From: Octopus sinensis
Taxonomy: Eukaryota
Length of the DNA stretch: 64,000 nucleotides
NCBI RefSeq assembly: GCF_006345805.1
Contig: NC_043005.1
Span: forward strand, 34,038,001-34,102,000
Reading direction: 5' to 3'
Shown: piece by piece, positions 1 to 64,000 of the stretch
Layout of the letters: each line of letters begins with the position of its first letter
Numbering within the stretch: the stretch's first letter is position 1
The notes under the pieces: generated by a model
What the model saw: only the letters and a program-made list of their open reading frames with translations
The model's database searches: none
Told to the model about the DNA's origin: nothing
Translations under genes and position numbers: made by a program

Positions 1-1440
1 GCTGTATTATCCTCAGAATGTTTGCTTATTTTAAACTTTGTTTGGTAGCTTTTAATCGCCCTGATAAGCCCATTATATTGGAGAAAATTTGTATCTAGTT
101 TAAGTAAATTCTGGAATTCTTCCAGGGTAGGGTAAGATCCATGTAAATTGATAAAGTCACAAATCTTGCTAACACCTCTCTCAAACCATGCAGGTAAGAA
201 GAGTGTCTCTTTTCCGACCCTTAAGTTTCTATTAAAGTAAATTTGTTCTGTTATGAATTCATCAAATGAATTAGGCTCCATCTTATTTATAAACTTGTCA
301 AAGGCAGAAATAAATCATGCCAAAAATAATTCCTGATAGTGTTAGCTAGTTTGCTCAGAAAAACATTACCAAATACAACTAAATTTTTCAGTTTTGTGGA
401 GGAAGCATGGCATAAGAGTTTCAATATGGATTCATAGTGAATGTCCATCAACTTTCTCAGCCAGGATAGTTTTAAAGAGTTGATGTAAACAAAAGCTTCT
501 ACCATACCAAGTCCACCTTCTTTACCAGGCTTACAAGCAAAAACTCTCTTAATTTTTCCGATTTTCCACTCCAGAGAAATTTAAATAATATTTTGTTTAG
601 TTCCTGAAGAAATTTACCCTGTGGATTTGGTAGAGTAAGGAAGAGGTAGTTCAATTTTGAAATGAGTAGTGATTTTATAACTGCAATTCTACTCATTGGT
701 GTAATTATTCTTTTCATCCTTCAATTAATTATTACCTGAATTTCAAATAATTTATTTGCAAAATTCTTTTTGGCCATGTCCTTTAAATCTATTGAAAATA
801 TTACACCTAGAAACTTGAAGTGACTTGGGTTCCCTTTTATATTTAAATTAGGTAAGTATCTGGCTTACACTACTCCTTCTTGAACCTATCCATATCACCT
901 GGGACTTATCATAGTTAATTTTAAGCCTGGATATATCAAAAGAAATTCAAGGTGTCTACTGTAGCTTCTAAAGACTCTTGTGAACCATCTAAAATGAACT
1001 CTGAATCGTCAGCATATTGCGTTAACAGATATTCTCCATCATCCACTGTAATTCTTTTAATATCTTGGTGTTTTTCTTATTAGACCAGCCAAGACCTCAA
1101 CGCATAGGATAAAAATATATCAAGAGAGAGGATTGCCCTGTCTACATCCCCACTCATCAGGGAACCAAGGAGACAATGTACCGTTAATTAACAGGCAACA
1201 TCTAGCACCATTGTACAGAATATTGAACCATCATGTCATCATGTCATCACCAAAGCCAAAAAAAGCTAGTGTCTTGTTTATAAATGACCATGAAACAGAA
1301 TCGAATGCTTTCTCAAAATCTATTAAAAACATTTCCAGTATGTCATTTGATTCTGTGTAGTTCATCAGATCATATATCAATCTTAGGTTGTCCCCAATGT
1401 ATCTGTTAGATAGGAATCCTGTTTGAACAGTACTAATCAA
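1..1440 (-). mobile_element. L1/Tx1-clade LINE remnant (RT and downstream region), fragmented
   Basis: Minus ORFs QTGFLSNRYIGDNLRLIYDLM...LIDFEKAFDSVSWSFINKTLAFFGFG (1231-1440) and RIAVIKSLLISKLNYLFLTLPNP...FKFLWSGK (499-717) are typical L1/Tx1 RT motifs; frameshifted; cut at ~1440 by an RTE insertion. Confidence 0.75.
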
Positions 1441-1449
1441 CTTTGGAAG

Positions 1450-3985
1450 GATACTTTTTTAGCCAGAGGGGAAGCAGATAAGAAAAAATTTGCCAATGTT
1501 TTGCACCGTGAGGACCAAAGACATGAGGTATTTTGTGTTAAAAGACAGTGTGTGAGAGAGAATCGTGATGTTGTAGGAGAGAAATGTGTTCGCATGGATG
1601 ATGGTTCACTTGCACTAAACGAGGCTGCAAAGAGAGAGGTTTGGAGACGCTACTATGAAAGGTTACTGAATAAAGAAAATGAATGGGAAAAAGAGAGTCT
1701 ACCCTATGTTGACCTAATAGGGACCAGCTATCTGAGTTGACAGTACCTTGGTAGGTTAAGCAATTAAGAGTATGAAGACAGGTAAAGACCCTGACCCATC
1801 AGGAATCACTGCAGAGATGCTCAAAATATCTGGCAGTGTTGGCTACAGCCTAGTCACCCGTATTGTTAACTAGGTGATACACAAAGGAGTCATACCCAAT
1901 GACTGGTGTAGCAGCACTATAGTCAACTGCTACAAAGGAAAAGGTGATGCTTTAGATACAAATAATTACAGAGGTATCAAGTTGTTATATCAGGTAATGA
2001 AGGTTACAGAGAGGGTCATAACTCAACTAATTAGGGAGAAAGTCAGTTTAGATGAGATGCAGTTTGGGTTCGTGCCAGGGAAAAGTACCACTGATACTAT
2101 ATTTTTGGTAAGACAGCTGCAGGAGAAATACCTAGCCAAGGATAAACCTCTGTACCTGGCTTTTGTTGACATGGAGAAAGCCTTTGACAGAGTCCCCTGA
2201 TCCCTTATCTGGTGGTCAATGAGGAAACTAGGGATAGATGAATGGTTAGTGAGAGCTGTGCAAGCCATGTACAGAGACGCTGTCAGCAAGGTGAGGGTTG
2301 GCAACGAGTACATTGAAGAATTCCGGGTAGGGGTCCACCAAGGTTCAGTGCTTAGCCCTCTCCTATTTATCATAGTCCTCCAGGCAATAACAGAGGAATT
2401 CAAGACAGGATTCCCCTGGGGGCTCCTCTATGCTGACAACCTTGCTCTAATTGCTGAGTCACTATCAGAACTCGAGCAGAAGTTTCTGGTGTGGAAACAA
2501 GGATTAGAATCAAAGGACCTTAGAGTCAACCTAGCTAAAACCAAAGTCCTAATAAGTAGGAAGGCAGGCAAACCACAAATCCCTTCAGGTAGATGGCCCT
2601 GCTTGATCTGTAGAAAAGGCGTAGGTAGAAACTCTGTAAGATGTACCCAGTGTAAGCTATGGACACATAAGAGGTGCAGCAATATCAAAGGAAGGCTAAC
2701 TGGGAAGATAGTTTTTGTCTGTGGCAGATTCTCTGGAGCAATAAACACTGAAAAATGTGCAGAGAACAACTTCCGCCACATTCCAGGGAGAAAAACTAGA
2801 AGTAGTTGATAGCTTCCGTTACCTAAGTGACCTAGTCAGTGGCAGGGGAGGGTGCACTGAAAGTGTAACTGCTAGAATAAGAATAGCCTGGGCAAAGTTC
2901 AGAGAGCTCTTACCTCTGCTGGTGACAAAGGGCCTCTCGCTCAGAGTAAAAGGTAGACTGTATGACGCTTGTGTACGAACAGCCATGCTACATGGGCTGT
3001 GACTGCTGAGGATATGCGTAAGCTTGCAAGGAATGAAGCCAGTATGATCTGATGGATGTGTAATGTCAGTGTGCATACTCGACAGAATGTAAGTACCTTG
3101 AGAGAAAAGTTGGATTTAAGAAGCACCAGATGTGGTATGCAAGTGAGACAACTTCACTGGTATGGTCATGTGGCGAGAATGGATGAGGATAGCTGTGTCA
3201 AAAAGTGCCGCACCCTAGTGGTTGAGAGAACCTGTGGAAAAGGTAGACCCAGGAAGACTTGGGGTGAAGTGGTGAAGCACGACCTTCGAACATTAGGCCT
3301 CACCGAGGCAATGACTAGTGACCGAGACTTTTGGAAATATGCTGTGCTTGAGAAGACCTGGCAAGCAAATGAGACCATAACCTCGTGGCATATGCTGGGG
3401 GTGTAACCAGCCCACTTATGTGTACCTTTCCTTCTTTGGACACAAAACTCTGCTTGCAAAGACCTGTTGAGGCAAGTGAAATCAAAATCAAATTTGATGA
3501 CTGGCATCCGTGGTATGGAGTACTAAGAGCTTCATCTGAGCGTGATCGTTGATAGAGCGGCTAACTGGCTTCCGTGTCAGTGGCACGTAAAAGGCACCAT
3601 TCGAGTGTGATCGTTACCAGCGTCGCCTTACTGGCACTTGTGCCCTGTGCTAGTGGGGCATGAAGAGCACCATTCGAGCGTGATCGTTGCCAGAGCAGCT
3701 AACTGGCTTCTGTGCCGGTGACACGTAAAAGGCACCATTTGAGTGTGATTGTTACAAGCCTCGCCACACTGTGCCGGTGGCACGTGAAAAAACATCGAGC
3801 AAGGTCATTGCCAGTACCCATGCTAGTGGCACGTAAAAGCACCCACTACACTCTCGGAGTGGTTGACGTTAGGAAGGGCATCCAGCTGTAGAAACTCTGC
3901 CAGATCAAGATTGGTTCGCCAGTCCTCAGTCAAATCGTCCAACCCATGCTAGCATGGAAAGTGGACATTAAACGATGATGATGAT
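1450..3985 (+). mobile_element. RTE-clade LINE copy A (5'-truncated, RT with internal PHD finger, 3' UTR, GAT tail)
   Basis: ORF pieces 1423-3406 with QFGFVPGKST, AFVDMEKAFDRVP, GVHQGSVLSPLLF, LLYADNL, CxxC..CxxC..HxxC, FRYL, GRPRKTW; tandem-repeat 3' UTR ending aacgatgatgatgat; disrupted by stops and frameshifts. Confidence 0.9.
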
Positions 3986-4000
3986 ATATATGTGTATATG

Positions 4001-4074
<74 letters not shown>

Positions 4075-4128
4075 GTATGTGTATATGTATATATATATAT
4101 GTGTATATGTATATATATATATATATTT
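3986..4128. repeat. (TA)n/(TATG)n microsatellite
   Basis: Seen directly; similar tracts at 4494-4720, 4910-4985, 35536-35702, 55570-55806, 62810-63010. Confidence 0.95.
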
Positions 4129-4157
4129 AAAAAAGGAGATGTGGAACACGAGTTATG

Positions 4158-4493
4158 ATATATAAAAAAGGAATGAAGAAAATGCTGACAAAATAATTTA
4201 AGTAATTTAAGTAATTTAATTAGGTGAAAGTTCTTTTTACCGGTTGCGCATTTGTTATGCTTATCAAAAGATGTTTTTTTTAAGAGAGATAGAGTTACTT
4301 TCTGATAGATTTTTTCCTCTTATCAGATAAGAGGAAAAAATCTATCAGAAAGTAACTCTATCTCTCTTAAAAAAAACATCTTTTGATAAGCATAACAAAT
4401 GCGCAACCGGTAAAAAGAACTTTCACCTAATTAAATTACTTAAATTACTTAAATTATTTTGTCAGCATTTTCTTCATTTCCTTTTTTATATAT
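4158..4493. repeat. Near-perfect ~335-bp palindrome, 1-nt centre at 4325
   Basis: ...ttttttcctcttatc A gataagaggaaaaaa...; arms are reverse complements out to tataaaaaagga(a)tgaag with one 1-nt indel seen. Confidence 0.92.
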
Positions 4494-4618
4494 ATATATG
4501 TATGTGTATATGTATATATATGTATGTGTATGTATATATATATATGTGTATATGTATATATATATATATGTGTATATGTATATATATATATATGTGTATA
4601 TGTATATATATATATGTG

Positions 4619-4659
<41 letters not shown>

Positions 4660-4909
4660 TATATATATGTATGTGTGTATGTATGTGTGTGTATGTGTGT
4701 ATATATATACATATATATACTGGCTGTTTGAAAAGTTGCCATATGTAGGAAAAATTTATTGTTTTATAAGAAACAGTTAAATAAAAAAAAAACTTTTTGT
4801 AAACTGATTCTGATAAAGAAATAATTTGTTTTTATGTATGGTGACTTTTGAATCACTCTGTATATGTTTATATACAGATGTATATGTTATATACAGATGT
4901 ATATGTATC

Positions 4910-4986
<77 letters not shown>

Positions 4987-5168
4987 TACAAAATTAGAGA
5001 ATGGAGAAACATACTTAAATCAATAAAACATCAACTATCAGATGATACCCAATCAATACTTTAATACACCATTACATATCAGCAAAGGCATTATACAAAA
5101 TATACAGTAAGAGTAAATAGACAAAGAGATATAAGTATAAAATTTCAAATATATGTAATTAAATCAAA

Positions 5169-5278
5169 TCTGACAGCTGTTTCGGCAGTGAGGGCAGTCA
5201 TACCTCATTTAACCTATAAGCCATAAAGGCAGGTATAAATGAGGCATTAACAAGGATGCCCCACGGCCTCTTCAGAGA
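5169..5278 (-). ncRNA. Minimal type I hammerhead ribozyme (Penelope pLTR/retrozyme type), intact catalytic core
   Basis: Minus strand: TCT-CTGAAGA(5275-5269)-GGC..long stem II..GCC-GAAA(5183-5180)-C-AGCT-GTC(5174-5172)-AGA; stem I TCT/AGA, palindromic stem III ACAGCTGT, GUC cleavage triplet. Confidence 0.72.
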
Positions 5279-5617
5279 ATTAAATTTGTTATAATTGTGA
5301 AAAAGATTATTTAACCATATACATATAAATATAAAAATATAAAAATGTAAAATATAAAAACTTATACATAAACTTCATAATGCTACACTTATATAATATA
5401 ATACTCATTGGTACAATAATGGAAGGTAAACAGAACAAAATAAAACAAAATATATATCAGTGTATATATTAATATTAATAAGCACCGATATTATACATAT
5501 TTGGCTAATAGTTTTTAAAAAAAACTAACACATAGGGAGATGAAAAATAATAATTAAAACCATGGTTCAGTTCATAAAATTATAAAGCTATAAAAGTCAA
5601 TAAAAATTACTATTAAT

Positions 5618-5651
<34 letters not shown>

Positions 5652-5729
5652 GATACAGTTATGTTTGCACCAAGTCCATCCTTTCAAGATCGAAATAACT
5701 ATGAGTTTAGAAATACTGACCAATATATA

Positions 5730-6392
5730 TACTAGCATTATGACCCGTCTTTGCCGGGTCATAGTGCTAGTGCATGTATATATGTGTATATGTGTACATA
5801 TTACAAGTACATCTCTATATATATATATATATACATCTACACATAAAATACAAAATACAAAGTTATATCTTGATATCGCTAGTGATAAAAATACTGAAAA
5901 TATATAACAGACTGGAATTGTAGGACTATTCTATTTCTGCACACTAATTTTATTTTTAATTTATTCCCATTCATGTGAAGCCACTTATTCAAGTTCAAAT
6001 CATTGATGCAATTTTATACCAATTGCTATTTTTACTTTTGTTATGTTACGATTATATTATACTTTAGTTTGATTTTAATTATTACTTACTACATATAATT
6101 CAATTGTTATTATTATCTCTAATTTTTATTGTTTAAGTGAAAGTATCTGACATAAAATAGAGAAATGTTTTTGTTTCACTTTTAACACGTAATACTGAAA
6201 TAGTGGAGAAGATATGATTTGCTATGGGCTTACTCTAGGCAAGAAGTTGAACATTTTGTTTTTGCCCATGAAACTACATGGACCCTAAGTAATGCAGGTG
6301 TAAAATTTGAATGAAATTGGTCGTGTAGTTCTCAAGTTTTAGGGAAACACACAGACAGACAGACACACATTCTCAGTTTTATATATATAGAT
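5730..6392 (+). mobile_element. Non-autonomous Helitron/Helentron (DINE/HINE-like) element
   Basis: 5' hairpin ACTAGCATTATGACCCG..CGGGTCATAGTGCTAGT, subterminal (ACAG)n tract, 3' end TTTTATATATATAGAT; family assigned from general architecture only. Confidence 0.55.
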
Positions 6393-6730
6393 ATTGAAAT
6401 CTCGAAAATGTGATATTTGAACATTTTTTGTTCAGAATCAGTTCCACCATAACCAAAAATGTGGGATTTTCTAAAAAGAAATTAATACATATCCATTTTA
6501 CTGGGAGGAATGATGGAAAAATTAGATGTGAATTTTTCGAAAGTCCCCTCTCAACCCGTCAGGCTCGTTAGCTCATTTTTTTTTTCTCATATTCATTTTC
6601 TACATACTTGTTAACACCCAGCAGGCTGGTGCATTTTCTTTTGTTCCCTGGTCAAGGTGTTTATATTGAGTGAATCAAAAAACAAACCAAAACAAATGAG
6701 TTGAAAAGTTGCAAGCACTGGGAAATGTCT

Positions 6731-6967
6731 CTAATGGCTATTGAGGCAGGCCAGCATGCTTGCAGCATTGCTATGGGTGATGGCGAGTGTAATGTGCTGG
6801 AACAGCCTAGTGCCTTCATGAGTGTCACCAGTTACCTCTGCTAGGTGAGTTGCCAGTGAAAACTGGAATCTCGCAGTTAGTGGTCTGACTCCACCAAATG
6901 TCTCAAACGTTACAGGATGGAAATGTAATTGGCCAACAGATTTCGGTATTTCAGGATTTTGTTCCAT
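6731..6967 (-). mobile_element. 3' fragment of a CRE-like (restriction-endonuclease type) non-LTR retrotransposon
   Basis: FHPVTFETFGG...LATHLAEVTGDTHEGTRLFQHITLAITHSNAASML resembles the CRE C-terminal F.P.A.ET.G...TGD.RE...QR.S.A.QRGNAAS pattern (recalled). Confidence 0.55.
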
Positions 6968-7467
6968 TCAGCTGTAGTACTTAGTGGCTGCTTTTTCTTT
7001 TTCCATTTTGTTGTTAATACCTTTGGAAAAACTGAACACAAAAACAAATTATTAAGAAATACATCATTGTTAGACAAATAATATTGCCAGTTTCATTTCA
7101 TTGGTAATATTAACAAACATTGTATTCTCAGGGGTTGTTCATTTTTTTAACATAGAAACCACATCTTCCTTTGGAAAATCAAATGAAAAATAGTTTTAGA
7201 AAAGGATATGTCCTTTTTGTGTTTCGGAAGAAAAAGCAAATAATTAGAAATCCAGGGATCTCACAATCCTTCTCTACCAAAAATGACCACCCCTCTAGAC
7301 ACAAAACATCTCTTTCCAAATGAATGTTTCACAAATTAATCTCCTAAATCTGTCGACCATTTCTGCTCCATTCAATATAGAGCCATGTGCTTATTTTGCT
7401 TGAACTGAATCTGGGTAGTAGAAGGACAGAAAAACTGATAACAGACCTTTTTAAATATGGTTTAAAT

Positions 7468-7678
7468 TGGTGGTTCTAATGAATTTTTTACCTATGGCCC
7501 CTTTGATTCCTATTTTTCTCAACTGGACCCCCCTCCCCTTTAAAAAATTCTATTTTACTTTTATAATTAAATATTATTGGGAATTGTATTTTAAAAATGT
7601 TAAAATATTTTGTGTATTGTTAAAATATACCCAATTTATTGCACGTAATCTTATATGGGCCACGGTTGAGAATCACTG
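7468..7678. mobile_element. hAT (Charlie-type) MITE
   Basis: Ends tggtggttct.. / ..ggttgagaatcactg (CAGTGGTTCTCAACC-type TIR); exact 8-bp TSD GTTTAAAT at 7460-7467 and 7679-7686. Confidence 0.8.
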
Positions 7679-7784
7679 GTTTAAATAAATGATTTCAGTC
7701 GAGGTGACAGCATTATGTTGCTGAAATCTCACTTACCTCCCATTTGTACTACAGTTCCTGTTTTTTCTGTCTTTCCAATTCCAG

Positions 7785-7909
7785 GTAAATGTGCTGTTCT
7801 TTGCCAAAAGCCGTGAATTAGTTGGAGAAAATAGAAGTGAAATCAGTATCACATCGAGATCTGTCACTACTGACCAACTAACTTCCTTTTTATTGGAGAC
7901 TTTTCCAAG
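7785..7909 (+). CDS. MOCS2A: Molybdopterin synthase sulfur-carrier subunit (MoaD), internal coding exon: VNVLFFAKSRELVGENRSEISITSRSVTTDQLTSFLLETFP(S)
   Basis: Polypyrimidine tract + ttccag acceptor, aag|gtaaag donor, phase 0/2; matches the V.VLYFAKS.E..G motif of MOCS2A exon 2. Confidence 0.93.
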
Positions 7910-9632
7910 GTAAAGTGAACAAGTGAGGTACTTAACTACAATATCAAATGTCACTTTTACTTTCTCATAATCAACGTTAATTTGTCATTCTGTCTTGTTA
8001 CTTTAGAATGGATTGGTAACTTAAGTTCATATTGAAGAAGTTACAGTTCATAACTGTCACATGCAGTGCTATACTTTATTTCAAACTAAAACACAGTTCG
8101 CAACATCTCAGTTCATCTAGCTGAAAATGAGTATCATGAAAGATACAGTTCATTGCTGCACACTAGATTCTAGTTGTCTCTCATCTTTTGGATTACTTCA
8201 CAAAAACTAACTAGCCTTTTCAGTGTCAGAAAATACTTCAGTAACGAATGGTAACCCTATACAAAGTTCAGATGAGATCGACAATGAAGGACTTTTCTCA
8301 CTTTTTGGACAGTGCTGCTACTTTACATTCAGCCATCCTAGAACTTCATCCACAATAAGCCTACCCTCTGGTTTTAACTTATATAAAGTTATCCACCATC
8401 ACAATCCATCCTCTGGATCATAAACCTGCTGTATCATCTTTCTCTCTCTCTCTTTTCTGCCACTATTACATTGGTTACTGCTCCTCAGACAGCTCATGTT
8501 GATTAGTCTCATTCCATATGGTCACAACAGGTGAGGATGAATTTCACAGAGATGGGGACTGACTGGGACACTGCTTGGAGGGTTGCCTAGGATGATCCAA
8601 GCAAATGCCAACAGCGCATGCCTCCATACCTGACCTGACCTCCTCTTCCTCCTCTGTCTCTATGATTGTTTTTCTCTCACTGTATGTCACATTCCTTAAC
8701 TCATTGCCTGCCACCAAGCTTAGTTGTGTACGCATTGTACCTCTCTTATTTTAATTTTCTCTCTGTATCTCTTACTCTTTCTCTCCACCTACCTTTATAT
8801 GACTGGAGGGACCAACCAACTGACATTTACATCAGCTACTATTGTAGAGATAGCACAAGGGATAAAACATGAAATAAATAAATATACGAATGAGATAAAA
8901 TAATTTTTTTTTTTATAATCAAGAGAGAAAACAGTGCCCATGACCCTTTATAAGGCCTCAGAGATCAATGGGAGGGAGAGAGTATCCTCAGAAACCTGGT
9001 CCAAATGCTTACAATAGGGTGAACTCTACTGAGATAATTTAAGGTCTCAGGTGGTGATGTTGTCAAGCTGGGAAACTGTTTAAATCTATCACCTTAGTAA
9101 GTTATGGTGGGATTTGAACTCAGAATGCAAAGAGCTAGAATAACTACTACAAAGCATTTGGCCCAATATTCTTACAGCCTGCCAATCCATTTTTAACATG
9201 TGGTATGTATGCCCTGGTGGCTAGTTTCTGTAATGGAGATAATCACTTTTTTTTTGTTTTTCTCTTATGAAGATCTTAAGATTTCTTCTTATGAGTACTC
9301 CTGCATAACACTATTTCATTCTTATTAAAAATCATCAGCATGACATAGCAAATTAAATAAATTAAACATTTTACAAAGCAAGGCATGACTTATAGATGGA
9401 AAATAATTGCAGTTTTATCAAGGATGAAAAGGCAAAGTTGAACTGGTAGGATTTGAACTCTGGGTACAGTGAATCATTTCTGCAAGGCTTTGTAGCTAAC
9501 ACTTTAATAACTGTCAATTTGCCACCATACTGAGAAATACCGATAAATATGATTACGCAGCTATTTAAAATCTACTTCAAAACTAGTTTACTACCATTAA
9601 AGTGTTGATATTGTTTATTTCTTCTTTTCTAG

Positions 9633-9756
9633 TTTAAAGCCTCTGAAACAGTCCATGATAATTGCTTTGAATGAGGAATATTTGTCTGAAGATGAAACCA
9701 TATGTTTATCAAATGGAGATGAAATTGCAATAATTCCTCCAATCAGTGGTGGATAA
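9633..9756 (+). CDS. MOCS2A: MOCS2A last coding exon: (S)LKPLKQSMIIALNEEYLSEDETICLSNGDEIAIIPPISGG*; exon continues 4 nt to the donor at 9761
   Basis: ttttctag acceptor, phase 2 fits the previous exon; diagnostic GDEIA.IPPISGG di-glycine C-terminus; TAA 9754-9756; tcca|gtgagt donor. Confidence 0.96.
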
Positions 9757-9838
9757 TCCAGTGAGTACCTTAATCTATTGGATAATCCTATGAGTAGTTT
9801 AACATGTTTGATAATCCAATGAGTAATTTAATATATTC
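9752..9838 (+). repeat. 3 x 29-bp tandem repeat spanning the MOCS2A stop codon and 5' splice site
   Basis: gataatccagtgagtaccttaatctattg / gataatcctatgagtagtttaacatgttt / gataatccaatgagtaatttaatatattc. Confidence 0.85.
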
Positions 9839-10789
9839 AGTATTTGAGACACCCTTTAACACTTTGCCTGTCCAAAGCATTTGTCCTAAAAGTCCATACT
9901 TGTTTTCAGATTTTTAGTTAGTCCTCGTTTCATATGTTCTGGGTAATATAAAACTTTCCTATCATAAAAAACAAGTTGATCAGGTGGTTTAAAAAACTGG
10001 AAATTTATAATCATGTATGATGCATGGATGTCAGAGAAATATGCCCTGTGTATCACAGGTGATACACAAGATGGGCAAAGGGTTAAAAAGAAGTTTGTTT
10101 TTTTCATAAAACAATTGTTTTTGTTTTAATCAAATTTTTATCAATATCATCATCATCATCATCCAAATGATTTCGACATCAATTCCCATTATGTAAAACC
10201 CATGTTCTGTGTCATCACTCTAAATTAGTTATATGTCTTACCATTAAAAGTCCTAGCTCCATCTCAATCATTCCTTTCTTCACTTCTAAAATGTGAATTG
10301 ACTTGTCACTTCTCTACAACAAGTAGACCTGTTCTGCTCAGGTTCCTTCCCTTAATTCTTCACCTCATAGTATAAAACATCCCCCTCAATGTCCATAGTC
10401 ATGCAAACATCACTGGTGCCAGTGTTATGAAAAAAGCAGCCAGTATGTTGTAAAGCGGTTGGAATTAGGAAGTGTATCCAGCGATAGAAACCATACCCAA
10501 ATAGATAATTGAGCATGATACAGTTTTTGTACTCATTGGATCCTGTCAAACCACCAATTGCAAACCAGCATGGAATATGGACATTAAATGATGATGATAT
10601 CTCCTAAAAGAACAAGATCATTGCATTAACCAGTATCATAAGTCTGGTACTTATTTTATTAATCTCTTTTGCTGAACTTCTAAGTTACAGAGATGTTAAC
10701 ACAACAACACCAGTTGTCGAGCAGTAGTGGGAAACAAACCCAGACACAATGACCCCTCCCCCACTATATGTATATATGATGGACTCTCC

Positions 10790-11068
10790 CATTGAAGACA
10801 ATGTATGAGCATTCAGTTTCTGCTGAATGACATGCACAAATGATATGTTTATAGTGATCAAATGTTTGTGCTGCACATTAGCTCACTCTCACTATCAAAT
10901 CAATGTTGTCTGAACAGATGCACTGTGTGCCGCACATCAGGTGCAAAGTGATTGCAGAGCAATGCAAGATGAAGTGTTTTGGTCAAGAACACAATGCACC
11001 ACCCGGTCTAGGAATTGAACTCACGATCGCTAGATTGTGAGTGCAACACCCTAACAGCTAAGCCATAC
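10790..11068 (-). mobile_element. tRNA-derived CORE-like SINE (related copy at ~45480-45722, minus)
   Basis: Minus head tggcttagctgttagggtgttgcactc..gagttcaattcc (A/B-box-like) followed by ttcttgaccaaaacacttcatc CORE-like segment. Confidence 0.6.
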
Positions 11069-12268
11069 GAAATACTTCTTTCAGTTTCTGTGTATTGAAT
11101 CCATTCACAAGGCTTTGGTCGGCCTGGGGCTATAGTTGGAGACACTTGCCAAGGTGCTACACTGTGTGTCTGAACTTGAAACCATGTAGTTGAGAAGCAA
11201 ACTTCTTACCACACTGCCATACCTGCACCTATAAGTTTCAATAAAACAAAGAGTACCCTTATGTTGATGGAGCCTGTTGTAACTAATGGAAATATTTTGA
11301 CATCTTGAATGAATTTTGTCTGTCACAAGCTGCTCAAGAGAAGCAGAATTTCAGAATGCAAATCTGACACTGAGAAACAGTTCATTGATGGTCTTGTCTT
11401 GTCCAGCAATGAAGGCATAGCTAGATTGTGTACTGCCTTGGGTAGTCCTTGGATATGCTATGCCCTCCAACTCTTGTCCTGCCCCCTATACAGTCTTATA
11501 CAACAGACCCCGAAATACTATCCCCATAAAAGTGTTACCTGGGGCAGAACCCCAACCTCACTAGCTATGTTTCTGCAGAAATCTGTTAATAAATGTTTTA
11601 AAAGGTGTTGGTTGTTTAGTTGTTTAGTTCCAGATCAGTTCTGTTGGTATATTTAAGACTACACTGTCAAATGTGTCTTTTCTCTTTTTAAAGTGGTAGG
11701 CTGTTATAGGAAGGGAATTTGGCTTTTACTTCTAGTAGATCACACTACTACATAGAGACTCACTTGATGATTTCATCATCATCATTTTAATGTCCACTTC
11801 TCCATGCTTGCATGGGTTGGATGGAGTAGATTGAGGCATTTTTTCTCTAGTTGTATGTCCTTTCTGTCACCAGCCCTCACCTGTTTCTGAGTTAGGTAAT
11901 ATTGCCCTTCGTCAAACATGTTCTTGCAGAATATCAGAAATGAATGATGTGTGTGTTTGACAGTGAAACTCATTTACAACTATCATGTGATGTCAACACA
12001 AAGAGATATAACCATACACATTCTCTCTCCCCCCTCTCTCTCTCACACACACACATACACTTCTAAATAGATATATACAACAGGCTTCTTTCAGTTTCTG
12101 TTAAAAGATCGTAAAACTTTGATGTAGTTTCAGAAAAGGAAGATGACCAGAAATCTTTAAACTGATTGCATAGACAAAATAAATGATGATTATTTAAACA
12201 TTTTGATAGGTTTTATTTTTTGTTAACTTTATCTGGTTTTTGTTATATTTTCTTTATTAGTTTCTGCA

Positions 12269-12368
12269 ATGACTGACATCGTGGAATTATCTAATGAGAA
12301 ATTGAATGTTGAGGACGTTTCAAAATCTGTCACTTTACCAAATTGTGGTGCTGTATCACTATTTATTG
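12269..12368 (+). CDS. MOCS2B: Molybdopterin synthase catalytic subunit (MoaE), first coding exon: MTDIVELSNEKLNVEDVSKSVTLPNCGAVSLFI(G); exon starts at 12261
   Basis: tttattag acceptor at 12259-12260, ATG 12269, attg|gtaaga donor; matches EKL.V.EVS..V..P.CGA.SLF.G of MOCS2B. Confidence 0.93.
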
Positions 12369-13599
12369 GTAAGAGTTTTTAGTGTATGACATTAATTAGT
12401 CATTCATGTTTAAACCTTTAGCATTTAAACCAGTGATATTGAGCTAAAATATTATACCTGTTTTATGTTAAAACTGGCCTGATCCAGCCTCTCATATCTA
12501 CCTTACAGTATAATTTTAAAAAGAAATAATCACATCTTTGAAATCTCAAATTACAAGATAATGCATGATAAGGTGTGAGAGACCAGCTCCGGCCACATTG
12601 TACAAGGAAAGGAAAGGAAAAGAGAGGAGAGAAAAAAAAATGGAGAAAAGAAATGAAGGATAGAAAGTGAAAAAAATGTCATAATTTATGTGTGTTTATA
12701 TATATATATAATTATCATTTTAATGTCTATGGGTTGGACAGTGTTAATTGAGGCAGTTGGAAATAGGTGATGGATGGTGAGAGAAAGGGTATCTGGCCAT
12801 AAAAGATCATCATCGGACGTTAAATGATGATAATGATGATCTTTTACGGCTAGATACCCTCTCCCTCACCAACCATCACTTATTTCCAAGCAGGGAAATA
12901 TTTTTCTCATGGTCAGACATGTTCTTGCAGACTATTGGAGATGAATGACAGTGATAATTGTTTAAACTGTCATGTGATATCATGAGAATGAGACACAAAC
13001 ATACACATTCACTCTCTCACACACACACATACACACACATGACATGATTCCTTTAGTTTCCATCTACTAAATCAGCTCACAAGGCTTTGGTTGACTTGAG
13101 GCATCTGCAAAAGTGCCATGCAGTGGGGCCGAACCTGAAACTATGTGACTGGAAAGCAAACCTCTTAATAACGCAGCCACACCTGCACATATATGTATGT
13201 GGATGTGTTTTCTTGTCTTGACATCACCTGATTGCTGTAAACAAACATCGTTTGCTTGGAAACAGGTGAGGGCTGATGACAAGAAGGGCATCTGGCCATA
13301 GAAAATCTGCTGCAGTGAATTACATCTGATCCATGCAAGCATTTATATTCTGATCCCTGTACCTTGAGGGTATACCCTGGCACACCACCACCATCTTTCT
13401 TTTGCTCTCACCCTTTTTCTCTCTTGCACTCTCACACTGTCATTCTTGATCACACTCTCACTTTTTCTCTTCCTTTGATTTGGTATCTCCTCTACAGCAA
13501 GACATCTGTTTCTGTTCCTCTAACATACTCTAACCTCTCATCACCTGGCACAAGGCCACCTCCTCCAGTACTCCTTCCACTCTTGAAGGTTCTTTGTCT

Positions 13600-13995
13600 T
13601 GCAAGTTACTTGGTGACCCCACCAGTGCTGGTCCACACTGTAAAGTAGTTGGCATTTAGAAGGGTATCCAGCTGTAAAAACCATGTCAAAGCAGACCTTG
13701 CCAGTGCTGGTGCCAAATAAAAAGCACCCAGGCCACTTTGAAAAGTGGTTGGTATTATGAAGGGCATCCAACTGAAAAAAAAACCATGCCAAAACAGATC
13801 TTGCGGGTACTGGTACCATGTAAAAAGCACTTAGACCCCTCTGTAAGGTGAATGGCATTAGGAAGGGCATCCAGCAGTAAAAACCATGCCAAAATAGACA
13901 ATGAAACCTGGTGCAGTCTTCTGACTTGTCAGCCCCTATCAAACTATCCAACCCATGCCACCCTGGAAAACGGATGTTAAATGGTGGTGATGATG
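13600..13995 (+). repeat. RTE 3'-UTR-derived SINE-like fragment (representative of roughly 20 short copies on both strands)
   Basis: gttggcattaggaagggcatccagc..aaaccatgcc..acccatgcca..gatgttaaatg(atg)n, the same 3' end as RTE copies A/B/C; others at ~10420, 11780, 16390, 23470, 26090, 41150, 45780, 51730. Confidence 0.8.
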
Positions 13996-15244
13996 ATGGT
14001 TGTATGGCGATAGGCTTAGAGTTTACATTTAAATAAGAAAGAAAGACTTAAAAAACTGTACAGTTGCGTCTATGTCCCACTCCCCTACCATCCAACTTGT
14101 CTCCTAGTACTTGTATAAAATTTTCAACTGCCCACAGGAGGTGGTACTACTTGGTGGAAATGGTCAAGAATCTATTGAGATGGGGATGGTGGTGGTTGTA
14201 TATAGGAAGATGATAGTGTTGGTGAGAGGTGTGTTATCATTGTTTGTGTTGACATGATGAGAATAATTATGATCATAACTTGATTCACTCAAAATATTGG
14301 TGCCATCTGGAATTTTCTGCTAAACAAAGAACACAGTACAGTAGAAGAAGATCTGCTTTGTCATTTTTACAGACAAGTAATTTATAATCTCCTCCTTCAA
14401 ATCTGCAACAAATGACCACGATAAAATATGTCTGCTAATATTAAAGAATCTTCATTGAATATTAGAACATACAAGAGGAAAAAAAAACCATCCATTACAG
14501 CTTGCTAAATAATTTTGTAATGCTTAATAGGAATGATAAGAAATGAACAAACATTACAACAACAAAGAAATAGTACAAGTTCTGCAAATTTTTATTATTA
14601 TTATTTTTTGCATTGCTCACAAAAGACAGACAACAGTTTAAAGAGCAGAACACTTGTGTGATATCACATAGAATAATATTTTGTGCAATGCAACATGACA
14701 GACTGTGCTAGAAGACAAGAGGAGGAAATGAGAGATGTGTACATATGATGTCGAGTATGGTGCTGATTTTCTTAGAAACAATGAAAGGCAGCAGAATTGT
14801 AACTTATCAGAAGTTTCCTAGAATACTAATGAGATGAAGTAGAATGATCTTCTAAGGAATATGGAAAGCATGGAATAAATAAATGTTGTATATGAATATT
14901 TAGTAGTAGCTGTTACCTGCTATTTCAAGAGAGATTTAGGTGTGTGTGTGTGTGCATGCATGCGGTTGCATAGGAATATATATATAAATATATATATATA
15001 TAAGTTCTTTGTAAAGCATATTATGTATGTAATATGTATGTGTGTGTGTGACAGAGAGAGAGATTGTCACTTTACCTTGACATTGCATGCTTGTTGTAAA
15101 TGAATGTCACTATCATGAAAGTGGTGTCCTTTGTTTCTGATCTTCTGTGAAAACATGTCTAGTTATAAGGAATTAATGCCTTACTTGGAAGCAGGTATGG
15201 GTTGATGATAGGAAGGGTACCTGACATGCCTATTCTATAATCAT

Positions 15245-16380
15245 CATCATCATCATTTAATGTCCATGCTGGCATTGGTTCGACAGCTTCACCAGGGTTG
15301 GCAAGCTGGAAGGCTGCACCAAACTCCAGTCTGATTTTGCATGGTTTCTATGGCTGGATGCCCACCCTAACACCAATCACTCTGAGAGTGTAATGGGTGT
15401 TTTTATGTGCCACCAGCATAAGTGCCATTTGTGTGACACCAGTATCTGCCATTACTGCGATTTTGCTCAGCTTGATGGCTCTTTTTCTCAAGCATGACAT
15501 AATGCCAAAGGTTTTGGTCATTGCCTCCATGAGGCCCAACACTTGAAAGGAGCTCAGCCACTTTGCCTCAATGAGGCCCAATGCATGAAAGGTGCTCTTT
15601 ACATGCCACCTGCATGGGTGCCAGTTACATGACACCAGCATCAGCCACAACTACAATTTCACTTGGCCTGATGGGTCTTTTCAAGCACAGCATATCACCA
15701 AAGGTCTTGGTTATAGTCATTGTCTCTGTGAGGACCAAAGTTCAAAGATCATGCTTCTTCACCTTGTCCCATGTCTTCCTGGATCTACCTCTACCCCAGG
15801 TTCCCTCTGCTGTTAGAATTTGGCACTTCTTTACACAGCTGTCTTCGTCCACATGAATGACATGACCATACCAGCACAGTCGTCTCTCTTGCATACTAAA
15901 TTTGAGGCCTCTTATGCCCAACTTTTCTCTGAAAATGCTTGCACTCTGTTGAACATACACACTGACATTACACATCCAGTGGAGCATACTAGCTGCATTT
16001 CTTTCAAGCCTACACATGTTCTCAGCTGTCACAGCCCATGTTTCACTGCCATATAGCATAGCTGTTCACACATAGGCATCATACAATCTGCCTTTCACTC
16101 TGAGAGAGAGAATCCCTTTGTTGCTAGCAGAGGTAGGAGCTCTCTGAACTTTGCTTAGCCTAATCTTATTCTCATAGCTATACTCTTGGAGCATCCATCT
16201 CTGCTACTAACTTGGTCACCTAGGTAACAGAAGCTATCTACTATCTCTAGCTTGCTCCATTGACAATTTTTGGTGTTTATTGTACCTGTTCATCTTCCAC
16301 ATACAAAAGCTATTTTCCATGTTAACCTTCCTCTGATATTGCTAATAATCATTGCATTTGGCAGAGTAGTCTGAATGCCA
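15245..16380 (-). mobile_element. RTE LINE copy E (3' part), in MOCS2 intron 12369-19634, antisense
   Basis: Minus ORF 15742-16059 MLYGSETWAVTAE...GRGRSRKTWD plus 3' UTR and CAT tail. Confidence 0.85.
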
Positions 16381-19269
16381 AAGGGTTAATGTCTGCTTTC
16401 CATGTTGGCATGAGTTGGACAGTTTGACATTGAGCTGGCCAGACTCCGATTGTCTGTTGTGGCATGGTTTCTACAGGTGGATATCTTTCCTAATGCCAAC
16501 CACTTAATAGAGTGTGTTGGGTGCTTTTTACGTGTCTCTGGCACGTGTGCATTTACATAGTGCTGGCACAAGTATGTTTACACAGCACTGGCACAGGTGC
16601 TTTTTATGTGGCACCAGCACCTGAAAGGACAAGCCTATATATGTGCAAGACAACAGTTTTACTTAGTTTGACATGTCTTATTAAGTACAGCGAAGTGCCA
16701 CATCTCTTTTTTCCTTGTCATTTCCTCAGTGAGGCCCAGGGTCTGAAGATTCTTTCTCACAAGCAAAAAGACTGTTTAATCAAGTGAAATTGCACCATAT
16801 GAAAATAAAAATTATTAGCGTTAATGACAATTCAGTAAAGAGGTTAAGGGAGAGTAATTTGAAATATAAATTGATCAAAAAATTAAATTATATCATGCAG
16901 TGAGGAGCGAGTGTAATATTTTGTAGTTACAGTGTTAAATGAGGACATGTTACAGTCTTATTGTATCACTCTTTCTCTCTCCCCACACACACATATTGTA
17001 ATCCTAGCTGGCCCATGTCCTATGGGCAGGATATATAGTACCTGCTGTCAACTATCATCCAGCAACCACACTTGGTCATACAGACTCATGTAACTTGACA
17101 TCACCAAACCCTGTGGTAACTGTTGTTGAAATGTTCACCCTACAGAATGTTGACTGATAACAGCATCCTGTTCTATCATGTGGAGTATGCAGTAGTAAAA
17201 TGCTGACATCATATCTCCTCTACTACATGGAGCATAGTGAAAGGATTGCTGTTGCTAAAATGTCATACTCTATGTTGACTAACTGACACAAATATCCCAT
17301 CTATCTTACCATTAGGAGTTTACAATGAAACAACTGCTAGTACTAAGATAGTTAAAACACCCAAACTGACCAATGGCAGCCCAAATACTTTGAACAATCT
17401 GACAAAGGAGATGACAACAAAACCTAACAAACGGCAAGATGTTGTTTTGGAAAAGGATCTTTCAAATCCATGCAGGCATAGAAAAGTGGACACTAAAGTG
17501 ATACTTCATAGTATTTGTTCTAACCCCCCCACCAAAAGCCTCAAATCCAACCAAAGGCCTCAACATTTTCTTTCATCTTTATGGAGTCAATAAAAAATGT
17601 ATTTATCCAGAGCAATGGATTAATAAAACTTAGAAGATTGGATAGGCTACCTTGCATGATTTTTTTTTTGGCTCTTTGTGTTCTGACAACAACTGTGAAA
17701 ACATTGGTGTCAAGTTGGAAGAGTTGAAATCAGTGACCTTTCCCTTGGATAAACATTGGTAGCCTAGAGGTGGAGAAACTTACATGTCTGGGTAATCGCT
17801 TCATTTTCTCAAAAATGTTTTACCCAGGCTTGCACATACATATGTAGATGCATAATAAACAATGACTGATGGAGGTCCTACATCATCATTGTTTTTATGT
17901 CCACTATATTAATGTAGATGGGAGATACAAGACAAAATAGTGAAGACCAACTTTAAGATGTTGAAGTGATGATAAACTATTGAGATGATCGACAAGTTGC
18001 TGTACATGAGAAGACCCATCCATCTTGGCAGAAATGAAGTCCTAAAAGTATATTGTTTTGATAAAGCCTTGCACTTAAGCCATCCCCACAGTTCATCTTC
18101 TCAGCATCCACCCCTGTATTCTCAGTATCATTCCCTATCACTATTGAGCAGCATCTCATATCAATTATTAATGACACCTAGCTTTTTGTTTATCACCCAC
18201 TGTATTCACCCATTATACCTCTAATCTCCATCCCTGTCACTGTGCTCCCCCCTCTCTACCCCACACTTCACATCATCTCCCTCTTTCTCCTTTTTACAGT
18301 TCTATTACAATACTGCTCTCCCCTCCTCCTTTTTGTATTGCTACTTCTTCCTCCCTGACCTATCCCTAGTTCCTTCACATTCCCTTACCTCTACTGACAT
18401 TCAACATTGACCATGCCTCCATACCTGTAAGCCAGCCACTGCATTCACTTATATCCTTACTTTTAACCGTCTGTCACTCATCTTTCTATCACAAACTTAA
18501 CTGGGATGGTTATTACCTCACTTGAAAATAGATGGGAGTTGGCTTCGGGAACATGGTCTTGTCTAACCCACACAAGCATAGGAAATGGATATTAAAATGA
18601 TGATGATGATGATAATGATATGCATGTGTGTTTGTCTCTCACCACCTGACAACTAGTGTTAGTTTCTTTACATCCCCATAACTTAGCGGTTCTGCAAGAT
18701 GAGATCAATAGAATAAGTATCACACTTTAAAAGTAAGTACTGGAATCAATTTCATTGACTAAACCCTTCATAGTGGTGCCCCAGCATGATTGTAACCCAA
18801 TCATTGAAACAAGTAAAAGATTTAACAGTGTATGTGTCATTCATCATCATGATACACACACACACACACACACCTGTCTGTCATATTGCTGGTAACTTTG
18901 GAAGAATACTTTTGCAACTATGGGAAATATCAGGAAATATGGTATATACTCTCAACTATAATTTAACTTTTATCAAATTATATAAAATGATGAAAAGAAT
19001 ACTAATTAAGACAGTATTTATTACCTTAAAATTTAATTATAATAAAGTTCTCATTTTTATAACCCTAACTACAACTACTCTGTCATTTACCCCCTCTCAT
19101 CCTTTCCTCTGTCTCTAATTCTTTCTCTCACTCATCCTGTACCTCTTATGTTTACTCTCTCTATTTCTCCTTCACTTCCTTTTCCCCCCCTCTCTCCCCA
19201 TATGAGTTAAATCATGACTGGAGAAATCAACCAATCAATAACCTTTATATCAGCTATTATATATTCATA

Positions 19270-19505
19270 AGGAAGGCGGCGAGCTGGCAGAAACGTTAGC
19301 GTGCCGGGCGAAATGCTTAGCAGTATTTCGTCTGTTGTTATGTTCTGAGTTCAAATTCCGCTGAGGTCTACTTTGCCTTTCATCCTTTCGGGGTCGATAA
19401 ATAAAGTACCAGTTTCGCACTGGGGTCTATGTAAGCGACTTAATCCGTGTGTCTGTCCTTGTTTGTCCTCTCTGTGTGTAGACCCTTGTGGGTAGCAAAG
19501 AAATA
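19270..19505 (+). mobile_element. Full-length tRNA-derived SINE with Nin/Deu-like core and 15-bp TSD
   Basis: Head GGCGGCGAGCTGGCAGAAACGTTAG..GAGTTCAAATTCC; core gcctttcatcctttcggggtcgataaa..agtaccag; TSD TATTATATATTCATA at 19255-19269 and 19506-19520. Confidence 0.88.
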
Positions 19506-19634
19506 TATTATATATTCATATATATATATAAAAAAAAATATTTTCCCTAACATCTGACTAGTGATCCAATATTTTTAAGTCCATTAGTTAACACCCTTTT
19601 GTACCAATAAAGAGTTCACTTTATTGCATTTCAG

Positions 19635-19785
19635 GTACCACTCGTGATCATTTTGATGGCAAAGAGGTGTTAAGCTTGCAGTATGAAGCATACCATACAA
19701 TGGCTAAAAAGAAAATGTTTGAAATTTGTCAAGATATACGCAACAAATGGAATGTTGGAAAAATCGCTCTTGTACATAGATTAGG
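19635..19785 (+). CDS. MOCS2B: MOCS2B exon: (G)[49 protein letters not shown](G)
   Basis: tttcag acceptor, ttagg|gtaagc donor, phases 1/2 consistent; GTTR..F.GK.V..L.YEAY and HRLG motifs. Confidence 0.97.
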
Positions 19786-19869
19786 GTAAGCATGATTTTC
19801 CTGATTATTTAAAGTTTGTTTTTCTGGGTTTTGTAAGTTGTCAGAATCTGTGATAGAATACTTAAGCTT

Positions 19870-21400
19870 AGACTAGTGCTGCAATATGGTTTAGCAACAA
19901 TTATCTCAGTTTATGCCCCTCAGCCAAGGCTACATGATGAACAGAAAGATCATTTTTATGACACCTTCTTGCAGACTACCTCATCAACAAATAACAGGGA
20001 CTTTCTCTTTGTGGCTGGTGACAACATCCAGCAAACTTCCATGGTGTACGGATTTGGCTCCTGTAATGAGGAGGGAGCCAGGCTGCTGGAGTTCTGTGAT
20101 GCAAATGATCTTATGATCTGTAATGTTAACTTCAAGAAACCTGCCAGTCACCTGTTCACCTACCAATCTGGTGGACACACTAGCCAGGAAGCGGGAACAT
20201 AGGTTAGAAGTTAGAAGCAAGGATCAGTCTTCAGCCTCCTCTTATTCATCATAGTCTTCCAGGCAATAACAGAGGAATTCTAAACAGGCTACACCTAGGA
20301 ACTCCTTTATGCTAATGACCTTGTTCTAATAACTGAGTCACTACCAGATCTAGAGAAGTTTCAAGTGTGGAAGCAAGGTCTAGAATGAAAGGGTCTTAGA
20401 GTCAATCTAGCAAAAACCTAAGTCTTAGTAAGTAGGAAGGCAGACAAACCATAAATCACTTCAGGTAGTTGGCCCAGCTCGATCTGTAGGAAAGGTGTAG
20501 ATAGAAACGCCATAAGATGTACCTGGTGTAAGCTATGGATACATAAGAGGTGCAGCAATATCAAGGAATGGTTAACTGGGAAGATAATTTTTGTGTGTGG
20601 CAGATGCACAGGGGCAATAAACACTGAAACTCTGCAGAGAGCAGCTTCCATCACATGCCAAGAGGAAAAACGAGAAGTAGTTGATAGCTTCCGTTATCTA
20701 GGTGACCAAGTCAGCAGTGGAGGTGGATGCTCTGAGAGTGTAGCTACTAGAATAAAAATAGCCTAGGCAAAGTTCAGATAGGTCTTATCTCTGCTGGTAA
20801 CAAAGGGCCTCTCGCTCAGAGTGAAAGGTAGATTGTATGATGCATGTGTGTGAACAGCCATGCTACATGGTAGTGAAACATTGGCTGTGACTGCTGAGGA
20901 CATGTGTAGGCTTGAAAGAAATGAAGTTAGTATGCTCTGCTGGATGTGTAATGTCAGTGTGCATACATGGCAGAGTGTAAGTGCCCTGAGAGAAAAGTTG
21001 GACACAAGAAGTATCAGGTGTGGTGTACAAGAAAGACAACTGCACTGGTATGGTCATGTTACATATAGATGAGGACAGCTGTGTAAAGAAGTGCTGATCT
21101 CTACCTGTGGAAGAGGTAGACCCAGGAAGACCTGGGATGAGATGGTGCAGCACAACCTTTGAACGTTGGGCCTCACTGAAGCAATGACAAACAACCGAGA
21201 CCTTTGGAAATATACTGTTTGAGAAGACCTGGCAAGCTAAGTGAGTTCGTAGCTATGGCATATGCCAGTGTTGCATAACTGGCCCATTTAAGAGTTCCCT
21301 TCAATCGTCGGGAAATGTGCTGTGCTTGAGAAGACCTATTGAGTCAAGTAAAATTGCTGTCATGGCTGATGCCAGTACTACCTGACCGGCACCCCTGCTG
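19870..21400 (+). mobile_element. RTE LINE copy F (AP endonuclease remnant joined by internal deletion at ~20205 to the 3' half of RT), in MOCS2 intron 19786-21953, sense
   Basis: IISVYAPQ..FVAGD..GFGSCNEEGARLLEFC..FTYQSGGH then QGSVFS, MLHGSETLAVTAE, GRPRKTWD. Confidence 0.85.
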
Positions 21401-21744
21401 GTGGGACTATTCCGAAGGAGATAATGTTAAAACTTATGTAAATAAGTTATTTTTTATTAAACATAACTAGTCCAGGAACTTTTTGATACTACCTTGTATG
21501 TGTGTTGTTTAACAATATTTCCTTTTCCTTTATGACAAGACATTATGTTTTCCTGCCATTTCATCTCCCTTAGTTTAATTATATAAGAATGTAAGCAATA
21601 GTGTTGATGATAATTGGTGACAGCAAATTCTAATCTGGAAACTAAAAGAAGCCTGTCATATGTATGTATGTGGGTGTGGAACATGGAATTTTAATGGTGA
21701 TGATGATGAAGATTTTCTGTCTATCTGGCTGGCTTGCTGTCTGT

Positions 21745-21780
<36 letters not shown>

Positions 21781-21953
21781 AAAGAAAAAAATATTGCTAT
21801 AAAATACTGTCTAGGTAATATTTTTGAATATTTTAAAATAGTTAAATACATAATTTTTATTTTCCTTGAGCTTTGCTGCAACTAAGACTGCTGGATTAAT
21901 CTACTCAACATTTCCATTTAATGAATATATTTATTCTTTCCCACCTGTTGCAG

Positions 21954-22077
21954 TGAAGTCCCTGTTGCTGAAGCAAGTGTTATTATAGCCATCTCTTCAG
22001 AACACCGCAAGGAATCTCTTGAAGCAGTTCAATATGCCATTAATACACTGAAGGCTGTAGTGCCTATTTGGAAAAAG
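21954..22077 (+). CDS. MOCS2B: MOCS2B exon: [41 protein letters not shown]
   Basis: ttgcag acceptor, aag|gtaaca donor; conserved MoaE HR and LK...PIWKKE motifs. Confidence 0.97.
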
Positions 22078-22149
22078 GTAACACATACACATATGCACAT
22101 GCATGCATGCACATACATGCAAGCACGCACAGATATTGGTAAAGTTTTG

Positions 22150-22465
22150 ATCAACCTAATGATCAGTATTCTGTTCATGTTTCACAACCTGCCTACTCTT
22201 TCCTTACATAACAAGCAGGGCCATTTACTTGATGTGAGTAGGATCCTGTCTGTTTTCCTGCTTACCAAGACCTTAGTCTTTGCTAAGTTAGTGTTAAGCC
22301 CTTTCAATTTCAGGTTTTGCTTCCACACCTGGAATTTCTTTTCTTGCTCTGATACAGAATCTGCTATGATAGCAAGGTCATTAGCATATAGCAGTTCTCA
22401 GGGGCAGCCAGTCTTGAATTTCTCTGTTATAGCCTGAAGGATGATGAAAAGGAGAGGACTAAGAA
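22150..22465 (-). mobile_element. RTE LINE fragment G, in MOCS2 intron 22078-24949, antisense
   Basis: Reverse complement encodes ..[43 protein letters not shown]. Confidence 0.8.
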
Positions 22466-24949
22466 CTAAAATTCCATTGAGTAATCAGTGAATCTTTGAA
22501 GGCTTTTATTTCCTAAATGCCACTTATGTTGAAGATTCCTATGGCTATCTTAAAGCAACATATTGGTTACTATACTAGTAATTATATATTTTTATGGGTT
22601 TTCAAGGATGGTCAAGGAATTTATTAAGGCTATGAATTGGGCATCACTAGGCTGAGGTTTATAAACCATTTGCAGATGGGAGAAAATTATATTGATAAAA
22701 CGCTTTTCTTAAATGTTCATAAATCTATGAAATTTTTTACAGGCTATTTTGCTTCCAATTCTATCCTGTGCAGACCTTGATCCTCTCCCCTACCCATTCT
22801 TCCAAAATCTCCTACTCCACTACATGTCTCTCATAATGTAGACTGTTACTAATTGCAAAGACTAATCTCTTGACACCAACAAGATTATTAAATTGCTGGT
22901 TATTTTTGCTGTTGTCAATTCTGAAAGGAGGTTGCATTAAAGGCCTATTAAAACCAGTTCTTTACTTCATATAGACAATCCTATTAGTAGGACATCAGAA
23001 AACAACAAAGATATATCATATTGCTTATTACTCAGTTTAATAATTCTGCCACCTATTCTGGTATCTTCAGTTTACCCATCCAGAAGATCTGTACTTCGTC
23101 TTTGAGGAATGTGGTTGAAGTACATTTGTATTTGACTTCTTATACACAAAATACATACGCACTCACCTCTGCATTATATTTCTTATACATAACATTCTTG
23201 CACTCATCTTTGTTCTAATATCTCCTTTTCTATTCCACCAAATATTTTCATCATGTAGTGTTGAACCTGAAATTAAGAGCCTGAGAAAGAAAACATTTGT
23301 TGAAAGTTATGATTGAACATACCTAACACCCCACAAATACTATGTTTGCAATACTAATGACAGTTGTTAGTCTTATTCATGAAATTAGTGTTACAATTTA
23401 ATGTGCTATGCTGCACTGTTAATTACCAAACGTTTTACAGTTAGATACCAGCTGTAAGAACCTTTATAAAACTGACCTCGCCTGTGCTTGTGCCATATTA
23501 AAAGCACTAAGTCCACTCTGCTGAGTGGTTAGTGTTAGGAAGGGCATCTAGCTGTAAAAGCCCTGCCAAAACAGTCACAGAAGTCCGGTGCAGGTTTTGG
23601 CCTGGCTGGCTCTTGTACTGTCCCACCCATGCTAGCATGGAACATGGATGTTAAATGATGATGATGATACCCTTCCTTTCCTCATCCACTCCGAAAGCTA
23701 CCTAGGAATATCCATATTGCCACTGATACTAGATTGACTTGCAGGATTAAGAGACTTCTTGATATGTATCAATTTTACATTAGGGTGGCTGCTTTCTGAT
23801 GTGGGTTCTTCTACTGTGGTTTATGGATTTCATAAATGTATCTTCTGTGTTTTAGGGTCAAATCCCTTTTAGACCAATAAGAGTTTTCGAGCTGGAGAGG
23901 AAAGCTAAATTTCTAGATGGGTCTCATTCTCAGTGACTGAAGATGCTTTTCAATTCTTGTTGGTTTGTGATTGGAGTAGAGGGAACAGAGAAAATAACAA
24001 GATGAGTAAACTGTATGTCATTTCCTCAGTCAGAGGGAAGATTATTAAGACTGGCTCGGGTCTTAATTGGTGACCCTAATGGATTGAATAGGTGTCATAC
24101 AAAGAGGAATGGCTTAGGAATTCTTGAATGCTGAAATGACTTAAACAGGTTTAAATGCATATTCATTCATTTGTTTTTACATCCATTTTCCATGCCAATA
24201 TGGGGTTAGATGACATGTTATTGAAGTATTGTTTAACAGCAGGATGCCCTTTGTGTCTCTAATCCTAACCTGTTTTTTAAATAAGGGTCTTTGAAGTGTT
24301 GAGGCTGTAGACAATTTTTTGACAGGTTTAAAAACACTACAGCCATGTTTTGTAGCTCAGCAAATTTTCAGAGAAATGCAGTTTTAAAAAAAAAGCAAAA
24401 TCGCTCTCTCTCTCTCCCTCTCCCTCCATTTACTTTTCACTCACAAGGCATTGGCTGTCTCAGATCGGTATCAGAAAATACTTGATCAAGGGGTTGAACC
24501 CCAAATCAGTTGGGCATGCATTTCTTAGCCATCCAGTCACGACTGTACCTAAGGTGTAGTGCAGTAGGGTTGAACCCAAAATCAAGTGGTTGTGCAAAGA
24601 ACTTCTTAGTCAAGATGGCCAATCTACGCTTCTGGTCACTTGCCCAAGTTACTGAATAGTGAGACTGAACCTGAAACCTATGGTTGTGAAGTGAACGACG
24701 TAACTACAAATTCGTGATTTAATTTATTTTATTGTGAATAAATCATCTTCAGACTGATAAATGCAAACATGACTTATTGTAAAGTTTAATATCTGCTTAC
24801 CTTAGTCATTATGGTATAAAAAAATAATAAATAAATAAATGTAAAATGTGAGTAGGGGAAGAATCATTGCAATTAATTGTGTCTATTAGTTTGGCTGCTA
24901 TTAATTTCATATGCTTATAGAATTCTTTACATTTCTTAATTTTTTCCAG

Positions 24950-25039
24950 GAACTTTATCGGAACAGTTCACCTGAGTGGAAAGAAAATACAGAATACTTT
25001 TGGAAGAAGGAAGGATGTTGCAATTTCAAAATGCTCTAA
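24950..25039 (+). CDS. MOCS2B: MOCS2B terminal exon: ELYRNSSPEWKENTEYFWKKEGCCNFKML*
   Basis: ttttttccag acceptor, phase 0; E.Y.....WKEN.E motif; TAA 25037-25039; total MOCS2B 154 aa. Confidence 0.93.
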   Translation, partial: ELYRNSSPEWKENTEYFWKKEGCCNFKML

Positions 25040-25096
25040 CAATTTATTTTTAGTGATAAACAGTTTTTCTAAACAATATCCAATATTTTAAAAGGG

Positions 25097-25102
25097 AATA
25101 AA
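25097..25102 (+). terminator. Probable MOCS2 polyadenylation signal AATAAA
   Basis: AATAAA 57 nt after the MOCS2B stop, followed by T-rich sequence. Confidence 0.6.
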
Positions 25103-25189
25103 ACAACATAAATATTTGAAAGTTTTTTTTATTCAGTTGAATAGTTGATCATATTTTATTTTCCTTCTTTGCTAGCTGCAGGCCTGGCC

Positions 25190-25330
25190 CTATAGTTAAG
25201 AAGTTTGCTTTCAACCACATGGTTTCAAGTTCAGTCCCACTGTGTGGAACCTTGGACAAATGTCTTTTACTATAGCCCTGGGTTAACCAAAAGCTTGTGG
25301 GTGGATTTGGTAGACTGAAAGAAACGTGTT
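25190..25330 (+). mobile_element. tRNA-derived CORE-like SINE (other copies at ~11080, 13050, 25880, 39210, 62650 minus; 27190, 40320, 60605 plus)
   Basis: gttaagaagtttgct..ccacatggtt..gttcagtcccactg..ccttgg(g/a)caa(g/a)tgtctt..accaaa..gtggatttggtagac. Confidence 0.7.
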
Positions 25331-25555
25331 GTGTGTGTGTGTATCTATATACTACTAAAACTCTGTGATTACTTGCTTGCGTGCTTCTCTGTAATTTTAA
25401 TACAGCCAAACTGGCGCATAATGGGAAAATACCATTATACCATTGAAATGTGAATACAGAGTAAAACAAGTTTCACTTTAATTGGTTCCCAAGATATACG
25501 TTTTTTCGGGTATCTTGAACTATTGGTGACCCAACGAGTCATGGGTAGTCTAGTA

Positions 25556-25604
<49 letters not shown>

Positions 25605-27559
25605 CTCTCTCTCTCTATATATATATATCTTTTATCTTTTACTTGTGTCAGGCATTTGACTTTGGCCATGCTAGAGTACTGCTTTGAATGGTTTTAGTCA
25701 AGCAGATTGACTCCAAGTCATTTTTTTAATGCCTAATACTTATTCCATCCATCTCTTTTGCCAAACTGCTAAATTACAAGGACATAACCATACCAACACT
25801 AGTTGTCAAGTGGTGGTGGGCAACAAACACAGATACAAAGGCACACACACACGCACATATATACAATGGTGTTCTTTCAGTTACTGTCTACCAAATCCAC
25901 TCACAAGACTTTGGTCGGTCTGAGGCTGTAGTAGAAGACACTGGGACTGAACCCAGAACCATGTGATTGGGAAGTAAGCTTCTTACCACACAGCCACATA
26001 CATATATATGTATGTATATATGTTTATATATTTGTGTCTCATGGTCTTGACATTGCGTGATTGTTATATAAATGTTATTCATAACCAATCTTCCATGAAA
26101 ACATTTTGCCTTGAGGAAATATTATCTTAGAAATAGGTAAGGGTTGGCAACAGGGAGGGCATCTGACTGTAGAAAATCTACTTCATTGAACTCTGCCTGA
26201 CCAAAGCAAAAGCATGGAAAAGTAGACATTAAAATGGTGATGATGATAATATTTTATTGTTTCTCTCCATATTTCTTCATAAATAGTTGCCCTTCCTACT
26301 ATTAATCATTCAGCTATGAAATATGAGTAATACTTGTTCTTTAGTCGTTGTTGCTTGCTCAGGAACATAAAACAGTAACAGATGATCCAAACTAATGAAC
26401 TGTAAATCAGTCTCATACTTTAACCTAATCATTTTGATTAAAAAAAAAGAAATTCAAAATATTTTTTCTAAGTTAAAAATGTATTTCTCACATAAATCTT
26501 CTAAAATTTATTCTTTTAGCTTTTTACTGCTTTCAGTTATTGGACTGCATCCATGTTGGGGGTATCAATTATATTGAGTCCCTAATATTTAATATGTGAT
26601 CTCTGTTTAATTGAGTGGCTGAATTCATCAATTGAGTTTATTCCCTTTCACGAGTTGTTTCCCCTTGGGGCATATATACCATACGGACTTCACACTTGTA
26701 CACACACTCGCAACATACATACACCATCATCATCGTCGTTTTAATGTCCACTCTTCCATTTTCACATGAGGCGGAGGGACTTCATTCAGGAAGATTTTCT
26801 GCTGCCGGATGCACTTTCTTTACCAGCCTTCACCTGTTCCTAAACAATGTTATATTTTACCCAGTCTGTTTAATAACAAAAAAAGCCCAAACAAAGATTG
26901 TGCAACACGTCAAGAAGCCTGGATGTGCTTTTGTGGTTCACTGTAAGCATACAACACTGTGTTTACAGAATTTAAGCAGGTTAAAGACAAGGAGAAATCA
27001 AACACTTGGACTCACATGTCACATACATACACACGCACACGTTTCTTCAGTTTCTGTCTATCAATTTCACTCAGAAGGTATAGGATGTCCTGCAGCTGTA
27101 ATACAGAATAATGTTCATGTGGTGGAGACAGAACCCTCAAAGTTCTCAAGCAAACTTCTTAACCACATACACATATGTATATATAGGTGCTGTAGTGGCT
27201 GTGTTGTGAGAAGTTTTCTTCCCAACCACATTGTTTTCAGTTCTGTCCTACTGTGTGGAACCTTGGGCAAGTGTCTTCTACTAGCCTTTGGCAAATGGAA
27301 ACTAAAAGGAGCACTGTGTGTGTGTATATGTGTATATATGAGTGTGTGTATGTATTTGTGTGTGTGTGTTACTGTCTTTTTGCCTTGACATTGTGTGATT
27401 CTGATCTTGGGGAAATGTTACCTTGCCTGGAAACAAGTGAGAGTTGGTGATAGGAAGGGTATCTGGCCATAGAAAACCTGTCTCAACAAAATTCCTACCA
27501 ACCCATGCAAGCATGGAAACATGGAAATTAAATCAATAATTATGCATACATATATATAT

Positions 27560-29150
27560 CATCTTTTTTTTAACATCTATTCATGCTGGCATGGGTTGGA
27601 TGTTTTAACAGGAGTTGGCCAGCTGGAGAGCTGCCCTGGCTCCATTTGTCTGTTTTGGCATGTTTCTGTGGCTTGATGCCCTTCCTAGCACCAACCACTT
27701 TACAGAGTGTACTGAGTGCTTTTTGTGACACTGGCATGGGCGCTTCTACATGGCACCAATGCAGGCACTTTTATGTAACACTGGCCTGGATGCTTTTATG
27801 TGGTACCAGAACAGATGCTTTTACATGGCATCAGAATGGGTGCTTTTACATGGCACCAGCACAGGCACTTTTACAGGGCACCAGCACTGATGCTTTTACA
27901 TGGCACCAGTGCCCATAAGACTAGAATCTCTCAGCTCAGAGAGGGATGTAGAGGATATGCCAGCATGCATGGACAGCCACGATTTTACTTAGCTTGACGT
28001 GTCTCCTCAAGCACAGCAAATTGTCGGAAGTCTTGGTCCCTTGTCATCTCTGTGAGGCCCAACATCTGAAGATCCTTTCTCACCACTTTGTACCTCATCT
28101 TCCTGGGTCTCCCACTTCTACATGTTCCCTCAACAATTAGAGATTGGTACTTCTTAGTGAAGCCATCCTCATCGATATGCATCACATGACCATACAAAAG
28201 CAGTCTTCTCTCTTGCACACTACATCTGATGCCTTGTATACCCAATTATTCTCTTAAATCATATACACACTATCATACATGCACACTGACATTACCTATC
28301 AGCAGAACATGGCTTCATTTCTTTCAAGCCTTTACATATCCTTAGCAGTCATAGCCCATTTCTCTCAGCCATGTACTATAGTTGTTCATAAACAAACATC
28401 ATACAATATACTTTTCACTCTGAGTGAGAGGCCCTTTGCTACCAATAAAGATAGCAGCTCTGTGAACTTTTCCCAGCCTATTCTTCTAGCAGCTACACTT
28501 TCAGAACTACCTAGGTAACAGAAACTGTCTACTACTTCTAGGGATTCCACCAGTCATATGAGGGAGTCTGTTTCCTGTACCTTCCTGATGTTTAATGTAC
28601 CTGCATGTCTACCACATATAAAGACTATTTTCTCTGTTAATCTTCCCGTGATACCTCTGCACCTCTTGTGTACCCATAGCTTGTACTGAGTACAGTGTAT
28701 GGAATTTCTATCAACACCTTTTCTACATATCAAGTAGGGCCATCTCCCTGAAGGGATCAGGGATTTGTCTGTTTTCCTATTTACTAGGACTTTGGTCTTT
28801 GTTAAATTAATTCTAAGGTCCTTTGATTCTAGACCATGTTTTCACACCTGAAATTTTTCCTCTAGTTCAGGTAGTGATTCAGCTATAAGAACAAGGTCAT
28901 TGGCATAGAGGAGCACCCAAGGGCAGCCAATTTTAAATACATCTGTGATGGCCTGGAGGACTATGATAAACAGGAGTGGGCTGAGAACCAATCCTTGGCA
29001 AACTCTTATATGTACACTAAATATTTTGCTATACTCATTGCTGACTTTCACCTTACTGACAGCATCTCTGTACATGGTTTATACAGCTCTCATCAACAGC
29101 TCATCTATCCCTAGCTTCTGCATTACTCACCAGATGTTGTTCACAGAGTT
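27560..29150 (-). mobile_element. RTE LINE copy D (older, diverged)
   Basis: Minus ORFs MYRDAVSKVKV..QGLVLSPLLF..LLYANDL (28842-29075) and GRPRKMRY (27985-28245); 3' UTR repeats 27560-27980. Confidence 0.85.
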
Positions 29151-29154
29151 ATTG

Positions 29155-31386
29155 TGCTGAATGTTGACCAACAGAGGGACCAGCTATCCGAGTTGACAGT
29201 TCCTTGGTAGTTAAGGCAATTAGAAGCATGAAGACAGGGAAAGCCCCAGGCCCATCAGGAATCACTGCAGAGATGCTCAAAATATCTGGTAGTGTCAGCT
29301 ATAGCCTAGTCACCCGTATAGTTAATCAGGTGTTACACGAAGGAGTCATACCCAATGACTGGTGTAGCAGTATACTAGTCAACTGCTACAAAGGTAAAGG
29401 TGACGCCCTAGATACAAATAATTACAGAGGTATCGAGCTGTTGGATCAGGTAATGAAGGTTACGGAGAGGGTCATAGCCCAACTAATTAGAGAGAGAGAG
29501 TTAGTTTAGATGAGATGCAGTTTGGGTTTGTGCCAGGGAAAAGTACCACTGATGCTATATTCCTGGTAAGACAGCTGCAGGAGAAATACCTAGCCAAAGA
29601 TAAGCCCCTGTACCTGACTTTTGTTGACATGGAGAAAGTCTTCAACAGGGTCCCCAGATCCCTTATCTGGTAGTCAATGAGGAAACTAGGGATAGATGAA
29701 TGGTTAGTGAGAGCTGTGCGAGCCATGTACAGGGACGCTGCTAGTAAGGTGAGGGTTGGCAACGAGTACAGTGAAGAATTCCGAGTAGAGGTAGGGGTCC
29801 ACCAAGGCTCAGTCTTCAGCGCCCTCCTATTTATCATAGTCCTCCAGGCAATAACGGAGGAATTCAAGACAGTATACCCCTGGGAGCTCCTCTATGCTGA
29901 TGACCTTGCTCTAATTGCTGAGTCACTATCAGAACTGGAGGAGAAGTTTCAGGTGTGGAAGCAAGGATTAGAATCGAAGGGCTTTAGAGTCAATCTAGCT
30001 AAAATCAAAGTCCTAATAAGTAGGAAGGTAGACAAATCACAAACACCTTCAGGTAGATGGCCCTGCTCGATCTGTAGAAAAAGTGTAGGTAGAAACTCTA
30101 TAAGATGCACCAAGTGTAAGCTATGGACACATAAGAGGTGCAGCAATGTCAAAGGAAGGCTAACTAGGAAGATAGTTTTTGTATGTGGCAGATGCTCAGG
30201 AGCAATAAACACTGAAAATGCTCTGAGACCAACTTCTGCCACTTTCCAGGGAGAAAAACTAGAAATAGTTGATAGCTTCCGTTACCTAGGTGACCAAGTC
30301 AGTAGCGGGGGCGGGTGTGCTGAAAGTGTAACTGCTAGAGTAAGAATAGCTTGGGCAAAGTTCAGAGAGCTCTTACCTCTGCTGGTGACAAAAGATCTCT
30401 CGCTCAGAGTAAAAGGCAGACGGTATGATGCGTGTGTACGAACAGCCATGCTACATGGCAGTGAAACATGGGCCGTGACTGCTGAGGATATGCATAAGCT
30501 CGCAAGAAATGAAGCCAGTATGCTCCACTGGATGTGTAATATCAGTGTTCATACTTGACAGAGTGTAAGTACCTTGAGAGAAAAGCTGGACCTAAGAAGC
30601 ATCAGATGTGGTGTGCAAGAGAGACGACTGCGCTGGTATGGTCATGTGGCGAGAATGGATGAAGATAGTTGTGTGAAAAAGTGCCACACCCTAGCGGTTG
30701 AGGGAACCTGTGGAAGCGGCAGACCCAGGAAAACCTGGAATGAGGTGGTGAAGCACGACCTTCGAACTTTAGGTCTCACTGAGGAAATGACTAGAGACCG
30801 AGACCTCTGGAAGTATGCTGTGCGTGAGAAGACCCGGCAGGACAAGTGAGACCATAACCCATGGCCTTCTACACGGGATGTAGCCAGTCCACTTATGCAT
30901 ACCTTCCCTTCTTGGGACACAAAACTCTACTTGTGAAGACCTGTTGAGGCAAGTGAGAATCAGAATCGAAATCGATCAATGGAAATTGCCGCTGAGATAC
31001 CAGTGCCGGTGGCGCATAAGAGAACCATCCGACCGTGGCCATTGCCAGCGCCGCCCCGACTGGCCTCGTATCGGTGGCACGTAAAAAGCACCATTCGTTC
31101 GTGGCCGTTGATAGCCTCGCCTGGCCCCCGTGCCGGTGGCACATAAAAAGCACCATACGATCGTGGCCGTTTGCCAGACTCGTCTGGCACCTGTGCCGGT
31201 GGCACGTAAAAAGCACCCACTACACTCATGGAGTGGTTGGCGTTAGGAAGGGCATCCAGCTGTAGAAACATTGCCAGATCAGACTGGGCCTGGTGTAGCC
31301 TTCTGGCTTCCCAGACCCCAGTTGAACTGTCCAACCCATGCTAGCATGGAAAGCGGACGCTAAACGATGATGATGATGATGATGAT
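29155..31386 (+). mobile_element. RTE LINE copy B (young, 5'-truncated)
   Basis: 293-aa ORF 29677-30558 with QGS, YADD, PHD finger, FRYLG; 3' UTR tandem repeats; (GAT)n tail. Confidence 0.93.
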
Positions 31387-31689
31387 AAGAAGAAGTTGGA
31401 AAATTTATTAGTATTATTATTCACTATCACACATATTTCATTTTCTAATAGGAATTACATAGTTTTACACATACATGTACAAAATAACATACACACAAAC
31501 ATATGTATATGTATGTCATTGTGTATATAAAAATGTTTATGTGTATACATTTACATATGTATGTATATATAAATAAATAAATAATCAAGGTATCCTTGGC
31601 CTGAAGAGTAGTTTGTTGTATAATTAGTACTTCTCAGGTTCCGCTAGCTATAAAACATATGTTACTCCATTCTCTAATTTTGGATATAT

Positions 31690-34427
31690 CATCATCATCA
31701 TCATCATCGTTTAACATCTGCTTTCCATGCTAGCATGGGTTAGATCCTTTGACTGAGGACTGGTGAGCCAGAGGCTGCACCAGGCTCAATCTGGTCTGGC
31801 AAAGTTTCTACAGCTGGATGCCCTTCCTAATGCCAACCATTCCGAGAGTGTAGTGGGTACTTTTTACATGCCACTGGCATGAGGGCCAGTCAGACGGTTC
31901 TGGCAATGACCATGCTCACACTCAAAAGTTGTTTTTACGTGCTACCTGCATGGGAGCCAGACCAGCGACACTGGCAACAACTACGCTCAAATGTTGCTTT
32001 TCAAGTACCGGTAAGGCGGCGCTTGCTACGATCATGCTTGAATGATACTTTTCACATGTCACAGGCAGGGGAGCCAATCTGTGGCCCTGGCAATGGTCTT
32101 GCTGAGATGTGCTTTTAATGTTCCATTGGCACAAGTGCCAATCAGACGGTACTGTCATCAGCTATGTCAGTGATTTTGGTTTGTTTACACTTGCCTCAAT
32201 AGGTCTTCACAAGCAAAGTTCATTGTCCAATGAATGAGGGGGTACTCATAAGTGGGCCAGTTACACCCCACATTCGAATGTGTTTTTAACGTTCCACTGG
32301 CACGAGTGCCAATCAGGCGGTATTGTGGATGGCCATGTCAACTATTTTGATTCTGATCTCACTTGCCTCAAAAGGTCTTCACAAGCAAGGTTTATTGTCC
32401 AATGAATGAGGGGTATTCATAAATGAGCTGATTACACCAACTGGCATAGGCTATGGGCTATGGTTTCACTTGGCTTGTTGGGTCTTCTCAAGCACAGCAT
32501 ATCTCCAAAGGTCCTGGTCATTGCCTCGGTAAGGCCCAATGTTCGAAGGTCGTACTTCACCTCATCCCAGGTTTTCCTGGGTCTACCTCTTCCACAGTTT
32601 CCCTCGACTGTTAGGGTGTGACACTTTTTCACACAGCTGTCCTCATTCATTCGCAACACATGACCATACCGGTGCAGTCGTCTCTCTTGTACACTACATC
32701 TGATGTTTCTTAAATCCAACTTTTCTCTCAGGGTGTTTACACTCTGTTGTGTATGCACACTGATATTACACATCCAGCGGAGCATACTGGCTTCATTTCT
32801 TGCGAGCTTACGCATATCCTCAGCAGTAACGGCCCATGTTTCACTACCATGTAGCATGGCTGTTCATACACACGCGTCATACAGTCTGCCTTTTACTCTG
32901 AGCGAGAGGCCTTTTGTCACCAGTAGAGGTAAGAGCTCTCTGAACTTTGCCCAAGCTATTCTTACTCTAGCAGTTACACTTTCAGCACACCCGTCTCCGC
33001 TACTGACTTGGTCACCTAGGTAACGGAAGCTATCAACTATTTCTAGTTTTTCTCCCTGGAAAGTGGCAGAAGTTGGTCTCAGAGCATTTTAAGTGTTTAT
33101 TGCTCCTGAGCATCTGCCACATACAAAAACTATCTTCCTAGTTAGCCTTCTTTTGACATTGCTGCACCTCTTATGTGTCCATAGCTTACACTTGGTGCAT
33201 CTTATAGAGTTTCTACCTACACCTTTTCTACAGATCGAGCAGGGCCATCTACTTGAAGGTGTTTGTGATTTGTCTACCTTCCTACTTATTAGGACTTTGG
33301 TTTTAGCTAGATTGACTCTAAAGCCCTTCGATTCTAATCCTTGCTTCCACACCTGAAACTTTTCCTCTAGTTCTGATAGTGACTCAGCAATTAGAGCAAG
33401 GTCATCAGCATAGAGGAGCTCCCAGGGGTATACTGTCTTGAATTCCACTGTTATTGCTTTGAGAACTATGATGAATAAAAGGGGACTGAGGACAGATCCT
33501 TGATGGACCCCTACCTCTACACGGAATTCTTCACTGTACTCGTTGCCAACCCTCACCTTACTGACAACATTCATCTATCCTTAGTTTCCAGATAAGGGAT
33601 TGGGGGTCCTTGTCAAAAGCTTTCTCCATGTCAATGAAAGTCAGGTACAGGGGTTTATCTTTCACTAGGCATTTCTCCTGCAGCTGTCTTACCAGAAATA
33701 TAGCATCAGTGGTGCTTTTCCCTAGCACGAACCCAAACTGCATCTCATCTAGACTGACTCTCTTCCTAATTAGTTGGGCTATGACCCTCTCTGTGACCTT
33801 CATTACCTGATCCAACAACTTGATACCTCTGTAATTATTTGTATCTTAAGCATCACCTTTACCTTTGTAGCAGCTGACTATGGTGTTGCTACACCAGTCA
33901 TTGGGTATGACTCCTTCATGTATCACCTGGTTAACTATACGGGTGACTAGGCTATAGCCGACACCGGCAGATATTTTAAGCATCTCTGCAGTGATTCCTG
34001 ATGGGCTGGGGGCTTTCCCTGTCTTTGTACCCTTAATTGCTTTATCTACCAAGGTACTGTCAATTTGGATAGCTAGTCCCTCTGTTGGGTCGACATTCAG
34101 CAGACTCTCTTTCTCCCATTCATTCTCTTTATTGAGCAATCTTTCATAGTGGCATCTCCAAACCTCTCTCTTTGCAGCCTCATTTAGTGTAAGAAAACCA
34201 TCATCCATACGGACACATTTCTCTCCTACAACATCACGATTCTCTCTCACGCACTGTCTTGCAACACGAAATACCTCAAGTCTTTCATCCTCACAGTTCT
34301 CACAGTGCAGAACATTGGCAAATTTTTTCTTATCTGTTTCCCCTCTGTCTAAATAAACCTGTCTCCTAGCTTCCCTTCTGGCAGTCTGTTACAATTCCCT
34401 GCTACCACCATTCTTCCAGTCTTTCCA
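31690..34427 (-). mobile_element. RTE LINE copy C (young, 5'-truncated), inverted relative to copy B
   Basis: Minus ORFs 32432-34250 closely similar to copy B; (CAT)n tail at 31690. Confidence 0.93.
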
Positions 34428-34626
34428 AATATATATATATATATATATATATGTATCAGAGCAGTCACCATATTCTCTTCAATATCATTGAACTTTGATG
34501 AGCGTAAGGTTATATAATCAGATTGTTACCTAACATTCAATTGTATTCCTTGTGAGAAACCGATTGTTAAAATCAGCCATGATGGATATATATAATACTG
34601 TACATTTTGGATGATGTATATATATA

Positions 34627-34658
<32 letters not shown>

Positions 34659-35006
34659 TGCAAATAAGTAACAAGGATGTCCAGATATCAGTGCATTATG
34701 GTCGTTTCATGTGGCTCCATTTAATTCATCAATGAAAACATCACATCAGTTTGAAATAAACCGCTCTCCTTGGGCGCAGATGACTGTATAGATTTCCAAC
34801 ATAAAGAATAAACCATTATCTTTGTAGACAACTCCTTAGAATTCTAAGGGGTTGTAGACAACTGGCTGCATTAAATCTTATGAATGTGATAAAGATAAAT
34901 ACAAATGTAGCTATATCACCATTCCTCTTTCTTGACCCCCATTATTTTCGTCTGCCACCCTAATTGTAGTAGGTTTTTAATATACATTTTTTCCCTAAAT
35001 TCATTC

Positions 35007-35237
35007 AATTTCTAAACTACCCACAAGGGGCTAAACACAGAGAGGACAAACAAGGACAGACAAATGGATTAAGTTGATTATATTGACCCCAGTGCATAAC
35101 TGGTACTTATTTAATTGACCCTGAAAGGATGAAAGGCAAAGTCGACCTCAGCGGAATTTGAACTGAGAATGTAGTGGCAGACGAAATACCGCAAAGCATT
35201 TCGCCCGGCATGCGAACGATTCTGCCAGCTCGCCGCC
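35007..35237 (-). mobile_element. Full-length Nin/Deu-like tRNA SINE with TSD (third, headless copy at 53822-54030 plus)
   Basis: Reverse complement of the 19270 SINE; TSD TAAATTCATTC at 34996-35006 and 35238-35248. Confidence 0.85.
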
Positions 35238-35620
35238 TAAATTCATTCTGCCACAAAAATAGCAAATTGAGACAATGCAGTTATTTTAGTCTTTTGTACT
35301 GATAAAATTTTGCTAAAAAATAATGGTTTATCCTTTATGTTGGAAATCTATATGTTTGTCTGCATCGAAGGAGAGTGGTTTATTTCAAATTGATGTAATG
35401 TTTTTATTGATTGGTTAAATGGAGCTGCTTGAAATGGCCGTAATGCACTGATATGTGGATATCCTTATTACTTATTTTCTTTTTATTCATCTAACTTTGA
35501 GCTGCATGGACTATACCAAACTGGCTTGATGCCACATACATACATACATACATACATACATACACACATACATACATACATACATACATAGATACATACT
35601 TACATCAATACATCAATACA

Positions 35621-35698
<78 letters not shown>

Positions 35699-36077
35699 TA
35701 CATACTGTTGTAGCACTCTGTTGGTTGCGCCAATGAGGATTCCAGTTAATCCAATCAATGGAGTAGCCTGCTTGTGAAATTAATGTGCAAGTGGCTGAGC
35801 ACTCCACAGACATGTGTACCCTTAATGCAGTTCTCAAGGAGATTCAACGAAACACAGAGTGTGACAAGGCTGACCCTTTGAAATACAGGTACAACAGAAA
35901 GAGTGAGAAAAAGTTGTGGTGAAAGAGTACAGCAGGGTTCACCACCACCCTCTGCTAGAGCCTTGGAGCTTTAGGTGTTTATGTTAAAAAAAAACACTCA
36001 CAATACCCGATCTGGGAATTGTAACTGCAATTCTACGACCTCAAGTCCACTGCCCTAACTACTGGGCCACTGCGCCT

Positions 36078-36111
<34 letters not shown>

Positions 36112-36352
36112 TTGAAAATTACAGAAAATCAAAGACGAAGAAGGTGCATAAGCAACAAGCAGGTGTATTAGTTTGATGCTCAGGAAGGTGAAAAAGTCTT
36201 TTATGTTTCGAGCCTACACTCTTCAACAGAAAGGAACACAAGGAAACAAAACAGAGTAAGAAAAAACAGAAAATTCAAAAAAGTTAAAAACGGTTCAAAT
36301 GTCATGGTGTATTGGAATGACTTTTTATCAACTGAAGAGTTCAGTGAAATCC

Positions 36353-36390
<38 letters not shown>

Positions 36391-37768
36391 TTAAAACTTA
36401 CATTGGTAATTGGTTCCAAGACATTAGTTGGTAAAGCAACAAAATATGAAATAAAATATTTAAACATTGATTTGCTTATATCTGTTTTAATAAAGGATCT
36501 GTAAATATTTTCATATTTGATTTATTTGATTTTTTCCACTTCAGTTTTCATTTCCAGTTGTGTTTTTAATTTTTATTCTTTTAAAAATGTTCACTGAGAC
36601 CAGCACGAAGTTCACTTTTTCCATTAGTTTCTTATAAAAAGAATGGAAGGTCAAACAAGATATAACTTAGGACAATGTAAATTGAAGTATGCCTGTATAT
36701 AGGTTTGTTTGTGTGTGCATATATCTATATACAAATACACACATACACACGCACATATATTTTATTATTTTTAATCAGCAGAAGTTACGATGTGTCTCAA
36801 GGGCTGAGAGTTTTATGTATGGCATGCGATAAGTACCTTGCATGAAACTCTTATCCCTCAAGCCACATTTCTATTGATTCAAAATAATAAAAATATATAC
36901 ATACTCATGGACTGAGTTCTATTTATCCTGTTTTGTTTCTACCAAGCCTATGTCTGTATGTATATATTATATCTATATCCATGTGTACACACACACACAC
37001 ACACACACAAGCAGATATGCACATACATGTACATTTTTAAAAATACAGGCCTTTGTGATTGCAGGTCCCATCAGAGATGTTAATCAAAAATGGGTTTGAA
37101 CAAGCCAATCACAAGTTCACATTTCTCAAGGAGAATATGAGAGAAAATGTTTGCACATGTGACTTTTGGCAAAGTTTGCATTCCATCAGTTGAAATGCCT
37201 CCGATTGCAGTTTTCTAAAGTTTCCTCTGCATGCCGATAGCTAAATGCATCACACTTAAAGAAAGCATGTTCACAATTGTAACTGCTGTCGCTTGAACAA
37301 TGACATCATCCATATAGTAGCAATAGCATAGCTACGAGTTCTGATCAACTGTAGCTATCATACAGTTTGTAGAGTCCTGTATTGTGTTGCAGTAACCTGT
37401 ATCCTAGGATATATGCTGTTGATAAGAAGGCTGTAGCTAGATTTAGCTCAATAAAATGTGACAATCCACAGGTACTTTCTTTCAGTTGTGTCAAGGTAAC
37501 TGGATATGCAATGAGAAGAATTCATCCGTAACAGAGATAACTACACAACAAAGCCTGGTGCCGTATAAATCTTAATTTCATACTTAATGACTTTGCAAAT
37601 TGTCATGATGTTCCAATACTTTGTAGCAGTCAGTGTGCATATTTTCAGCCCACACCTGTTGCTATATATAGAATCAATCACAAATTCAAGAGTCCTTATA
37701 TTTCTTAAAGTGTAGTTAAAATTTTTATAGATTACATACATACATACATGCATGCATGCATACATACA

Positions 37769-37800
<32 letters not shown>

Positions 37801-37924
37801 CATAGACACACACACACACACACACACACATATTTGCATATATAAATGTATGTGCGTGTGTGTGGGTATTTATGTTTTTCAACCCAATATTGACATACTA
37901 TTATTTATAGCTTTATGTGATGTA

Positions 37925-39210
37925 CAGGGGTTGGACAAAATAATGGAAACACCTAGCATCATAGCATCGTAATTTTGAAATATCTATAAAACCGTCAAAA
38001 GCTTGTTTATTTTTATGTTTTTTGATTTATTATTAGTGTTGTTGAATATGTTTTGCTAAAATTGCAGCTACTTTTCAGATATTACAAGAAAAAGAAATTA
38101 AAATTAATTAAAATGACAGATCTCTCAGACTTTCAAAGAGGTCAAATTGTTGGTGCTCATATGGTGGGCACTAGTGTAATGAAAACAGCCGGAATATTTG
38201 GGGTATCAAGAAGTAGTCTCAAAAGTAATGACAGCTTGGAAACACCTTAAAATTTCAAACAAATTTATTTTAATATGAGGTAGGACAGACATAGGCAGTA
38301 ATTACAGCTTGAATTGTACGAAGTATGGTCTTGCACAAAGTTTGAATTGTTTCCAAAGGAATTTTTGTCCATTCTTCAGCTAAAACAGTCTCCAGTTCTT
38401 GTAGTGATGATGGTGGAGGATATTGACTCCTTACTTCTTTTCCCAAAATGCACCATAAATGTTCAATAATATTGAGATCTGGGGACTGTGGTGGCCAGAT
38501 AAGATGTTCAACTTCACTAGAATGTTCTTTATGCCATTCAGTAACAACTTTAGCTGTGTGAATTGGTGCATTATCATCCTGAGAGATTGCGTTTCCCTCC
38601 GGAAACAGCTCCACAACCATAGGATGAATTTGATCAGATAAAATGCTTAAATAGTCTTGACTATTAATTCTGCCATGAAAGGAAACTATTGGGCTGGCAG
38701 ATTTACAAGATATAGCCCCCTCCCCCCAGATCATCACAGATCCTCCTCTATGTTTAACAGTTAGAAGAAGGTAGTCTGGGTCAAATGCTTCTTTTAGCTG
38801 TCTCCACATGTATACTCAGGCAGTGGTCAGAAATAAGGTAAAGGATGACTCGTCCGAAAAAATGACATTCTTCCACTGCTCTAGGGATCGATTCTGTAGG
38901 TTTTTACTCCACTCTAAATGCTTTGCAATGTTTGTTTTTGAAAGTAGTGGTTTTCTGATTGCAGCCCTCCTGTGAAATCAGGCTTTGTGCAGCTCCTGGC
39001 GAACAGTTTTTGTGGAAACTGGGTTCTCGAGGTGGTCATTATGCTCTGCAGTAATTTTGGGAGCTGTACTTTTGTGATTCTTTCTAACAATTTGTGTAAG
39101 AGTCCAATGGTCCCTATCTGAAAGTTTTGGTTTTCTTCCAGAGTTTTGTTTCGATGGGGAGTTTTTTCCTCGTTCTCAAAGCTGTCATTACTTTTGAGAC
39201 AGTACTTCTT
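37925..39210. mobile_element. Tc1-family DNA transposon with internal inversion
   Basis: TA + CAGGGGTTGGACAAAATAATGGAAACAC TIR; N-terminal HTH MTDLSDFQRGQIVGA on plus; remainder incl. IFSDES, QDDNAPIH, WPPQSPDLNIIEHLW on minus (38238-39210). Confidence 0.9.
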
Positions 39211-39425
39211 TCAGTTTCCGTCTCCGAAATCCACTCACAAGGCTTTGGTTGGCCCGAGGCTATAGTAGAAGACACTTGCCCGAGGTGCCATGCAGTGGGA
39301 CTGAACTTGGAACCATGTGGTTCATCAGCAAGGTACTTACCACACAGCCACTTGTTCGTGTGAGCGTGTGTGTTTGTGTGTCTGTGTGTGTCTGTGTGTC
39401 TGTGTCTATGTGTGTATATATGTAT

Positions 39426-39460
<35 letters not shown>

Positions 39461-40479
39461 AACATAAATGTATGTATGTATAGGTCATCATCTGTTTATG
39501 CAAAACTATGCAAAGCTCCAAAGAGGAACAAAGAGGAAATGTTAGAGAGGACAGTGTTACAAGAATATTGTGTGTGTGAGAGTGAAGTATAAGTAGGAGT
39601 AGAGAAAAAGAAATATCAGAGAAAAAAAGCTAAATATCTTTGAGAATATTAAGAACTACACATATTTTCCACTGATCTTATTGTATTGTGATGTTCAATA
39701 TTAGACAATTGATATAAGTCTCATGATATAATTACTAAATGCTTAAAGTATCAGATGGCTGCCATCTGCTCCTGTATTCTAGGCCATGGTTTTGCTTCTG
39801 CTGTAGATGTTTTATTAACTCTCTTGGAAAATACCTTTCTTTTCTTGTCTAGAATTTCATATATATGATCAGGAACTCAAAATAGTTGAATGTTTGAATG
39901 AATAAAATATTGGTATTTCAGCTGCTAGGTTATGGCTTCAGGCTTAATTTAGAGCTATTATTTTCTAATTAGTTACACATTCACTAAATATTTCATTGTT
40001 AGCCAAACATTTGAAGAGAATATATTTCAGTCTTAATTAGTGAACTGGTACAATAGTTCAGAAAAGAAGAGAAAACTGATAGCAGGGTCAAGCAATTTTA
40101 TGGCTGAATAAAAGAAACTTTTAACTAAAACTATAATTAAGACACTTCTAAAAACATCTTTGATAAAATCTCTGCTAAAATAGAAAACAGAGTGATTTAC
40201 TTGCATCATTTTAATGATTAACACCTGTTTAAAATGGAGGAATATTATTATCTTATTACTGTTGCTTTAGTCCTAGTTTTGCTTCGTTTACTCTCATTTC
40301 GGTATTTAAACAGGCTGTTGGTGTGTAGTCAACAAATTTGTTTCCCAACAACATGTGTGGCACCATAGGCAAGTGTCTTTTACTCTAGCCTTGGTCTGAC
40401 CAAAGCCTCGTAACTGGATTTGGAAGAGAGAAATTAAAACAAGCCTGTCATGTATGTATGTATATACATACATACAAAC

Positions 40480-41030
40480 ACACATACAATTGTGGGTCTA
40501 TGGCTATGACCCCAAAACTGAAGAAAGCACAAATGAGGTGATTGTTCATCATGAGTATGCTTCTTTTAGTCAGACAGTAAATAAGGAGTACTACTGCAAC
40601 GTTTTGTGGTATTTGCAGGATGCTATTCATCAGAAAAGGTCACAATTGCATGTGCCCGGTGAGTGGCACTTGTACTATTCAGCACAACTTGTGCTGCAAT
40701 TTTTGGCTAGGCATAGCATACCCCAGGTCCGACAACCACTGTATTCCCCAGATCTTGTCCCTTGTGATTTTTCCCTCTTTCCAAAAATCAAATCCCACTT
40801 GAAGAAAATTTCAGGATGTCAATGAAATTGAAGTGAATGTGACGAGGCAGTGCTGATTATCCCAGAAAAAGAGTTCCAGGAATGCTTCCATCAATGGAAA
40901 CAGCACTGGATTAAGTGTGTGGCCTCTGAAGGGGACTACTTTGAAGGAGATTAAATACCAAATTTGTATGTGGTGTAGTTTTGTTTTTATAGCATCAGTT
41001 TGAATACTTATTGATCAGATTTTGTATATA
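40480..41030 (+). mobile_element. Mariner-like transposon remnant (internally deleted)
   Basis: WVYGYDP..TVNKEYYC..HQKR..YSPDLVPCDFSLFPKIK (ORF 40454-40825). Confidence 0.8.
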
Positions 41031-42227
41031 TGTATACACACATACACACACACACACAAACGTGTGTGTGTGTGTGTGTGTGTGCATGTGCATGCATGTG
41101 TGTATGTGTTTTATTGTCTCCTTATCTTGACATTGCATGATAGTTGTAAAGAGCCATTACTGTCAAACAAGCAGTGTCAATCATTTCCAATCTTCCATGA
41201 AAAATATGTCTGGTCATGAGGAAACAGAAAATCTACTTCAATAAATTCAGTCCAAACCATGCAAGCATGGAGAAGTGGATAATTAAATGATGATAATGAT
41301 GAATTCTTCAGAAATCTAGAAGAGAAATGCTTTCTTTATTCCTTTAATTTTAGAACTGGCAGCTGGTCTGAGATATGTTTCCAAAGATCAGAACATGTTT
41401 TCATTAGAAATTTAACATGCAAAATATCAAATATCATCTTGAAATGAAATAGATTTTAATATGAAGAAGACAAGAAGAGCCGTGGGCTGGTAAAATCATT
41501 AGTATAACTGGCAAAATGTTTAGTGGTATTTTGTCTGTCTTTACATCCTGAGTTCAAATTTTGCCAAAGTTGACTCTGTCTTTCACTCTTTCAGTGTTGA
41601 TAAAACAACCAGTTAAACTCTGGGGTTGATATAATTACCCTACCCACTCCCATGAAATTGCTGGCCTTATGCCAAGATTTGAAACCACCATGAAGAAGAC
41701 AAGAGAATAGTATATCTTTACTCTGTACAGAGTTTAGGATTTCATAATTCAGACTTCAAATTTCATCATGAAGAGAGGGAGAGGAACAGATCCTTATTAT
41801 AAAAGATGTTTCAGTCATGACCATCCCATTTTTTGTATATCAGAAATTATACTCTGGTTTGGGTGTTCCACTTATGGCCTTACATCAGTGAGTTCAATTC
41901 CTGGCAGTGCATTGTATCCTTGAGCCAGGCACTTTATTTCACATTGTTCCACCCCACTCAGATGGCGAAAATGAGTTGTGTCTGTATTTCAAAAGGCCAG
42001 CCTTGTCACATTCTGCGCCATGCTGAATCTGCCTGAGAACTACATTAAGGGTATGTATGTTTGTGGAGTGCTCACTCACTTGCACATTAATTTCATGAGC
42101 TGTCTGTTCTGTTGATCAGATCAACTGGAACACTTGTCATAACTGATGGAGTGCCAGTAGTATATATAACCTTTTTGAAACCAATCTTTCTGAGATAAAA
42201 AAAAAACCCAAAAAATTCCCATTTTAA

Positions 42228-42448
42228 CCCTTTCGTTACCAACTCGGCCCAAACCGGCTCTGGCTCTGTAGTATTAATGTCTTGTTTTCATAAGTTTTTC
42301 ATTAAAATCTTCCACCAAACCTTAGTTGCAATTTATGTTCCTAACACTAGCTTAATGATAAGTAAGTTATTTTACTAAATTCTTTATAATATTTAAAATA
42401 ATTGAAAGAAACACAGAGCATCTCAAAAACAATATGGTAACGAAAGGG
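42228..42448. mobile_element. piggyBac-type MITE (TTAA TSD), followed by a degraded second unit to ~42610
   Basis: TTAA|CCCTTTCGTTACC...GGTAACGAAAGGG|TTAA. Confidence 0.85.
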
Positions 42449-44109
42449 TTAAAGTGATCTAAATTAAAACCTTCCATCAAACTTTCTTGTTAATTTATGT
42501 TCTAAATACTATCTTAATAATGACAGAGCTATTTTATTTAATTCTTCATTATTTTAAAAATTAATTGAAACAAAGGTAGTGCATTTCATCAGAAATAACG
42601 AAAGAGTTAAGCAGGTAAGTTATGTTTTTTAGAGATTTGGCGTCTATTTGTGCAAGTTCATTGACCGTATAAAAGCTCCCTTGTTGACCACTCTGAGACC
42701 AATCAACATACATTCACATCATCTTACACACAGAAGAAAGTATTGTTTGACAGCAATACAGAAGGCAAGCAAGACATTTGCTGAGAAACAACCCCACCCT
42801 TATCTGTTATATCTATTCCATTCCTTCAGAGATGTGGTTGGTGTAAAAGATGGCGTGAGGAAGAATGTGATGGTTAGTGGAAAAATGAAGAGCTAGCAGT
42901 GTTTTGGTTACATATATTGATATACTTAGATAAGTACCCTTACTATAAGGCTTATCCTTCTTTATTTAATTTTAAATTAGTGGCTGCATGTATTTTAAAA
43001 AAATGGACTGATCTTTGATAATGAACTTTTAATCATGTCAGTTTTAATTACATCCTTAAATAAATTCATAAAATTTAATAAAAATAGCATATATGATAAA
43101 AAAAAATTGAAAGAAATAGAAATAGAATGAAAGAGAAATTAGGAATTTTTCTTAGTGAATAAGGATAATAAAAATCAAATCCTCAATTTATATTTTTAAG
43201 CTGTTTATAGTTGTTTATTTTCAGCCAGACTTTGCTATTTTTATTTCATTGTGTTTATAATGGAAATAAACAACTAAACAAATCCACCCTCTCACACTCT
43301 CTGTCACTCTTAATTTTTCCTTATTCTTTCTTTCACACACCCTTTTTTCTCACTCACATCTCTTTACATTTTTCTTTATGCACTCACTTCTCTCTTTCTC
43401 ACATGCATCCTTTTCTCTTCCACTTTCTCTGTTCCTCACACACAGTATCTCTTTCTTTCACACGCCCTCTCTCTCTCATACACTCTCTCTTTCTTTCTTT
43501 CACATATCCCTCCCTTTCTCTCACACATACTCTCTCTTTCATTTCTTTTTCTTATGCTCTCTATTTTTTTTATTCCTCTCATACTTCCTCTTTCCTTCTC
43601 ATATGCTCTCTCCCTCACACCTGCCCTCTCTTTCCCATTCTCACATACCCTCTCTTTTTCTTTCTCCCACACATTTTCTCTGCTCACTGAATTCAATTTG
43701 ATGTTTATCAAAATCATCTTCTGTAATTTCAAAAAAATAATTCTAATAAACAAAAAGGTAAAATAATAAAAATGTGACAAAAACAGAAAAAACAACAAAA
43801 ATATAAATTTTAAAATTCCTTCTAGTTTTTCTTTTTTTTTTGTGTTGTTGCTATCGCTGTTGTTGCCGTCTCAGATTAAATGATTCCAGCTATGACCATC
43901 CTGTCTTTTTATTCATTAACACTTTTCTTACAATATTTTTGTTAAAATATACTGTTTTTACTTAAATTCATTTTGAAAATAATGAAGAATTTACTAAAAT
44001 AATTGTAATTATTAAGTTAATAGTATTTGGAAAATAAATTAACATGAAATTTTGATAGAAGGCTTTAACTGAGATCATTTCAAAACAGGAAGTTTGTATC
44101 AAAGGACCA

Positions 44110-45075
44110 AGGGGCATTGTTGCTGTTGTTATCATTGCAACTGTTATTCATGCTGTTCTTGTTCATGTTACTGATAAGATTAAGATGACATTTGGTAATA
44201 TTTGAATAGAAGCAGCTGGTTATGTTACGATTAAGAATATTGGTGGAAGTAGTGCTGATGCTGGTGATGATGGCAATGGTGGAAATGGTGATGATAATGA
44301 TGGTAGCTGTGGTATTGATGATGATGATGATAGTTGTGGTGGTGGTGGTGGAGTGGGTGATGATGACAGTGATTATAGTGATGGTGATTGTGGTGTTAGT
44401 AGTTCGGTGATTGCATTGATGGTGGTGGTGGTGGTTTTGGTGGCAGTTGTGGTGTGGTGGCAGTGGTGGCAGTTGTGGTGATGCTTGTGCCATTGGTAAT
44501 TGTGATATAGGTTGAGGTAGTGATGGCTGTGTTAGTGGATGTGGTGATGGTTGCAGTTGGTGGTGGTGGCTGAGCGGAGGAAATAAAAAGGAAACAAATC
44601 ACCAAAAAGAAAAAGAAATCTTCAGCTGTTTTACTACAAGCACCACCACCTACACCATCTTCTTTTCATTAGTATCATGATCCTCTTCCTCCTCATCATC
44701 ATAATCTTAACCACCAACACCACCATTATCACCAATATTATCAGCATTCTCACCACCACTGCTGTCACCACCACCAAAACCACCACCACCACCACCACCA
44801 CCACAATCTTATTTAGAACTATATTGTCACAGTTGTCAATGCAACAGCCATTGCCAAGCACTCTAACCATAATTATAATCACCACAACAACTACAACTAC
44901 AGTCACCACCACCACCAACACCATTGCTGCTGTCACCGCTGCAATCTCCATCAACACCACCACCGCCACCACCCTACAATTATAGGTACCATCAGAAATG
45001 AAACCACCACCTGCTACAACCAACACCACCACCACCACCACCACTACAGCTAAGAACTCTAATATCACTAACATA
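44110..45075. repeat. Two low-complexity trinucleotide mosaics of opposite polarity (GGT/GAT/GTT then ACC/ATC/AAC)
   Basis: Seen directly; source of the spurious poly-Thr/poly-Val ORFs. Confidence 0.85.
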
Positions 45076-46689
45076 ACAACTAGTACTAGCTAAACCTTCT
45101 TCAAATCACAATCTGCCATCAAAGAAAATGAAGAATACATTGGTTTAATGTAGTTCTAGATATACAAGGATGGTCATAACTGGAATGTCTTTAACCACAA
45201 GTTTACTGATTAGGATTGGTATGGACTAAACAACAACATGAATATCAACAAGAATCACCACCACCACCACCACCACCAATATCAATTATGATATAAAACT
45301 GGATTTGCAAGAATAATTTAAAATTTAATTATGGTAGTTAAGTTTATTACACTGATTCTTATACCTGCCTACCTGCCTGATTGCCTGCATACCTGCCTAA
45401 TATCTACCTATCTACCTACTTATCTACCTATATATGATGATGATGATGATGATGATGATATAGTCTCTTGTAGTCCAAGAAAGATGGTTCTGTAATTTGC
45501 TGAACAACCTGCACACATGATTTGTTTATAGTGATCATATGTATGTGCTGTACTTTAGCTCTCTCCCTCCATTAAATTGCCATTGCCTGAACAAGTGTAC
45601 TGTGTACCATGCATCAGGTATCAAAGTGATTGCAGAGCAATGTGAGATGAACCGTGAGCAATGTGAGAGGAAGTGAAGCCACGTTCACACGATTGTGAGT
45701 ACAACACACTAATCACTAGGCATACACCTTCATATATATACATATATGTGTGTGTGTGTGTGTGTGGATCTTCATCGTCATCACCATCATTTAGCGTCTG
45801 CTTTCCATGCTGGCATGGGTTAGACAGTTTGACTGGAATTGATAAACTGGAGAGCTGCACCAGGTTCCAGTCGGATTTGGCATAATTTCTATGGCTGGAT
45901 GCCCTTCCTAATGCCAACCATTCCAAGAGTGTAATGGGTGCTTTTTACATGTCACCAGCATGGGTGCCAGTTACGTGACACTGGCATTGGCTACAACAAC
46001 GATTTCACTTGGCTTGATGGGTCTTCTCAAGCATGGCATATAGCCAACAGTCTTGGTCACTTGTCATCACCTCTATGAGGCCCAATGTTTGAAGGGTACT
46101 TTTTACATGCCACCAGCATGGGTGCCAGTTATGTGACACTAAATCATCATCATCATCCTATGCAACTTCAAGTTTTGTAGGCTTGTAGATTGAATTTAGC
46201 ATGTCAGGCATCTAGAAAGAGTGTAAAAGGATGAGACAAATTCAATATGGTCTCAAGAAGTTAGGCCTCTATTGGTTAACTCAAATCAGGAGAAACAACA
46301 ATAATTGATGCTGCATCAATTATTTTCTTTGCATTTTGGTCCATGTGGTCAGACAGGATGTTAGCAGGTAGTTGTCACTGCTAAGTTTGGAAGCTGTGGT
46401 ATAGTTCACTTAGTGACACAGTTTGCTGCATTAGATGCTACATGTGACAGTGTGAGGTGTTGTTCCAGGCTAGTGGAGAAGACTGTGGGAACAAATTTGG
46501 CAATTTTTGACAAAATATGTACCCTTTTACCAAGTTATAACAAAAAGTTAGTGAAATATTTAAAATGTTTACAGTTGGATAGATAGACAAATATAACAAA
46601 ATAATTTAATAAAAAATGTGAATTTTTAATCATTTTCTGAGATTTTACAAAAACAACAAAAATATTTTTTAATTATCTTTTGCAGCAAC

Positions 46690-47640
46690 AGCCTTTCTGT
46701 GAGTGTAACCAGATTTGAAAATGCTGGATTAATATTTAGTGGTAGTAGGTTGGATTGTCAGCATGGATTTAATTTAGTTTATACAGGTGGCAGGAGTTAA
46801 GTACCATGCTATTGTGTATAGAACAGCCAGGCCTAAGGTGGTATAACTGGATTGTCGGTTACCAGCGGCTTGAAGTTCATTAACAGGACATACCACTGGT
46901 GGCAACAATGAAATAGTTCATTCTTTCTGTTGATTGATATAGGTTGATGGAGTATGTGTCATCTCCTGCAAAGGCAGAGTTGGTAATAACAAGTTTCAGA
47001 TGAATATGGGGTGGTTCTATCAATGATATTTCTTTGATGTTAAGGAAGTCATTCTGATAGCCATGGAGTCTACTTAAAACTGGACAGGGTGGTAGAGGTA
47101 TCTCTATCCCTGCATCTGAAGGAGTTATATGCTGTGTCTACCTTCGCTTGAAGTCATTGGCTATCATGCCCATGTAGTGTAAGTGACTCTATAGAGCACA
47201 ATTCTTGAGAGACAGGATCCTCCCAGTGGGATGTTGATAATATTTAGACAGTTACAGGTTGGGGGTGAATACTGGAGGCTGTGCAGGTATGCATATGTTT
47301 CTATTGTAATGTGTAATGTTGTCTAAGTAGATGTATCTGACCTTGGCATTATGGGGGTTGAAAAGTTCATAATGTTTATGGATTCTTGGGAAATGTTTTT
47401 AATTAGTGTCAGGGAGCCCTAAGTTATGTTGGTTGAAACTTCTAGGTTAAATGGAGCATTTTCTCCATTGCCAAAAGCTATTTGGTGGCTATCAAGAGTT
47501 TTCTTTCCATTTCCTCAATTGTATTTATTCACCCCCACTAATATTGCACACCTATGAAGGATTTATGGGAGTGAAGGAAATTGTAATTCTTGCTGCAGCC
47601 AATACCTGTTTACACTATGCACAAGGACCTGCTGCCATAG
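46690..47640 (-). mobile_element. Penelope-like element remnant (RT thumb/linker and GIY-YIG region)
   Basis: Minus translation gives HKHYELFNPHNAKVRY.. and HYMGMIANDFKRR, resembling PLE ..IFN..NVKVSY and Y.G.T...FK.R motifs; heavily decayed. Confidence 0.6.
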
Positions 47641-47699
47641 GTAAGCAATTGAAGATTATTTCTTTCCAGATGCTGAAAACTCCTTAAACTATCCCCCTC

Positions 47700-50600
47700 T
47701 ACTCCCTAGCTCTACAAACTTAGAGCTGCTACAATCATCATTAACACAATGAAAGGTAGGCCTTGCAAGGTTGTTGAAATCCTTGAGCAGAGGTATGTAG
47801 ATGTGTACTGGATGCAAGAAATACAATGGAGAGGAGCCTCAGCTAGGTTGCTTGTGGGCAAAGAACACAGATACAAAATCTGTGTGGGCTGCAGTGATGG
47901 ATAGGTTGTGTAGGTATTCTTCTAGCAGATAAATTAGTCAATAAGGTGACTGAAGTAGTCAGAGTGTGTAATAAGATTATTAAGCTAAGAATAGGCTTGT
48001 TTAATGTAATAGTGACATCTTCGCATATGCTCCACATGTCAGACTGGCAGTTGTTCAGAAGGATCATTTCTATGAATCCCTTCTGTAAACTAACTCAATA
48101 ACAAAAGGTGACTTCAATGGTCATGTTGGGAAGCACTTTGATGGATTTCAGGGCGTTCATGGAGATTACAGCTTTGGTTCTAGAAATGAAGAGGGAACAA
48201 AGCTGCTGGAGTTTTGTGATGTAAATGACTTGCTGGTCTGCAATGCTATCTCCAGGAAACCTGGCAGTCAACTGATCACTTATCAATCTGGAGAGCACAC
48301 AAGCCAGATTGATTACATTCTCACCAGAAACTAGGACAGGCTGCTGCTCATAAACGTAGTCTTACCTTGGTGGAGAATGTGCACCACAACATAGTTTAAT
48401 GGTTAGAGATTTTGGACATAGGGCTAGAAGGACCAGAGATGCAAACCAATATGGAAAAGGAGGTCATGGAAGGTCAAGGATCCTTCAAATGGGCAGAGGT
48501 TTAGAGATGTTCTAAATGAAACATTTAATGAGAAGGAAGAAGAGACATATGACATAAAGGATACCTGTAAATTCTTACAGGATAATCTACCAAGGGTGAC
48601 AGACCAACTTTGTGGTTGGAGCAAAGCTTCTGCCAGATCAAGGGTGATATGGTAGTCTAACAATGAGGTTGACAGAAACATAAAAGTGAAGAAACAGGTT
48701 TGGAAAGAGTAGAAAAGTTGGGGTAGGAAAGAACCATGTCAGAAACTAAAAGAGAAGCAAGGTAATGGGTTTATCTAGCAAGGGTAGAACAAAAAGGAAG
48801 AGGTTTGCTAAAGTCTTACAGCATGAAGATCAGTGACTTAAGGTGTTCTGTATTGATAAACAGTGTCAAAGAGAATCAAGATATTGTGGGAAAGAAGTGT
48901 GTAGGAATGGATAATGGTATGCTTGCACTTAGTGATTCTAAAATGAAAGAGGTGTGGAATAGCTACTATGAAAGTTTATTAAATGTGGAGAATAAATGGG
49001 AGAAAAGGAGTCTTTCCCTTGTGAATTCAACAGAGGGACTAGCTATCCTAATTGATAACAGTATGGTAGATAAGGCAATTAACGATAACAATACATGGGA
49101 AGCCTCTAGTCCATCAGTAGTTACCATGGAGATGTATAAAATATCTGGTAGAGTAGGATACTGTCTAGTCACCCATATTGTTTATCAGGTTATTCAGGAA
49201 GATGTAAGCCCCAATGACTTGTGTAGCAGCATTATAATCAGCTGTTACAAGGGTATTGGAGATTCCTTAGATAAAAGTAATTATAGAAACATCAAATTGC
49301 TGGAACAGGTGATGAAAGTTATGGAGAGAGTTGTAACCCAATTGATTAGGAACACAATTAAGCTAGATGAAATGTTGTTTGGCTTTGTGCCAGGGAGATG
49401 CACTACTGGTGCTATTTTCATAGTCAAGCAACAACAAGAAAAGTATGTAGCTAAGAATAAACTGTTATACTTGGTATTTGTTGATCTGGAGAAAGCCTTT
49501 GATGGGGTAACTTGCTCTGTGATATGGTGGTCTCAGAGGAAGCTGGAGATAGAAGAATGGCTTGTGAAAGTGGTACAAGCCATATACAGGAGTACTGTTA
49601 GTAAGGTAAGAGTTAGCCAAGAGTACAGTGATGAATTTAGTGTATAGGTGTTCATCAAGGCATGGTTCTCAGCACCCTCCTATTCACCATTATCTTTCAG
49701 ACCATAACAGAGGAGTTTAAGACTGGATGCCCATGTAAATTACTAAATGCTGATGATTTTACTCTCATAGCAGAATCTGTAACAGAATTAGTAAATTAGT
49801 AAAGACATTCCAGGTGTGAAGCAAAACCTTAAATCAAAGTGTCTTAAAGTTAACTTAGCAAAGACCAAGTTCCTAGTAAGCAAGGACACTATCAGGACCC
49901 TATCTATCTTAAGGAAAATGGCCCTGCTTGATATGTAGGAAAGGTGTAGGTAAGAACTCCATTTGGTGTACCCAGTGGAAGTTATGGATACACAAGAGGT
50001 GCAGTGAAATAGTTGGAAGGTTAGCAGAGAAAGTAGTGTTCATGTGTGGAAGATACACAGAAGTCACAAAGTTTACTGATACACGGAAAACTAATTTTCT
50101 TGTATGACCCATAGGCTCTTTAGAGATTGGGGATGATTTCTGTGGCCTAGGTAACCTAATTAGCTGTGGAGGACGATAGGGTTTCCAAAAGTATAATTGC
50201 TAGAATAAAAATGGGATGGAAAAATTTTAAAGAGCTTTTACCCCTGTTGGTATTCAAAAGTCTCTCACTTCAAGAAAAAGGAAGTTTGTTTGAAGTTTGT
50301 GTACAAACTGCAATGCTAGATGGTAGTGAGATATGGGCTCTAAATGCAGAAGACATGTAGAAACAAAGAAGGAATGAAGCTAGTATGCCCCATTGGATGT
50401 GCAATGTCAATGTACACGAAAGACTGTGTGTTTGTGTATTGAGAGAAAAGTTAGGCATAAGAGGAATTAGCTGTAGTGTGAAGGAGGAAAGATTGTGTTG
50501 GTTCGATCATGTGATGCATATGGACCAGGACAGTTGCATAAAGATCTGCTGATCACTTAAATTAGATGGAACTTGAGGAAGAGGGACATCCAGGAAGATG

Positions 50601-50720
50601 GGGACGAAGTATTAAGGCTAATCTCAAGATGCTGAGCCTCAAGGAAGAAATGACAAAGGATCAAGATATCTGGTGCTTTGCTGTACTTGAGAAAACTCAC
50701 CCACTACCTGAGAATTGAAA
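47700..50720 (+). mobile_element. RTE LINE copy H, near full-length, older subfamily (EN + RT + PHD), many stops
   Basis: MKGRPCKVVEIL..QEIQWRG endonuclease start; 280-aa ORF 48805-49647 with FGFVPGRCT, VFVDLEKAFD; 3' GTSRKMG end. Confidence 0.88.
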
Positions 50721-51308
50721 TCCTAAGACCACACTGGTAAATGCTTGTACCTGCAAAGCTCTGCCCCACCTCCATTCTCACTGCTCTGTCAAGCTTCTAT
50801 ATCTCCTTTCCTACACTCATCCTTTCTTTATATCTGCTATTATTCAGCTACTGTAATAACCTGAGAGCAGAATACTTACATACTATGTACCCCACCCCAC
50901 CCCACCCCACCCCAACTCTTTGCTACCTTCCCCTTTTCTCCCACTCTCCAGAACTATTTCTATTCCTCTTCTTCTGCCATGATTTCTACCCTCTGTTAGA
51001 CTCTATCCTTATAATCACTTCCATTCCTTATTATCTTCCTCCAGCCATACTCTCTCCTCTCTGCTAGACTCCATCCATTACACTTGTTTCATCTCCTATC
51101 TCTCCCAGTGCCCTCAGATATCTTACACAACCCCATCTCCCCCTGAGTCATTCCTATATCTCTCACCTTCAATTATTAAAGTCACTTCTATTCTATCTAA
51201 CCATCTCCTCACATTCTTGTGAAAATTTCCCCTCTGTCCCTTCACTCAGTCCAATTCTCTGTATCACTTCACCTATATTCTCTCTCACTTGCCTTGAGAG
51301 TCTATCCT

Positions 51309-51483
51309 ATCATCATCATCATTGTTCGACCGTGGTCGAGACAATGGAATTTACTATGTTACGCCAGACTTCACGGTCCATCATAGCATTACGGAGGTCC
51401 TGTTGCTGGATGCCTGTATCCCTGGAGATTACATCAGGGTAGGAGAGTGTGCGCCCTCTGGTATTGCGAGTAGATGGCTATCC
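51309..51483 (-). mobile_element. 3' tip of a distinct RTE-like LINE with GAT tail
   Basis: Minus: GRTLSYPDVISRDTGIQQQDLRNAMMDREVWRNIVNSIVSTTVEQ* followed by tgatgatg. Confidence 0.6.
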
Positions 51484-51989
51484 TAACACATTTCCACCAC
51501 TATCTCTCCTACTCTCTCTATCTCTATCTTTCTTTCTAAGTCTCCTTCTGCCTTCATTTTCAACTGGATATTCTTGTATCTCATCTACAGCAAGACACTT
51601 ATCTCTATTCCTCCATTATTGTTTTAGTCTCTCAACTGGAACAGAGCTACCTCCCTAAATACTATTATCCCCAATTGAGGGGACTTTCTCTTGTCTTACA
51701 AGCTGCTTGGTGATCTTGTTGATGTTGGTGCATGAAAAAAAAGCACCCAGTACATTATGTACAGTGGTTGGCATCCAGCCGTAGAAACCAAGCTAAAACA
51801 GATAACAGACTATGCCAAACCATCCAACCAATGCCAGCATGCAGAATGGATGTTAAATGGCGATGATGATAATCTGATTTCTCTTTCTGACTCTCTTCAG
51901 GTTTGTGTGTGGTGGGGATGACCTCCCCACCCATGCATGCATACATCTATGCACAAACTCTCTCTCTCACACACACACATACTGACTTC

Positions 51990-52640
51990 TCAGTGAATCC
52001 ACTCTTCACTAATGCCTTGTTATAAATGATGGTGGTAGCAAGGGATGCAATCTTGTTGAAGATCTCTCTCTATCCACTGATGGTTTAAAGATTCTTCTAT
52101 TTATGCCTGTGACTATGTTTCTAATTATAGCTGGGACATGGTTGGAGTTTGTGTGTATATATACACAGTTTTCTTGTATGGGTAGCACTTGTCCATCTTC
52201 AGGCCTAGAGTTGACCTTCAAAAGAGTGATGGTAACTGTTATAGATAGGTTGAATTCTTAGAAGATCTCTGTCAGATCCTTCCTGAACTTGTCCATGGAG
52301 TTGTTATTCATATAACTTAAGATTCACTGACCATCGTCTCTGTACAGAGCCAAGACAATATTAGTTCACAATGATTCCTGCTGGGTGAATACGGAAGGTG
52401 ACTCACTGTTTGACATATCTATAGGGAGCAAAGACTTCCAGAAAGTTTAACTGACAAGCATTGTTCATTTTACACCATATGAGAAGAAAAAGCCATGAGC
52501 ATTTGGTGACAACCAGGAAATTAAATGGAACAAGAAGTTTGGGAAGATATAGAGAGAAGATAAGGGATGGCCTTAACCAGTTGTCTTCAGAAGGACCACT
52601 AATGTAATAATGTACCAAGTTGTGGGTGGGACAGTAAGTG
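51990..52640 (-). mobile_element. Penelope-like RT remnant
   Basis: YIHTNSNHVPAIIRNIVTGINRRI resembles the PLE Y....SNHP..I motif. Confidence 0.55.
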
Positions 52641-53087
52641 TATGAGGTTTATGATTATTGATGACTGTAGGCATGGAGTGAGAGAGAGAGGGGGGGAGAG
52701 TGAAACGGAGAGAGAGGGGAAAGAGAGAGAGAGTGAAAGAGAGAGAGAGAGAGAGGAAAAGCAAGAGTCACTACTTTGTCTTTCCCTTCTCCCACAACTA
52801 GTGTTTTCATTATCATGTTTCAAATCATGTGCTATTCATCCTACTTTTGTCATTCTTTCTATTGCTGTTACCAATGACTGAAATCAGAAAAAAGCACAAG
52901 AAAAAAAAAGGAAAGGACAAAACAAAGAAATTTTGTCTGCATATATCCTGAAGTCGTGACTACTACCCCAGCAGTCCTGGTGACATTTCATAGTGTGTGT
53001 GAGTGTGTGTACATGTATACACACACACACACACACACATACACACACACACACACACACATACATATATATGTGTGTGTGTGTGTG

Positions 53088-53420
53088 AAGGTGCATGACT
53101 CAGTGGTTAGAGTATCGAGCTTATGATCATGAGGTTGTGAATCTGAATCCCGGACTGGGCTGCGTGTTGTGTTCTTGAGCAAGACACTTTATTTCATGTT
53201 GCTCCAGTTCACTCAGCTGTAGAAATGAGTTACGACGTCACAGGTGCCAAGCTGTATTGGCCTTTGCCTTTCCCTTGGATAACACTGGTGGCATGGAGAG
53301 AGGAGGCCAGTATGCATGGGCGACTGCTGGTCTTCCATAAACAACCTCACCCGGACTTGTGCCTGTGAGGGTAACTTTCTAGGTGCAATCCCATGGTCAG
53401 TCATGACTGAAGGGGGTCCC
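53088..53420 (+). mobile_element. Full-length tRNA-derived CORE-like SINE
   Basis: Head tgactcagtggttagag..tctgaatccc; ttcttgagcaagacactttatttc CORE-like segment. Confidence 0.7.
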
Positions 53421-53421
53421 A

Positions 53422-53471
<50 letters not shown>

Positions 53472-53620
53472 ATGTGAGGGTGTTTGACTGAGTATGTAGT
53501 ATGAGCATGTTTAAATTTTTTTTGTCATTTAAAGAAAGTCAGGTGTTTGTAAAATTATGTGTGTATGCATGTGTACATGCACACACATACATATATGCAT
53601 GGATCAAAACAATTTAATTA

Positions 53621-53730
53621 AAATTCATTGGTACTCCTAGTTTCAGGCTTGATGCTAGTCTTCGGCCATTTTGAATTCAAAATGGCTGAAGACTAGCATC
53701 ATGCTTGAAACTTGAAGTACCAACGAATTT
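53621..53730. repeat. 110-bp imperfect hairpin, centre GAATTC, arms hammerhead-like
   Basis: Arms are reverse complements; right arm TGG-CTGAAGA-ctagcatcatgctt-GAAAC-ttgaa-GTA-CCA. Confidence 0.8.
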
Positions 53731-54122
53731 GAATCAAACTGTTTTAATCCATATATGTAACTCCCAATAAATTTGTTGAATACCCTTCTTTTGTTTGTCC
53801 ACTCACTTGTGTGTGTGTGTATAGAAACGTTAGCACGCTGGGCGAAATGCGTAGATGTATTTCATCTGCCGATACGTCCTGATGTCAAATTCCGCCGAGG
53901 TCGACTTTGCCTTTCATCCTTTCGGGGTCGATAAATTAAGTACCAGTTACGCACTGGGGTCGACGTAATTCGTTTGTCGGTCCTTGTTTGTCCTCTCTGT
54001 GTGTAGCCCCTTGTGGGTAGTAAAGAAATATATATATATATATATAATCACCATCATCATTTATCATTTATCTTGCATATTCCATAAGTTGGATAGTTTG
54101 ACAGGATTTGAGAATGTGGGTA

Positions 54123-54360
54123 TATATATAATTACATTATTTATATTTGACGGATATTTGTCCTCATCTTGTTTGTTGTTAACACGTTTTGGCTGATATA
54201 CCCTCCAGCCTTCATCAGGTGTATTGGGGAAATTTTGAACCTGGCTTCTCATTCCTAAGGTATTTTTTGATGTTATTATTATTATTATTATTAAGGTCAC
54301 TGCCAGGAATTGAACTCAGAATCTTGGGGTTGGTAGCCCGTGCTCTTAACCACTATGCCA
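54123..54360 (-). mobile_element. tRNA-headed SINE-like element with hammerhead-like motif (left arm of inverted pair)
   Basis: Minus: A box TGGCATAGTGG, B box GAGTTCAATTCC, (TAA)n, then ACAC-CTGATGA-A-GGCTG..CAGCC-AAAAC-GTGTT. Confidence 0.75.
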
Positions 54361-54625
54361 TATAGCGTAGAGCGCAGGCTACTAACCCCAAGATTCCGAG
54401 TTTGATTCCAAGCAGTGACCTTAATAATAATAATAATAACATCAAAAAATACCTTAGGAATGAGAACCCAAGTTCAAAATTTCCCCAAGACACCTGATAA
54501 AGGCTGGAGGGTATATCAGCTGAAACATTGTGTTAACAACAAACAAGATGAAGACAAATATCCGTCAAATATAAATAATGTAAATAATGTACATAATTTC
54601 ATATCTCTTAAATATAGAACTGTAA
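54361..54625 (+). mobile_element. tRNA-headed SINE-like element with hammerhead-like motif (right arm of inverted pair)
   Basis: Same element on plus: ACAC-CTGATAA-A-GGCTG..CAGCT-GAAAC-ATT-GTGTT at 54490-54534. Confidence 0.75.
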
Positions 54626-55560
54626 TGATACGAGTAGGTCAATCCATGAACAACTGCTTTGACCTACTTTGCTTGGGGTGTAGTCTGGAAGTCTACAATC
54701 TAAAGTTATTGTCCTTTGTTCTGTCAGATTCACGAAAGAGTGATGGCTTTTGGAAAGACCCCTACCCTTTTCCCGGTCAGGGAAGGGTCAAGGAAACTAC
54801 CCTATAAAAAAGCAGGAGCTGTGAATCTGTGAGTCAGTCGGCCAGAGAAACTGAGGTGGTAACAAGGCAGATGGGATTACGAAGGAAGCGGCCAGTTGAG
54901 AAAGACAGACACACAATCTGAGAGATGACAGGCGAGAGAGTGACAGTGACAGCGTAGAGGAAGACAGACAGATGATATTACAGAACTAGGAGAGAGAGAC
55001 TACGGTGTAAGGCATTGGCTGTTGTACGGTATGTGTTAATTGTTGTATTGATGTTGAAATGTAAAAGAGTTGATGTGCTGGAAAAAAGAGATCATAAAGG
55101 ACATTGTGAATTAAGTAAAAGACTTGTCGAAAAGAAAGAACAGTGCTAAAGAGACTTTAAAAGAAGGAGAATGACTTTGAACTGTATCGTGAACATTAAT
55201 GTGATTTGAACATTGTATAATGTATTGATTTGTTGTTTTCTTTAAATGCTTTTGATTTGATGTATCGTTGTTTTGATTTGATCTGAACTTATTTGTCTAT
55301 GAACTGTATAATTGTATAAACCGTTGTTAAATGTAGCCAATTGCCTTCCGCCGTCTCTCTTTGTGTCTCTTCCTACTGTTGTTGCTGATTGGTATCTCCG
55401 GTCGCCAGTTTCGCTGCTGCCATTCTTCCCCGCCGAATTCTCTCTTTCCGTGGTGAACTTTCCCCGATCGATCGAGCCAGTCAATCGTTGTCGCTCGACT
55501 TGGTAGGGTCCTGGGTTTTTCCCGAAGAGTTTGAGCGACGGCAGGTAGGATTCCGTAACA
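54626..55560 (+). mobile_element. Solo LTR, 935 bp (Gypsy-like by its 4-bp TSD)
   Basis: TGATACG...CGTAACA termini (TG..CA, imperfect inverted), 4-bp TSD GTAA at 54622-54625 and 55561-55564, TATAAAA at ~54802. Confidence 0.78.
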
Positions 55561-55611
55561 GTAATATATATAATTGTATGTATATGTATAATATATGTAT
55601 ATTTATGTATA

Positions 55612-55733
<122 letters not shown>

Positions 55734-55746
55734 GTATATATATATA

Positions 55747-55778
<32 letters not shown>

Positions 55779-56269
55779 ATATATATATATGTATATATAT
55801 ATATATGGCCTGCTCGCTTACCCAGCGGGGTGGCATCGTTCGAAGGATAAAACAATGCGACCACATTGTGACCAGCGATGTGTAGCAACATCTGATGGTC
55901 TGGTCAGTCATGTGATCACGTAATATATATATATATATAAATGATGATGGTAATTATATTGGTCAAAATATATTGGTCAAAATAAGGAGTGTGTTGCATT
56001 AAGTGAATATTTTCAGAAGTCAAAATGTATTGTAATAAACAAAGGGATAAAAAGACATACTAAATGCTCTGAATGCACAGACACACAGAGAACAAACCAT
56101 GGTCACGAATTCCTCATCAGTTATCGGCCAGGCTCTGGTGCTGTTATGTGGCACCAGCATTGGTTATTTTATGTGGCACTTGCATTGGTGTTTTTTACAT
56201 GGCACTGGCACATGTCTCTTGCAGGCCAATCCTCTTCAGCAGGGGTAGAGGCATTAACATTTCTGCTGT

Positions 56270-56600
56270 GGAGGACAGGTCTTCTAGAGGACAGCAAAGT
56301 GCCAGATATCTCAGTCCTTTGTCCCCTCCTCCATGAGGTTCAGTGTTCTGAGATCGTCTTTCAGTACTTCATCTCATGTCTTCCTAGATTGCCCTCTTCC
56401 ATTAGTTCCATCCACTTTGAGTGATCAGCACTCCTTTATGGAGCTGTTGACATCTGCATCACATGACCAAGGTAGCACAGTCTTCTCTCTTACAGACTGC
56501 ATATAATTCCTCTTATACCTAACTTTTCTCTCATCATCCAAGCACTCTATCATGCATGTACACTTACATTGCACATCCAGTGGTGCATACTAGCCTCTAT
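56270..56600 (-). mobile_element. RTE LINE 3' fragment I
   Basis: Reverse complement similar to the HWMCNVSV..REKLGIRG..CSL*ERRLC segment of the other copies. Confidence 0.7.
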
Positions 56601-56639
56601 TGACTATCACTCATCTCCAATCCAAGACCTTCCCTGAAA

Positions 56640-57083
56640 TGCTATACAATGTGGAAAAAAACAAATGGGTTTCATAGAATACCATCTAATGATCATTATT
56701 GTGTGCATGAAGATCAACCCCTTTAACTGAGGATGCATCCTGGATTAGGAAGAGTGAAGAGGGTGATTTTGATGTTATGATGGTGCAGAAATCAGTGAGT
56801 TAGTAAGATTGTTCCCAATGCAAAATATAGAAACTTCATTTAACAACATCAGTACAGCATAGCACAGGTTATTGAACTCATGATTATGATTTTTGGAGTG
56901 AGTGGAAAGCTGATAAACCCAGGAAATAAATCATATCAACTTTCAACCTGAAGGTGAATGTTGAAGGTAATCTAACAAAAGCAAAGTTTTTAGATGTTAT
57001 GTTTGACTTAACAGCAGTTTCATGTGAGCCATTCAATAACTAAAAAAAAAACACCTCATTATATATCCATGTAAAATCAAATT
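56640..57083 (+). mobile_element. Penelope-like RT remnant
   Basis: GDFDVMM.. and KFLDVMFDL..EPF..YIHVKSN resemble PLE DFDVTMG and FLDV.FDL..KPF..YI..SNHP motifs. Confidence 0.55.
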
Positions 57084-58119
57084 ACACTGTGTAACAAAAT
57101 TTTAATTAATTAATTTATTTTTGTCTTTGGTCAGTAAGTGTTGTTTCTTATTTGATTCTATCTAGAAATCAGAAGAAATTACTACTATTACCTTCAAATT
57201 TTGCTTTTGTAATCTGGACATTAATGTTTTGAAACTAATTTATTTTCCATTTCAGATAGATTCAGTGCTGAATTGCTGAATCAGAAATATTGTTTTAGAA
57301 AATATTCTGCTCAGAACCACAGATTTGCTTGTCACTTACTTGACCATAACCACTTGAGCATGTCCCTTAGTAGTTGACGATGTGTTTTTCTGATCATGAG
57401 CAGGAGCATAACAGTCAATATGTTGAGAGGGATTGTTTAGGTTTTGAATAAATGTAACAAAAGCAAAGTTTGATAGAAATATTAACCACTTTTCATACTT
57501 TCTAAGGGTAAGCAAATAGGAAATAACAGTTGCTATCCAAGGATAAAAACCAAAAATGATATTTATTTCAGTAACTCCAGAGGAATAAACATTGAGGGTG
57601 ACCTGAGCTAAATTTGAACTTGAAATATAAAGGGTTTGATCTACCATATGGCATTTTGATCACCATTTACAATTTCTTTCTGCCAGTCTACTGTAAACTA
57701 ATGGTTTCTGATATTGGCACCGGACAATGTTCTTCTGTTCTTGGTGCTCCACCAACTTAACTTATTGTTCAGCCTTTAAACAGTTGCTTGACCTGCTAGA
57801 AATAGCAAGAAAATCATCATCAGATGACACCCCACTATTAAAAGAAGAGAAAGAGAAGCCAGATAATATAAACCCACATGTGTAATGTTCCAGTAAAAGA
57901 TGGAATGGTCATAGATGGCACATTTTTCAGGCATAAGTCTATTTGTTCAAGACTGACCTGCAGCAACAACAACAATTGTAAAATAATGTGTATCTTTTAA
58001 TCAGTTTATAACACTGGTCTACAAGGTGTTTGGTGTTTAGACAATAGACGTCATTCCTATACAAAATCGGTCTCCTGAATCCAAATATAACCTTCTTTTT
58101 GACCTATTAGATCTAGTTT

Positions 58120-59737
58120 TTAAGTTATTGAGCCTTATAATCACGTGGCGACTGCTATTTTTGTAACCTAAATTTGAAGGGTAATAACTGGAAAAAAAAT
58201 GACAAACGCTTGTCTATTCTAATCTTGCCTTTGCTATTAGACCGGTTCCACACAGTGAAGAGCTTCCTGTTCCTGCCTTCAATGTCTTGCCTCAGATAAC
58301 TTTACCCTCAACCAAAGAAGATTCATTACCTGAAGATGACCGCTGAGATCAAGACTTTGCAGTTGAGACTTTACCTCAGCAGTTCTCCCAGATAGAGTTG
58401 AGTGATCTAGTTCATGACTTGAACCTCCCCCAAAACTCTGCAAAACTGTTGGCTTCCTGACTGAAAGAGAAGAATCTTTTAGAGGATGATGTCTGTATAA
58501 CCTTTTATCAGAGTCGGCATGAAGAGTTTCTTTCTTTCTTCACATAAGAGGAAGAGCTGGTTTACTGCAGGAGATGTCAGTGGGCTTCTTAATAAACTTG
58601 GCATTGAGGAATACAAAGCAGAGGAATGGTGTCTTTTTATAGACAACTCTAAGCATAGTTTAAAATGTGTATTGTTGCACACTTGGCCACTCAAGAACTC
58701 TGAAGGTAAGATATGAAGAAATTAAGTTGATTTTATAGAAGATACTGTATCATGATCATAAATGGGTCATCTGTGTTGACTTAAAGATGGTGAATTTCCT
58801 CATGGGACAGCAATCTGGTTGTACAAAATACCCATGCTTTCTTTGCATGTGGGATAGTAGAGACCGAGTAAACCATTATGTTAAGAAAGACTGGTTGCCT
58901 CAAACAAATATGGCTCCATGTAGAGCTGCCAATATATCGGAAGAACTTTTAGTTGAGCGAGATAAGATCATTTTCCTCCCTTTGCACATCAAACATGGAT
59001 TGATCAAGCAATTCATCAAAGATCTTGACAAAAATGGGAAGTGCTTCAAGTATATCTGCGGTGTATTTCCCAGACTTGACGACTGAAAAACTTAAAGCAG
59101 GGATTTTTGATGGACCACAGATCCGTAAGCTCTTGAAGGACACAAATTTCATGAAAATGATGAGTGAAAATGAATTATCAGCTTGGTTAGCTTTGAGAAA
59201 CACAAAAGTGAAAACTATAAAAACTTTGTTACCAACTTGGTATCAACTTTTTGTGATATTGGAGCGAATATGAGCATCAAAGGGAATTATCTTTTTAGTC
59301 ATCTTGGTCGTTTTCCTGAAAACTAGCAATGAACAAGGCAAACAATTCCATCAAGACATCAAGGAGATGGAAACTCAGTACCAAGGACTATTGCTGGTGT
59401 TTAAAACGAGATACTCCTGTTGCTTAACATTCACAGTGCACAAAGAAGCGTAAATTTATTCCTTGAATTTTCTGCCAAACATATTTGCCAATGTGCATTT
59501 TCAATTTTGAATTTTTATTTGTTTTGTTTTGTTTGGTTTTGTGTTACACTCTCTTTATTGATTCATATTATATGCCTTGTGTACGAATAAAATACTTACT
59601 CTATCAGGTCTGTTTCAGAAAACTAGACCTGGTAGAGACAAACTGATGTTATTTTTGAATTTAGCAGGCAAAATCACTTACAAATTCTTTGAAATATTTT
59701 AGGCATCAGACAAATAAAATTTTTTTGTTGCCCAGTG
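58120..59737 (+). mobile_element. Chapaev3-like (CMC superfamily) transposase pseudogene with right TIR
   Basis: AIRPVPHSEELPVP, GQQSGCTKYPCFLCMWDSR, LPLHIKHGLIKQFIK, EKLKAGIFDGPQIR, EQG..FHQDIKEMETQYQG; right end ..ttgttgcccagtg|TAA (CACTG TIR, TWA site); family name from recalled motifs. Confidence 0.7.
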
Positions 59738-60719
59738 TAATCTATCTGTCAGAAGCTTGTAATTTTACTTAAACCAGAACAAAGCAAGCAATTTAAAAAA
59801 ATTTTTTTAAATGAAATAAAAATGTTAAAAATACAAAAAGATAAAGAAAGAAGATTCAGGACCAAATAATGCAAAATGATTATTTTAAGAATCAGAATTA
59901 AAACCTAAAATTTTATCGCAAGTTTGTTGAATTCCAATGTGAATAAGGCAAATGAGCAAAACATTGAAAATTGTTGTTGTGTAAAAATGTTTCTAAATTA
60001 GCAGCGATTATAAAGATATTCATTATTTGCTCATCTCTTTCAAAGAAATATTATGTGTATCTGTGTGTGTTTGCACAGTTCTAAGGAGAATCGCGTGTGT
60101 GTTTGTTTATTTCAAGAGCAATGTGAGCTGTATGGGGAAGAGGACAAAAGCAATCAAGTTCTTTAAGAATTTAGATGCCAATCCCCTTAGGAGTTAATAT
60201 GAAATAAAATCAGGACAGTTAATTAAAATAAAAAAATAAAAAATTGACACATAAAAAATTTTGTAAATCACAATAGCAATTTTCCACAATTAGTTGATTT
60301 ATTGTCTTAAAAAAATAAAGCATATTATTTTGCGTTGATGTTTGTATTTTTAAGACAAGCATCTCAAAATACATTCTTCAATTTCCATACATGTGGTTTT
60401 TGGTTCAGTAGTGAATGAAAAAGGCAAGTCAGTTGGTGGAATCATTAGAGAGTTGGATAAATATATTTTGTAGCTTTTGCATTCTGGGTTCAAATCTTGC
60501 CAAAGTTACCTTTGTCTTTCATTATCTTTAGTAAGTCAATGAAATAAAGTAACAGCCACATAGTGTAGGAGAAGGTGTAATTGTATATAGGAAGAGACAT
60601 GACTACGTGATTAAGAAGTTTGCTTTCCAACTACATTGTGCTGAGTTCAGTCTCACTGCCTTGGGCTGACCAAACCCTTGTGAGTGGATTTGGTAGATGT
60701 AGACTGAAGAAGCCCTCTA

Positions 60720-62260
60720 CTTGTTGACCATGCAAAAGAATTTTTAGAATATGACCACTTACATTCAAACATGTCTTGCCCTTCTGTACTGAATTCTCAA
60801 CACTATGTTTTTGATCCTGGAAATATCACATTTTTCTTAAATTTTGACATTTGACATCTTATCTTGCCATTTTATATTTCAGATATTGTGCAGACAGTAT
60901 ATGTGAAAGGTTTCAAGTTTCTTTATATGTCTGTAGTTGGGAGTCCATGCTTCTGCCCAGTACAAAAGTGTGCTCAAGATTTATATACATTTATTTTAGT
61001 TTTCAGACTGACACCATGTTCATCCCTTAAATGATGGGACAGTTTTCCAAAAGCACTTGTAGCCTTAGATATTCTAACATTGATTTCACCATCAAGAGTA
61101 TTCTTGAAGTTTACTATACTTCCAAGATATATTTAAATGACTTGACCTATTTGACTGGCTTATTGTCAATCATTGCATTTGAATCTTGAGTATGTTCTGT
61201 CCTAGGCTTTGGTTAGAGTAAAACTTCAATCTTCTTAATGCTAATAATCAGCCAAAATACACAGGCTGCTACAGTAAACCTGTCAACTATTTCTTGAATT
61301 CCTTCAAATATATAAGAAATCAAAGCACAATCAGCAACAAGCAGAAAATCATGTACAGTCACTTCTTTGTTTTTTTTTCTTCAATCTGAAGTGTTGTCCA
61401 TTTAGTTTTAGTAAAATTCTGTCTGTGCAAAACTGAAATTTTACACCTTCATGGTAATCCTTAAAAGCATATTGGAAGAATTTTGTACCAGGGCTAAAAC
61501 ACAGCTCTGTTTTAGTTCCTGTGGAAGCAGAAAATGCCTCTGAACATTGACCATTAGATATCACTGGTACCATCATTTCTTCATGCAAAGATAGTATTAC
61601 TCTTTTCATTTTATTGGGAAGACCAACTTTTAGTAAAATTTTGCCAAACACCTCATGATTCACTATATCAAAAACCTTGGTCTAGTTAACAAAGACTATA
61701 TACAAGTCAGTATTTTGTTTATATGCATTTTTAAAAAACTTGCCTAAGGGCAAAAATTATGTCAATTGTGCCTCTCTCAGCCAGAAATCCACATTGGGTT
61801 TTAGAATATATGATGTTTACTACCTGCTTATTGATGCAGTTAAGAATCACCCTCACAAGAATTTTGTCAGTTATGCACAACTAATTTATTCCCTTGTGAT
61901 TATCACATACATTATTTTTCCTTTGTTTTTGTGCAAGTGCATTACAGATACATCTTTGAACTGTTGGACAACACATTCATTTTCCTGGATCAAATAGATC
62001 AATTTGTGCAGCTTTCTTACAAGCTGTTTACACCATGCTTATATAGTTCTATGTGAATGCTGTCTTGTCTAAGAGCTTTACCACTGGAAAGTTTTTAATA
62101 ATGGTATTTATCTGTCTCTGATAGTTTCTAGATGCTCTAAAAAATCTTTTGTCTATTTCAAACCAATGAGGGAGCCTCTATATAGTTACTCACTCTCCTT
62201 GAAAGAGCAAACATATCTCCCTCAAATTACATCTTAACAATATAAAAGGACACATTGTTT
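60720..62260 (-). mobile_element. RTE/BovB-like LINE remnant (different family, no PHD insert seen)
   Basis: FGKILLKVGLPNKMKRVILSLHEEMM..NGQCSEAFS..GVKFQFCTD (61349-61663). Confidence 0.7.
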
Positions 62261-62887
62261 AAAGTAGTCTTAGAAAAATAAAAAGACAGATGGTCATGAT
62301 TAGAGTGCCATTTATCACAAACCTGTTTGGTCAGGGCTGAGCTAGGGTTAAACACCATCAACCCATTTACATGTGTAAATAGGAAACGTTTTCATTTTGG
62401 AATTATTCGCATTAAAAAAGCTTTAAGTATTTCATTTATTGATTTATTTAGGGTTTTGTAACCATGAGGTTTGAAGATCAATCCCATTGCACCCTGGTAA
62501 ACAGAAATCTCAAGAAAGCCTGTTATAAATGTACTTATGTGTACATGTATGCACATGTGCATGTGTAGATGCATGCACATATATATGCACATGCACACAC
62601 ATGCACGCACATGCAAACACACACAGACACATATGTGCACTCGTGTGCATACAATGGATTTCTTTCAGTTTCTGTCTACCAAATCCTCTCACAAGGCTTT
62701 GGTCAGCCTAGGGCACTGGTAGCTCAAAGTGCTACACAGTTAGAATGAAACTGAAAGTCTGTGACTGGGAAGTTAACTTAACCACACAGTTATGCCTGCC
62801 TGCCTGCATGCATGCATGCATGCATGTATGTATGTATGTATGTATGTATCTATAGATAGAGAGATAGATGGACAGATAGATAGATAG

Positions 62888-62984
<97 letters not shown>

Positions 62985-63539
62985 GTATCTATGTATCTAT
63001 GTATGTATCTATGTTTGTATACATGCTTGCATGAATGCATTTATTTATGTACGTAAATGTTTATCTTTCTGCAAGTATAAATTTCTAATAAGCTACATAA
63101 AATTCCCATGTATTTCTAACAATGGCCCTATCAAAACATATTTTGTTGTGACACTTGAGTTGTTTCAAATAAAACTGAAATGATAACACAGAATGCAATA
63201 AATTTACTGAACTGTTAAAGCAGCAGACAAAATGCTTCGTTCAATTTATTCTGACTTTACATCCTGTGTCCAGGCATGTGTGGTGTACTTGTCTGTATCT
63301 AGCAGACAAAATGATGTCTTGTAAAAAATATATCTGTGGGAAGGGATATATTATCACAAAGCACTTGAGAAGGAGTTTACCAGTGATCATTAGTCAGCCT
63401 GATAGTGCTTAAAGGAAACTAATTATAAAAAAAAACAGTTTAGCACTTTATAAATACTGATTTCCTCATTAACTCTACTGGATGTTTGGGCTAAATTTGA
63501 TGATCTTTTATGTCCCTTTTTTTTTTTTCAGGAACAGAG

Positions 63540-64000
63540 CATAATGATTAAAGTTGTAGTTGAGAAAAAGTTAGCTGACATGGAGAAATGGAAACCATCT
63601 GAATATTGAAAAAGAGCTACTTGTAGCATGAGGATTCACATTGAACATCGAAATGCTGCTCAATGCTCTGTAAACACTGTAAAGACTGCAATCATGATAT
63701 GGACAACTGCAATGGGGACTATGAAGCTGTGGCCAGCAGGAAGAGACACAACAAGTGTTCTGACTGCATCTGCATGCCAGAATTCATTTCCACATCTTTG
63801 AACAGGGCCTTAGGCTCTATTCAGATGATTATGTGAAGCTGCTGAACACTGTGATCAAACACTGGCTGGAGAGGGTTGCTGCCGGAAAGCCTTATGTGAG
63901 GTAGCAGGATTTGGCTCTTTACCATACCTTCAGAAAGAGTTAGAAGTAGATATCACAGAATTTCTACGACCTCACCAGCCCTAATTTATGGTCTCCTAAT
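63540..64000 (+). mobile_element. Tc1/mariner-superfamily transposase remnant running off the window
   Basis: PHIFEQGLR..DYVKLLNTVIKHWLERVAAGKPYV..QD..NFYDLTSPNLWSPN. Confidence 0.7.

Follow-up and report, generated by a model that had tools for sequence, protein, structure and literature searches.

The locus described here is the MOCS2 gene of Octopus sinensis, the conserved animal gene for both subunits of molybdopterin synthase. Its two open reading frames (ORFs), MOCS2A and MOCS2B, follow each other without overlap and share a reading frame, with 12 nt between them in the spliced sequence. Although this in-frame gap is genuine, it amounts to a coincidence at the level of the genus, within an arrangement that is already known for animals and is widespread. 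In the reading that we favor, with a probability of roughly 0.55, this conserved gene would yield two separately made proteins, MOCS2B would come from an independent start codon, and the shared frame would be due to chance.

The window, i.e., the whole stretch of 64,000 nt that was analyzed (contig NC_043005.1, positions 34,038,001 to 34,102,000), contains most of the gene (Table 1). MOCS2A is the small, MoaD-like subunit with a free C-terminal Gly-Gly and MOCS2B is the large subunit (MoaE), both encoded in what appears to be a single transcription unit. The identity of the two ORFs is established directly. The product of the 95-codon MOCS2A ORF (95 aa) matches the full profile of the Pfam domain ThiS (E = 1.3e-13), and its tail, IIPPISGG followed by TAA (3' frame CCT CCA ATC AGT GGT GGA TAA), is that of a MoaD/ThiS-fold protein with a Gly-Gly end; the MOCS2B product matches the Pfam domain MoaE (E = 2.2e-39). 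The exon structure of MOCS2B is equally direct: its coding segments (12269-12368, 19635-19785, 21954-22077, and 24950-25039) give letter for letter the O. sinensis RefSeq protein XP_029641052.1, named “molybdopterin synthase catalytic subunit” (100% identity). Its start position agrees with that of the orthologues, and the donor after 12368 is TTG/GTAAGA. Each ORF matches this locus alone in the 2.7-Gb genome, with no second copy of either.

Exon 1 of MOCS2A was sought inside the 64-kb window and not found there; a genome search located it 4.9 kb upstream, and its peptide agrees with the Argonauta N-terminus MDNSNNEDLVK. Exon 2 is 95.6% identical to its O. bimaculoides counterpart, and the last MOCS2A exon follows the acceptor TTTTCTAG/TTT at 9632/9633. 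The 95-aa MOCS2A protein is absent from a collection of 15 billion proteins, and neither O. sinensis nor O. bimaculoides has it in its protein set; O. vulgaris has a fused model without Gly-Gly. An exact protein look-up for octopus transcripts found no record.

Table 1. Features of the O. sinensis MOCS2 locus (positions in the window unless stated otherwise)
Feature	Position	Strand	Remarks
MOCS2A exon 1	-4889..-4851 (contig 34033111-34033149), outside the window	+	MDYSFAEKEDLVK, then GTATGT donor
MOCS2A coding exon 2	7785..7909	+	VNVLFFAKSRELVGENRSEISITSRSVTTDQLTSFLLETFP, then first two bases of a Ser codon
Last MOCS2A exon	9633..9760	+	...LKPLKQSMIIALNEEYLSEDETICLSNGDEIAIIPPISGG, stop, then 4 spacer nt (TCCA)
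Cryptic GT (AGTG/GTGGAT)	9749..9750	+	In first Gly codon, 12 nt upstream of main donor
29-nt unit, three tandem copies	9750..9837	+	First copy holds MOCS2A stop and GTGAGT donor
MOCS2A stop TAA	9754..9756	+	Next base T (UAA-U)
Predicted intron within intercistronic spacer	9761..12260	+	2,500 nt; donor GTGAGT, acceptor TTATTAG
First MOCS2B coding exon	12261..12368	+	8 nt spacer TTTCTGCA, ATG at 12269-12271, then MTDIVELSNEKLNVEDVSKSVTLPNCGAVSLFIG
MOCS2B exon 2	19635..19785	+	
MOCS2B exon 3	21954..22077	+	RefSeq isoform X2 skips it, with a frameshift as a result
MOCS2B last coding exon	24950..25039	+	Stop TAA 25037-25039
Putative polyadenylation signal AATAAA	25097-25102	+	Predicted from the sequence

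We infer the 9760/12261 junction from the main donor CCA/GTGAGT (exon end at 9760, GT at 9761-9762), from the 50-nt AG-free tract (77% pyrimidine) that precedes the acceptor TTTATTAG/TTT at 12260/12261, and from the identical junction in O. bimaculoides. The spliced spacer then consists of 4 nt (TCCA) plus 8 nt (TTTCTGCA). Upon re-reading, the spliced text GGT GGA TAA TCC A/TT TCT GCA ATG ACT GAC, translated as SGG-stop-SISAMTD, agrees with a preliminary description of this locus, and so does the layout given there: tandem, non-overlapping ORFs that share a frame and are separated by 12 nt free of any second stop. That description had also excluded a human-style overlap of the ORFs on the grounds that the +1 frame of the MOCS2A exon is closed. 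There is indeed a TAA in that frame, at 9731-9733, but the actual reason is a different one: overlap is impossible here because MOCS2B uses the frame of MOCS2A, and this frame is closed by the MOCS2A stop.

The intron within the spacer is ~90% identical to that of O. bimaculoides but matches Argonauta only in two short segments (76 and 51 nt) that are not colinear. The 29-nt tandem repeat at its 5' end is visible in O. bimaculoides too; copies 2 and 3 have ATGAGT at the donor position. At the local base composition, the probability of an in-frame spacer with four open codons is ~0.25, and the in-frame relation is therefore no more than chance gives, much as the earlier 1-in-3 estimate had it; about a third of the lineages compared are in frame.

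The same order of ORFs is found on transcript contigs from 9 other animals, namely, two non-octopod cephalopods, an oyster, a mytilid, an Aplysia-like gastropod, another bivalve, a cyprinid-like fish, a coral, and a wasp. On these intron-less contigs, MOCS2A is followed by MOCS2B on one molecule, and the two ORFs do not overlap (9/9). The spacers range from 1 to 132 nt. In the two cephalopods, which are sister to octopods in the tree (support 99/96), one is 70 nt long (+1 frame), and the other, of 132 nt, is in frame but interrupted by stops; the other mollusc spacers comprise 29 nt in the oyster, 17 in the mytilid, 58 in the gastropod, and 6 in the other bivalve, and those outside the molluscs 15 nt in the fish and 1 nt in both the coral and the wasp. 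Argonauta has a spacer of 40 or 44 nt, out of frame. Altogether, the spacer is in frame in 4 of 11 lineages and open in only 2 of these, Octopus and the fish, so that among the cephalopods compared an open in-frame spacer is confined to the genus Octopus, where O. bimaculoides shares it in DNA that is 95% identical. A scan of JGI metagenome contigs for eukaryotic MOCS2 transcripts returned only bacterial-grade MoaE matches (38-41% identity).

These comparisons bear on two points of the preliminary description. It had named the frame in cephalopod and mollusc orthologues as a check, and the frame turns out not to be kept: Argonauta and the two other cephalopods deviate in both the length and the frame of the spacer. 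Its “vertebrate-type” overlap is really an overlap described for the human gene, since the cyprinid-like fish has a 15-nt in-frame open spacer. Small as it is, this survey suggests that animals commonly have separate ORFs with 1-132 nt between them, the overlap in the human gene being the exception. Overlapping frames are not a defining trait of the wider family, since none of the nine other species has them. The shared frame and the 12-nt spacer would then be a chance feature of the genus Octopus and not a device for read-through.

The arrangement of both MOCS2 ORFs on one mRNA has been described as highly conserved in animals (PMC2276209, PMC4528330). The octopus ORFs, too, are very likely carried by one bicistronic mRNA, judging by their common strand and order, the splice signals, the single copy in the genome, and the bicistronic contigs of the 9 other animals. 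Of the stop-start bicistron proposed earlier, the tandem layout thus stands and the single mRNA is very likely, given the transcripts of the relatives and the single copy, but reinitiation is not favored over leaky scanning as the way in which MOCS2B is reached.

According to the reading that we favor, MOCS2A would be translated from the exon 1 AUG, which lies shortly before the start of the window, to the TAA at 9754-9756; intron 9761-12260 would be removed, and MOCS2B most likely starts independently at the AUG at 12269. As has been shown for the human gene, leaky scanning would carry ribosomes past the MOCS2A AUG, which is poorly placed. In animals, position -3 of the start codon is usually occupied by a purine. 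In the octopus, the context of the MOCS2A AUG is weak and that of the MOCS2B AUG is strong; with related species counted as independent, position -3 is a pyrimidine in 7/9 species for MOCS2A (T in the octopus) and a purine in 9/9 for MOCS2B. Between the two starts the octopus has 7 AUGs, 5 of them with a pyrimidine at -3, while the 2 in a purine context, at +223 and +250, open ORFs of 13 and 4 codons that stop 35 nt before the AUG at 12269. Ribosomes starting at such short out-of-frame ORFs inside MOCS2A could resume scanning and reach the AUG at 12269, because all of these ORFs end upstream of it. An upstream ORF overlapping the MOCS2B AUG is seen in 0/9 species, an absence that is not significant (P about 0.085). 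Comparison with synonymous shuffles revealed no depletion of out-of-frame AUGs in the MOCS2A ORFs of the nine species (31 observed versus 28.3 expected), which weakens a pure leaky-scanning model. Leaky scanning, by which human MOCS2B is reached (PMC9607355, PMC3923131), is thus not comfortable in the octopus, with seven intervening AUGs and no depletion of out-of-frame AUGs.

The many intervening AUGs of cephalopods, which make pure leaky scanning inefficient, count in favor of coupled termination-reinitiation, whereby the 40S subunit would stay on the mRNA after the UAA at 9754-9756 and restart at the AUG 12 nt on, tying MOCS2B output to MOCS2A. So do the short spacer in every sampled species (1-132 nt), the 9/9 species in which the MOCS2B AUG is free of overlapping upstream ORFs, and the junctions of the coral (UGA-A-AUG), the wasp (UAA-A-AUG), and a bivalve (UGA-AUG), which resemble classical stop-restart sites. 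However, a search for UGGGA (motif 1 of the termination upstream ribosome-binding site, TURBS), the sole test made for such a site, found it missing from the last 120 nt of MOCS2A in 8/9 species, the octopus included, and there is no RNA structure around the junction. Reinitiation after an ORF of ~90 codons is inefficient without special elements. A weak MOCS2A context combined with a strong MOCS2B context is not required by such a model, and the human gene, with its 77-nt ORF overlap, cannot use reinitiation and uses leaky scanning instead (PMC9607355). With a first ORF of 95 codons, no UGGGA, and AUG contexts that fit leaky scanning, the reinitiation proposed in the preliminary description is possible but unlikely. 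More doubtful still is the production of MOCS2B mainly from transcripts without a usable MOCS2A start, through an alternative first exon or promoter or through exon skipping. There are precedents, as RefSeq assigns human MOCS2A and MOCS2B to separate transcript variants, NM_176806 and NM_004531 (PMC12289762), and many dicistronic loci also have monocistronic alternatives, according to FlyBase (PMC4528330). RefSeq also lists an identical O. sinensis MOCS2B protein under two accessions, together with an exon-skipping isoform, and the locus is therefore alternatively spliced. Yet in both Octopus and Argonauta the MOCS2B AUG lies only 8 nt past a good acceptor, whose pyrimidine tract is free of AG over 50 nt, which argues that the first MOCS2B coding exon is internal; the 2.5-kb intron, compared between Octopus and Argonauta, holds no conserved block resembling an alternative first exon, and every contig of a relative that reaches far enough 5' has both ORFs.

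Two further alternatives would join the subunits in a single polypeptide. An in-frame cryptic donor at 9749 had been overlooked in the preliminary description; its use would remove 12 nt, comprising Gly-Gly, the stop, and 4 nt. Joining 9748 to 12261 yields ...IIPPIS-VSAMTDIV, an in-frame fusion of MOCS2B to MOCS2A minus Gly-Gly, with the predicted peptide IIPPISVSAMTDIVELSNEK. Because the intron sits within an in-frame spacer, it is conceivable that Octopus switches between donors 12 nt apart, 9761 giving the bicistronic mRNA and MOCS2A, and 9749 giving a monocistronic MOCS2A(ΔGG)-MOCS2B fusion with MOCS2B read from the first AUG, although we regard such a switch as improbable. For a fusion made from some transcripts in this manner, from the MOCS2A AUG and with no internal initiation, speak the GT itself, the in-frame 9748/12261 junction, and the identity of its product to the O. 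vulgaris gene model CAI9728984.1 (250 aa), from an annotation built on Iso-Seq, RNA-seq, protein, and ab initio evidence (PMC10700109). Human MOCS1 also joins MOCS1A and MOCS1B by alternative splicing, its bicistronic form yielding the first protein only (PMC9607355). On the other hand, GTGGAT is without the consensus A at +4 and G at +5, whereas the GTGAGT 12 nt downstream matches GTRAGT fully; the site is not kept in Argonauta, where the homologous GT is in a poor GTTAAC context; the RNA-guided NCBI models of O. sinensis and O. bimaculoides are MOCS2B proteins of 154 and 148 aa, with no 250-aa ORF; and loss of Gly-Gly leaves the MOCS2A domain catalytically dead. In many species, gene predictors commonly produce fused MOCS2 models from which one part or another of MOCS2A is lost, and some mammalian ones need impossible mini-introns. 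All this makes a splice-made fusion hard to credit, and the O. vulgaris model is probably a prediction artifact. Database proteins combining ThiS and MoaE were considered as natural eukaryotic fusions and set aside as artifacts of gene modeling, as most of them delete varying C-terminal parts of MOCS2A or need implausibly small introns.

Read-through of the MOCS2A stop, or its conversion from UAA to UGG by A-to-I editing, would instead give a fusion of MOCS2A, one residue, SISA, and MOCS2B, like the MoaX protein of Mycobacterium tuberculosis, to be cleaved after Gly-Gly; such a product would carry the junction ISGG-X-SISAMTDIVELSNEK. The single in-frame stop is the sole barrier between the ORFs, and coleoid cephalopods edit their mRNA extensively. 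MoaX itself is a natural fusion that works only after cleavage (PMC4326299). Editing would, however, take two adjacent A-to-I changes, and the stop context UAA-U is not a known leaky one. No RNA structure or inverted repeat favoring editing or read-through was found around the MOCS2A stop: folding gave z = +0.85 for the spliced mRNA and z = -0.10 for the pre-mRNA, and no inverted repeat spans the stop. The open in-frame spacer, confined to one genus, is missing from Argonauta and the two other cephalopods, and its frequency across lineages is that of chance. A fusion would also block the free Gly-Gly carboxylate that is essential to MOCS2A, and no protease for a MOCS2A-MOCS2B fusion is known in animals. 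Taken together, these observations speak against the MoaX-like product proposed in the preliminary description, which we consider extremely improbable.

The layout of the locus has consequences for annotation. Octopus pathway reconstructions based on the current protein sets would wrongly miss the sulfur-carrier subunit or include a dead one. With their AUG-rich MOCS2A ORFs, cephalopods also lend themselves to studying the way in which ribosomes get to a second cistron where plain leaky scanning seems inefficient. If a donor switch did operate, MOCS2 would have arrived independently at a splice fusion of the MOCS1 type, and the 250-aa O. vulgaris model would be a real protein.

Among known systems, influenza B virus M1/BM2 (UAAUG) and calicivirus VP2 likewise have a stop and a restart close together on one mRNA, but viral termination-reinitiation requires an upstream TURBS and usually an overlapping stop and start (PMC3035654, PMC2793014), whereas the octopus has no UGGGA and a 12-nt gap. 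MoaX of M. tuberculosis has the same domain order and a Gly-Gly at the boundary. It is encoded by a single uninterrupted ORF, and the product requires cleavage (PMC4326299), in contrast to the octopus gene, which has a TAA at 9754-9756 and a separate start codon and is therefore no fusion gene. Human MOCS1, which serves a neighboring step of the pathway, also has two ORFs per gene, and alternative splicing can remove its first stop, as the cryptic donor at 9749 would do for ORF1 of octopus MOCS2. The MOCS1 splice fusion is experimentally established, with the second ORF of the bicistronic form untranslated (PMC9607355), whereas the octopus MOCS2 fusion is a gene model only.

Human MOCS2 shares with the octopus gene the two proteins, their order in one gene, the Gly-Gly end of MOCS2A, an AUG of its own for MOCS2B, and a poorly placed first AUG, but its last 77 nt of MOCS2A overlap the start of MOCS2B in another frame within one exon (PMC9607355). 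The octopus ORFs, in contrast, are non-overlapping, in the same frame, and 12 nt apart, with a 2.5-kb intron between them. Octopus MOCS2B is also without the N-terminal extension of ~35 residues found in mammalian MOCS2B (mammalian matches have 189 aa). The human protein comprises 188 aa. In the dicistronic Mocs2/CG42503 locus of Drosophila, the small subunit is again encoded by an upstream ORF of the large-subunit mRNA (PMC2276209, PMC4528330); Drosophila Mocs2B has an extra MBIP domain (PMC5817353), from which octopus MOCS2B is free according to Pfam. The MOCS2 transcripts of molluscs, coral, and wasp have the same tandem, non-overlapping layout as the octopus and differ from it only in the length and frame of the spacer.

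The window lies at G000:C9:34038001-34102000, within the Octopus sinensis chromosome sequence, and the DNA quoted in the preliminary description matches it letter for letter on re-reading. The arrangement that had been proposed there, with MOCS2A and MOCS2B (the small and large subunits of molybdopterin synthase) encoded in one frame by non-overlapping ORFs 12 nt apart, was recovered as well: joining 9760 to 12261 reads SGG*SISAMTD, with no second stop. Of the two ORFs, the upstream one matches ThiS/MoaD (E=1.3e-13) and the downstream one MoaE (E=2.2e-39). The acceptor at 12260 is preceded by an AG-free tract of 50 nt (77% pyrimidine), and every junction of the MOCS2B model is GT-AG. MOCS2A has three coding exons specifying 95 aa in total, with a 12.6-kb intron after exon 1, whose peptide agrees with the N-terminus of Argonauta hians MOCS2A, MDNSNNEDLVK.

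Features of the MOCS2 locus and the surrounding window in Octopus sinensis
Feature	Position	Strand	Remarks
MOCS2A exon 1	-4889 to -4851		MDYSFAEKEDLVK/GTATGT; outside the window, 4.9 kb upstream; 5111-5149 of the upstream stretch L012; G000:C9:34033111-34033149
MOCS2A exon 2	7785-7909		
MOCS2A exon 3 (last)	9633-9760		preceded by acceptor TTTTCTAG; codes ...LKPLKQSMIIALNEEYLSEDETICLSNGDEIAIIPPISGG
MOCS2A stop TAA	9754-9756		then TCCA to exon end
Consensus donor GTGAGT	9761		directly after TCCA
Intercistronic intron	9761-12260		2,500 nt; donor GTGAGT, acceptor TTATTAG
First MOCS2B coding exon	from 12261		opens TTTCTGCA-ATG, ATG at 12269
MOCS2B coding segments	12269-12368, 19635-19785, 21954-22077, 24950-25039		
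Transposon fragments	2201-2809, 19837-20202, 29674-30558, 48766-49647	+	
Transposon fragment	38270-38815	-	

Translated, MOCS2B shows 100% identity with the RefSeq entry XP_029641052.1, [quoted passage not shown] The 95-aa MOCS2A had no match in any protein database searched, so both O. sinensis and O. bimaculoides lack an annotation for it. A shorter O. sinensis MOCS2B of 130 aa, RefSeq isoform X2, is exactly what results when the 124-nt exon 21954-22077 is skipped; it is probably non-functional, since skipping changes the reading frame and costs MoaE its conserved C-terminal third. Just 5' of the MOCS2A ATG, L012 5050-5113 contains two CACGTG E-box motifs (CACGTGCT twice, ~27 nt apart) and three small upstream ATGs, one of which opens a 3-codon ORF (ATG AAA CTT TGA) with its stop abutting the MOCS2A ATG; the relevance of these elements would depend on where transcription starts. 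At 9750-9837, a 29-nt unit forms three tandem copies (79% matches), a repeat also present in O. bimaculoides. Both the stop of MOCS2A and the GTGAGT donor fall in copy 1; the intronic copies 2 and 3 have ATGAGT at the donor position and hence provide no donors.

Intron-less transcript contigs with both ORFs were recovered from nine other animals and placed on the MOCS2B tree. The spacer is 70 nt (frame +1) in a non-octopod cephalopod sister to octopods (support 99/96) and 132 nt, in frame with stops inside, in a second member of its clade; it is out of frame in an oyster (29 nt, +2), a mytilid (17 nt, +2), an Aplysia-like gastropod (58 nt, +1), a coral, and a wasp (1 nt, +1, in both). Another bivalve has 6 nt in frame, with the TGA abutting the AUG, and a cyprinid-like fish resembles octopus with 15 nt, in frame and open. 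At the genomic level, the O. bimaculoides junction is identical (95-97% DNA identity), and in Argonauta hians plausible donors lie 32-36 nt past the stop, with the acceptor 8 nt before the ATG, so that the spacer is 40 or 44 nt, both out of frame and with in-frame stops. Overall, an in-frame spacer occurs in 4 of 11 lineages, in 2 of which it is also open; at this base composition, a spacer is expected to be in frame and to stay open over four codons with a probability of 0.25. This distribution is consistent with chance. The open in-frame spacer is not kept outside the genus Octopus and is a genus-level coincidence.

Nothing in these sequences supports the suggestion that read-through or editing of the stop yields a MoaX-like fusion. 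The stop context is UAA followed by U, folding around the stop is no better than that of shuffles in spliced mRNA (z = +0.85) or pre-mRNA (z = -0.10), and a search for an inverted repeat covering the stop found none. The open frame is genus-limited, and MOCS2A requires a free Gly-Gly carboxylate. MoaX itself, the sole natural fusion known, needs cleavage to work (PMC4326299). A fusion of another kind came from an exact-sequence look-up: the O. vulgaris annotation, which merged Iso-Seq, RNA-seq, protein alignments, and ab initio predictions (PMC10700109), includes a 250-aa “molybdopterin synthase catalytic subunit,” CAI9728984.1 (P0197 among the proteins compared), reading ...EIAIIPPIS-VSAMTDIVEL... 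Its junction, 9748/12261, uses a cryptic donor at 9749 (AGTG/GTGGAT), 12 nt 5' of the GTGAGT donor, with the acceptor shared; this deletes Gly-Gly, the stop, and 4 nt, giving a MOCS2A(minus Gly-Gly)-MOCS2B fusion whose frame is preserved solely by the in-frame spacer. Neither this donor nor the fused model figured in the preliminary description. The model is probably an artefact, because GTGGAT is a poor donor beside a perfect one, because NCBI predicts a MOCS2B of 154/148 aa in O. sinensis and O. bimaculoides, and because other annotations often contain fused MOCS2 models, which lack different stretches of MOCS2A and some of which would need impossible mini-introns. A real splice-made fusion through donor 9749 would resemble that of MOCS1, where such fusion really occurs (PMC9607355), but the octopus counterpart, a gene model, seems very improbable. 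Proteins P0061, P0105, P0158-P0163, P0167, P0168, P0176, P0181, and P0182, annotated as “MOCS2B,” are likewise predicted fusions, from fish, insects, crustaceans, molluscs, corals, sponges, and mammals, with differing losses at the MOCS2A C-terminus. Most database fusions look like artefacts that the bicistronic layout induces in gene prediction; closer scrutiny might be worthwhile for the RefSeq “isoform X2” of Montipora and the two Capsaspora fused models.

As to how MOCS2B is reached, human MOCS2 reportedly uses leaky scanning (PMC9607355, PMC3923131). The MOCS2A AUG has a pyrimidine at -3 in 7 of the 9 species with a complete 5' end (T in octopus, CTTTGA-ATG-G), and the MOCS2B AUG has a purine in 9 of 9 (octopus TCTGCA-ATG-A), a combination that reads as a leaky-scanning signature. 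Simple leaky scanning, however, is at odds with the many intervening AUGs (seven in octopus, 6 and 8 in two other cephalopods, 0 in fish, 1 in coral) and with the absent depletion of out-of-frame AUGs in MOCS2A ORFs (31 observed versus 28.3 expected from synonymous shuffles). Among the seven octopus AUGs, -3 is a pyrimidine in five; the ORFs begun at the other two, in purine context, span 13 and 4 codons and end 35 nt 5' of the AUG at 12269. Upstream ORFs overlapping the MOCS2B AUG number 0 in 9 of 9 species (not significant, P about 0.085). The most coherent route, which we favour, would have scanning ribosomes leak past the weak AUGs and, after short ORFs, resume scanning toward 12269. The stop-start bicistron proposed earlier stands in its non-overlapping layout, as in relatives, whereas its termination-reinitiation, following the full 95-codon ORF, is possible rather than favoured: the spacers are short, but no TURBS-like motif was found. 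MOCS2B may also be made from MOCS2B-only transcripts, but no conserved candidate first exon was found in the intercistronic intron. In the 2.7-Gb genome neither ORF has a match anywhere else, so separate monocistronic copies do not exist. Leaky scanning with short-ORF reinitiation is placed ahead of both alternatives.

Transposon debris makes up most of the remaining window, including reverse-transcriptase pieces that carry a PHD-like finger (RVT_1, E 7e-11 to 2e-8), part of an endonuclease-RT lying in a MOCS2B intron, and a piece of a DDE_3 transposase (E=9e-14). The window's opening 400 nt occur at least 30 times genome-wide.

Taken together, the locus appears to be the MOCS2 bicistron, known and conserved, in the non-overlapping layout that is common for it. 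The useful outputs are the corrected MOCS2A annotation and a caution over the fused O. vulgaris model, which conflicts with the NCBI models of O. sinensis and O. bimaculoides. Judging from the animals compared, the tandem layout in octopus is not unusual, and non-overlap seems to be the common state in this sample. The cyprinid-like fish transcript described above, which is teleost-like (contigs L028 and L029; Logan SRR20072260, SRR20072257) and whose MOCS2B is 89% identical to that of a cyprinid, has non-overlapping ORFs, with the 15-nt open in-frame spacer and zero AUGs between the starts, so the overlapping arrangement is not general to vertebrates. Human MOCS2, in which the ORFs overlap by 77 nt (PMC9607355), is the exception within this sample, in contrast to the non-overlapping ORFs of octopus.
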